A stretch of 63,376 bases of DNA, counting the filler, from Octopus bimaculoides (lineage: Eukaryota): assembly GCF_001194135.2 (NCBI RefSeq). It is 8 parts of 8 records of this genome, joined end to end, with 100 filler letters (N's around TTAATTAATTAA, not from the genome) between each part and the next. Parts side by side here need not be neighbours in the genome. Positions count along the whole stretch, not along the records: positions 46,366 to 49,750 come from NW_026416895.1; 7 more parts are not named here. The stretch is one strand, 5' to 3'. Position 1 is the stretch's first letter. Every line of letters begins with the position of its first letter. The notes under the pieces are model-generated. The model had not been told where the DNA came from and did not search any database. It saw only the letters and a list, made by a program, of their open reading frames with translations. The translations under genes and the position numbers were made by a program. Of the stretch, positions 1-63,376 are shown piece by piece.

Positions 1-728
1 CATGTACATGTATACATATACATCTCTCTCTCTCTCTCTCTTTCTTTCTCTCTCTGTGAAAGTATCGAAATGTGATTGTTTCAGTTAGTGGAATAGTTTC
101 ATTTTTAAAGTGAAAGTATTTGACATGAGTGTTTTTGTTTCACTTTTGACACGTAATACTTAAATAGTGGAGGAGATATTATGTTGCCGTGGGCTCGAAC
201 TCTGCAAGAAGTTAAAAATTTTTTTGACTAAAACACAACTGGAACCCTAAGTAAGGCATGTGTAAAATTTGAATGAAATTGGTTGCGTAGTTCTCGAGTT
301 TTAGGGATTCACACAGACAGACAGACAGACACACATTCTCATTTTTATATATATAGATAGGACATATGCTTAGATTGTTGTTAGTGTTCTTAAGCAGATC
401 TATGACAAAAATGTTCCAGAGCAATACCTAGAACTATCTCCCTTGTATATACAATGCTTCAGTGAAGTTCAAAACTACACTACACATTTCATTATTTACT
501 GGTTGGTTGTGTATGTGATTCAGTGAAGTAATAATAGAATGCAGTGTAGCAGATAGGCTTGCCACAATTATATCCATCTATGCAGCTTCTTTGCCCACTA
601 TTTCTGGAAGGGTTGTGGAGTGGAGTCCTCAGGTACCTTCAACCTAGGGTCCTATCAGAAGCAACCATCATTAAACTTTCTGGCAGGATTCCTAAGTGTG
701 ACCAGCTATGACTATGGATATTATCCAA

Positions 729-923
729 CTATCTCATTCTTAGTCTACTCCTACATCTCCTGCTGGTTGACTCGGCTTCAAGAATCTGTCTTGTGATTCT
801 TTCCTGCAACATTCTAATTACATGTCCATAGTACCACAGCTGTGATCTCTCAATGTGGAAAAGTAGCAGCTCAACATGGAGAGACTCCCTGATCTCCAAG
901 CTATTCATCCTATCAAGTAACAT
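729..923 (-). mobile_element. RTE-clade non-LTR retrotransposon remnant, C-terminal end of the RT ORF
   Basis: Translation LLDRMNSLEIRESLHVELLLFHIERSQLWYYGHVIRMLQERITRQILEAESTSRRCRSR matches the RTE C-terminal pattern (IERSQLRWYGHVIRM...GRRPRGRP); degenerate. Confidence 0.8.
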
Positions 924-1846
924 TACTCTAGAGATCCTTCAGAAAAATCCCATTTTGGCCATAGTATAATAATCAAGAAATATTGCATCCACTTTCCTGT
1001 TCGTTTTGCTTACCTATAATTGAAGGATTAAAGAATTTACAGTAGCAAAATATAAGATACCCTCATTCATTGAAGTTAATCAAAAGTCATAGACAACTGT
1101 TTGTATAGTTTAGGGTCAACAATCCAACTCATATTGCAGTTATTTTATGTGAATAAAATTGTTGTTTAGTCCTAGTTAAGATTATGATCAAAGGTATTAC
1201 AGCCTTGGAAATCAGAAATCCTGCTGTGCATGCATATATATATATATATATTAGTCAACATTGTCCAATATGCCTTTACATCTTTATCTTTTACTTGCTT
1301 CAATCCAAAGATTGCAGCCATGCTGGGGCACCAACTTAAAGGATTTAGTCAAACAAATCAACCCCAGTACATCTAAATGATGATGATGATGATGATTATT
1401 ATTATTATTATTAGTTGTGATTTAGTCTCAAATCAATCCTAATGAAGCAGACCTGTGATCAAAATGTTCTAGCTGTGTCCATCCTGTCTTTTGCTAAGAA
1501 AATGTCTAATCGAATATAATCCAATGTGCTCTGCTTTTCCTGAAGGATGTAGCTACTATTGCAGTTGTGTTGTCTGACAAAGATCTTTAATTCTCAATAT
1601 TCCAATCCCCCAAGCTGTAAATAGGGATCAACCAGGTGAGGTACTCAGTACAATGAGGTAGCAGTAGTACTGTAAAACTAGATCATCAAGTTTGTTTGCA
1701 GTTCTCATTTCAAATTTTCTCATGGGTCTTGAGAATGCAATGAGAAACTATTGTTGTCTCTACAGTCTCAGTATAAAAACAGATTTCTATATCATTTTAT
1801 ATATACACTATATTATTTTATATATTTTTGTTGTTTTTTCTTTTAG

Positions 1847-2053
1847 GTTGTTGGTTGGTTTACACACTGGGAACCAAAACGACCATTTGCTATGGATATG
1901 GCTGGGTTTGCTATAAATTTGGAAAGGATATTTCATTATAAAAAAGCACTGTTTACATACAAAGTACCTCGAGGTTATCAAGAATCTGTTTTGCTTAAAC
2001 ATCTAGGAGTGACTATTTCAGACCTTGAACCAAAAGCTGACCTATGTACTAAG
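1847..2053 (+). CDS. B3GAT3: GT43 galactosylgalactosylxylosylprotein 3-beta-glucuronosyltransferase (GlcAT-I/B3GAT3-like), penultimate coding exon (phase 0-0, 207 nt)
   Basis: Acceptor ttttttcttttAG at 1845-1846 and donor AAG|GTtagg at 2054. Translation VVGWFTHWEPKRPFAMDMAGFAINLERIFHYKKALFTYKVPRGYQESVLLKHLGVTISDLEPKADLCTK carries the GT43 motifs RPFxxDMAGFA, RGxxES and DLEPxA. Exact paralogue (B3GAT1/2/3) not resolved; upstream exons were not found in the window. Confidence 0.95.
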
Positions 2054-2319
2054 GTTAGGATTTTTAATACTTTTTATATTTATGCAAAGATTTTTTTCCT
2101 TACTGTAGATACCCAAGTTGAAAAAGAAAGGAGAGTTAGAGAGTAAGATAAGGAGAGCAATAGTGAGAGAGATGATAGTGAAGACATGTTGGGATATGCC
2201 CTCGAGGGACTTTGTGGGTGGTGAGAATAGGTGAGGTGATATAGAAGTCTGGATTGGGTGAGTAGGCAGGATGAGGTGATTGTAACAAATGGTGGAGAGA
2301 AATATAGGAGAGGCTTAAG

Positions 2320-2915
2320 AGCTGGGGTTGCAGCAGATATGCACACCATGAAATTCATCAGAGTGCTTTCCAACATGATCATAGAAATCCCCAGCCATGA
2401 TAACATCATTGTTTTTCATAGCCAAGGTAGTCCACAGAAGGGATATGTAAAAAAAGCGTTTTGAACAACTGCCAGCCTGACATCTAGAGCATATGCAGAG
2501 ATAAAAAACACTTACATTTAACAAGACTATTTTTAGTTTAATAATCTTATTACCTACCCTGGCTACCTCAGTCAACTTATTCATTCGTTTCTCTGCTAGA
2601 ATACCTACACCCACCCAGAAAAAATTTGTATCTATTTTCCTTGCCCACAAGCAGTCTAGCCAAGGCTCCCCTCCATCATACCTCTTGTATGCAGCATACA
2701 TTTATGCCTCTGCTCAAGCATTTCAACAATATCACCAGACCTACCTTTCATTGTGCTAATGTTGATTGTAGCAGCTCTAAGCTTGTGGACCTGGGAAGCC
2801 TGGGAGGGTAATTGGGGAAACATTTTCAACATCTGGAAAGAAGATCTTTGCTGTTGCTTGCCTGGTTGTAGTGGGTCCTTATGCATAGTGACAGTAAGTA
2901 TTGGTTGTGACATGG
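2320..2915 (-). mobile_element. RTE-clade LINE remnant: apurinic endonuclease domain, in the B3GAT intron
   Basis: Frameshifted segments HKLRAATINISTMKGRSGDIVEMLEQR, GVGILAEKRMNKLTEVARVGNKIIKLK and DVIMAGDFYDHVG correspond to APE motifs (TLNVGTL, GVGILL, GDFNGHVG). Confidence 0.85.
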
Positions 2916-3286
2916 ATTACAATTACAATTCCTTTCAGTCCCTTAAAGCCTTCATGGGTACATAACTGTTAGTGTGGGGTGGTGAGTAGATAAGGTTTGA
3001 GGAATGAGAAAATTGTTATTATTAAGTCACCAAATAATGTTTTTGTCAATGCAGAAAGAACCAAGCACACTGTAATAACATATACCTATAAATTATCATC
3101 ATTATCAAAGTGTAAACATATATACATATACACATAAGGCAGAGACATGAACATACATATATAACACAGTCACATATAGATGTTAATACATGCATGTAGA
3201 CCCACAGGACACATACATATATATATACCCATGCACTCGTATAACATTTCATAGATTGTTATACTGTCATCTGCAATAAATATATA

Positions 3287-3665
3287 GGCGCAGGAGTGGC
3301 TGTATGGTAAGAAGCTTGCTTCCCAACCACATGGTTCCAGGTTCAGTCCCATTGCATGGCCACTTGGGTGTGTCTTCTACTATAGCCTCAGGCCAACCAA
3401 AGCCCTGTGAGTGGATTTGGTAGATGGAAACTGAAAGAAGCCCGGCATATATATATATATATATTTGTGTTTGTGTTTGTCTCCCCACCATCACTTGACA
3501 ATTGATGTTGGTGTGTTTATATCCCTGTAACTTAGCAGTTCAGCAAAAGAGACCGATAGAATAAGTGCTAGGCTTACAAAGAATGAGTCCTGGGGTCAAT
3601 TTCTTTGACTAAATGTGGTACTCCAACATGGCCAGTCAAATGACTGCAACAAGTAAAAGAATAAA
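3287..3665 (+). mobile_element. tRNA-derived composite SINE (tRNA-like head, internal microsatellite, second module); abundant family A
   Basis: Pol III-like head ggcgcaggagtggctgtatggtaagaag...ggttcagtccc, core gagtggatttggtagatggaaactgaaagaagccc, (AT)n, then ttgatgttggtgtgttta...aatgactgcaacaagtaaaaga. The same layout recurs at 7311, 14897, 34905 and 55864. Confidence 0.85.
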
Positions 3666-4271
3666 ATTTATATATGTGATAACATTTTGTAAACAAACTT
3701 TGGAAGCGTCAAATGTGTTTGGTATTTTACAGATGAGAAAGTAAATTTCAAATGCAGTAAAGCTGTAAGAACAGTAGAAAAAAGTTGGCAGCAGATGGCT
3801 ACGAGAGCCACTGGCAACATTTTCCTGTCTTATAAGGGTTAATACACAATCTTCCTCTGCTGTTCTTACAACTTTACGTTTGAAATTTACTTTCTTGTCT
3901 GTAAAACATATATATATACTTATATATTATAAATATGCGCACACAATCATATGCCCATTACACTCCTATGCACATGCTCATACATAAGCAGATATAACAT
4001 ACACATGCAGTCATATGTACACATGTGCTTGAACCTCCTTTATAAAAGGTGGTGATGAGGGGTGAGAGTTGGTAACAGGAGTGAATTGAGATTGCATAAT
4101 TGTATGCAACTAGTAATTTTCCAAACATATCCTTGATGGAAGTTAGAGACATATTTGTTATTACTGCTAGAAAGCCCCCCACCCCCATTAAGATATCTCT
4201 GACAGAAATTGGAAGTTATAAAATTATCATTCTAACATTTCATTTTAGACAATATTTCTCTATGGTTTCAG

Positions 4272-4373
4272 ATTTTGGTTTGGCATACCCAAACAGTGAG
4301 ACCAAAACTAAAGAATGAAGTTGAAATGAAAAAGAAAATTGGTCATGGTTCAGATATCAACATTGAGCTATAA
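4272..4373 (+). CDS. B3GAT3: B3GAT3-like terminal coding exon
   Basis: Acceptor tttcAG at 4270-4271. ILVWHTQTVRPKLKNEVEMKKKIGHGSDINIEL-TAA continues in phase 0 from 2053 and matches the GT43 C-terminal xLVWHTxT motif and the GSDxxIE end. Confidence 0.95.
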   Translation: MLVWHTQTVRPKLKNEVEMKKKIGHGSDINIEL

Positions 4374-4391
4374 CAAAATTTTTTATTTTTT

Positions 4392-4397
4392 AATAAA
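4392..4397 (+). promoter_or_regulatory. Candidate polyadenylation signal for the B3GAT gene
   Basis: AATAAA 18 nt after the stop, with a second one near 4408. AT-rich context makes this weak evidence. Confidence 0.3.
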
Positions 4398-6599
4398 ATT
4401 TTTAAGAAAATAAAATGTTTGTCTGGTTTTAGAGAATGTTATAAATCGACAAAAATGCCATTATTTATTTTTATAATGGGCATCAAATCAATATTTCAAC
4501 AGAGCTACTTTCATTTTTAAGATCAAGGAACTTCTTTTTGATACTAAGTGTTACCATTAAGTTTGCGTGGGTTGGATGATTCTGTAATTTCAGGCCATTT
4601 GCAGAGCTTGTTAGATTGTTTCTTTTTTGAATTGTTTTCATTTTGTGTTCTTAAGTTCACTGATATGAATAATGTACTTTACTTCATAAAACATCACCAT
4701 CTGCAACAATACTTTGACTTAATAATCCAGCACCTTATGTACATGTGAGGACATGTGACTTAGTGGTTAAGGTGTTTGGTTTACAATCAATCAACTCAGC
4801 TAAAAAACTGCTCTCTCCTCCAGCTATCACAGCCTTGATTATCCACTAGGTTAAGGGTGAGAGGGAGAAGATATCTATAGCTGCTCACGACTATATAAGC
4901 ACCCAAAACAATTTGTGAAGGCATGATACAAGCTACCAGGTCATATTCACTGAGATTGCAGAATATGTACATAAAGATTATACAAATCTAGTTGGTTAGA
5001 TGTCCCACAATTTCTAGCATGTAGGTAATGGGGTCAACATACACTTTTGAAGTGATATGGTAAGTATAGACATTTTATAAAATAGGAAAATGTAAGAAGA
5101 GAGAAAAAATGAGATGTAGAAGGCATAAAAAAAGGAGAAACTCAGAAATCCATTTCAAAACTTCCACAAAATTCACTTTTCTAAATATCAGAGGATAATA
5201 GTCACTAACTTGACCCTTAATCAACTAGGTGCAGGAAAGTCCCAGCTTCATGCATGTGTTTTTGGCTAAACCAAAACATTTAACAGTATCACACAGCTCT
5301 AGTGCTGATTTCAAATTTAAAATTATACAGATTTGAAAATTAGTGATGCTGAAACAAAATATAGGTATAATGCAATGTTGGATAATATTACCCACACAAA
5401 ATTTCTTTGTTGAGCCTTGTTAGGTCTGTGGCAATAAACTCTCAGAAAGCTGCATCTGCAGTTCAGCTGAACTCAGTTTAGCCATTTCACATCAAATACT
5501 TTTTGAACTTGCACACAATTTCCAAATGAAAAACCTGTCAATAGAGAGAGACTGCACTATCTTGTATTGCCTTTCATACAGCATATCAAGTAGAAGCATT
5601 TAGCAATGATTCAATATTCTAAGATGTTCTTTCCTGTTTCATTCTTAACCCATCTTGGGGTATCACTGAAGAATCATTCCATAGTAAAGAAAAAAATAAA
5701 CAGCAAAAGCAAATTAACCAGATAGAGTTAATGCTTTTTCTCGCTTCTTCACAGAATTACATAAATAAAGTGCAATGGTTTGAATGGGAATAAATTATGA
5801 AGTTTATATTATTATATTAAATATTCATGTATACATACTAGTATGATTAAGGCAGTTAATTAGCAAAGTCGTTAGTATTGAACAGAATGCTTTGTGATAT
5901 TCATTCCAGCTGTGTTCAAATTCCACCAAGGTTAACTTTGCATTTCATCCTTTTAAGGTCAATAAAAGTATCAGTGAAATAATGGGAGACGATTATTTTT
6001 CTCTTACAGACACACTTTCTCTCTAGAAGAAATCAGCTGTGTTCAGAAATATCAAGAGATGGACTCACCAGGTTTAAAATGTCCACGACATGCCATATGT
6101 CATGATGACAGGCACCCCTATGATTCCTTGAAGAGTTGCAGACCATTACCTATACTAGTATGACTAAGAAAAAAATAATGCCTATAACATGAACAGTATT
6201 CAGTAAGAAGTAAGGGCCTCTATGAAACAAATTTATATTGCTTTGAATCTCTATTTCTTTTCACAAGTTACTAATGCTTGGGAATGGAATGAATGTCAAC
6301 TGATTATGAACAGTTGAACAGAAAATAAAATACACTTGATATATGACACTGCTACCAGCAAATAAAATATTACATAATATACACACATCATTGTGTCTGA
6401 GGTGAAAATATGTTTTCTATAACTTACTAGAGTTACCTTACTCTAGGAAAAAGTGTGAGATAAGTGTAGTTATTTTGAAATTGAGGTCTGGAGTTTGGAA
6501 TGGTACCAGAGAAGGTAACACTATTGTAAGGCAGCTTTTAGAATAGACTGTAGGTGACATTTGTTCTTTTGGTGTTAGAAATGACAATATAGCTGACTG

Positions 6600-6810
6600 G
6601 AATTGTTTAGCTCAAGGACAATCTAGATCAGACCAACTTAGGATCAAAGATGTTTCATCCATGACCCTCCCATCTTTTTTCCAGGTGATGTATGTAGCAC
6701 ATTATCCAAAGTGTCCTTTGTTTTTTAAGCTGGCAGAGTTTCATCTGAGTAATTTTGGGTGCCATTTATAGCAGGTCAAGTCACCCATAGAGGCTTTGTT
6801 GTTGGCTCAT
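6600..6810 (-). repeat. Dispersed non-autonomous repeat family with an (AAC)n-type end (other copies near 375, 1410, 8750, 16040, 16430, 23755, 32400)
   Basis: The shared degenerate consensus gttgtttagccccaggtcagccctgatcnagcagacctatgatcaaaggcattccagccatgaccatcc is recognisable in each copy. Orientation is inferred from the simple-repeat end. Confidence 0.65.
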
Positions 6811-7310
6811 AAGAGAAGCAAGTGCAACAGGCAGTTTGAAATACTCCAAGTAACCAGTGAAACTATGATTTTTATGCACCTTTCAAGCCTCCTTTTTTCT
6901 ATCAAAAAGAGAATATAATCAATTAAAGGATATACTAACAGTATCTATTATTATTTATCATGTAGTTAGTATTAGTCCCAGAGGAATGAATACCATTGTG
7001 AATCCAGCACCAAGACCATCAATAGGATTTGAATTCAAAAATAGTAACATCCCATCATTGACTTATCAGAGGCCTAAAACAAGACATGCAGGACATTATA
7101 ATACAATACAAACTGCTTTATAAGATAAATGTCATACGTTTTAAATAACAGTTGATTTATATTTATAAATAGTCTAGACTTGTATTCAGGTATACTACAG
7201 AAGGTGAGAACAAACTAACTAGTTAAGCTGGTATGTAACTGTTTCATATGACCATAAGTTCATACCTTTTGTACTGACATCCAGGCAAAATTTCTATATT
7301 TCTTTACCTT

Positions 7311-7500
7311 GCACATGCCTTGGGCCAACCAAAACCTTATGAGTGGATTTGGTAGACAGAAACTGAAAGTAGTCCATCATATGTGTGTGTGTGTGTGTGT
7401 GTTCGTCCCCCACTACCGCTTGACAGCTGGTGTTGGTGTATTTACATCCCCGCAACTTAGTGGTTTGCCAAAAGACACTGATAGAATAAGTACCATGCTT
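7311..7500 (+). mobile_element. SINE family A, 5'-truncated copy
   Basis: gggccaaccaaaaccttatgagtggatttggtagacagaaactgaaag, (TG)n, cttgacagctggtgttggtgta...agaataagtacc. Confidence 0.8.
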
Positions 7501-7519
7501 AAAAATTTCAAAAGGAAGG

Positions 7520-7885
7520 TATTAGTTGAAACCATCAATCCCAGCAAAATAAAGTACTGGTACTTTATTTTATGGAAGCTGGAGGAAAGAAAGGCAAAGA
7601 TGATCTCAGTAGGATTTGAACTCAAAATGTAAAGAGCTGAAACAAGTACTGCAAGGCATTTTTTCTAATGCTCTAATGATCCTGCTAGTCAACCAACTTT
7701 AAATAATGTCTAATTTAAGTACAAGGTCAACACTTTTGCAGTGAGAGCATTAGTTGATGCCATTGAGCCCACTACTTGACTGATACTTTATTGAGCCAAT
7801 AATGATGAAATTACAATGGAATTTGAACTCAGAACATAAAGAGCCAGAACAAATACCACAAAACATTTTTCCAACACTAACAATT
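7520..7885 (-). mobile_element. Two adjacent degenerate copies of tRNA-derived SINE family B
   Basis: atttgaactcaaaatgtaaagagc...gcattttttctaatgctctaatgatcctgctag and atttgaactcagaacataaagagcc... match the better-preserved copy at 28640-28848. Confidence 0.7.
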
Positions 7886-10800
7886 CTGCTAGCTTGCCCC
7901 TCAATTTACAAATAATGAAATTCTAACTTGAACTTCATGGTTATGTGGTATGCCTTACAAAGTATATGCAACAATATGCATATGTTCAAAATTTCAAACA
8001 AATTGTGGAAAAATACAGTAAAAGTTTTTAAAAATAAAATAAAAAAAGAAATGGCAAACTAAAACATCACCAGTAGAATTGTATAAATAATTAAATTTTT
8101 TCATTTTAATTATATTTATTGTATAGAATTTACATTTGTCTTAATATTTAAAATACTCAGACAAAATTGTCTTTAAAATAAAATAAACCTTATTCATAAT
8201 AAAGTGAAAATTAATGTATCAAGTAGCATTGGCAATTTGAGTCTATTAAGATTAAAATAATACTACTAGTCTCATATGACAGGGGTAAAATGTCACAAAG
8301 AAATATTTTCAAAAATATCTTTAAAAAAAAATGCAGTAGTTTTAATACTGAAACAGAGAAGTGTGAGTTGAGAATACCAACATTTCAAGACAAATTCCTC
8401 AGCTATTCATGATACTATCTTTCAGAATTCCTGGCATTTATTCAGATGGCCCAAACTAGATTTCTTAGATGAAAAATAGAGAATAGAGAATTATATTTCT
8501 AAAGAACTATCAGCATATACTCAGTTACAACAAAATCATCATAGCAGTAATTAAAAAAAAAAAAAAGGCTTGAGTAGAGTGCTTATCAGCACAGTGGCAT
8601 TCTACTGTCAACAGGAGCAGCCTACAAAGATTGCATTTTGGGAGAGGATTGAGGACAATTTATGAGAGTAGAAGAACATGATCAAGAGTGAGCAAAATAA
8701 ATTATATAGCAGTTTGGCAGTTGATATGCAATTCTATCAGTTCAATAAAGTTGTTTAGCCCCAAATCAACCTTGACCGAGCAGATCATGAGCAAAGGGTA
8801 TTCTAACTGTAACCTTCTGACTTTTCTTTTTCAGACTATAACTAAGGCTTCATTATCCAATGTGTCCGTTCTTTATTTAGGATGGCAAAGTGTGATTAAA
8901 GAACCTGCTTTTTCTATTTAGTCAAATGACCATGATGCTTTATTCTCAGCTTAGAAAATATTGAATGGCCAGGTGTTGATCTGAACATAGTCAATCGATT
9001 GATGCCCAAAAAATTACAACCCTCTGCAACATTAGTTAGATACATTACTAACCTATGCAAATAAATCTGCTTTTTAGTGTCCTGAATATAAGATAGTTTC
9101 CAGATATGATAATAATGCTCATGATTAATGCTGAAGTGTTGGCCATTTTCTTTTTTTTTTTTTTTATGTTTTAGGGAAAAAAAAACAGCACCCATTATCC
9201 TTTTTGGAACCTGATACTGGTAAGAGGAAGAGAGGAGGTTATTCTTAGATAGGAGACCTGGCCCAAATGCTTGCAATAGAGTGAACTTCATTAAAGGCAC
9301 TCAAGAGACTGGTGCTGGTGTTAAATTGGACAACAGATTACTTTAGCATCTGTCAGTATGTTCACTCCTGAAGTGGACTAACATATTTCTTTCATTATCA
9401 TCCATTTAGGTCTTGTAATACAATCACTGGTCACACACTAGACAGAGTATACTAAAACCCTCCTGACAAAACAAAATATATTCCAGTAAAAACAAAATGA
9501 GATAGTCCAACTTCTAAAAAGAAATTTAGGATTCTCTGCTTGACAGAAGGATATATATGTCACAGACACCAACTGGAGCAGTCATTTTCTGACAGCAATT
9601 TCAATGTATCTAATGGGAAAGTTAGGGGATCTTCTCTTATGTAAAAAGTAGTTTAAAAGTATCAGTTACACAGAGGTGTAGGGTTCACTAAGGATCATGC
9701 GCTTTAGTGAGGTGACAGTACAATCAGCTGAAATATCTTTTCCAACAAAACAAAGCAATTGCTTTAATATTTGACAGTCACAATGAGTTTGTTGGATTGG
9801 CAATTTGTAATTATAAAGAAACATCAAGAAGTGGTCTGCTCTAACAAGTAGAAATCCTTTTGTACATCCCAAGTATATTAATACTCTGCTGATTACAAAA
9901 TAAAATGAAAGACCAATTGCATGAATCAAATCAGTTAAGTGGCTATGTTATTTATGAATACTGTAAATAAAAATGTCAGATGTTCCTCATAGGTATGTAA
10001 ATTATCTTTGTGCAATAAAATTTTTAAATTGTTGAAATCGCTCCCCTTTTCTTTGAGAGTTGCTAATAATTGTTGCTAGTGTTTTGCTTTCTTTCCACAA
10101 CTAAGAGGGAGAGTTCACTTAATTCAGAATTTTTAGCATAAAGCACTCAATACATCATCCCTTAAATGATTACTCTACATTTCTAGTATGACTATAAAGG
10201 AGTGTCTTGGTAGTTAAGCTTTTCTTCCTTGTTTTAAATATTCAGTACTTTACATTTCTTTCACATGAGTAAATCATGAAAATGCCACTTCCATCTATAG
10301 CCTCACAACATTCGCCTTTCTTATAGCTTTTACCCCTCTTTTATGAAATTTCTATTTTTGTCTTGACCCTTCTGAAATTGATTTACCACAATGCTCACAG
10401 TAAATCAGGAGAGGAAGTAAGAAAATTTCCTATGTAGCAGGTTATGAGGGGGAATATGGTAATTAGTGGCAAAAAATATTCTGACAAATTATTATATACT
10501 AACAAAGAGATATGCCTTTTCTCCACATCACATCCTACTTCAACAGACCAACGATAATGCAAGAACAGACTGATATATTGCATTCAACAGTGTAATGGAA
10601 ATAAGCAATTTTATGTCACAAGAGTGAGAAGGGCTTGGAATAGCAGTTAGCTCACTAGCAGGTGACATTCTTTTTTCTTACAAAAGTTTTTAGGTTCCAA
10701 TCAATCTCTAATATTAAAGACTGGAAACTATTTACAGCTGCACCAGTATTGCCAGCAAAGGTAGTGGAAAGTATTTAAATCCAAGCTATTATCAAGTATT

Positions 10801-11646
10801 AAATATTTGTCATCTATAACATTCTCAAAGCAAAAGCCCTCAAATTCAAATACTTAAAAGTTGTTAATCATAGTACCAATTACTAAATAACTAAAGTGTA
10901 AAGCATCTCGTATATCCAAAAATTAACATGAAGCCCTACATTCTTTCTACAACTAAGTCTGAAAACTACTTTTATCCTTATAAATGTTCATTAAAGTAGT
11001 GGTTTAGTATTTTTAAAATCTCAAAAATTTGTCCAAAAAGAATTCAACAGAAAAAACAAACAATACTATACTCTATATAAAAACAAAGTTATATTCTCAA
11101 ATAAGATTCCTTGAAGCTTGTTAATTTCTAAAGAATGCTTTTGGTTAAGATAAAATGGGAACAAGAAGAGGAGGGACTGAATGAAAAAGCAAAAATTAAA
11201 AAAAAAGATTGACACCAGAAACCAGTTGAGATGTATTTCTCCTATATGTAACATTAATAATGAACCCTTTTGACTAAATACAAGGACAATATTTGTAGGA
11301 GAGTGTACAGATGATCAAATAAGCCAAGTATCTATCTTACTCGGTCTTAATAATTAAGCTGATGGTTATTTTAATTAATGAAATGACTGCTAGTACAACA
11401 TACAAGAAGGTGAAAGGTAAAAAAATATTTATATTGCAAAAGTACAAATTGCATCAATAAATAGGCATTGCTCCCATAGCATTAGAGTCAGTTTACAGAA
11501 AATACAACCAACTGTGATACAGCTTTCTGCATAACTCTGTAAGAGAGAGAGAAATGAAGGAAAGAGAGGTGTAGTGTACAATTAGCACTTTCTGTTACTA
11601 ATATCACAACAGAGTTGACTGTCCTAGTTCTTCATCCACAGTAGCT

Positions 11647-11717
11647 TCACATTGGTGCTGCTGCTTTCATAGACATATAAATTGCTTTCTGAAGCATCTC
11701 TTCTTCACTCAATTCTT
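11647..11717 (-). CDS. ATXN3: ATXN3 exon 7 (terminal; UIM3)
   Basis: Acceptor ttttatcttacAG; (E)ELSEEEMLQKAIYMSMKAAAPM-TGA fits the UIM consensus; phase 1 matches the upstream donor. Confidence 0.9.
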
Positions 11718-12459
11718 CTGTAAGATAAAATCAGAAACACACATAAAATATTTGCAGCTGGTGCAAGCATGAAGAGACATAATACTTTTTAAAGAGTTAA
11801 CTGACTAACTTCATGCTATTAAGAGTAACAATACAGAAATCTAAGATCAAGTGAAACATATATAGTTCCACTTTCCTCAGTCAATCTAGGTGACATAAGT
11901 TCCACTCCAAATTTTAAAACTGAGATTATTGATACAAGGGGCATCCAGTTGTAAAAAATTATCAATTCAATAATATGCAAACATCTAAATTTGTAAAATC
12001 ATCCTTTATTTGTTAAGTTTGCTGAATTGGAGCTCAACACTGGCTTTATAAGGCAGTGACATACAATTTATAAGTGAATGCTATTGTGTTATGGGTAAAC
12101 TCCCAGTAAGATGAGTTCAGGAACTGATTCATAATCTGTTTGTAACTGTTGCACTAACTTTCAATAATTCCTTTGAAAAAGCATGAATAAATCACCCATT
12201 TATAAGAAACTCTTATTTGTCATTATCATCATTGCTTTAACATCCACTTTTCCATGCTTACATAGGTCAGATGGAATTCACTGAGGCAGATTTTTTTATG
12301 ATTTGATGCCCCTCCTGTCGCTAACCTTCACCTGTTTCCAAGTAAGGTAATATTTTCCCCATGGCCAGATATATTTTCATGGAAGAATAGAAACAAGTGA
12401 CACCATTTGCAAGACAATGATGCTCATTTACAATGGTTGTGTGATAAATACACATACAT

Positions 12460-12512
<53 letters not shown>

Positions 12513-15500
12513 ATCAACTTCTTTCAGTTTCCATCTATCAAATCCACTCACAAGGCTATGAAAAGTAAATCAACTGTCAGACTTCCTTTCTCAAGTTAAA
12601 TTAGCTATTAATTGAATGTGTGATATACTTACCCCCATTTTCTCCATTTTCCCCATTTTCTTTAACAGATTCAGATTCATTTTCCATATTAGTAACAGAA
12701 GAAGAATCGGCTGCATTATTCTGTAAACAATTTGTTTTGCTTAAGTAGGTGAGTCGTTTTTGGCGCAATTCATCAATGGATATCGGCTGTTTTGAAGGCT
12801 TTTGTGTTTGAGATTGTTGACTGGGAAGAGACTGGGGCGTACCCCAAGTCTGATGTACTTCCAAATCAGGAGTAGTATCTTCAGTTCCAAGACAATTATC
12901 TTCTGCCTTATCACCTGAAATCATTAAAAAAAAATATTAAATTTCAAAAGCATGTATGTCCATGTGTGTGTTTACATTTGTGTTCTATAAACGTTGCAAG
13001 CTACAAACTGTGCTGTTGCTATTACTTCTGTCAATATCCACTCGCTTTGCACTTTCAAGACGTGTAAAATTATAGATCGCTTACTTGAAAAACCAGTAAG
13101 GATTAATATCCAGCTGTTATATATTTGTTTAACATATGCTGGTATGGGAAAATGGACATAAAACAAATGCATATTTTACTTATTCCCCATTTTTAAAACC
13201 CTTTTGTTACCATATTTCCATTGATATACACTGCCTTAATTTCAATTAACTTTGAAAATAATGAAGAAATTAGAGAAACAACTGGTGTTTGGAACATAAA
13301 TTAAAATGAAATTTTGATGAAAGATCTTGATTTATATCACTTTAAAAATATCATATATACAAACAAAACATTTCAATAGAAATAGAAAATTAGGAGCTGA
13401 GGTGATAAACTACTTTAGCTAACTTTTATTTGCCTGAATTATTTATATCACTTTTTCTTTTGCTACACTTATGAAAATGGCTTGAACAAATTAACTCATG
13501 GTACTGTGAAAGGAGATTTTCCAATAGCTACATAATAAAATTGTTTGTTTGGATAAGATCATGTCTTGGGAAGATGATAATGACATTTTGAGACTGACCC
13601 TTCATCTGAGAGAGAAAACATGATAAAAGGGCCAGTCCTGAAACATTAGATTCTTCTTCTCCCCACAGAATACAAACTTATCAAAAACCATGCCCCACAC
13701 CTTGTGATTTTGCCAGCACAGACCACCCACCAGTTCTGCAGACTTTAGTATTTTTACTTATGTGGGAGACACACAGTGAAGTCGACCAGTTTATGACAGT
13801 AACCACTTTTGAAATATAATTCTTATGGGTTAAAAAGCAAGACTGGTTCTCTTGTATTAAGTAGTGTAAAAAATATATTCAGTCCATTCTGCAAGTAATT
13901 TATGATAGGGAGGGCATTCATTTGTAAAAATATGCAAACACTATCACTGAATACAGGTGAAAATTTTACAGTGTAACACAGGTGTCAGCAAGAATAGTAC
14001 TGGGCTAAGAAAGTCATCAGGTTGCTAACGGCCTTATTAATGTACAGAGAGTGTGGTTTAGGTTTCCACAAGTTTAAAAAGAATCACCTCTCCAATAAAC
14101 TGCAATTGAGTACAATAGAGGAGGAGGAGAAAAAAACTTTTCACAGCATTCAGCAAACTTGGTGAATGATAGATGAGTGTTTTTGTGTGTCTTGAAATGC
14201 TGAATTCAGGTCTTCCTCCCAAAGGCTACTGAAGAAGAGAGTAAACTGACGTTCTAGAATGATACTAAAGTTAGGGACATGTCAAAAACAGTATCTTGGC
14301 ATCTCATTCAGGAATTTCAAGATCAAAACAAACATAAATTGTACAAGAGAAGAATAAACATTCTAAAAGTTTTTTCTATATCAAATATAGCAATTAACGC
14401 ATCAAACAATAAAAAAAAACAAAACATGAAAATTTACCTTGCATACTAAGTTCAAGAGCAGTTTGTAAAAGTGCTTCTTCCTTATCTTTCAAACTCATTG
14501 CTAATGCTCTCTGCAATGAAGGATCATCCTTTTCAGCATATTCCCGAGTAGTCTCAATAACTTGCTGTAAACTGGGGTCCATCTGGTCTTCACTGTTGGA
14601 TGCAGTTAAAGATGCTGCACTTTCTAAGGTAGGTTTCACTGGCTGTACAGCAGGATGAATTTTTAAAAGTTGGTCAGCATCACTAGGTGGCAAGTTACCA
14701 ATGATAATAAATATTGAATAACCTGTGAGTAGAATAATATGAAAATACTATTGTTGCTTGGAGAGGAAGAGAGAAAGAGAGGAGAGAAGTGAGACAGATT
14801 AAAAGAAATACATTTATTTCTATTTTTCTCTACATGTACCGAATGGTTCTAAAAGAATTACCTAATTATAACAAAATGCTGCAGTTTGTAGTTATAGGCA
14901 TGGCTGTGTGGTAAGAAGCTTGCTTCTTAACCACATGGCTCCAAGTTCAGTCCCATCGCATGGCACCTCGGGCCGACCAAAGCCTTGTGAGTAGATTTTG
15001 GTAGACAGAAACTGAAAGTAGTCCATCATGTGTGTGTGTGTGTGTGTGTGCGTGTGTGTGTGTGTGTGCATGTGTTTGTCCCCCACCACTGCTTGACAGC
15101 TGGTGTTGGTGTATTTATGTCCCCATAACCTAGTGGTTTGGTAAAAGATACTGATAGAATAAGTACCAGGCTTTAAAAAAATGTACTAGAATCAATTTAT
15201 TTGACTAAAAATTCTTCAAGGCAGTGCCCTAGCAAGGCTATAGTCTAATGACTGAAACAAGTAAACAATAAAAATATATTTCCTTTTTTCCAGTTAAAAC
15301 TTTTGCTAGTATTGATACCAAACCCACTTTAATGTATAGTGGGAGAGCTGTTGCTGCCACAGTTGAGTAACCCAGTAATGTCTTCCTGGGGAGACCAGTA
15401 ACAAACTGTATGTCTTGTCTCTCTTCCATTTAGGACTATATTACATATATTGTCATGCAGTATTTGGTCTTGTGACTGCTCTGCATATAGCAGGAAGGTG

Positions 15501-18500
15501 GAAGGTGACTGCAGTAGATTGATGTAAAGTACACCCAAGTTATTTTGGTATAAAATAGTTACAATTTATCAGATACTGGCAGCCTAGTACAAAGTTTGGG
15601 CCCAGAGAGAGTGGAGAGATACATTGAGTTTTCAGTTATTTTGGTGTATGTTTTATGTAAATCTGGAGAGGGAGAGGTAGCAAATTAAAAAAAGGTTAGA
15701 AGTCTAGTTCCAATAATGTTTACAAGTGGTTAACCATGTAGTTATAATATTTATGCACTTTGTAACGTTTGAATGGAATAAATCTACTTTGTGTAAAAGG
15801 TTAAATGAAATACAGTATCTGTGACAGTATCTGAGCTTGTGAGCTTTGAGGCTAAAATTTCATACCAATTATTTGCAAAAACCGAAAAAGAATTTTTCTA
15901 GAACCATTCAAATTGTTTCTATCTTGTTTCTATCCATTCACAAATTCTTAATATCATTTTCATATTCAACAGATATGAATTTAAGATATTGGATTATTAA
16001 CAATATGGTCATCAGGAGTACAAAACACATTGGTTTGTTGTTGTTTAGTGCCAAGTCAGCATTGATTCAGTAGATCTATGATCAAAAGCAATTTAGACAT
16101 GACTGTCCTGTGTTTTATTCAAACACAGTTTATCTAGAACCACATTTTTCAATATCCACCTTTTTCTTTCTTTTTGAGACAACAGAGTTAGATTTGGCCA
16201 CTATATCTATCTCATCAAGCAACTTCATATAGGTGCCCACATTGTGTTGCACCATTCAAGCAGAGCACACTACTCTGTCTCAATCTACTTGACAAGACTA
16301 TCAGTATTATTCTCACTTCAAAATTTAAAAAAAATCAAAGAGACAAATAACCCATCCAACTGTAAGAAAAAATTACTTTCCTCTAATAATCCATATGCAA
16401 GAATATCAAAAGTAATTTCACCAACTCTAGTTGTTGTTCAATCCCAGGTTAGCCCTGATCAAGTAAACCTATGATCAAAAGCATTCCAACTGTGACCATT
16501 CCATATTTTTTCAGATACAATATATTCAAGGCTATTGTATCAAATGTCCTTTTTTTTAAAGACATTAAGGTGTGATTTGAGGGATACTGGCTATTGTTTG
16601 TAGCAAGCCAACTAATCACACAGAGGCTCTTTTGTTGCCTCATTCAACTCTAGTTTGGAATAGTTGGTGTAAAACTAGAAAAAATGTAAATATATTGCTC
16701 CTTGATGTCATAAGTTAAATGGTTCTGAAATAACATTTATCTAATTCACTGCAATATATAAATTTAAAGGCAAATTTATGAGGATATGAGAGTAAAAAAA
16801 AACACAGGAAAAGAAACAGTAGGTGGGAAAGTGAGAGGAGGGGGGAAAATCACAGCACTGATGAAATATATTTATTTATATATTTATATATATATACACA
16901 CATATATATTACCTTCTTGTAGTAATTGTATGATAAACAAAGACAGATATGTGTCTGATATGAGTTCGGGACCACTCAGTAAAGAGTTTAAGTTAAACCA
17001 TTGGAAACCAATTTTACGTATAGTGAACCAATGTTCCTTCATGTTGCATATATAAGCTGTTTGTTGTCTGAAATGTAAACAGTATGTCACTAAATAAAGT
17101 CTGATGTTTGCATCATGAAGATTCAAAGGAAAAAAAAATAAAATAAATAATAAATAACTTTTTTAATGTATAGTTAGACCAACTTACAAAAATCTTTATG
17201 CAAATGCTGCTTTTTAACACTTTAATACTTTTGTTATTTGAAATGGATGTTAAGATGGGTAACTGTATGGCAGACCAAAGTCCTCACTGTCACATCTCTA
17301 CTTGGAACCATTTATGTTGCTACTGCCTTTTTGGATACATGTGAATGTTAAATTTCCCATGCCAATCTGAAGCTTCATGTCTATGAAAGAAACCGGAGTG
17401 TTTTACATATAATGTGGTAGTAATGTGCAGTAATATGGCAACAAGGTCAGAGAACCAATTCAATGATATCCATTTCAATCCATAGGGTGAGATATTATTG
17501 AAGAGCTGGGGGGGGGGGGGGTGATTAGAGACATAAAGGCATGGAAAGCAACTGGACCATCAAAGATAGTTGCTGAGATACTGAAAATATCTGATGAAGT
17601 AGGATATCTGCTAGTCACTCATAGTCAATCAAGGATGTCTCATACCCAATGCCAGGTGTATAAGTTTCATCATTAATCGTGACACAAGCAAAAGAGATGC
17701 TCTAGAAAGAATCAATTACAGGAGCATCAAATTAATGTCTGATGTTATGAAAGCAACAGAAAGCATTACATAGTTGATTAAGAAAAGAATTAGCTTACAT
17801 GAGATGCAGTTCAGGTTTGTGCCTAGCATCACAAGTACCCACTTCCTAGTGAGACAATAATGAGGAATTCTTAGGTAAGAGAGCACCAGTGTATTTATAT
17901 AATTCATCTACCTGGAAAAGGTTTTTCAGAGGAAACCACAATATGTATTCTGGTGATCACTATGAAACCTTGATGTAGTTGAATGGCTTGAGAAAGCTAT
18001 GAAAGCCATCTACAGAAATGATGAGGACATCTTTATAGATGGTTTGAAAATTAGCAATGAGTTCAGCAAGGAATTTAGGTAGGAATCCATCAGAGCTCAG
18101 TTTTCAGCCTCTTTCTGTTTACAACAGTTCTCCAGGCCACAACAACATGGGATCACATGTACGCTGATGACCTGGTTCTTAAAGATGAATCTGTTAAAGA
18201 ATTAAAGAAAAAGTTCCAAACATGGAAGTAAAGCCTACAAACATAAGGGCTCTAAAGTAAATCTAGCAAAGGCAAAGAATTTAGTTAGCATGAAAAGAAA
18301 ACAGGACTCTGCTACCATTAGGAAAGAGGCCATGCTCTATGTATAGAAAAAGATTAAGTTGAAACTCTATACTGTGTATCAAAAGTAAACTACAGGTGCA
18401 AAGCAGATACAGTGAGGTACACAGGTAAGCTGACAGAAAAGGAAGAATTCCTATTTGGAAGATGCAGAGTAGTTTGCAGTCGGAGTCACTACTCATGAAA

Positions 18501-19198
18501 TAAATTCTTCCAGATGCTAGTAATGCCTTGAAGTAATTGTTTGTGTCAATTACTTGTGTGACATAATAAACAATGGAACTAGTTGATCCAACATCATAGT
18601 AGAGTGAAAAAAGTTCAGAAAGCAAGTACTTCTGCTGGCAAAAAGGGGATTCTCTCTACATGAAGGGCAGATTGTATGTTTCTTTTTTTATACTTTCCTT
18701 CTATCTGTATACTTGTTTATCTGCAAGGGAGGATAAGAGGTACGGTGGTTGCTTTATGTGAGATGCTGAGAGATGACGGGAGGAACAGGTTTATTGCTGT
18801 GGAGGAGATTCATGTCAACATTGCATATATATAAATGTGTCTGTGTGTGCAAACATATATATGTGCGTGTGCGTGCACACACACACACACTCACACACAC
18901 AGAGGGTGCAGTGAGTATGAGGACAATTATCAGTATATTACACTCTTCAAACCAAAATAAAAGTTTTTTTTATTTCTTTCAGATCTTCCATGACAGATAA
19001 AATGTTAAGAGAAGTGAAAAGACATGCAGTCATTGTTGCCATATGTGCAGATCAGAGCCATTTAGAAATTGCCAACTTTCTAAATGTTGCAAGATTTTTT
19101 TGTATACGCAGTTCAAATAGAATTGGAAGCCAGTGACAGGATTGTTTCAACTTTATCAAAGTTTCATCAGTGTGTGTGTGTGTGTATAAACAAACACA

Positions 19199-19254
<56 letters not shown>

Positions 19255-22200
19255 AATACAAATATATGTATAATGGACATTAATTAGACTGCCTTAAACA
19301 AGATTTAATGCCTTCAGAAGTTTTAACCTAAGAAAAATTGTTAGTACTGACACTAGTGTAGTGACTTTTACAGGTATTACAATGAATCTAACTTTGGACA
19401 CTCACAGCCCTCTATAGAATACCTAATGAGGTTATACAATTTATTTACAAAAAGTCTAACTGTTTGCCTAACATTCTCAAAATGTTGCCAAGATAAATCA
19501 GTAAAAGAATCACTAAAATATCAAATGAGGAGACTTTTAATGGTACTGCTATATTTTATAATGAATCCCTGAGCAGAAACAGCTTTGACAATGGAATAAA
19601 ATACAATCCTTTCACAAGGCATACTCAAATGCTAGAAAACCCAGACAAAAAAAACTAACCAGTATAACCCCACTACCTTTAATTAAAATGTTAGAACCAA
19701 TATTGTCAAATCCCTAGTAATCATAAGTTCCAAAAAATATTTAACACATATAACCTCAAAGTAGGTTATAGCTGCACTGATATTTCATCTCTTCCTTAGC
19801 CAGAATCTATAGGAAAAAAACTAAGCCTTCCCTCCCATGATTCCGCACTTCAGTGCAACTTCCTTAACAAAAGTATGTGCCCTTTATATGGTAAATACTT
19901 TCAAGAAATATCATTTGCTGTACCAAATTTTCAACCAATGATGAAAACAATGATACAATGTGTTATATAGGCCTTACTGAGAATTCATTTAAATCCATAT
20001 ATACTTAGCATACACATTCATATATAAGACAAAAGAATCTACAATAACACTTTTGAAATATAATATGACAAAACAATATTCCACATATTTCACAATATAT
20101 ATCTGTGCAAATTGAGACCAGATCCATGTTATTTGTGGTTTGGGACCAGTATATACACAGTCTACATTAAAAAATCATGCTATTTGGAGTAGTGTTATTT
20201 GAGGGTTTGTTATGGAGAGAGACAGAAAAAGAGCTGTGTTGGATGAGAGAGACTACTTGAGGTAGTATTCTACAGCTCTGTGCTCTTACTGACACCAACC
20301 CTTACATATTTTCAAGGAAGGTACTTTATTTCCCACTATTACATATCAAACCACTGCTGGATATCTTGTTTACATAAACATCATCACTGCTGAAGTGATG
20401 TCAATGCTATACATGTGGAGAAAAAACCACAAATATGTAAATCTGCACACAGATACACACACATACAGACAGAGTTTCCACCTAGCAAGTTTCACTCATA
20501 AAGCATTATTCAGCCTGAGGATATAGCAGAAATCATTTGACCAATGTGCTACAGAGGGATTGAACACAAAACCTTGTGGTTGTGAAGTGAACTTCTGTGT
20601 TAGAAAGTTGGCTATTAGAGTGAGGCTGTTTATTTGTATGCTTTAGGTTGCACTGGGTGATCTGGGAAGCAATGATATCCAAGCAGGAGGAAATGACTTT
20701 AACATTATTGATACTGAAGAACTTGTTGTATTTGTGTGTTAATGAGAAATGTCTTGCAAAAGATAGAAAGTTCCTGGCTATAGAAAAGACTACATTCATG
20801 TTAAATGGTAGATTAAACAAGATTATTGTCTTCTAATTCATCTATGGTGTATGTGTGTTTTCTTCCTTACATACTAGCTTCCCACTCGTACTTAGTTATA
20901 ACAAGAGGAGCCTTGTTAAAGATATCTGCCTTGTTCCAGTTACAAGATTCCTAATTATGGCTGAGAAAATAAATATATGTCCTTGTTTAGCTTTCCATAG
21001 AACATTTTTACCTATAGTTATGCTTAAATCAAACTCCTTGAATACTCCTGTACAATCTATCCAATGCCATTCATATTGCATGAGATTATCAAGATATCAT
21101 CTCTGCATAATCTAGAGCTATGAAGGGTGGTATACTTTCTAAGAAAAGCTCTCTGTGGAGACACTGAACAAGCCTTTTTTTTTTTGTTCCACCAAGTTTC
21201 ATTGTGATATAAGAGTACCTTTTTAACATTTATTAGCAACTCAATGTCTTGATTACTAATTCAAGTAAATTCTTTAAAGAAGTCAAAGGCTTTTGAGTAG
21301 AAAGATTGGAAGAGAGGGAAACGTTTAAAATAAAATTTAAGGGTTCAAAAAAATCCATGCTTGACAGTCTTGATAAATGGTGCTATTTCTAGTTTTTTTT
21401 TTTTTCATGATATGATTTTTAAAACAAAGTAAGCAATAATTTATTTGTTATAAGTTAGACAAATGTATTGTCAAGGCATTGTTTTACAGACATATGGCCT
21501 CCTTGTCAATAATCTTTACCTATTTTATTAGTAAGGGATCTCTTATTTCATATGTCTTCAAAAACATAAAATTTGTAAAAGACATGAAATTTGTAAACAA
21601 GTGAAAACAACACTGAAAACAACACTGCTGGCAGCTTGCAACTCCTGTAGAGTGCAAACATAAACAAACACACATGTATATATACAATGGGTTCCCATAT
21701 AGTTTTTCTCTAGCAAATTCACTCACAAGGCATCAGTTGACCTGGGGCTATAGTAGAAGACATCTACTCAAGGTGCTGCACAGTGAAAGTGAACCTGAAA
21801 CCACTTGGTTAGGAAGTCAACTTATTAACCACACAACCATATATGCACGTCTTACAAAGTAAGCATTATATTTTTATAATTTTATAAGATAATTTTTCTA
21901 TTAAATTCCCATGCAAAGTGCACCAATAATATGCCTGTTTCATCTCGTGTGTACCATAAAGTCAAAAAGATTAAAAACCACTGGTTTAGAGTCAACATGG
22001 CAAAGACCAAATTAGATCATGAAATTCAAGAAACATGACATATAGGTTGATACAAACAATGAGTACATAAAATAAGCAGCAGGATAGTTTTGTTGGGCTC
22101 ACAGAAAATCAAGACTTCAGATGTGTTAGAATGCACAGAAGTAGCTAGCATTTGGATCATGCATAAAATGAAGCCCATGAATTTTTCAGTTGACTTACAA

Positions 22201-25200
22201 GACATAATTGAAAGACTGTCATAATGGTAATTTAATTAATGCAACAACTAGTAGTAGCAAAAAATAATTTTTGCTGGAGAAGAAAGGGTTGGAAGTTGTT
22301 GCTTCTGCTGATTACAAAGAGTTTTTCTATTAGTGAAAAAGAAAAACCAGATAAAGCATATGTAGAAAGTAAAATTCAACAGATCATCAGACTTCTGTAC
22401 TTATTTCTCATAACCAAACAAATATATAATGTTAATCTGCATAAAAGGTAGAGCACAAGTGGGCAAAGAAATGGCCGAATATTAAAAAGAATCAACTGAA
22501 GTATGCAGGAGAGATAACTGTGCTAGTATAGTGATGTGAATGCATGTCTAGTGTTTAGTGAAAAGGTGCCAAGTATTGATGGAGAGTATCAGTGTAAAAA
22601 AAAAAAGACTAAGGTCAGATCTCAAGATGTTGGGCTTCTCAGAAGAGACAACTAAAGACTGAAATTATTGATCATAGGCAGTATGGCAAATATATCCAAC
22701 ACAGAAAAGTATGTTAATACATGGTGAATGACATATGCAACATTGTAAGATAACAAGAACTCAACTAAGCAAAAATATTTTCAAAGAAAAGTGAGTGGAG
22801 TTTAAACATTTTGCTACATCTGACCCAAGAGAAAAATTCATTTTAAACTATCAAATTGTAATTATTACAGTGAAGTTGCTGTTGTTAATGTAGTGACTTG
22901 TTCAGTTCTGGTTGTGAAAAGAATACAGTAGAGTAAAAATAATCTAACAATATTTGGTGTGATGAAATGTACTTACAGAGGATTTTCTTGTGCTTCCTTA
23001 GCTTTTGGATGTTGACTACTAAAAGGTATTATATCTAAATTCCATACTCCTAATGCATTTGTTATAACTTGTATTGAGAAATATCCTCGTTCATCCATAT
23101 TTGAAGACGGTTGCTGTAAATATAAAGGATAAATGTACAAATGTGTGTGTGTATACACACACACATTCAACAATTATCAACAAAATATACACAGAAAACA
23201 TAGCTAAAAAGTAAAGAATTTCAACATCAGATTTATCCACTTATTACTAAATAAGATATTCAAGATCAAATAGAAAGCAAAACGTCTTAGTAAATAGCAA
23301 TGGACATTGAATATCAATGTTAGAAGTGTAGAAATGATAGATTCGAAAATTTAACTATTTAAAATATGAACCAACAAATCACACTCACATTTTTTAAGAA
23401 TCCCAACCACATCAAAACTAATATGTATTGTGAAGTTAAGAAACATCCAAGCAAACTGGATACAACTTGCATCTATAGGTTATATATTTTTTTAATAAAA
23501 ATAACTACTGACCAATATATTAGGCATTCCAACACTATTCCATGTCACTGAACATACTTAAACCAGATGTGCTATACATCACTTGCCTCAGTTTATCTAA
23601 GGGCAAACTTTCAGACACCAATAATTCACTGTATATCAAAATATAATATGGGTGCAGAAAAATGATGTCTTCCAACACACACCACTTAACTACCCCTCAA
23701 CAGCTAATACTTCATCACCATTCTCTACAACCAACAAGATTCTCATCATTTGACTGGCATTCCAGCCATGACCATCCCAATTTTTCTAGTGCATTATATT
23801 CAGGATTGCTTTATCCAGTATATTCATTCATTTTTAAGCTGGGCTACAATACTAAATAACTAAATATCTCTTTCTTCAACTAATTAGACTTTAGCCTATA
23901 ACCTAGCTGTCTTTAAACTATGACCAACTACAGGAACATTAAACATATCATCATCATACTGAGGTAGCAAGAGAGAGAGAATAGAAATCTTAGAATTAGC
24001 TATTTCTAGCTGATTAACCAACTGACATGCAAACTTCATTTGCAGTATAGTGGTCAGCTATACAAAGGCATGTATATAGAAGAATAGAGCTGTGGGTAAT
24101 ACCTAGTCATTAAGCCAACTATCCATGTCATAATCTTGATTACTCAGAGTTAAGTTAGAACTACACAACACCACCATTACCACCAGAATATCTCCAAAAC
24201 CACTGTCAAAACTTCCACTGGACACTTTGGAATGACATTCAGTTCCAACTTCCTTTTAAATCAAAACATGTTACCAAATTTTAAATGTCACTGCAATTTT
24301 CTTAACCAAAGTTAGTCTTCTTCAAGCTCATTTTCAGTAGGCAAAGGAATGCAAGACATGAATAAACTTGGTAGAATTTGAACTCACAACAATAAGATAT
24401 TGAATGAAGTATCATAACACATCTGGTCTAGATTTCTACTGACTGAACCACTGTTATTAAAAAATCAAATATCACCAACCTATATGTATATGCCCCCAAA
24501 TATACATAACACTACAGGTTTTTCCAATATAAATTCTGCAAAGTCAAAACAGTATGTTGTTTTATTTTATTTTGTCAATACAGAAGTACTGCATGGACTA
24601 AACTGGGTTGGCATTCAGTACTAAATAACTAAACATCTCTTTCTTCAACTAATTAGACTTTAGTCTATAACCTAGCAGTCTTTAGACTATGAACAACTAC
24701 AGGAACATTAAACATATCATCATCATTTTCACAAAAATAAACAACATGGGTATATGTATATTAACATCTCACTCACCTCTAAAAAGTGCATATATTCTTG
24801 TGAGTTCTCACCACCCTCAGCCATCTGCTCCCTTTCTTGGTCATCTAATTTCTTGGCTATTTGTGCCAAATCTATAGGGCTGAAATACTGGCCTTGAAGA
24901 AGGGAGTTCAGACAGTGAAGGGCACATAATGAACCCTGTTGCTGTAAAAGAAAACAGAAAAATAATACATACAAAGCTGATAAAAGAATTTAACCTGTAA
25001 ATTATTTTATGAAAATCTTGTATGGTTTAAGTAAAGAAGGAAAACAACAAGAATGATTCCAATTTTTTTATATTCGTAACTTACAAACCCTAGCCTTCTT
25101 AAGCCCTTTTATAATAAGAGAGAATATTTCCTCCACAATAATTGCAGTGAATTTGCCTTTAGAAAAGTTGAAATATGTCAAAAACATATTTTAACTAACT

Positions 25201-27381
25201 GAAAGTTCTATAAATATACATCCATATCTATCTGTCTATCTATCTATCTATCTATAAATATATATATATATATACACATACACACACACATTTACATGTG
25301 TGAAAATATATATACAGAGCAAATAAGAAAATGGAGTGGATAAACAATCAACAAACATCAGCCTGTAAACATTCAATTATATCTATTTATTAATTGATTA
25401 CAATCATATGTGTAAGTGATCCAAAGAAATGAATGAAATAAACAAATAAATAAGTAAATATATAAATAAAAATAAATGAATAAGAATAGATGAGTGTACA
25501 AATACTAAACTCTTACAGCTGTTTGGACAAAGGTTGGACAATGATTGAGCCCCAAGGCTTCATCAGAAAGACCAAATGTTAGGAAACTAACATGTGGGGA
25601 AGTAAGTTAAAATGAAAAAGTAAGATAAAATAAAATAACATAATAGAAATAGTAAGGAATGGTAAGAATGTCATTTCAAGGTGCTATCATAATCCACGAT
25701 ATTACATCTTATGGTAAAGAAAGTCACTTCCAGAAGAAATTTCCGCAAGCTATGAGGACTACATCGTATTTCAATTATACTGGGAGTATACCCGCTAGGG
25801 GTATTGGGATTAGGTTTCTGTGAATAAGTAACAAGTAATAACATCACACTAAGGTTTTACCCAATTTTTCTTTCATTGATATACTTATGTATTGAATTAC
25901 CCCAAACAGGTTCAATTTAAGTTAATTCTGCCAATTTCTTTTATAATGCTCTATTAAATAGCAGTTAGCCTCTAACTTCTGACCCCTGTGACATGGACCA
26001 TACCATTAAACTCACTACACGTCTTACCCTCGATATTTCTCCTATATATATATGTGTACATATATATATATATATATATANNNNNNNNNNNNNNNNNNNN
26101 NNNNNNNNNNNNNNNNNNNNNNNNNNNNNNNNNNNNNNNNNNNNNNNNNNNNNNNNNNNNNNNNNNNNNNNNNNNNNNNNTACCCTCCAGCCTTCATCAG
26201 GTGTCTTGGGGAAATTCCGAACCTGGGTTCATATTCCTAAGGTATTTTTCAATGTTGTTATTATTATTCTTACCAAGTTGCCACGCGGTGCGACTGAACC
26301 CAGGACCATGTGGTCAGTAAGCAAACTACTTACCACACAGCTACTCATGCACCTAAGACAGATAGATAGAACTGCAATGATGTGATTCCAGATTCAAACC
26401 ATCTACAAGCGCAAGTATTTTCTATTATATCCTTACACTAACTAATATACATGCTTGACTTGTGTATATAAGCGTTTGTTATGGTCAGAGAATGAAGTTG
26501 TGTATATTTGTGTCCTTTCATCTCTCACTAAACCCTGGAATGTGTTGTCTTTTACTACCCAATGCACCTGAGAGTTTCAAAAATATGCACATAAAAAATA
26601 AATAGAACTACATGGTAGCTCACAGCAAACACCATATATATATATATATATATATATAGAACCACACGCGTTTATATATGTATGTATATATATGCATTTA
26701 TGAGTACGTCACCCAGACATAGGAATTCCCACATATCTATAACTGCACCATTATTGGTGGATAACAATTAATGAGGTGTGCTATTTTCTATTCGATGAAA
26801 ATATCAATAACAAATATAACCTTAATGGGTAGTTCTGGACGTCCCTTCCAACAAATGAGCTTTCTAAATTATCACAGACACTGTCACATGCAGAGAGAGT
26901 GAGAGAAAACCATTCTGTATTTATTTAGAAGAGCGCTTCGAGCTTTACAGTAAACAAAGTTTAGCGTCGTTTTAAGACTTACAGTTACGACACATTAATA
27001 AATATGTTTTATGAACTAACTTCAAATTTATTTAATTATTTTTCTTTGCTTTTCTGATGAATGTTTATCTGAATTTATTATTATGGTGATCATTCTTCTA
27101 GAATGATTTAGTTCTTTACACCCACCTCTTAGGTTTTTTTTTTTTTAATCTCTCTGCAGAGGGACATATACCGGAGTGAAATAAGACTAGACACAATTTT
27201 TTAAAAATAATAAACTAATCATTCTAAATAGGAATTTTATAATAATATCTTGAATTTATTGTTATAGAAATATAATCTAGATATAAACTGCTTTTGCTGT
27301 TCCTCTATAAGGAAGGGCGTCTTAAAAGATAGGTTAAAATACCATAAGAATATTTACCTTTTCGAAAACGATCGCCTCCAT
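11647..27381 (-). CDS. ATXN3: Ataxin-3 (Josephin-family deubiquitinase), complete gene: join(27358-27381, 24777-24941, 22977-23113, 16913-17067, 14438-14722, 12633-12914, 11647-11717), 1119 nt / 372 aa
   Basis: Seven exons with GT-AG boundaries and consistent phases (0,0,2,1,1,1) give one uninterrupted frame: Josephin domain, UIM1, UIM2, an RQKR motif and a terminal UIM3. Confidence 0.95.
12633..12914 (-). CDS. ATXN3: ATXN3 exon 6 (low-complexity linker and VCP-binding-like motif)
   Basis: Acceptor atttcAG and donor G|GTAAGT. GDKAEDNC...SIDELRQKRLTYL...ENGENGENG; the ELRQKR segment resembles the ELRKRR VCP-binding motif of vertebrate ataxin-3. Confidence 0.88.
13581..13648. repeat. Short inverted pair of degenerate Penelope-type terminal (hammerhead-like) motifs
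   Basis: The left arm read on - (cagatgaagggtcagtctcaaaatgtca) resembles the right arm on + (catgataaaagggccagtcctgaaacatta); both resemble CTGATGA...GAAA. Confidence 0.35.
14438..14722 (-). CDS. ATXN3: ATXN3 exon 5 (end of Josephin domain, UIM1, UIM2)
   Basis: Acceptor actcacAG and donor G|GTAAAT. GYSIFIIIGNLPPSDADQLL...DDPSLQRALAMSLKDKEEALLQTALELSMQG. Confidence 0.95.
14897..15272 (+). mobile_element. SINE family A, near full-length, in ATXN3 intron 4
   Basis: ggcatggctgtgtggtaagaagcttgc...aagttcagtccc head, core, (TG)n, second module ending aatgactgaaacaagtaaac. Confidence 0.85.
16913..17067 (-). CDS. ATXN3: ATXN3 exon 4 (catalytic His and Asn)
   Basis: Acceptor ttacatttcAG and donor G|GTAAT. 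QQTAYICNMKEHWFTIRKIGFQWFNLNSLLSGPELISDTYLSLFIIQLLQEG contains the HWF and WFNLNS Josephin motifs. Confidence 0.97.
17400..18780 (+). mobile_element. RTE-clade LINE, decayed RT domain, antisense within ATXN3 intron 3
   Basis: Fragments translate to RT motifs: NYRSIKL, EMQFRFVP, GIHQSSVFS (GVHQGSVLSP-like) and YADDLV (tac gct gat gac at 18160-18171), followed by a Cys-rich segment. Many stops and frameshifts. Confidence 0.85.
18899..19165 (+). mobile_element. Tc1/mariner-type transposon 5' fragment (HTH region)
   Basis: From the ATG at 18990: MTDKMLREVKRHAVIVAICADQSHLEIANFLNVARF, then (after a 1-nt shift in a T run) FVYAVQIELEASDRIVSTLSK. This resembles the N-terminal HTH of mariner/maT-like transposases; it is truncated by a (TG)n microsatellite. 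Confidence 0.6.
21985..22670 (+). mobile_element. Heavily decayed RTE LINE 3' remnant
   Basis: Segments ggtttagagtcaacatggcaaagacc (GLRVNMAKT), atgcaggagagataactgtgc (MQER.LC) and gatctcaagatgttgggc (DLKMLG) parallel the RTE copies at 18.2 kb and 62.6 kb. Confidence 0.55.
22977..23113 (-). CDS. ATXN3: ATXN3 exon 3
   Basis: Acceptor ttatatttacAG and donor CT|GTAAGT. QPSSNMDERGYFSIQVITNALGVWNLDIIPFSSQHPKAKEAQENP matches the Josephin NMDDSGFFSIQVISNAL segment. Confidence 0.97.
23850..24726 (+). repeat. ~108-bp near-identical direct repeat pair in ATXN3 intron 2 (about 23850-23957 and 24619-24726)
   Basis: Both copies read tactaaataactaaa(t/c)atctctttcttcaactaattagactttag(c/t)ctataacctagc...tacaggaacattaaacatatcatcatcat with only a few substitutions. 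Confidence 0.9.
24777..24941 (-). CDS. ATXN3: ATXN3 exon 2 (catalytic Cys14)
   Basis: Acceptor ttttcttttacAG and donor GAG|GTGAGT; 165 nt. QQGSLCALHCLNSLLQGQYFSPIDLAQIAKKLDDQEREQMAEGGENSQEYMHFLE. Confidence 0.97.
27358..27381 (-). CDS. ATXN3: ATXN3 exon 1 coding part (MEAIVFEK)
   Basis: ATG GAG GCG ATC GTT TTC GAA AAG|GTAAAT: a 24-nt phase-0 first coding exon equivalent to vertebrate MESIFHEK. Confidence 0.9.
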
Positions 27382-27570
27382 CAGTTCTCTCAATATGTGG
27401 AACTTAGTTGTCTGCCCTTGTTTCTGGGCTTTTCTAGATTCCGATTTTATTCAGTTTTTTTGCTTCTTTTTTCTTGCAGATTTTACTTTTTCAGTCACTT
27501 CAGTTTGCGTTTACATTCGTATTACTTCCACGCACGTACGCACGCTCACACAGACACATGTATGTATGTG

Positions 27571-27621
<51 letters not shown>

Positions 27622-27665
27622 NNNNNNNNNNNNNNNNNNNNNNNNNNNNNNNNNNNNNNNNNNNN

Positions 27666-27677
27666 TTAATTAATTAA
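27666..27677. other. Assembly gap linker TTAATTAATTAA inside ~100-nt N placeholders (also 29884, 32137, 41009, 46310, 49795, 60491)
   Basis: The identical 12-mer sits between N runs (44 N on each side at 49751-49850) and places stops in all six frames; artificial. Confidence 0.95.
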
Positions 27678-27828
27678 NNNNNNNNNNNNNNNNNNNNNNN
27701 NNNNNNNNNNNNNNNNNNNNNGTCTTTAACGTTTCGAGCCTACGCTCTTCAACAGAAAGGAACACCGAAAGAAACAAGGAGAGAAAAAAAAATATATGTG
27801 TAGTGGTCAGCGATCTATCATGGCGAAT

Positions 27829-27932
<104 letters not shown>

Positions 27933-28639
27933 ACGCACACGCATACATGCATGTGTGTGTGATTGTGTGTGTCTTTGTGTTTATAATTGTTCCTCCTGCA
28001 CCGCATGATAATCAGTATTGGGGTTGATGCGTTTGACTAAAATTCTTGAACGCGGTGCCCCAGTATGGCCGCAGTCTAATGTTTGAAACACGTTAAAAAA
28101 ATAGAATGGGTAGATAACACCTAAAATTTAACACATGGGGTTTATGTTCACCCCCTTATTTGTACAGAACAATGGAGGCCTTACATGTACAAGGCAATCG
28201 AGGCTTTCTACAAAATTATAATAGCTATTCTTTGACGAGAAAAATATCTATTACAGAATAATAGAAAGCTAATACGAATATCTACGAAACACAAACAAAG
28301 CAAAAATTTGTTTTCTATTTTTCAAGGAAGTAAATATTAAAAAAAACAGACTGAAGTAACAGACAATTGTGGGGAGATAGAAAAAACAACAGAAATTGGG
28401 GGAAAGGTTGAAAACTAAGCGTGAAATGTGGTTACAGAATATCATAGTGATACGAAAGCAAGAAAAACCTTGACGTGGCCAATACTTAATAAGCAGACGT
28501 TGATAAAGAACATTCGCTACACTTGCTGTGAAAAGCTGAGAACTGAGGGTTGAGGCAGAAGTAATTTCTATTACGTCACCCGAGCAAAACCTTCTCGTTA
28601 GAAACTACTAGAATTATATTATGAAGTATGATGTATTGA

Positions 28640-28848
28640 TTTCAAATTTTGGCACAAGGCTAGCAAATTCTGAGGAGGTGATTAAATCGATTGCATCGGC
28701 CCAATTGCTGAATAGGTTTTTATTTTATCGACCCCGAAAGGATGAAAGGCGAAGTTGACCTCGGCGGAATTTGAACTCAGAATATAAAGACAGACGAAAT
28801 GCCGCTAAGCATTTTGCCCAGCGTGCTAACGATTCTGCCAGCTCGCCT
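28640..28848 (-). mobile_element. tRNA-derived SINE family B, well preserved (other copies near 36850-36990, 37100-37260, 39205-39343, 42670-42960)
   Basis: The minus strand reads aaggcgagctggcagaatcgttagcacgctgggcaaaatgc...gagttcaaattccgccgaggtcaac, with A- and B-box-like motifs. Confidence 0.85.
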
Positions 28849-29308
28849 TACATACATACATACATACATACATATATACATAAAAACCAGGATGTGTTGC
28901 ATTCCGTTAATAAATAAATGGAAAAAATGTATAGTAAATGCACAAACTAAAACAGACACAGAATGGTAAGTTTTTAAAATATATATTAAATGCACAGACG
29001 AACGGAAAACAGACAAAGGTGTCTAATTCCTCATCAGGTATCGACCATAGGGTAATTACCCACTTTCGTGCCTTTAACGATAAGATTGATTCCCAGCTGG
29101 AGGCATCCACAAGAGTTGCAGAGACTGGTGGACCGATGAGAACCGATGTTAGTGTGTTTACCTCCCTGTAACTTAACAGTCCAGCAAAATAGACCGTTAG
29201 AATACTAGGCTTACAACGAACAAGTCCTGGGATCGATTTCTTCGACTAAAACCCCTTTGAGGCGGTGCTACAGCATGGTCACAGTAAAATGACTGAAACA
29301 AGTAAAAG

Positions 29309-29364
<56 letters not shown>

Positions 29365-29784
29365 TGCAGACGACCTAAATATTCTCATCGGTTTGAATGA
29401 ACCAAAGTTTTCCGGTTTTGATGTTAAGCTTCCATTTAAGCCCACCAGGACGCCATCTGCTTTCAGCCATATTTATGTACACACATTGATACCTTTACAA
29501 TAACCATATAGATATTTATATTTTTGTCTACATACATACACATATATGTAGATACATATATATATATGTATGTATGTAAGTATTTGTCCATATATGTATA
29601 TTTATATATATGTATCCTTGTGTATAATTAATACATAAGTCGTATGACGTCATCGCCGGCTTAATGGTTAGCTTAATATCAAAAACAGAGAAGTCTTGTT
29701 TATTCGACCAAGAAATTATTTTCAATAAGATTGTCTTCGTTGTTTCCGAATACCGAGGACATAAAGTCCTGTATATGCGCATAA

Positions 29785-29839
<55 letters not shown>

Positions 29840-29942
29840 NNNNNNNNNNNNNNNNNNNNNNNNNNNNNNNNNNNNNNNNNNNNTTAATTAATTAANNNNN
29901 NNNNNNNNNNNNNNNNNNNNNNNNNNNNNNNNNNNNNNNTAT

Positions 29943-29975
<33 letters not shown>

Positions 29976-29981
29976 AATAAA

Positions 29982-30021
<40 letters not shown>

Positions 30022-30465
30022 GCACACATTGCTGAGTGCGTGCATGCATGTGTCAACGTTGCTTTTTTTAATGTGTATGCATGTGTACGTATGTGCAGTA
30101 TAAATATACTGTAAACAAGCGACGATGACAAGAAAAAGGAACAAACAAAACAAAAAAAATATAATAGAAAAAAAAACAACAGAAACTGCAAGAAACCAAA
30201 AATATTATTTTGAAATACAACAACAACAACAACAACAACAATAACAACAACAACAGGAGTAACAACAACATTACGTTCAAAAGCAACTGCAGCAACATAT
30301 TATAATGCGAAATCGTTTGCTGATACAAATATTAAACAACAACAACAACAATATCAACAACAATAATAATAATAATAATGACAACGACGACAAAAACAAC
30401 TCCAACAGAGACATCAATATCAACAATAATATTTATAACAACAATAATATACGGCATTGGCAATA

Positions 30466-30499
30466 ACTAATAATAATAATATTACTATTAATACTGATA

Positions 30500-30571
<72 letters not shown>

Positions 30572-30612
30572 TGTAATAGTAATAATAATAACGACAATAA
30601 TAATAGTAATCA
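30466..30612. repeat. (AAT)n microsatellite within a CAA/AAT low-complexity tract (about 30210-30620)
   Basis: Direct reading of the tandem AAT units. Confidence 0.95.
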
Positions 30613-33600
30613 CAACAATAATGTTAATAATTTCTTTATTTGCCTCTAAATAGAAATACACACAGAATATTAAGAAAGTAAGAATAAAATTAAAAACAAA
30701 CATAAGAAAAAAAAAATGCCCCAACAAAATACATGCCGACCAAACAAATAGCATCCTTCCCACATTCATATACACCCATGTACACCCATATACACACACA
30801 CACACGAAATATGAATACTAAAAAAAAAAAAAAAAACCGACCAGAAGAGTATATAATAAACAAATATATATTGAAAAGCCATTAAAATAGCAATAACACA
30901 AATAAAAAAAACATAGATAAAAAAAAAATTATAAGTTGCTTTTTTTTGTTATTAAACATTAACGAATAAATTTGCTGCTCAGTGATTTTAGGAACTTTCC
31001 GCCGAGAAAAAGAAGAGAGACGCCATTAAAAACTCTGAATTCTCATTTTACACACTTACATACATACGCACATACACGCACATGTACAGGCTCGAACGCA
31101 GACATAGTTACACACACATAAATACACACACACACACACACACACACACACCAATACGAACACGTTTTCTCCCCGGTTTTGCTGTAACATACTTTCACTT
31201 TCACTTTCGCTTTCACTTAAGCAGGAAAACGACGTAATATCAAAATGGCGTCATTATATTCTATGAAAGAAAGATGTCAGCTTGNNNNNNNNNNNNNNNN
31301 NNNNNNNNNNNNNNNNNNNNNNNNNNNNNNNNNNNNNNNNNNNNNNNNNNNNNNNNNNNNNNNNNNNNNNNNNNNNNNNNNNNNNNNNNNNNNNNNNNNN
31401 NNNNNNNNNNNNNNNNNNNNNNNNNNNNNNNNNNNNNNNNNNNNNNNNNNNNNNNNNNNNNNNNNNNNNNNNNNNNNNNNNNNNNNNNNNNNNNNNNNNN
31501 NNNNNNNNNNNNNNNNNNNNNNNNNNNNNNNNNNNNNNNNNNNNNNNNNNNNNNNNNNNNNNNNNNATTATACGATATAATGGCTGTTGTAGGGTGGGTT
31601 TGGGTGGGGTATTGACAGTGAGTGTGTGTGTGTGTGTGTGGGTGGGGGTGGGTAGCGGTGGTACGAGGAAGCAATAGGAAATATTCCAGCTGGTTTATTA
31701 CGAGTTTTTACGATTATGGAATTAACAAATAGTGTTTTATTTTGAAGCAGTTTCATGCTAAGCTTCCATAGAAAGTATTTACTGCGCTTTGTATGTTTGT
31801 GTGCAGATAGATCTATTTCCCTGAGGTTTTTGAGGCAGTGATATATGTATGTATGTATGTATGTATGTATTCATGTGTGTATGTATACAGGGATGTATGC
31901 GCGTGTGTATAAAATATATATATATATAAACATGTATATATATACATATATATATATGTGTGTATACACACATATATATATATGTGTGTATATATACATA
32001 TATGTGTGTGTGTTTGTGTGTATAAACATATATTGCAGCATAACGCGCACATTCTACTCTCATATATTTAAACGTACAAACGCACACATGCANNNNNNNN
32101 NNNNNNNNNNNNNNNNNNNNNNNNNNNNNNNNNNNNTTAATTAATTAANNNNNNNNNNNNNNNNNNNNNNNNNNNNNNNNNNNNNNNNNNNNGGGGGGGG
32201 GGGTGAAAGGGAGGGAGCCAGCATAAGAGTGTGGGGTGAGAGGAACAGATGGTTAAAGATTGATGTAGAGGTGAATGAAATGAGTGATGTACAAGAGTGG
32301 GGGGTGTAGTTCAAGGCAAACACCAGTATGGAGACGAGTGTGTGGGTGGCGTTTGGCAGATTACCCGCATGGGATCAGATTAATGGATTAGAACTGACTA
32401 AACAACAACAACAACCTGTGTATCACAGGACTCCTGGATCAGGTCTGACCGAGGGCTAAACACCGATAACCACAACTGGCCAATTGATCGGATATTTTGA
32501 TGAGAAATAGAATAAGAATAACACAAATGTTAGTAGAATGCTAGCTGCTAACTACTTCCTGTTTAGAGCTTGCCACTTCCTGTCTAAGGTTTGCCATTTC
32601 CTGTCAAAGGAAGAACTTACCAATGACTGGTGTAAATGGAACTCAACTTTTGTATTACATAATACGTGTGTGTGTGTGTGCATGTGTGTGTATACTTAAT
32701 TATATATACATAGCAATGGCTGATGTAAATGGATTCCACTTTTGTATTACATAATATATGTATGTATGTATGTGTGTGTGTGTATACATCGGTATCTGCC
32801 ATGACTGCTATTTTTATTTGGATTCTTCTCAAGCACACAAAAGGAACTGAGCCAATTTGCCTCTGTGAGGCCCAACGCTAGAGAGTAACTCAGCCACTTT
32901 GCCTCCGTGAGGCCCAACATTCAAAAGGTGTTCTTTATGTGCCACTAGCACACATATGTATCTATATATGTGTGTGTGTGTAGAGTGTTAGGTGTGATGT
33001 ACAGAATTGAATATTGAAAAAAAAAGTCGTCAGAATTTTGGAATAACTTCTTTCATTTATTTTATACATATATTAGCGCTTTTGTTCGTCTTTCAAAATT
33101 GTTAAATATATATATATATACACACACATACATTCATGCTTACACACACACATATACACAGACACAAAGACAAACATACACACATGCACATATATAAACA
33201 GGCAAACAAAAGTTAAAAATAACAAAACTACAAAAGTTAAAAGAAAATGACAAAACAAATAAATATGTACATACACACACACACGCGCATATATATGTAT
33301 ATATATATNNNNNNNNNNNNNNNNNNNNNNNNNNNNNNNNNNNNNNNNNNNNNNNNNNNNNNNNNNNNNNNNNNNNNATATATACATATATATATTTTCT
33401 GCGTCTCACATTATTAGGCAAATCAACCTTCTCTCAATTAATAATTCTATATTCGTTCAAAACAAGTTTTTTTCCCACTGTCTGTTGGCAACACCTATTT
33501 GCGCACCTTCTGTTAAAATAAGTCGGATTTGTATAGGCACCGACAAATGGCAGCATTATTAGGCAAGTATAATAAAAATGATAACTGTGTCAGAAGAAAC

Positions 33601-33718
33601 ATTAATTTAATTCAACAGTAAAGGTTTAACAAAAAAAATTATACGTGAAAGACTTAATGGTAAATGTAACAATGCATTCGAATGACAATAAACATGGGAT
33701 TATGATGTCATGCAGATC

Positions 33719-33876
33719 TTAATGTTTGATCTATCGTCCTCCACATGCAATAACCTTCCTTATGCACTGATCCATTCAATTTGTCAAGGTGGTGATATCA
33801 TTTTGTGTCATACTATGTGCAGCATCTACAAAAGCATCTCAGAGGGTAACTTTACTTGAAAACTGCCTTCCATCTT
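33719..33876 (-). mobile_element. Tc1/IS630-like transposase C-terminal remnant
   Basis: The minus strand reads KDGRQFSSKVTL*DAFVDAAHSMTQNDITTLTN*MDQCIRKVIACGGR*IKH*, the typical Tc1 tail pattern (GRQFSSK..L..AI...SM..RL.KVI..GG.I). Confidence 0.55.
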
Positions 33877-34904
33877 ATTTCTTTATTGTCCACAAGGGGC
33901 CAAACACAGCTGAAGATTGCTCTACATATTACATTTAATGTAATGCTCGCATTACTTAAATAAATGGAGTGGCATGAAACGTGCGTACTGCAATCATCTT
34001 TAAAATCCGTGTTGCTTATTTTGATTTTTTGATCACCTTGCTCTTAGAATGGTTTTTGTATAATGCCATACTATATTCTGGTGCCTAAACATAAGTACCA
34101 TATTCAATTTTGAATCTAAATCTAAATNNNNNNNNNNNNNNNNNNNNNNNNNNNNNNNNNNNNNNNNNNNNNNNNNNNNNNNNNNNNNNNNNNNNNNNNN
34201 NNNNNNNNNNNNNNNNNNNNNNNNNNNNNNNNNNNNNNNNNNNNNNNNNNNNNNNNNNNNNNNNNNNNNNNNNNNNNNNNNNNNNNNNNNNNNNNNNNNN
34301 NNNNNNNNNNNNNNNNNNNNNNNNNNNNNNNNNNNNNNNNNNNNNNNNNNNNNNNNNNNNNNNNNNNNNNNNNNNNNNNNNNNNNNNNNNNNNNNNNNNN
34401 NNNNNNNNNNNNNNNNNNNNNNNNNNNNNNNNNNNNNNNNNNNNNNNNNNNNNNNNNNNNNNNNNNNNNNNNNNNNNNNNNNNNNNNNNNNNNNNNNNNN
34501 NNNNNNNNNNNNNNNNNNNNNNNNNNNNNNNNNNNNNNNNNNNNNNNNNNNNNNNNNNNNNNNNNNNNNNNNNNNNNNNNNNNNNNNNNNNNNNNNNNNN
34601 NNNNNNNNNNNNNNNNNNNNNNNNNNNNNNNNNNNNNNNNNNNNNNNNNNNNNNNNNNNNNNNNNGTGGAGGTCACTGGTTGTGTTTTTGAAGAATACGA
34701 CTAATACCATCTTTGGTTTCTTGGGTCTTCTCTAAAGCAATTTATAACAGGAGGGGGAGGTCATCATCATCACCCCTTCAACATTTCCTTCCCTATGATT
34801 ACATGGGTCAGTGGGAGTTTATTGAGGCGGATTTTCTTCTACAGCTGGGTGCCTTTTCTGTTGCCAACATTCATCTGTTTCCAAGTATTCTTTTATTCTG
34901 TTAT

Positions 34905-35180
34905 TCTTTTTACTTGCTTTGGTCATTTGACTGCAGCCATGCTGGAGCACCGCCTTTAGTCGAACAAATTGACCCCAGGACTTATTCTTTTGTGAGCATG
35001 GTACTTATTCTATCGGTCTCTTTGGCCACACCACTAAATTGCAGGGACGTAAACACGCCAATATCAGTTGTCAGCGATGGTGGTGCTCATGGGAGGGACA
35101 GACACACAAATACATACATATATATATATATGACGGGCTTCTTTCAGTTTCTAGCTACCAAATCCACTCACAAGGCTTTT
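34905..35180 (-). mobile_element. SINE family A, second module plus core; the head fragment lies at 35637-35770
   Basis: catttgactgcagccatgctggagcaccgcc...ctttcagtttctagctaccaaatccactcacaaggc; the 35637-35770 segment ends ccacacagccactcctgcgcc. Confidence 0.8.
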
Positions 35181-35590
35181 GGTCATATATATACCCATAT
35201 TTATTAAGGATGTCCAGAAAAATCTCTCTTTACCTCCCACCTGTGTTCCCAGGCTAGCTTTATCCTTGGTGAACTAGTCCATGGCTTCTATAATCTTTGC
35301 AATGTTATTTTTGAAAAATTTTTTTCAATAGTAAGAATTCGTTTTCGTGTTCCAGGTTCTACAATGGGGTCACCAAGTTCGGTTTGGATTCTTTGCAGTG
35401 CTTACAGCTGCAGATATTCAATAGGCAAACACTTAGCATGAGAACTTACCAACTTCTCTGAACCTTATGTGCAGACGTGATGCATTTTTCCTTCATTCGC
35501 TGACTTAATGATGCCATTGATAACTGCTGGTACCATTACTTCAGAAAATTCCAGAACATCACTGAATGCTTCTCACATGCATATATGTAT

Positions 35591-35638
<48 letters not shown>

Positions 35639-36209
35639 ATCCACTCACAAGGCTTTGGTCGGCCCGAGGCTATAGTAGAAGACACTTGCTCAAGGTGCCA
35701 TGCAGTGGAACTGAACCCGGAACCATGTAGTTCATAAGCAAGCTACTTACCACACAGCCACTCCTGCGCCTGTATATATATTTATATAAGGTTATGAAGG
35801 GTATTGCATTCAACCAAACCCAAAGATACATGTAATACCGAGTAAGTGCTGTATACCGGCTAGTTTTGCCCCATTCGTTGTATAAATATGAGTGGGGAAT
35901 ATAACATAGGGTGTGTATTAGCGTGTGTATGTATAAAGAGAGAAAAGTATAAAGAGAACAATGGCAAAGTTAGAAATATATTTTATATTTTATCCATAAA
36001 ATATATTTCTAACTTTACCATTGTTCTCTTTATCCTTTTCTCTATTTATATATATTTATTTATTTATTTATGTGTTTCAGCCAAGTGGCTGCGGTCATGC
36101 TGGTGCACCATAGTGCAGTGTCTTCTCGGTGTAATATTTTAATTATTGTTGCTGATATTTTTTAAAAAAAGGTGTAAAAAGAGGTAAGAATTTGAGAAGA
36201 ATTAATTAC

Positions 36210-36289
36210 CTGTTTGATCAAAAGAAGAGATGAAGTCATAACACATCTTATGTCTTTTTTTCTGTGGAGGCTGACCTTGTTTCTCAAGA
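36210..36289 (-). CDS. Orphan candidate internal exon of an unidentified gene (80 nt, phase 1 to 0)
   Basis: Acceptor tctgcctttttgcAG, donor CAG|GTAATT, and a single open frame (x)LEKQGQPPQKKDIRCVMTSSLLLIKQ. No homology recognised. Confidence 0.4.
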
Positions 36290-36489
36290 ACTGCAAAAAG
36301 GCAGATTTAGCAAAAAAAAATAAAATCAACGAATTCAAGTAAGGAATCTTAATAATGAAATATTTAAAAATATTTGTTTAAAACACAAAAAACAAATGTG
36401 CACCGATTATCTTCTCTCGTTGTCTGTATTCTGGAAGAGATTCTGCGAATATATACGGAGGTGAATCAGGAAGTAAGGGTAAAAAGAGT

Positions 36490-36800
36490 AAAGGCCCCCT
36501 TTGGTCGTAAATGACCATGGGATTGCACTTAGAAAGTTACTCTCTGAGGCACAAGTCTGAGCAGTCACCCATGCATACCACTCTCCCCTCTCCATGCCAC
36601 CGATGTTATCCAAGGGTTAGGCAAAGGGGGCCAATAAGGCTTGGCACCAGTGATGTCACAACTCATTTCTTACAGCTGAGTAAACTGGGACAATGTAAAA
36701 CAAAGTGACTTGCTTGAGAACACAACACACAGCCTGGTCCGGGAATCGAACTCACTACCTTATGATTGTGAGCTCAACGGTCTAACCACTGAGCCATGCA
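36490..36800 (-). mobile_element. tRNA-derived SINE family C
   Basis: Minus-strand head tgcatggctcagtggttagaccgttgagctcacaatc...gagttcgattcccggacc (A and B boxes), followed by a conserved-looking core ttgtcccagtttactcagctgtaagaaatgag. Confidence 0.8.
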
Positions 36801-36996
36801 CTGTCACCAAATCAGGCTGTAATGCAATTTTATTTGCATTACCTTCTGAGTCATCCCGCCTCATCATCATCAAGGTCGACTTTGCCTTTCATCCTTTCGG
36901 GGGTCGATAAATTAAGTACCAGTTGCATACTGAGGTCGATGTAATCGATTACTCCCCTCCCCTAACATTTCAGGTCTTGTGCCTTTAGTAGATATG

Positions 36997-37099
<103 letters not shown>

Positions 37100-38355
37100 A
37101 GATTGTTAGCTGGCAGAATCATTACCACACGGGGCCAAATGCATAGCAGCCTTTCATTCATTTTTATGTCCTGGGTTCAAATTCTGCCAGAGATAACTTC
37201 TCCTTTATTCCTTTCAGAGTTGATAAAATAAGTACCAGTGATACACTTGGGTTGAGGATATCAACTAAAACTGCAGGACCTGGTGCCAAAATCCGAAACC
37301 ATTATTATTATTATTATTGTTGTTGTTGTTGTTGTTGTTGTTGTACTCCCTTTTTGCCCTTTATCTTCTGGAACTGCCTCGACCACAGTTGTTTACCTTG
37401 GCAGTAAAAGACCAGCAATATGCGGATGTCAAAGAGAGTCACCTCACCTTGTCATTATCCTCAGCGCCGCCGACACCGCCTACCTCCCACCACCACCGCC
37501 ACCACCACCACAGGCACCTCCCCCACCAGAACCAACAACAACACCAACAACGACAACTAGTTTATGAGAAGAACCAGTGATTCCTTATTTTTGTTTTATC
37601 TTTCTTATTTTCATTTTATGGTTCCGCCTATCCNNNNNNNNNNNNNNNNNNNNNNNNNNNNNNNNNNNNNNNNNNNNNNNNNNNNNNNNNNNNNNNNNNN
37701 NNNNNNNNNNNNNNNNNNNNNNNNNNNNNNNNNNNNNNNNNNNNNNNNNNNNNNNNNNNNNNNNNNNNNNNNNNNNNNNNNNNNNNNNNNNNNNNNNNNN
37801 NNNNNNNNNNNNNNNNNNNNNNNNNNNNNNNNNNNNNNNNNNNNNNNNNNNNNNNNNNNNNNNNNNNNNNNNNNNNNNNNNNNNNNNNNNNNNNNNNNNN
37901 NNNNNNNNNNNNNNNNNNNNNNNNNNNNNNNNNNNNNNNNNNNNNNNNNNNNNNNNNNNNNNNNNNNNNNNNNNNNNNNNNNNNNNNNNNNNNNNNNNNN
38001 NNNNNNNNNNNNNNNNNNNNNNNNNNNNNNNNNNNNNNNNNNNNNNNNNNNNNNNNNNNNNNNNNNNNNNNNNNNNNNNNNNNNNNNNNNNNNNNNNNNN
38101 NNNNNNNNNNNNNNNNNNNNNNNNNNNNNNNNNNNNNNNNNNNNNNNNNNNNNNNNNNNNNNNNNNNNNNNNNNNNNNNNNNNNNNNNNNNNNNNNNNNN
38201 NNNNNNNNNNNNNNNNNNNNNNNNNNNNNNNNNNNNNNNNNNNNNNNNNNNNNNNNNNNNNNNNNNNNNNNNNNNNNNNNNNNNNNNNNNNNNNNNNNNN
38301 NNNNNNNNNNNNNNNNNNNNNNNNNNNNNNNNNNNNNNNNNNNNNNNNNNNNNNN

Positions 38356-38360
38356 GATGA

Positions 38361-38393
<33 letters not shown>

Positions 38394-38706
38394 AGATGGT
38401 GGTGGAGATGGTGGTGGAGATGGTGGTGGTGGTGGTGGAGATAGTGGTTGTGATGATGGAGGTGGTGATGATGATGAGGTTGGTGGCAGTGGTTGTGGTG
38501 GTGGTGGTGGTGGTGGTGGTGATTAAGACGATGAGGATGATGGTGGTGGTGTTGTTGGTGATGATGATGATGATGACGATGATGATGGGGACAATAGCAG
38601 TAGTGCTGGTGGTTTTGGTGGTGGTGGTGGTTGTGGTGATGGTGGTTGTAGTAGTTTTGGTGAAGGTCATGGTGATGATGGCAGTGGTAGTGGTGGCTTT
38701 TGGTGG

Positions 38707-38743
<37 letters not shown>

Positions 38744-39148
38744 AGCAGGGGTGTTAGTGATGATGGTGCCAGTTGTGGTGCTTGTAAAGAGTGTTGTTGT
38801 GGTTATGGTGGTTGTAGTGGTGACGGTGTTGGCGTAGTGGAGGCGATGGGTAAGGACAAGGTAGTAATAACAGTAGATGTGATGGTGGTGGTGGTGGTGG
38901 TGGTGGTGTAAATGTTTGTGGTTGTGGTTGTATTGGTAGCTGTGACAACAGAGGTGTGGTGCTGGCACAATGACAATGAGGTAGTGGTGACACTGGCGGC
39001 ACAGAGCTGGTAAGGCGCTTGTATGGCGATGGTGAGTGGTGCTAACATGGTGGTGGTGGTAGTGGTGCCGGTTTCAGTGGTAGCTAACCGTGGTAATGGT
39101 TAGGAGGTAGCACATAAAGAGAGATGTGGCAACAGCAACAACAACAAC

Positions 39149-39201
<53 letters not shown>
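38356..39201. repeat. Long GAT/GGT/GTA cryptic triplet tract ending in (AAT)n
   Basis: Direct reading; it produces the poly-V/M/H/T pseudo-ORFs of the ORF track. Confidence 0.9.
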
Positions 39202-39203
<2 letters not shown>

Positions 39204-40524
39204 GTTTCCAATTTTCGTCACAAGGCCTGAAATTTGGTGGGAGGGGACAAGTCGATTACGACGACTCCCAGTGTTTCACTGGTACTTAATTTACCGACCC
39301 TCAAAGGACAAATGACAAAGTCAACCTCGGTGAAATTTGAACTNNNNNNNNNNNNNNNNNNNNNNNNNNNNNNNNNNNNNNNNNNNNNNNNNNNNNNNNN
39401 NNNNNNNNNNNNNNNNNNNNNNNNNNNNNNNNNNNNNNNNNNNNNNNNNNNNNNNNNNNNNNNNNNNNNNNNNNNNNNNNNNNNNNNNNNNNNNNNNNNN
39501 NNNNNNNNNNNNNNNNNNNNNNNNNNNNNNNNNNNNNNNNNNNNNNNNNNNNNNNNNNNNNNNNNNNNNNNNNNNNNNNNNNNNNNNNNNNNNNNNNNNN
39601 NNNNNNNNNNNNNNNNNNNNNNNNNNNNNNNNNNNNNNNNNNNNNNNNNNNNNNNNNNNNNNNNNNNNNNNNNNNNNNNNNNNNNNNNNNNNNNNNNNNN
39701 NNNNNNNNNNNNNNNNNNNNNNNNNNNNNNNNNNNNNNNNNNNNNNNNNNNNNNNNNNNNNNNNNNNNNNNNNNNNNNNNNNNNNNNNNNNNNNNNNNNN
39801 NNNNNNNNNNNNNNNNNNNNNNNNNNNNNNNNNNNNNNNNNNNNNNNNNNNNNNNNNNNNNNNNNNNNNNNNNNNNNNNNNNNNNNNNNNNNNNNNNNNN
39901 NNNNNNNNNNNNNNNNNNNNNNNNNNNNNNNNNNNNNNNNNNNNNNNNNNNNNNNNNNNNNNNNNNNNNNNNNNNNNNNNNNNNNNNNNNNNNNNNNNNN
40001 NNNNNNNNNNNNNNNNNNNNNNNNNNNNNNNNNNNNNNNNNNNNNNNNNNNNNNNNNNNNNNNNNNNNNNNNNNNNNNNNNNNNNNNNNNNNNNNNNNNN
40101 NNNNNNNNNNNNNNNNNNNNGTATGTATATATGTATATGTGTGTGTATGTGTATATATATATATGTGTGTGTGTATATATAAATATGTGTGTGTATGCAT
40201 GTGTAAATATGTATATATGTGTATGTGTATGTATATATATATGTGTGCGTGTATGTATATATATGTGTGTGTGTATATATAAATATATATGTGTGTGTAT
40301 GCGTGTGTAAATATGTATATATGTGTACGTGTCTGTATATATATATATGTGTGCGTGTATGTATATATATGTGTGTGTGTGTATATAAATATGTGTGTGT
40401 GTGTGTGTATAAATATATATGTGTGTGTAAATATGTGTGCGTGTAAACAAAAAAAAAACATTGGAATAAATAAATCACAAGTCAGCAAAAACAACCGAAG
40501 ATAGGAACAACAACAACAACAAAA

Positions 40525-40556
<32 letters not shown>

Positions 40557-40691
40557 TACTGTGACAGCAACAACAACAGCAACAGCAGCAGTAATATTAA
40601 CAACAGCATCAATTGCTACTGTGGCAATAATCCCAACAACAATAGCCACAACTACTGCTGCTGCTGCTGTGAAAACATCAGTGACAACAGC

Positions 40692-40723
<32 letters not shown>

Positions 40724-41064
40724 CTACAATGATATTAATGACAGCAGGAAGCAGCATCCTCGTCAATAAAATCGAGAATAATGATTAATAATTACATCTC
40801 TCTGTTCACATCAAACGAGAGTTAGAGGGCCAAGATAAACAACAACAACGATGACAACGATGACAACAACAACAACGACAACAACAACAACAGCAATGAC
40901 GATGATGACAAGAAAGGCAAAGAGAGCGAAAAAACTAAAACTAAAAAAAAAAAAAAAAAAAAAANNNNNNNNNNNNNNNNNNNNNNNNNNNNNNNNNNNN
41001 NNNNNNNNTTAATTAATTAANNNNNNNNNNNNNNNNNNNNNNNNNNNNNNNNNNNNNNNNNNNN

Positions 41065-41119
<55 letters not shown>

Positions 41120-41639
41120 ATGCAGCCCCATGATAATGGTACAGATATCATCAGCATTTATTGACATCATCTATGGAAATTCTTGTTGGCAACACAATAT
41201 AGAAAATATTTCATGTCATTTCATATCTATATCTCTTTTTATGGAGCTTTATCTGTCACTTCTTCTTCATTAAATCTGAATAATTTTCTACAGAAGAAAA
41301 CTATAAAGTATGTCACATTACTGATGGTCGGTCGATATATTCAATGGTGTTAGTTTGGTGCTATTTAACTACCCTGAAGATGGTTTCTTTCAATGATTGT
41401 GACAAAGTATTATTCCATGCTTTATTGGCTACCAAACTCACAAAAGTATGTGAGTAAAGAAAAAATGTTATCAACACCATATACAAAACTCAAGATATTT
41501 TACTTCCTCATAAAAATTTTATAGTTTCTTAGAAACTTTTATCTACTTAATTCTATCAAATAGAAAATATCTTTGAATCTTATTTTATGATCAGTGTTCA
41601 AAGTCTGTAGCATTGGCTTTCAGTAGAAGTGGGTTGGCA

Positions 41640-42140
41640 GCCTATTAGAAGTCTTTAAACAGCAGTTTAACAACTCTTTAGCAGTCTTTTAAAAACACTT
41701 CAACAATGTTTTAGCAGTATTTTAGTACTCTTGCAGTTTTTTAGCAGTCTTTTGTTCTTTGGCAGTCATTTAGCAATCTCTTAACAGTACTAGTTCGGTT
41801 TTCTATAAGCCCTTTCAGTGGTTCTTTAACAATCTTTTAGGACTAATTTTGTACCATTTTAACAGTATTTCAGTGGTGCTTTAACAATATTTTCACAGTA
41901 ATCTAACATTCTTTTTAGCTGCATTTTAATAGTCCTTTAGTATTTTTCAGAGATTTTCAGCAGTACTTCAACATGTTTTTGGTAGCATACCATGAATTTT
42001 ATCAATATTGTAGCAGTGTTTTAAAAATACACCTACTCACTTTTAAGCAATTGCTTTGCAGCCCATTTAGCAGAATTTTAGCAACATTGTGGCAAATGTT
42101 TTAGCATGCATTTAGCTGCCTATTGCCAATTTATTTTCAG
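41640..42140. repeat. Degenerate ~10-12-bp minisatellite (ttttagcagt-like units)
   Basis: Recurrent tttagcagt / ttaacagt / tttagcaa units over about 500 bp. Confidence 0.6.
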
Positions 42141-42334
42141 CATGTTCAAGAAATCAGTAGTTACATCAGTACCAGAATAATAATTTAAAGCTGTCAGTTA
42201 ATATAAAACTTGTACTGAACTTATATCAAACAGGGACTTATATCAAGCTTATAATATAAGTTTGATATAAGACTTATATGAAACAATGGCTCAGTGTAGA
42301 GGTTGTAATTTGCTAATGTCTATCAGAAAGTGAT

Positions 42335-42626
42335 AGAGTGACTCAGTGTTGAAACTGTACAGTTCAGATATATGTCAGATTGTGACTCAGTCAGAAGACT
42401 GTGCTGAATTCAGTCTAGAGACTGTACCATTACATGTCAATTAGTGACACAGTATAGTGATTGCACAGTAGTGTACAGAGAGATGTCAGTGACACAGAAT
42501 AGAGACAGCACTGAAATCTTCAGATGTGTATCAGGCAGTGGCTCACAATAAGACTGTACTGTACAAATGTATGTTAGTGACACAATATGGAGTGTACAAA
42601 TATACATCAAACAGTGACACAATATA
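42335..42626. repeat. Degenerate ~30-36-bp minisatellite (cagtgacacaatatagagactgtac-like units)
   Basis: Repeated gtgacaca(g/a)tatag and actgtac motifs at roughly regular spacing. Confidence 0.6.
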
Positions 42627-42669
42627 GATTCTCAATTTTTCGGGCTTTGTGCCTAGAGTAGAAAAGATC

Positions 42670-42960
42670 TTTTTCTACTCTAGGCACAAGGCCTGAAATT
42701 TTGGAGGAGGGGCCAGTTGATTAGATCGACCCCAGTACGCAACTGGTGCTTAATTTATTGATCCCAAAGTCAACCTCAGCAGAATTTGAACTCAGAACGT
42801 AAACACAGATGAAATATCACTAAGCATTTTGCCCAGCATGCTAACGGCTATTCTTTTCTACTCTAGGCACAAGGCTTGAAATTTGGGGAGAGGAGACCAG
42901 TCAATTAGATCGACCCCAGTACACAACTGGTACTTAATTTATTGATCCCAAAAGGATAAA
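42670..42960 (-). mobile_element. Tandem pair of SINE family B copies
   Basis: ttttctactctaggcacaaggc(c/t)tgaaattt...tagatcgaccccagtac...ttattgatcccaaa occurs twice, head to tail, about 180 bp apart. Confidence 0.85.
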
Positions 42961-43099
42961 ATGCAACTAGAGTAGAAAGGAATATAGACTCTCTACTGCA
43001 TGTCTTGTATGTATATCTACTAAGTTCTAAGCATATTATATTGTGTGTCTTTCTATGTACAATGCTGTATGTTTATAGGTACTACATTGTATATCTTGT

Positions 43100-43362
43100 A
43101 TTGTATGTCAATGAGACAACAAGAGGAACTCAGTATAAATATTTAACCAAAATTATATCGATATATCAAGCAATAATACAGTTTTAAATCCCGTATGTCA
43201 TGAGCATATTGTATTGTACATCCTCTATATACTATACTGTATGTCTGTATGTACTGTGCTCTATATCTTATACTGTATGTCAATGAGACAACAAGGAGAG
43301 CTCAGTATAAATATTTAACCAAAATTATATATTTATATATCAGGCAATAAAACACTTTTAAA
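43100..43362 (+). repeat. Local ~90-bp direct duplication (about 43100-43190 and 43272-43362)
   Basis: tgtatgtcaatgagacaacaag...ctcagtataaatatttaaccaaaattatat...gcaataa appears twice. Confidence 0.85.
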
Positions 43363-44251
43363 TGTGCACAGACTAGAGCAACACTATTTAACAACACCTC
43401 TTTTGCCATCCTTTATTCTTTATCTCTTACTTTCACCCACCATCTATCCATTTATCATTTTATCTATTTTGTAGTTCACTGAATCATATCTTGTCAACTA
43501 AATTTGGCATGAAAATCACCATAAATACAATTTCTTGCTTTGTGCTTGAGAAGATCTGTGTAATAATTTCTGTGTTTCTTTAAAGTTTAGCTAGCAGGCT
43601 GCCACTGACAGATGGAGAAACAAATCTTATTGACTCAAACAACTACATTTTTATACGAGGAATCTATCAAACTAGTTCCAGAATGCTCCAACTATAAAAT
43701 TTACTGAATTATTTATCTTCCTTTATATGTATGTATTTTTCTTACTGGAACTAACTTTGTGTGAGTATGTGTGTGCATGTATACATGCTGTATGTGTGAG
43801 TATGTGTATATGTATATATATAGGTATGCATATGCATATACATATATGTATTTATATATATATTTATACATGTATATATACAAACATATATTTATATATA
43901 TATATGTATACATATATATGTATGCATGTATATATATGTATACATATGTACATGTAATAAAATATATGTATACAAATACACGTACATATGTATATGTATA
44001 TTACATATACAATATGCATGTTTATGCATATATACATACATATATGTATACGTGTATGTATATATGTATGTGTGTGTGTGTGCTTCCATACATGTGAGGT
44101 GTGTGTAAGTGCATATATATGTATGTGTGTATAAATATATATACATATTCAAATATATATGATGATGATGATGATGATGAAGATATTATGTACGTATACA
44201 AATACACATATATATGCATATAAATAATGCATATATACATAAATACATATG

Positions 44252-44306
<55 letters not shown>

Positions 44307-45269
44307 NNNNNNNNNNNNNNNNNNNNNNNNNNNNNNNNNNNNNNNNNNNNNNNNNNNNNNNNNNNNNNNNNNNNNNNNNNNNNNNNNNNNNNNNNNNNNN
44401 NNNNNNNNNNNNNNNNNNNNNNNNNNNNNNNNNNNNNNNNNNNNNNNNNNNNNNNNNNNNNNNNNNNNNNNNNNNNNNNNNNNNNNNNNNNNNNNNNNNN
44501 NNNNNNNNNNNNNNNNNNNNNNNNNNNNNNNNNNNNNNNNNNNNNNNNNNNNNNNNNNNNNNNNNNNNNNNNNNNNNNNNNNNNNNNNNNNNNNNNNNNN
44601 NNNNNNNNNNNNNNNNNNNNNNNNNNNNNNNNNNNNNNNNNNNNNNNNNNNNNNNNNNNNNNNNNNNNNNNNNNNNNNNNNNNNNNNNNNNNNNNNNNNN
44701 NNNNNNNNNNNNNNNNNNNNNNNNNNNNNNNNNNNNNNNNNNNNNNNNNNNNNNNNNNNNNNNNNNNNNNNNNNNNNNNNNNNNNNNNNNNNNNNNNNNN
44801 NNNNNNNNNNNNNNNNNNNNNNNNNNNNNNNNNNNNNNNNNNNNNNNNNNNNNNNNNNNNNNNNNNNNNNNNNNNNNNNNNNNNNNNNNNNNNNNNNNNN
44901 NNNNNNNNNNNNNNNNNNNNNNNNNNNNNNNNNNNNNNNNNNNNNNNNNNNNNNNNNNNNNNNNNNNNNNNNNNNNNNNNNNNNNNNNNNNNNNNNNNNN
45001 NNNNNNNNNNNNNNNNNNNNNNNNNNNNNNNNNNNNNNNNNNNNNNNNNNNNNNNNNNNNNNNNNNNNNNNNNNNNNNNNNNNNNNNNNNNNNNNNNNNN
45101 NNNNNNNNNNNNNNNNNNNNNNNNNNNNNNNNNNNNNNNNNNNNNNNNNNNNNNNNNNNNNNNNNNNNNNNNNNNNNNNNNNNNNNNNNNNNNNNNNNNN
45201 NNNNNNNNNNNNNNNNNNNNNNNNNNNNNNNNNNNNNNNNNNNNNNNNNNNNNNNNNNNNNNNNNNNNN

Positions 45270-45305
<36 letters not shown>

Positions 45306-46048
45306 ACATGTGGCATGTGTGAAACTAATGCTTGTATGTATGAAAGTAAACAGAAGTGAGAAGACAGACAAACAGATAGACATCTCCTCATTGACACCTA
45401 TATATGCCACATACACACATAGAGAAACTGCACAGACACACATTGCATACATACATATGCAATATTTACCAACATAAATACATAAGAATCATATTTATAC
45501 ATGCATACACACACATCATATACATATTTATATAAGCTTTAAAAAAATACATAGAATATCCACACACACACACACACAGAGGTTATATGCACATACAAAA
45601 CTTATATACACATACACACACACATACAATATGTAGATGAATTCAAAAGCTGGTCATATGCATACACACACACACGCACACACACATAAAATCCCCAGGC
45701 ATGTTCACAAAATCCACATATAAGCATAAATATGCAGACATGTACATATGTGCATGCACACAAATTGCCATACACTACAACAGATCTCTTTCTTCCCATA
45801 TACACACACATAGCAAACCTTCACATAAACACACAAAACTCGCAGATACACATAGTCACATGTATAAATACGACAACATCATCATCATCATCATCATCAT
45901 AATTATCAGCATCATTTAACGTCTGTTGTTCATGCTGGCTTGGGTTGGATGGTTTGACCAGAGCTGGCAAGCTAGGAAGATGCACCAAACTCCAGTCTGT
46001 TTTGGCATGGTTTCTACAGCTGGATGCCCTTCCTAATGNNNNNNNNNN

Positions 46049-46091
<43 letters not shown>

Positions 46092-46234
46092 CATCTTTGT
46101 ATTTATAAGTATATTTGAGTTGAATATGTATGTGAGTTTGTATCAATGTGTATATATGTGCATAAGTAAGTGCATATATGTGTCCATGTATGTATGTATG
46201 TGTATACATACATATAAATATATACATGCATATA

Positions 46235-46265
<31 letters not shown>

Positions 46266-46365
46266 NNNNNNNNNNNNNNNNNNNNNNNNNNNNNNNNNNN
46301 NNNNNNNNNTTAATTAATTAANNNNNNNNNNNNNNNNNNNNNNNNNNNNNNNNNNNNNNNNNNNN

Positions 46366-49300
46366 CGGATTATAATATCTTCAGATGTTTCCTCTTCAAT
46401 ATGTCGAGGTATTTCATAAATATTGTTGTCTCTATCTGTTATATAAACACATTCACCAATTATGGTTAAATGAGGTCTTGGAATATAATATTCCAGACCC
46501 ACATATATTATTCCTTCTTTTATTCTTATCCTCCTCACCAAAGACTTTTCCCTGAACCATTCCACAAAACACCAACCATACCACCCTCCAGACTCCTTCT
46601 TCTTCTCCTCCCTCCTCAAAACAACAACATCACCAACAGATGTGACTCCCACATCGTCCACCCCTTCATCTCCCTCCAACCTTTCCCATCTCCTCATCTT
46701 CCCACAACACACTTCATCTTTACATTTCCCATCTTTCATATCAACCACATCCACATAATAAGAGTCAAAGATGTCGCTGTCATCACAACAATAGTAAACC
46801 TTGTTGTTCTCCCATATTCTTTCGTATTTCTTGTCTCTCTCTTTTCGAGTCATGTCTCTAATATAATGACCACCACACACGAGTTGATTGTCGTTGTATT
46901 TATAAATCCTGTTGTAGTATTTCTCAGTTTTAAACGACAAAGATCTCTGTTGAAGACCCTCATTTCTCTCCCAAAGGCGACAATGAAACATTCATCTGTC
47001 CACCGACATATGTCCAGTGGTTCTTCTTCTTCTTGTTCATGTTGAAGTATGTCCACTGTTGTTGTTGTTGTTCTGATTAATGTGAAACTTTCTCGAAACA
47101 TCAACGCACTCACATTCTCATCTAACTTAATTAGTTTACTGTTCCGGTCCCTAATGTCCCAATAATCATAACAAACAGGTTCCTCGAATGCGGGAATGGT
47201 AAAAGGGACCATTGCTGTTCTATATGGAAGTCTCCTCACTGATATTTCATCAATTCCTAAATTATTAATCTCCGCTATGTAATTACCACATCTCAGCTTT
47301 AATCTACCTTTACTAATTATTTCACCTGATTTACCTCTTCTTCCTCCATCTCTATCTCCTCCACTGTATTTCAATTTATTAATTGATTCCTTACTGAATA
47401 TTTCCTTGTTCATTTCAGATGTAATGGAAGGGAAACAAAGACCAGAATCAAGATTTAATAACAACACAGATTCCAGAATGTTCACATGGTCCCCATCAAT
47501 CTTTATGCAATGACATTCAATCAATTCAATATGTTGACACCAGTAAATACTCCCCACTTTTCTCCATATTACACCATAAGGGATGAGACTTGTCTAAGCT
47601 TGAAATTTCTTCAAATCTTTTCCATTCAGTTGAAATATTTCTTTTCTTTTAGGAACCGTGGCCATTATGTGTGTTTCCTGTGTAAAACACACACCACCAA
47701 CTAAACTTGCCACATTTCTGTGACATAGCAACTCCCCGTCTTCATCAAATATTTTAACATTTCCATTATTGGCTTTTTCACACACAACTGTCTTTCCTTC
47801 ATCAGAAATATCAAAATCTTTTACTTGAACAGCAAATTCGTCTGTTTGTAAACGAGCAACCGGGAAGCTTTCTCGATTCACCATAAACAACCCTTCAACA
47901 TACAATTCATTCCTTCTCCTCCTGGGGCTTCCAACAAACCTTGGTCCTTTACAGTCTATACTGAAGAAATATACTTCATGTTTATAAATTCTTTTATTTA
48001 AAAATATTCTCTTGTATTCCCCATTCTGGGTCAAACACAAAATGTTTCTATATCGAGATAAACCAAAACGTTACTGCCACTCACCATAAATGTACAAAAA
48101 ACTGTCATCAATTGTCATTGTGTCATCACCTAAATCATACTTCATGTAGTGTCTGACTGAATGTAAATATTGACCATCACTGTTGAAGAAAATGATGAAT
48201 CTCATGTTTAAGACAATGATGACATCTTCAGAAGTAACTTTAATATCCCAGATGTCATCATCATCATTTCCATCTTCGTCTCTCCTTATTAATGGCTCAG
48301 GTATGTCTATTTGTTTTATTTCCTTTACACTCGAATGTATTTCATCCATATCAACAAAATACAAATGACTTTCATCTCCCATTTTACTAAAAACCATTTG
48401 ATTGTTTGATAAAGAAGCCACACGTTCATATTTATTTCTCGTTTGGTAAATTACCAACGACAATGGAAATTCCACTTTTAATGTCAGTAGTTGGTAATTA
48501 TTATCATCATAATAATCCCTTTTCGTAATGACCAATGTGTTTGAGTGCCATCGACACATTCTAATATAGAAATAAGCATTCACTTTCATAGAATCCAAAA
48601 CTTGACCATCCAATGTAAATATCTTTATGTTTTTATTCCCCTCGTCCCATACTGCAACCAGATTATTTTCAGTAATAACCAAAGATTTAATCTCCACTGG
48701 TTTTTTGTCTCCCAAATGTTGAGGGAAAGGAATATGTCTTCCTTTATCAGAAACTGTCAGATCCTGTAGATATAAAGAAGATGACAACATTTCACTGACA
48801 GAAATGTTTCTGGAAAATACATCTACCAGGTCGATATAATAATTAAGTTGATTATTTGTAACGAGATCATTAACCAACAAATTATGATCGTTTATAGCAA
48901 ACATACGGCTGTTCTCTATAAGATATACAAACATTTGGTCAATAGATCCACCGTAGAGATTGAGGGGACATTAAAACACTGGGGACCATCTTAATACTAC
49001 AAGGATGATGATCACCAGTGCCATGACCACCACTACTAATGTGCTTGAAGAAAGCTTCTGGTTGGAACTCTAAACCACTGGACACCATCTCAATACTACT
49101 ACTACTACCATCACTTCCACTACTCTGACGATGTGCACCGCCATGACCACCACCATCTATTCTAGTGTTGTACTGAAATGCTTTTCCCCTAGTAACAATT
49201 AATAGCTTTTCTGTTTCATTGTGTATTGATAAGGATTTCACAAAAAAAGGGATATTAATTGTCTTAATTGTTTCAACTTGATTATGATAATTGATGGCTA

Positions 49301-49750
49301 AAATATCTAAATGTGATGGTTTATCACAATAACAAATAATTTCACCTTCACCCATCTTACACACCCGTACATAAGGCTGCCTTAATGATACATTTCTCAC
49401 TGTCTTTGACAGGTTTCCGATGACCCTCAATTGCTTCTGTAGGGGTAATGTGACACCTATTTGATTAGAATCCCATCGACATATATCCGTAGCTGTAGAC
49501 GGCAGAGATAATCTCGACACAATGTCTCCTTCATTAGAAATGTATAACAAGCAATCATGGTTGATGTCGGACACCACCAACTGTCCATTCTCCAGATTAC
49601 ATATTTCGCCAATGATAAGTTTTTTGTCATTCTCCTTTTCTTTGAGTCGTAGATTTAGATTTCTGATATAAGGATTTTTCAGGTGTAAACAACAGCCAGA
49701 CGACCGGTCCTGATACTTGTAAAGAAGGACCCTGTTAAGTTGAGTGTCCG
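46366..49750 (-). pseudogene. Large intronless coding block (~1,130 codons) of tandem NHL-like/beta-propeller modules; two in-frame stops and two frameshifts; both ends run into gaps
   Basis: The frame is open from the gap edge at 49750 (DTQLNRVLLYKY...KLIIGEICNLENGQLVVSD). Disruptions: a +1 shift near 48965-48985, TAA at 48071-48073, TAG at 47594-47596, and a shift near 46930. ORFs 48071-48934, 47594-48040 and 46850-47557 share one frame, and the sequence between them is open. Recurrent motifs: DICRWD / MCRWHS / DICRWT, and NKNIKIFTLDGQVL / NGNVKIFDEDGELL (NHL-like). Confidence 0.8.
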
Positions 49751-49850
49751 NNNNNNNNNNNNNNNNNNNNNNNNNNNNNNNNNNNNNNNNNNNNTTAATT
49801 AATTAANNNNNNNNNNNNNNNNNNNNNNNNNNNNNNNNNNNNNNNNNNNN

Positions 49851-49901
<51 letters not shown>

Positions 49902-49906
49902 CACAC

Positions 49907-49937
<31 letters not shown>

Positions 49938-50638
49938 TTACATTATGTTCTATCTGTGCGTTTGTCTATCAGGTGTGTAGATATGGTATTAATTTTAGTT
50001 TTCCGTTTCATTTTTCTATTCCGCAAATGTGTTACTTCATATTACTTGTTGTTGTTGTTGCATTTGTTGTTGTTTTATATTTTATCAAGTTTAAACACGT
50101 TATCATAATATAATTATTATATTACTACAGCCGCAAACCTAACACTAATTTTATGTTGTTGCTGTCGGTGTTGTTGTTGACGGTGTTGGCATTGGTGGCG
50201 CTGGTGTTGATGGTTATGATAGTTTTGGTGTTCTTAGTGGTGGTGGTAGTGGTGGCTCTAGTGGTGTTATTACCGATGGTGGTAGTAGAGCTAGTGGTTG
50301 CGCTGGCTGGTGGTTGTGTTGGCGGACGGTAGTGATGGTAATGGTAGCGGTGGTAGTATTATTGATGATAGTGTTGTTGTTGTGGTTGTTGTTGGTGGTG
50401 GTGGTGGTGATAGCGAGAGCGATGGCATTGGTGTGTCCGTGGTGGTGGTTGTGATGGTGATGGTGTGGGCACTGGTGCTACATAGGGAGGGCGGAAATGG
50501 ATAATTCCTAGTATTTAAGGAAAACAAACGGAGGCGGATCAGGAAAAATTAATCTTGAAGCTCAATGAGAGAAACTGTTTCACAAGAGAGAAGAACATGG
50601 CCGAGCAGAAGAAGAAGAAGAAGAAGAAGAAGAAGACT

Positions 50639-50681
<43 letters not shown>

Positions 50682-51359
50682 GGGAGAAGGAGGAAAATGT
50701 GGTGGAGGATGGAGAAGCAAAGAAGAAGAAGAAGAAGAAGAAGAAGAAGAAGGAGGAGGAGGAGAAGAAGAAGAAATGAACAAGCAACAACAATAAGTAG
50801 CACAACAAATGAAAACTTAATGGAAAGTCGCTAAATTTTGTAAACGCGATTGATAGAGTAACGTGTTAAGATAGATATATCTCGAAAATTTACTATGAAG
50901 TCTCCGTTAATTCGATGTTGAATGGAGTTGTGAAGGGTGGAATGTGTGTACATGGTGTGAGTGTGTATCTGGGTCTGTGTGCATATGTAGGTGTGTGCGA
51001 GCGCGTGTGTGTGTGCGTGAGAGTGCCAGAAAGATTAGAAAAGTGTGTTAAGGTAGATATTTGAGTGAGATGTCCGTTAATCTGTTGCGAGAAGAGCAGA
51101 AATGTGTAAAGATAGATATTGGAGAAAGTTTTATCTAAGTGTGATGGAGAAATGTGGTGGCGGCGGTGGTGGTGGTGGCGGTGGCGGTGGTGGCGGTAGT
51201 GTTGTTGTTGCTGTTATTGTTGTTGGTGGTGGTTGTGGTGGTGGTGGTGGTGGTGGTGGTGCTATAGGTGGTGTTGGTGATGGAATTGGAAATGGATGAC
51301 CTAAATGATCAGAAAAGATAGCCACGTCGTGGGTAAATTGAACCTTCCATGCCCCAGCT

Positions 51360-51619
51360 CAGTGGTTCTTTTAACCGGGGTCCACATGGCCCTTAGCGGA
51401 GATCCATATAAGGTTTTGTTGTTAAAACTGGTTATATTTCTACAATGCACAAAACATTTTAACAAATTTTTTTTTATATAATTCCTAATATCTGAATATG
51501 AAAATATATAATTTTTTTTTTTTGCATCAAATACCTTATAGGTAATCTCGTAAAATAAGGGTAAAATAAGAATCAAAGGGGTCAACAGGTAAAAATAAAA
51601 AAAATAGCGAGAACCACTG
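51360..51619. mobile_element. hAT (Charlie-like) MITE
   Basis: Terminal inverted repeats CAGTGGTTCT... and ...AGAACCACTG with internal ggggtc motifs near both ends; no clean 8-bp TSD. Confidence 0.65.
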
Positions 51620-53183
51620 GTCCATAGCGCACACATACAAACTCGCGCGCACGCAGAGAAACAAGCACGCATGCACAAAGAAAGTAGAAAATATAGAAAT
51701 CCAATAACCGAGCACGAAAGACGATTGGGATTCTGCAACACAAATTCAACTGAACGCTTACAGATTTATAATGTTCCCACTACATTCTGTGTCAAACTCT
51801 CCCTACATATACCTGTCTACTTAATTATCTATCTACCTATCTATCTATCTATCTGTCTATCTTCTACCTCGTTACTGCTATTAACTACTAATTAGATTGA
51901 ATAATATGAGAACTAAATATGTTGTAATCCCGTACACTCGGCTCTTTGGCAGACGAGATTAAAGCAGAGGCCATCACCAATGGATTTCTGATGTTAAAAG
52001 CCGCTTGTTAATTTATGAGTGTTATTGCAGAAAAAAACCTGTCAGCTAACAACAATTTTTCTTCGAAGATTTCCTGAAGAAGAACTCCTAAGCCTGAAAT
52101 ATTGAAATACAAAATGAAAGTACAAACCCTCGATTTGTATTAGTGTTTATAACTTGCTAAAGCTTTATAAAAAAAAGATATTAAAAGCATTTACAAAGAC
52201 AATGCTTCATGCAAACTATTCTACTTTACTATAGACAGAAATGAGTAAAGAGCAATATCTAGTGAGTTTAAGTTTATATCCCCAGCAAGTATGGCTTCCT
52301 GTTACGTACCATGATTTCATTAATTGTTTGACGCAACTCTGAATCTTTAGCGAGACACAGGCTTCCTTTCGATCCTCACTCTTGTATAATTGGAACATCG
52401 AAGACATAATAGCAGGAGGGAGAGAGAGAGAGAGAGAGAAAGAAAGACCTGCCTACTCAGCTGATATTTGTGTAAAGCTTAGCAGACTGGAATAACGTGA
52501 AATGAAGATGCGTTGCTCTATTCCCGAATCGAACCCACGATCGTTAAATCATGAGCACAACTCACTTCAAAGCCAATGTCTTTACTTAGTGAGAATACGT
52601 AAATAGATCTTATTTAACCTAGAAAGCTCGTATCAAAAACGTGTAAAGGGCGATATTTAGTTTGTTTACACACCTAGATTTTCGTTAATCTAAAACGTGA
52701 AGATCAGAAATATGTAGAGGGCGATATAATAGGATTAGATGTTGGTTAATGTGAAGCGAGAAAACCTTTAGAAGTATTATCAAGTGTGCAATACTAGTGA
52801 CATAATCTGTCTGTTATTTCCAAATGGTTCTTCCCCCCCCCCACTTCTTCTAAACGGTTCCAGCCTCTACTATCTTTTAATTCAGCAAATCTACACACAA
52901 TATGGGTGCTTTATCTTTCAAGTGGCAGAATAAAAAATGAGAAATTTGGTAAATGAGAACAATTATAGATAATGCGTGTGTAAGTATGTGTCTATATCTT
53001 TGTGCGTATGTAAATATATATATATATATATATCATTGTGTTTGTGTTTATGTGCTGTTATACGTGAAGATAGCATTGTATGTAGGTACATATATCACCA
53101 TGTGCGAATATCGTTTTGTGTATGTATGAACATCGTAGTGAGTCTAGATACCAAAATGTATAGGTATGAGTATGATTGCTCGA

Positions 53184-53244
<61 letters not shown>

Positions 53245-53424
53245 CGGTGTGTGTGTATGGATATATGTGTTTTATGTAGACACCGTTTCTAGTTTATTTA
53301 TTTCACATTTGTGAATGTGTGCATACTCTCACAAGTATCTATGCGCTTCTGTAGGTGTGTCTCTGTTCCTATACGGGTATGAAGTAAGCAATACGTGTTG
53401 TGTGTGTATATATGCATGTATATG

Positions 53425-53469
<45 letters not shown>

Positions 53470-53840
53470 GTATCTCTGTATATGTGTAAATACGTATATG
53501 TGAGGCACGAGTAGCTGTATTTAAGGTGGATGTTCTGGTAATTCGCTTAATTATATTTACTTAGTTCCATCATTAAAACGTCTAGTTAGCAGTGAAAATA
53601 ACGGTTTTATTTTCCTTCTTTTATTTCATAGGTTTACTGAGAATATTACAACAGAGAATTAATAACTCAAAGACAGTGACGGTGTTCATGGAGAGAGACT
53701 ACAGGATAGAAACATATATGGAGAAAGAGACAGAAAGTGGGAAAGTGAAAGTGACAAAAGGAGAGAGAGACAAAAGGAGAGAGAGACACAAAATCAAAGG
53801 AAGACACAGACACGAAGAGAGAAAGATACAATTGGATACA

Positions 53841-54020
53841 AAGATACATCATCATTGGTTGGGACTGTCACATCGATTAGAAGGTACTTTCGTTTCTGGG
53901 GTCATGTGACAATAACATCCGACAAATTACCCTAGATCTCCCTGTCTGTATGTATCAGGATATTCCAGAATACGGTCACTTTATCATTCTCTAACCCGTT
54001 TATCGTAACTCCCTTCTCTG
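53841..54020 (-). mobile_element. RLE-type non-LTR retrotransposon (R4/Dong-like), inverted 5' segment containing the PD..D endonuclease region
   Basis: The minus strand reads GLENDKVTVFWNILIHTDREI*GNLSDVIVT*PQKRKYLLIDVTVPTNDDVSL, matching the RLE motif (ENDKV.I.WD..I.TD..I..NRPDIV......C.LIDV..P). Confidence 0.8.
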
Positions 54021-54026
54021 TAATAA

Positions 54027-54430
54027 AAGATGTGGCATCTTAAAATGAGAAATGTTCCTGTTATTGTAGGTACCCTAGGTATGATAAAACAAGCGGTGTC
54101 AGAAACATCTAGATAACATCCCAGGAGAACCATGTCTCAGAGAAATCCAAAAGATTGTGCCGACAAGTACTGCCCACATCCTTAGCAGAACCCTATCCAT
54201 TTAAATATCTGTGTTGTATTACATGAAGATATTTCGCTACTGCCCCTACGAATTCTCCTTTCCAAGCTTTCAGTCCAAGTGTAACATCTCTAATCCTTCA
54301 CTCGCCCCAGGACGCTGGGTGTGTCTGTCTCGGCAAGTGATTGTAGCAAACATGCAGATTAAAAGTAGAAATAATAATAATAATAATAATAATTACTACT
54401 ACTACTATTATTATTATTATTATTATTATT
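54027..54430 (+). mobile_element. Same RLE-type LINE: direct 3' segment, 3' UTR and (AAT)n tail
   Basis: The plus strand reads KMWHLKMRNVPVIVGTLGMIK, then (frameshift) QKHLDNIPGEPCLREIQKIVPTSTAHILSRTLSI*, then a ~165-bp UTR and an (AAT)n tract from about 54370. Confidence 0.85.
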
Positions 54431-54622
54431 GAATATCCATCTACAACAATACCGTGACACCTCTACTATTATCATTCTTACCATCATCAACCACTTTTCA
54501 TCTTAATCGCAACACTGGTGCACCACCATCTCCACCACATAACCATACCAAAATCACAACTACCGTCACCATCGCCATAATGAACATGAGCACCTCTCTA
54601 TCACTCACTCAGTCATTCTATT

Positions 54623-54654
<32 letters not shown>

Positions 54655-55369
54655 TCTGTTGACTATTTAAACCTGTGCAAATCAATATCTATAGAAAATA
54701 TTATTGAGAAGATAGAAATTAGATAATAAAAGTGAAATTTGTTATAATCGAGAGCACAAAGATGATGTGTCAACATCTCAGTTGGTGATGCGACCAAAGG
54801 TCTCACTCTTGTAGCGATTCTCTGAATTTATAGAATGGAAGTTAATTGTTTGTATTGGTTTCTTGAAAGTCTTCTAGGTGTGTGTGTATATACGTGTGTG
54901 TGTATATATATACGTGTGTGTGTGTGTGTGTATATATACGTGTGTGTGTGTGTATATACATATATGTGTGTGTGTGTGTACGAGTGAATATATGCATATA
55001 CACACACAAACACATATACATGTGTATGTGCGTACATGTGTTTATGCATATTTTATGTATATTTGTGTATACATGTATATACATGTATATACATGTATAT
55101 GTGTATATATGTAAATGTACATATGTGTGTATGTGCATGTATCCATATATGCGTATGTGTGTATGTGCATGTATCCATATATGTGTGTGTATATGCGTAT
55201 ATGTGTATTTGTGTGTATATGCGCGTGCGTATGTGTGCATGCATAAAGTCTATTTGTATGTACGCCTGTGTGTGTATATATTATTATGCATATATATATA
55301 AGGGTATTCGTTTGTGTATATATGCTTGTCTTTATGCATGAGCGGGTGGTAACGTTGATAGCTTTGGCG

Positions 55370-55715
55370 GTGGATCTCCGTCGTTCGACGATGCGGATGA
55401 ATTGCTTAGCCAACTGAATTATCTGCTCCTGAATTAACGTGTAAATGACTGAAAATTCCACCGACGTGTCATTCTCAAACAGAATCGGCACCGTACAGTG
55501 TGAGACGAAGCTTCCCCATTAGAATTACAGGCACAGTCCACCTGACGGGATTCTACGTAGTTTCCATCTAGCAAAATTTATTTCCAGGGTATGGGTCTAC
55601 TCGAGGCTATGGGAAATTGAAAAATCTCAATTGCCTTAGATGTCATGCAATAGAATCGAACCCGGGGCTTCGTGATTGCGAAGCAGACTTCTTAAATATT
55701 CTGTGACACTGCGCC
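55370..55715 (-). mobile_element. Degenerate chimeric SINE (family D-like core, family A-like head)
   Basis: ctgctcctgaattaacgtg...gaattacaggcaca matches the core of the element at 59447-59883; the adjacent gtttccatctagcaaa...cgaacccgg...gcgcc matches the family A head. Confidence 0.55.
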
Positions 55716-55799
55716 TGCAAATGCATGTGCATGCGTTGTGTGTGCATGTGCATACGTATATATGCGTATGTATATCTACCTACACACATATATATATAC

Positions 55800-55839
<40 letters not shown>

Positions 55840-55863
55840 ATATATATATATATATGTATGCTC

Positions 55864-56300
55864 TTTTACTTTTTCATTTGTTTCAGTCATTTGATTGCGG
55901 CCATGCTAGAGCACCGCCTTTAGTCGAACTAACCGACCCGAGGACTTATTCTTTGTAAGCCTAGTACTTATTCTAGCGGTCTCTTTTGCTGAACCGCTAA
56001 GTTACGGGGACGTAAACACACTAACGTTGGTTGTCAAGTGATGGTAAAGGACAAACACAGATACACACACACAGACACGCGCACATACACACACACACAC
56101 GCACACGCACACACACATATATATATATATATACATACACAACAGGCTTCTTTGGGCTTCCGTCTACCAATTTCACTCACAAGGCTTTGGTCGGCCACAG
56201 GGTATAATAGAAAACACTTGTCCAAGATGTCACGCAAGGGGACTGAAACCGGAATCATGTGGTTGGAAAGCAAGCTTCTTAACACATAGCCACTCATGCG
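55864..56300 (-). mobile_element. SINE family A, full-length, CpG-retaining copy
   Basis: Complete layout from gcgcatgagtggctatgtgttaagaagc (read on -) to gaaacaaatgaaaaag. Confidence 0.88.
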
Positions 56301-57246
56301 CATATGTATATGTGTGTGTGTATGTATGTATGTATGTATGTATATATACAACTGTGTGTGTATATGAATCTGTCTTTGATACGTAACGACAATATTTTCA
56401 TTTTTATTATTTCCACATCCAACCCTCCCACTATCAGCCCGAACCATATTCTTCACTCCCACCACGACTGCGAAGCCAAAATTCTCACCATCACCATCTC
56501 TATCCCTCTACCTTTTCCCCTCCTCCTCTTCCTCCGTCGCCGCCGCCATCTCTTCCAGGTTACTATTTATCAGTTGGACTTATTGTTATATAACCAAGTT
56601 CAGCTCTGATAGAAAATAAAAATGAACTTAGAAATCTCGCAACAAAAATCGATTAAATTCCCCCTCCCCTCGTATTTGTTTTTATTCTCGTTATTTCATG
56701 TTGCATTTATTAAATCTGATGGATCACTAATTTACGCAACAACCTGCTCTCGCTTTCATTTCTTTCTCTATTAAATCCCATTCTACCTCACCGTCTTTCA
56801 TCTTTCTCTCTTTCCTATATCCTCTCTCTTTCTACCCTCTCCCTCATACACACACAAGTATGTACACACAATCTCACTCTTTTTTCTTCCCTCTCTCTTT
56901 CATTCGTCTTCTTCTCTATGTCTCAATAACTCTATCAATAAATATATTTAATACAAGCCTAAATCCTTTTCATTTAATTCTCTCTCTCTCTGTCTTATCT
57001 TCCTCTCTTCTCTCTTTCCTCCCTCTTGGTTTCTTTCTGTTTACTCTCTGATCATTCGCAATACTCTCTAATAATCAGGTTCACCACTCTGTTAAACACC
57101 CACACACGCACATATATGGATACACATGTGTATTTATAAATACTCACACATACCCACACACACAAATATATACATAAATATATATACGCACACACATATA
57201 TATATATATATATATACACACATCTATAAATACATGCATACGTGTG

Positions 57247-57286
<40 letters not shown>

Positions 57287-59446
57287 TATGTGTACGTATA
57301 TATACACAGATAAAACACACACAAAAGAGAGGAGATTAAGAGGTAAGGAGGCGATAAACATGTATATAATATATGAAGTTAGACAAGCATAACACGTCGT
57401 GGAATAAACATGGAAATGAGAAATTAAATGACACCAATAAATGAATATGTACAATGAAAATAATGATGCCAATGAATGTGATAGAAGAGGATTAACATTT
57501 TAGCTTATACGATTTATTTAAGCAAGGAGAAGGTAACCGAAAATGGGAACGATACGAAATATGTTTACATTGCAATCTTAGTGTAAAAGAGATCTCCGAT
57601 CATAGATCATAATTCTACTTAATGACAAGTGACAAGGAGTCAACGGGAATGTAATTTTGGTCACTAATTAATGTGTAACCCTTTTTCTGACAGAGCCTAA
57701 AATATTTGTTTATTTTGTTCGTGACTCTGCCTATGTCGATTAAATGAAACCGAAAATCAATGTCTAAGCACCAATTTAATTCAAACTACAATGTATCAAA
57801 TAGTCTGATCGTAAAATAACGTGTAATCAATATGCTTACAATTCGTTCCGAAATATACAAATGTAAAACATGCCTTATTAAAAATATTACGTGGCCTACT
57901 TCCGAAACATATAACCCTCCTTGTGTTTAGTTTAATACATTGTGTTTAGTTTAATACATAAATTAGATTAACTGGTTCGATTAATATCAATTTGTTGGGC
58001 TTCTATGGGGTTATTAAACATCAAGTTCTAACAATAGGTGTACGCTTCTTACCATCAATCTATTTACAAACGACAGAAACAGGGTCGTGTGCTTGAATCT
58101 GCCCATAATTTTGGAAAATGTATATAGCAAACGATTTGATGTTATAGTATCTCTTTTGACTAGTGGCAAGTATTGCATTTCCTCTATGAATCGACTAATG
58201 TTTCGCAAGTTAATATAACACGAAATCACGTTCTCTGACATTTCTTTATTCGATGACAAGGTACAAGTTCTTATACTGATGTTTATGACTCAAGTTTTTA
58301 AATTTATGAGTGGATTCAAGATTGTATCAGCGTATACTTTTTATTAGATTCACTATTTGGCTTTATAATGAAGATAATATCTAAGCAATTTTCAATACGT
58401 TAATTAGCGTTGATAGTTCCTATATGAACGAAATTATTGTACGTATTAATTAGATATTTTCAGAGTAAATCTGGTCAGCATTTGTTGATGTACTGAACAC
58501 ACGGTTAACCCATCCTCTCGGTCTAAGCCTATATCATGTGTAATGAATATACTTTTGAGTGTGTCAAGGGTATGCATAACTTTGCATTATCCAATAGTTC
58601 TCCTCTGACAGAACGAGTTCGTGGGGTTTCACTCTTGATCTCATCTTAAGTTTTTTTTTTTAAGTACAGTGTTTTCTAGTTTACATAACGATGTCTATAT
58701 GTCTTTTATACATGTTGTTACATATATTAGCGAACTTTTAGACACAGATAAGTGTAGTGATTTCGAAGATGGGTTATAAAATATGATAGAGCCGAATTAC
58801 GGAAACTGAAATATTGAGAACTGCGATAAATCTTCAGACCACTTAAACATCGAATGAGATATTTTCAGGAAGGGTTTCCACGTCAACAAACAAAATCTGA
58901 TACAGTTGAGGATTATATGACCAAATGATTGAACGAATTGCCCCCACTTAACTTTTTACCAGAAACATGCACACTCTCTTAATTTTTCCTTTTACAGTCC
59001 CTGTTAATTATCAACACAGTATTTTATTCAATTGTTTTTAAATATTTCATTATGTAATATGCCCATTGTTGCTTTAACCTTTATATTTTCATTATTTCAA
59101 TTCAGTCAAGTATCACTTTATTGAAACCCTTAAACCAAATACTTTTATCAAGTTCACCCAAGTTGATCGTTTGTATACATCCCTAGGGAAACTGCTCATC
59201 TTTAACAACCATTATGAATATATAATAAGTTATAATCCTTAACTTGATTTTACCCTCACCGTACAATCCCGGATGTTTAGACAACCACTCTGTGACTATT
59301 CATTGTACTTATCTGCTAATCGTACTAAGCTCTGAGGCTTATCGTGTGACAGTTATTGAGCTTTAATAAATATAAACTTGAAGTTACGTTGTATAAGCTC
59401 TGTAAACACTTATTTCCGTTATTATTTTATTCTATTTATATTCTGT

Positions 59447-59883
59447 TAGAAATATCTTGTTTTCCCTTGTAAATACCCACAATATATATTTATACATGTT
59501 GTTGTTGGCACTCCGTCGTTTACCACGTCGAGCGTTCCAGTTGATCCGATCAACGGAACAGCCTGCTCGTGAAATTAACGTGCAAGTGGCTGAGCGCTCC
59601 ACAGACACGTGTACCATTAACGTAGTTCTGGGGGATATTCAGCGTGACACATTGTGACAAGGCTGACCCTTTGAATTACAGGCACAACAGAAACAGGAAG
59701 TAAGAGTGAGAGAAAGTTGTGGTGAAAGAATACAGCAAGGTTCGCCACCATCCCCTGCCGGAGCCTCGTGGAGCTTTTAGGTGTTTTCGCTCAATAAACA
59801 CTCACAACGCCTGGTCTGGGAATCGAAACCACGATCCTATGACCGCGTGTCCGCTGCCCTAACCACTGGGCCATTGCGCCTCC
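59447..59883 (-). mobile_element. tRNA-derived SINE family D, well preserved
   Basis: Minus-strand head tggaggcgcaatggcccagtggttagggcagcggac...gtttcgattcccagacc has clear A and B boxes; the 3' end carries caacaacaac. Confidence 0.88.
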
Positions 59884-60715
59884 ACATACTTACATACATA
59901 CTTTGTCAGTCTGAATAAGCTTGGATTTTTCAGAAAACAGAAACCAACCAACTGATTCGTGAATAACAAATACAATCTGTAATCTGTAAGCTGAATAGTA
60001 AAACGATGCAAGACTTTTCTTAAAATTTGAAATTGTTTTCTTTATCTCCATTCCGGCAATGGAGTGTTGTATGTTTGTAAGAAACCAGCTCCTTCAATGA
60101 AAGAATTAAAATAATTAAAAACGGAAAGGAACATGTATATATGTATATATATGTGTATATATATATATAATCAAATTCTACCACCTCCTAGATTTCGATT
60201 ATCTCCCCTATACAGGAAGAAATCCCTAATTACCTCCCCCTATCTAGAACTCTTCTTTCTCAGACTGGAACGAACACGACACAATGAAGTAGAGAAATTT
60301 GAAAAGACAACACGAAACCGGTTATTTCTCAAAATACAATGTTTATATACCAAAAAGATTTTATAACATTTTTCTTACATAATTTAAATATATACTTTAA
60401 CCATGTAACACAAGCCTTCTGTAGTCTTTTCACTTATTATCTTATANNNNNNNNNNNNNNNNNNNNNNNNNNNNNNNNNNNNNNNNNNNNTTAATTAATT
60501 AANNNNNNNNNNNNNNNNNNNNNNNNNNNNNNNNNNNNNNNNNNNNATATACATATATATATATATATATATAAATATATGTACATACACACATACATAC
60601 ACACATAAGTATGTATTTGTGTGTATGTTATATGAATATGTATGTATGTGAAAGGATGTTTGTGAATATATATATTTGCAAATGTGTCAGGCTACATGTA
60701 TATGATTAGAGAAAT

Positions 60716-60753
<38 letters not shown>

Positions 60754-61454
60754 GGCAGATGGGAGAATGGGGTCAAAAGAAAGTGATAGAACAAGATAGC
60801 TAGATGGACAGATAGATAGAAAGAGAGAGACAGACAGACAGAGACAGAGAAGAATATATAGAATTATACAATTGCTGATACATGTAAAACATCACAGCAA
60901 ATACAGATTTGACACAGTCTGCAGGACTGGGTTCAATCCTCCATGACAGCAATGTATTTTCTATCCACTCCCCACCCCCACCAACACTCACCACAAGAAT
61001 TGATATATTCCTCTGGAATGGTATTGCTGTCAAATACAAATACGACAAACTACAGTTATCTCTTATTATGTCCATCAGATGCAGTCGAAAGTGGTGGCAT
61101 TGGACATGGTGTATTGCTGTGCTGCTTACATCTAGATTGCATATAATATGGTTGATGAAGCACTTTCGACCTCCTGACAGAAAAGGAATTTCATTAGAAA
61201 CACAGAAAAAAAAAGAGTAAAAACCAAAAAAGAGTAAAACAAAAGACAAAACAATAACTGACAGATTAGACAGCATGAAGATAACATAAGTCTCTATAAT
61301 TGTCTGTTTGTACAAATTGTACAGATTACCAGCTGTGCTTCCCTATATACAAATACATATATATATATATATATACACCCGCACATATGCATATGTGTGT
61401 GTGTGTGTGTGTGTATGTGTGTGTGTGTGTGTGTATCTATCTATCTATCTATCT

Positions 61455-61790
61455 ATCTATATCATCATCATTTAATGTCTGCTTTCCATGCTGGCATAGG
61501 TTGGGGGGGGGGGTTTGAGAGGAGCTGGCTAGGTAGAAGACTGCACCAAGCTTCACTCTCTGTTTTGGCATCGTTTTTATGACTGGATGCCCATTCTAAT
61601 ACTAACCACTCCACCGAGTGGACTGAGTGCTTTTTACGTGGAACAAGCACAGGCAAGGTCAGTTTTGGCATAGTTTTTACAGCTGGATGCCCTTCCAAAT
61701 GTCAAACACTTTACAGTATGGACTGGATGCTTTTTTTCATGGCATCAGCACAGCAGGGTCACCAAGTAACTTGCAAGACAAAAATCCTTT
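61455..61790 (-). mobile_element. Retroposon 3'-end family with a (GAT)n tail (also near 12235-12415 and 45890-46038)
   Basis: Shared catcatcat-ttaa(c/t)gtc...ttccatgct...ggatgcccttcc motif in all three copies. Confidence 0.65.
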
Positions 61791-61868
61791 GAGAGGAGAG
61801 GGGAATTGGAGGAGGTGATCTTGTGCCAGGTGTGACAGAGAGACAGACACAGATGTCTTGCAGTAGAG

Positions 61869-61869
<1 letters not shown>

Positions 61870-61958
<89 letters not shown>

Positions 61959-62018
61959 CAAGAAACAGGTGTGTTGTTGTAGAAGAGATACATGGTTAAC
62001 CAGTCAGAGGGAGAGAGT

Positions 62019-62073
<55 letters not shown>

Positions 62074-62090
62074 AGAGAGCAGGAGAGATG
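61870..62090. repeat. (AG)n microsatellites
   Basis: Direct reading: long AG arrays at about 61873-61956 and 62020-62088. Confidence 0.95.
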
Positions 62091-62534
62091 GCATGGAAGT
62101 GCCCACGCATGCTCACAAGGAATGGGGATCAGAATATAAATGGGATGGGAGAGAAGAGCAAGGGAGAGATAAGTGATGGCAAATTGGAAGGGCACACCCT
62201 CAAGAATATAAATGGTAGAGTATTGCCAAAGTGGATAAGTAGGGAGTAGAGACTTCACATGAATACAAAGAGTGTGTGTGTGTGGGGGGATACAGTGACT
62301 GGTAAAACCTGGGCATATAGAAGGGGTGGGGGACAGCAGGGTAGCAATGATGTAGTGAGCAGGGCAGTGAGGACAGAGTTGGGGAGCAAGAGATAAGCAA
62401 AAGCATAGTGCATGAAAAGAGGAAATGTGAGGAAGAGGAGAGATGTAGTTTGGTTTGTGTGAAAAAAGTTTTATTGTTGTTACATGTGGGTGGAAACCTC
62501 AGTGCTTCTAGAACTCAGTTTTGCTGAAGTGGGC

Positions 62535-62968
62535 AGGTGTTCTCAAGAACCTCATATCACCAGACATCTTGCTCCATTGCCGTCTTCTCCATGAGGCCCA
62601 ACATCCTGAGATTGGTCCGCCCCACTTTATCCCATATCTTCCTGGGTCTCCCTCTTCCACAGGTGCCAGCCACTTTCAGTGATTGGTACTTCTCTATTCA
62701 ACTGTCTTCATTCATATGCATCACAAGTCCAAACTAACATAGTTTTCTTTCTTGCATGTTACATCTAATTCCTCTTACACCCAAATTTTCTCTGATCACA
62801 TTTGCACTGTCATACATACACATTGATGTTGTACATCCAATGGAACATACTACCTTCATTCTTCTCTTGTCTACACATACTTTCTGCATTCAGAGCCCAG
62901 GTCTCACAACCATGGAGTACAGCCGTTTGTACACAAGCATCATGCAATCTACTTTTCACTCTGAGAGA
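62535..62968 (-). mobile_element. RTE-clade LINE 3' RT remnant
   Basis: The minus strand reads SLRVKSRLHDACVQTAVLHGCETWALN...IREKLGVRGIRCNMQERKL...GTCGRGRPRKIWD, matching the RTE motifs LYGSETW and GRGRPRKTW. Confidence 0.85.
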
Positions 62969-63376
62969 TTTGTTATTGTTTGTATTTGTATTGTATCGTT
63001 ATGTTTTTAAAAAATTTCAGCATCTTTTATATCATACAAATAAATTATTCATACATCCATCTTTCTCCATTTACTTTCTTTCAATCTTAATTATATGCAT
63101 CACTACAATAATCCCTAACATATTGCAGACACTTTTGCATTATATGATAGTGATTAACCAGTGGAATCCTTTGGTTTATATAATTCTTAATGTGGATCTA
63201 ACTTCCTCGATTTAACCATCCATCAGTCTGTCCGTCCGTCCGTCCGTCCGTCCGTCCGTCCGTCCATCCATCCATCCATCTATCTATATATATATATGTG
63301 TGTGTATATATATATATATATATATTTAGATGTATATATATATATATATATATCATCATCATCATCATCATCGTTT

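Follow-up and report, generated by a model that had tools for sequence, protein, structure and literature searches.

On its minus strand, positions 46368 to 49748 of the window (the whole 63,376-nucleotide stretch of Octopus bimaculoides DNA that was analysed) very probably hold an interior part of a pseudogene that was inactivated recently and that belongs to an octopod-restricted, multi-copy, single-exon family whose intact members would be multi-NHL-propeller proteins. The first-pass annotation had taken this piece for a hidden gene, and that it is a working one was not borne out, since the copy is disabled by nonsense changes at conserved Lys and Trp codons and by two out-of-frame deletions. 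As a probably dead gene copy the locus itself is of little consequence, and its main interest is the family that it reveals, i.e., dozens of single-exon octopod genes of ~5.4 kb, each with about six predicted NHL propellers and without domain annotation. The predicted fold, the putative origin (TRIM/RING-NHL-like) and the module map make these proteins annotatable and testable.

The interrupted reading frame and its lesions

When the minus strand was read, one frame chain of ~1,125 codons was found, which two in-frame stops and two changes of frame divide into five stop-free segments (A to E, Table 1). Segments B, C and D share a common frame and are parted by single stops, TAA and TAG, and the frame changes between A and B and between D and E. 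Both the single minus-strand frame running from gap edge to gap edge and the three same-frame ORFs with single stops between them had been proposed from the first reading, and both were recovered. Counted over the whole piece, the frame of B-D contains 27 stops, of which only the two lesions fall within the B-D stretch, whereas there are 82 in the frame of A and E and 96 in the third. Therefore, open stretches this long in DNA of 35% GC far exceed a chance origin. The frame reaches both edges of the piece, which is flanked on both sides by assembly gaps, and relative to the full length of the family ~650 N-terminal and ~54 C-terminal residues are missing. The tandem-repeat content of the piece is minimal, as had been claimed, but as a sign of recent function or duplication this says little, because the entire piece is coding sequence.

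The four lesions were placed by aligning the DNA with two O. vulgaris paralogues and by protein alignment, and all of them sit where the paralogues have coding, conserved sequence. The frame changes had been described as two 1-nt shifts; the net change is indeed of one base, but relative to these two paralogues they are physically deletions of 14 and 10 nt. The other eight of the ten indels that separate the piece from the two paralogues are each a multiple of three. Furthermore, only two stops were observed, against ~12 expected were all 200 branch substitutions neutral, so the frame was protected until recently. The position of the lesions at conserved sites, together with the eight in-frame indels, thus points to a recently inactivated pseudogene, assembly error aside. 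Interrupted by both stops and both deletions, the window copy is predicted to be unable to produce the full protein. The piece lies between two assembly gaps, however, and errors of assembly could account for some or all of the lesions.

Table 1. Features of the piece, in window coordinates
Feature	Position	Strand	Description and evidence
Probable pseudogene fragment	46368..49748	minus	Internal ~1,125 codons of octopod multi-NHL-propeller gene, edge-cut at both ends; BLASTP and DNA match
Segment A	49748-48942	minus	Stop-free, 269 codons
Segment B	48970-48074	minus	Stop-free, 299 codons
Segment C	48070-47597	minus	Stop-free, 158 codons
Segment D	47593-46853	minus	Stop-free, 247 codons
Segment E	46991-46368	minus	Stop-free, 208 codons
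Frameshift 1	48952..48970	minus	14-nt deletion after 48966, conserved codons SQVKR lost; DNA (two O. vulgaris paralogues) and protein alignments
Frameshift 2	46925..46935	minus	10-nt deletion after 46930, conserved codons T-I-R lost; DNA (two O. vulgaris paralogues) and protein alignments
In-frame stop 1	48071..48073	minus	TAA, AAA in paralogues, conserved Lys of W-E-K; DNA and protein alignments
In-frame stop 2	47594..47596	minus	TAG, TGG in paralogues, nearly invariant Trp of K-V-W; DNA and protein alignments
Module 1	48969..49661	minus	Propeller-like, with LVVSD..HDCLLYIS (49580-49536) and DICRW; AF2 strands, pLDDT 70-80 in first half
Inter-module linker	48740..48952	minus	Conserved GGSID..FVYLI..AINDHNLLVNDLVTNNQLN..DLVDVFSRNI..SEMLSS; highly conserved family-wide, low-confidence prediction (pLDDT <50)
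Module 2	47891..48739	minus	Predicted complete six-bladed NHL-type beta-propeller, 24 strands, with NKNIKIFTLDGQVL (48637-48596) and RMCRW; stop 1 inside; AF2, Foldseek, profile
Module 3	47156..47791	minus	Propeller-like, with NGNVKIFDEDGELL (47767-47726) and GGVCFT; stop 2 inside; AF2 strands
Module 4	46368..47137	minus	Propeller-like, with DICRW; frameshift 2 inside; AF2 strands, pLDDT 70-87

Four homologous modules with a predicted NHL fold

The piece contains four mutually homologous modules, and about six are found in intact proteins. In profile-profile comparisons the homology among modules ranged from E 2e-9 to 8e-5, with module 1 matching module 4 at E 2e-9 and module 2 at E 6e-6, and with modules 3 and 4 matching module 2 (E 1.3e-6 and 3.5e-6, respectively). 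In module 1 the beta-strands (49613-49158) are followed by a Gly/Ser-rich variable insert (49157-48996), the length of which differs among paralogues, and module 3 carries a basic/Gly-rich insert that is predicted to be disordered (47455-47177). The last blade of module 4 (~54 residues) falls past the edge of the piece, so that C-terminal residues present in the paralogues are missing. Part of the linker that precedes module 2 aligns with the segment before the propeller in a cuttlefish RING-B-box-NHL protein. The AF2 strands and the profile-profile homology agree with the earlier estimate of about four modules; all the NHL-like signatures quoted at that time were located in the minus-strand product, and the recurring C-R-W motif was confirmed in three occurrences (DICRW, RMCRW and DICRW).

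Module 2 was modelled singly with AlphaFold2 (AF2; residues 320-625 of the joined product, window 48778-47861, with an X at the stop). The model (pLDDT 82.9, pTM 0.84) has 24 strands that form a six-bladed propeller, with the six four-stranded antiparallel blades in ~270-300 residues that define the NHL superfamily, and the absence of a propeller fold, which had been named as an outcome that would count against the earlier reading, was thereby not observed. When this model was compared with the PDB by Foldseek, ranks 1-13 were all NHL domains (Brat, Thin, TRIM2, Mei-P26 and NHL-2), with E 9e-10 to 2e-8 and TM 0.61-0.73. A sequence profile of module 2, built from 13 sequences, gave 13 matches in the PDB, 12 of them NHL domains (Thin, the best, E 1.1e-5; Brat, 5e-4; TRIM71, TRIM3 and TRIM2, ~1e-3) and the 13th insignificant. 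With a whole-protein profile the NHL matches among PDB sequences were sub-significant (E 0.05-1), and significance was reached only with the single-module profile. In a library of 1.84 billion proteins, the matches of the family profile likewise include proteins that contain NHL. The Pfam NHL family (PF01436) stayed below threshold on the five window pieces and on full-length relatives, and at threshold Pfam assigned no family to the five pieces or to nine full-length or partial relatives. The AF2 model of the whole fragment was of moderate quality (pLDDT 58.7), and multi-propeller proteins were its top Foldseek matches (E ~1e-15). Together, the module model, the Foldseek matches and the module profile support the claim that NHL-like six-bladed beta-propellers would follow one another in the product, four of them within the piece and about six in an intact protein of the family.

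The octopus modules share this fold, with six four-stranded blades in ~280 residues, with the TRIM-NHL proteins (Brat, Thin/TRIM32, TRIM2, TRIM3, TRIM71/Lin41, Mei-P26 and NHL-2), and the NHL blade motif (..vtennliavyDknnknikiltfDGqll..) is recognised by the sequence profile of the module, while the Pfam NHL model stays below threshold on single sequences; the identity of the modules to TRIM-NHL domains is only 9-13%. TRIM-NHL proteins carry one C-terminal propeller per chain, and the octopus family differs from them in its several propellers, in a family-specific C-(R/Q)-W strand motif and in that no RING, B-box or coiled coil was detected in intact relatives. Several propellers also stand serially in one chain in DDB1, the IFT-A WD40 tandems, the LRP2/megalin YWTD arrays and Trm734; however, these are of other propeller classes (WD40, YWTD), at 7-10% identity and a global TM of 0.1-0.17 to the piece, and the likeness is architectural only.

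An octopod family of single-exon genes

BLASTP gave one colinear match of the piece to residues ~650-1750 of ~1,800-residue 'uncharacterized' octopod proteins from Octopus bimaculoides, O. vulgaris, O. sinensis and Argonauta, and with 20+ proteins this single match covers residues 1-1120 of the joined product. These proteins represent the LOC106878473 family (e.g., O. bimaculoides LOC106878473 / XP_014783180.1; hypothetical proteins encoded on O. vulgaris OX597841.1; LOC115226288 of O. sinensis; Ahia01_001420400 of Argonauta hians), with which the 1,123 readable residues share 75-79% amino acid identity (39% with Argonauta), the same four modules, the linker and the C-R-W motifs; the window copy differs in its two stops, its two frameshifts and the loss of both ends. 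At the DNA level the identity to the O. vulgaris P0002 gene is 89.3% over 3,394 nt; of the 'intact' comparison genes at least one, P0002, probably hides a frameshift beneath a predicted intron. In the three relatives examined for integrity (P0005, P0042 and P0045) single ORFs of 5,397, 5,139 and 5,154 nt are open from ATG to stop, which bears out the single-exon structure claimed at first, and the window copy departs from this uninterrupted form by its two stops and two frameshift deletions. At 90% identity the family forms 66 clusters, every one of them octopod, and at 50% identity there are only 37 clusters among the 1.84 billion proteins, in line with the lineage-expanded family that had been suggested, and to judge from these proteins it is restricted to cephalopods. 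Literature searches, LOC identifiers included, found no paper on an octopod multi-propeller family.

Intact members have ~1,700-1,900 residues, with a hydrophilic N-terminal region of ~150 residues followed by about six tandem homologous propellers, two of which lie upstream of the four in the piece. The N-terminal 150 residues of intact paralogues show neither a Cys/His zinc pattern nor a Pfam match, Pfam detected no RING, B-box or coiled coil in intact paralogues of 1,576-1,914 aa, and a simple hydropathy scan of intact relatives revealed no hydrophobic stretch fitting a signal peptide or TM segment. Hence, the first-pass annotation was right that N-terminal sequence is cut off at the edge of the piece, but what is lost is two propellers and this hydrophilic region, not a TRIM-like RING/B-box domain.

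A single-propeller likeness was found in the cuttlefish Acanthosepion pharaonis RING-B-box-NHL protein CAE1315789.1, the propeller of which aligns with a whole octopus module (26% identity, 91% probability, E 9e-7), C-x-W and pre-propeller linker included. Octopus Ank-RING 'MIB2-like' proteins end in a segment that shares 47% identity with the beginning of the first propeller of the family. Both groups have the RING domain of E3 ligases together with a single propeller or part of one, whereas the family of the window copy lacks a RING and has about six. The gene model P0060, in which Ank-RING and several modules are combined, could be a chimera produced by annotation; that the MIB2-like matches were an artefact of P0060 in the profile was rejected, as P0087 matches P0005 independently.

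Selection on the family

In an older O. bimaculoides / O. sinensis orthologue pair dN/dS is 0.40, and therefore the family is functional. Young copies have dN/dS of 0.83-0.90, the youngest clade being species-specific and fast-evolving (~0.85), and young clades hold other damaged copies as well. Since values near 0.85 occur among apparently intact young paralogues, a high dN/dS alone is no mark of death for the window copy. Constrained old members beside fast, species-specific young clades are a pattern typical of recognition or conflict genes. In a distance tree the nearest neighbour of the piece is the O. bimaculoides copy P0001; this placement conflicts with the dS of the piece to O. vulgaris copies (0.11), which is lower than that of the O. 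bimaculoides / O. sinensis orthologues (0.18).

Alternative explanations

The locus might be an intact working member in which all four lesions arose as errors of assembly or sequencing in a poorly assembled, gap-flanked contig. The gaps that bound the piece on both sides are compatible with this, as are the nearly intact frame, the in-frame indels and the shortage of stops described above. We consider it improbable, however, because four independent lesions of three kinds would be needed (two point substitutions to stop, a 14-nt and a 10-nt deletion, the deletions apparently flanked by short repeated bases), a pattern unlike typical homopolymer or consensus errors, and other damaged copies are known in the young clades. 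Less likely still, in our judgement, would be a disabled copy that is still expressed, either partly rescued by recoding or as a shortened protein with one or two propellers. Extensive A-to-I recoding is established in coleoid cephalopods; stop 2 is a TAG at a TGG codon, so that UAG to UGG editing would restore exactly the conserved Trp, and individual modules are predicted to be autonomous folds. Editing would not, however, give back the Lys at the TAA, and the 14-nt and 10-nt frameshifts are beyond its repair, which makes this explanation very unlikely. The promoter and start codon of the window copy lie outside the piece.

It is most unlikely of all that the ORF belongs to a transposable or endogenous viral element, as many near-identical intronless copies on one O. 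vulgaris chromosome (e.g., at 9.57 Mb and 22.16 Mb of OX597841.1) might suggest. No transposase, reverse transcriptase, integrase or capsid was matched by Pfam in the pieces or in full-length relatives, which also answers the earlier concern that the product might match a known transposon or viral ORF. Around the intact copy L002 only microsatellites occur, and neither terminal inverted repeats, long terminal repeats nor a second ORF were seen; a transposon was rejected on this inspection of ORFs and repeats, the flanks of the piece itself being gaps. The viral reading was rejected on a search of the viral structure library (BFVD), which gave generic propellers only. An older orthologue pair under purifying selection in two species also argues against a mobile or viral origin. 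A recently inactivated pseudogene is thus the reading that we retain.

Possible origin and role of the intact proteins

The propeller of the family may have descended from that of cephalopod RING-B-box-NHL and Ank-RING E3-ligase-like proteins and then been multiplied within a single polypeptide, with later turnover of the family by birth-and-death duplication. Intact relatives would act as multivalent binding platforms, the propeller faces of which could bind protein or RNA ligands; in TRIM-NHL E3 ligases, sequence-specific RNA binding takes place on the top face of the propeller. Little is understood of innate immunity in cephalopods or of lineage-specific 'dark' genes. An immune role for the family would be plausible. 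In its broadest form, which we offer as a speculation with a rather low chance of being right as a whole, the family would consist of undescribed octopod-specific, probably cytosolic giant receptors, with six tandem NHL propellers from a RING-NHL E3-ligase ancestor; it would diversify by species-specific birth-and-death duplication under diversifying selection and would serve intracellular antiviral, RNA- or protein-sensing recognition, the window copy being a recent casualty. The analogue of such an octopod recognition system would be the expanded TRIM or NLR repertoires.

The reading frame of the piece and its lesions

The first-pass annotation had read five linked ORFs on the minus strand of 46366-49750, and this was confirmed by five stop-free segments, A to E (see the table). 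Segments B, C and D are in one frame, with single stop codons between them, and A and E are in another. Over the whole length of the piece the B-D frame has 27 stops, all of them outside the B-D stretch except the two lesions, compared with 82 in the A/E frame and 96 in the third. Given their length in DNA of 31-44% GC, the open stretches are not due to chance. The quoted peptide motifs and the three C-R-W motifs were found where they had been placed, and tandem repeats are almost absent. Fusion of the five segments, with an X at each lesion, gave a joined product of 1,123 residues.

Stop-free segments and lesions of the piece (window positions)
Feature	Position	Strand	Description
Segment A	49748-48942	minus	269 codons, stop-free
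Segment B	48970-48074	minus	299 codons, stop-free
Segment C	48070-47597	minus	158 codons, stop-free
Segment D	47593-46853	minus	247 codons, stop-free
Segment E	46991-46368	minus	208 codons, stop-free
Stop 1	48071-48073	minus	TAA; AAA in both paralogues; Lys of conserved W-E-K
Stop 2	47594-47596	minus	TAG; TGG in both paralogues; nearly invariant Trp
A/B frame change	after 48966	minus	14-nt deletion; codons SQVKR lost
D/E frame change	after 46930	minus	10-nt deletion; T-I-R lost

The lesions were read from an alignment of the piece with two O. vulgaris paralogues, with a protein alignment for context. The eight remaining indels (3, 3, 3, 3, 6, 6, 3 and 21 nt) are all in frame. The term "hidden gene" could not be upheld, since two stops and two frame-changing deletions relative to these paralogues make the piece a broken copy, i.e., a pseudogene, and no mechanism is proposed for this locus. 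On the branch between the piece and the two paralogues there are 200 substitutions, and with the observed mutation spectrum, in which 6.1% of random changes create stops, ~12 stops would be expected if it were wholly neutral, against 2 observed; because the branch also covers the lineage to the two O. vulgaris copies, a fairer expectation may be about half of that, and the contrast is suggestive, not strong. Apparently the frame was protected through most of its history and was broken recently.

An octopod family of single-exon genes

No significant Pfam match was obtained with any of the segments. The joined product matched 66 protein clusters, all octopod (Octopus bimaculoides, O. vulgaris, O. 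sinensis and Argonauta hians), every one of them labeled 'uncharacterized' or 'hypothetical' and most of them of 1,300-1,900 residues, with a best identity of 77-79%; the DNA identity to one O. vulgaris gene was 89.3% over 3,394 nt. A single colinear alignment covers the readable sequence from end to end and takes in residues ~650-1750 of the full-length proteins, so that ~650 N-terminal residues, whose loss had been proposed, and ~54 C-terminal residues are absent from the piece, and there is no internal intron. The description 'intronless' holds for the coding regions of the three relatives examined, each an unbroken ORF from ATG to stop (P0005 of O. vulgaris, 5,397 nt; P0042 of O. bimaculoides, 5,139 nt; P0045 of O. 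sinensis, 5,154 nt). Neither a Pfam domain nor a hydrophobic stretch suggestive of a signal peptide or membrane span was found in the full-length relatives; at the N-terminus they are hydrophilic and rich in Lys and Glu. When the family profile was searched exhaustively with HMMER against 1.84 billion representative proteins, only 37 clusters were matched, and the strong ones were octopod in every case where the source name was looked up.

Successive NHL-like propellers

The AlphaFold2 model of the whole joined product (41 aligned sequences) was all-beta and of moderate confidence (pLDDT 58.7), with four well-predicted blocks and low-confidence linkers and inserts between them, and its PDB matches were multi-propeller proteins (IFT-A, megalin/LRP2, DDB1 and Trm734; E ~1e-15). 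Module 2 alone (window ~48739-47891) was modeled with a pLDDT of 82.9 and a pTM of 0.84 as 24 strands forming six four-stranded blades, and its top 13 PDB matches were all NHL domains (Brat, Thin, TRIM2, Mei-P26, NHL-2; E 9e-10 to 2e-8, TM 0.61-0.73). A profile of this module (13 sequences), searched against PDB sequences, matched NHL domains in 12 of 13 cases (Thin, E 1.1e-5; Brat, 5e-4; TRIM71/TRIM3/TRIM2, ~1e-3), the thirteenth match being insignificant (E 0.33), and the match spans the canonical NHL blade motif. In profile-profile comparisons the four modules were mutually homologous (E 2e-9 to 3.5e-6), which together with the module 2 results bears out the earlier count of about four NHL-like propellers; they also showed homology to another two modules, located in the N-terminal region that the piece lacks, so that the intact proteins consist of a ~150-residue leader and ~6 NHL-type propellers. 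The NHL fold is not new, and databases already list the genes as uncharacterized predictions; the ~6 NHL propellers in one single-exon chain, the octopod restriction and the evolutionary dynamics appear undescribed, and no paper on the octopod multi-propeller family was found in the literature.

The length of a Gly/Ser-rich insert in module 1 (48996-49157, minus) differs widely among paralogues. In P0001 (O. bimaculoides) it is longer by a duplication of ~45 residues, in P0005 and P0008 it is shorter by ~80 residues, and a 21-nt insertion at 49019 is private to the piece. The insert has the look of a surface loop prone to expansion. P0041, an O. bimaculoides protein of an older subfamily, has a long acidic tandem repeat of ESEDQIF / ESEDQLSV units inserted ahead of the last blade in its C-terminal region; this repeat is absent from the subfamily of the piece.

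Duplication history and selection

In a distance tree the piece adjoins P0001, and the two are neighbored by a clade of 13 copies that is confined to O. vulgaris and lies entirely on a single chromosome of 29 Mb. Two of these copies, 12.6 Mb apart, have sequence in common both upstream (~1.2-3.4 kb) and downstream (~250 nt), so that they arose by duplication at the DNA level and not by retroposition. Selection differs with the age of the copies. The older orthologue pair P0042/P0045 (dS 0.18, dN/dS 0.40) is under purifying selection; dN/dS is 0.83 for the young paralogues P0002/P0005 and 0.88-0.90 for the piece compared with either. Some annotated young copies are damaged too. The predicted 'intron' of P0002 (L001 11052-11507, O. 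vulgaris OX597841.1) coincides with a frame change, and by TBLASTN two segments of the intact P0005 abut at L001 11052-11059 in different frames, so that this gene, too, is probably a damaged copy, which the gene predictor has patched. The pattern in the family is one of birth and death. The dS between the piece and the O. vulgaris copies (0.11) is lower than that of the O. bimaculoides/O. sinensis pair, in contrast with the piece having an O. bimaculoides copy as its nearest protein neighbor; gene conversion between paralogues is a possible cause of this conflict.

Alternative readings of the piece

An assembly error in the piece is an unlikely source of the lesions. Heavy RNA editing is typical of coleoids, and A-to-I editing of the UAG at stop 2 would read as UGG and restore the exact ancestral Trp, so that the copy might have tolerated the G-to-A change until the frameshifts appeared; editing is powerless, however, against the two frameshifts, and partial rescue by this route, or a truncated product, is very improbable. 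A transposon or viral ORF, a match to which had been named as evidence against the first interpretation, is scarcely credible: no mobile-element domains were found in the family proteins with Pfam, an intact copy is not flanked by terminal repeats, the viral fold library yielded generic propellers only, and orthologues are conserved between species. That the copy in the piece is a pseudogene makes the locus in itself less interesting.

Possible origin and role of the intact relatives

The weak tail of the HMMER search includes a cuttlefish protein in which Pfam identifies RING, B-box and NHL domains and whose single propeller aligns to a whole octopus module (91% probability, E 9e-7, 26% identity), the C-x-W strand and the pre-propeller linker included. 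Furthermore, the C-terminal ~110 residues of octopus 'MIB2-like' ankyrin-RING proteins, whose RING is zf-C3HC4_3, share 47% identity (E 5e-24) with the beginning of the first propeller of the family. This cluster comprises P0087, P0089, P0091, P0095 and P0060 (O. vulgaris / O. sinensis, 12.0-Mb contig). In the gene model P0060 the Ank-RING part is joined to several propeller modules, which may be the ancestral E3-ligase form or an annotation chimera. In the likeliest history, we infer, a cephalopod RING-associated NHL-like propeller would have multiplied in tandem within one exon, the gene would then have lost its RING, and the RING-less gene would have expanded in octopods.

Judged solely by fold and ancestry, the intact relatives may, with moderate confidence, be multivalent binding platforms whose propeller faces would recognize protein or RNA ligands, in the manner of the NHL domains in TRIM-NHL proteins. 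A role in recognition or conflict, e.g., immunity, is compatible with the species-specific bursts and the high dN/dS of young copies, and relaxed constraint following duplication is just as compatible with them. Both O. vulgaris paralogue loci (L002 9394-9582 and L001 ~9379-9601) share a conserved near-palindrome of ~190 nt (arms of 90 nt, 79% complementary; loop of 9 nt), 420-600 nt upstream from the start codon, which may be either a MITE or a hairpin with a regulatory role.
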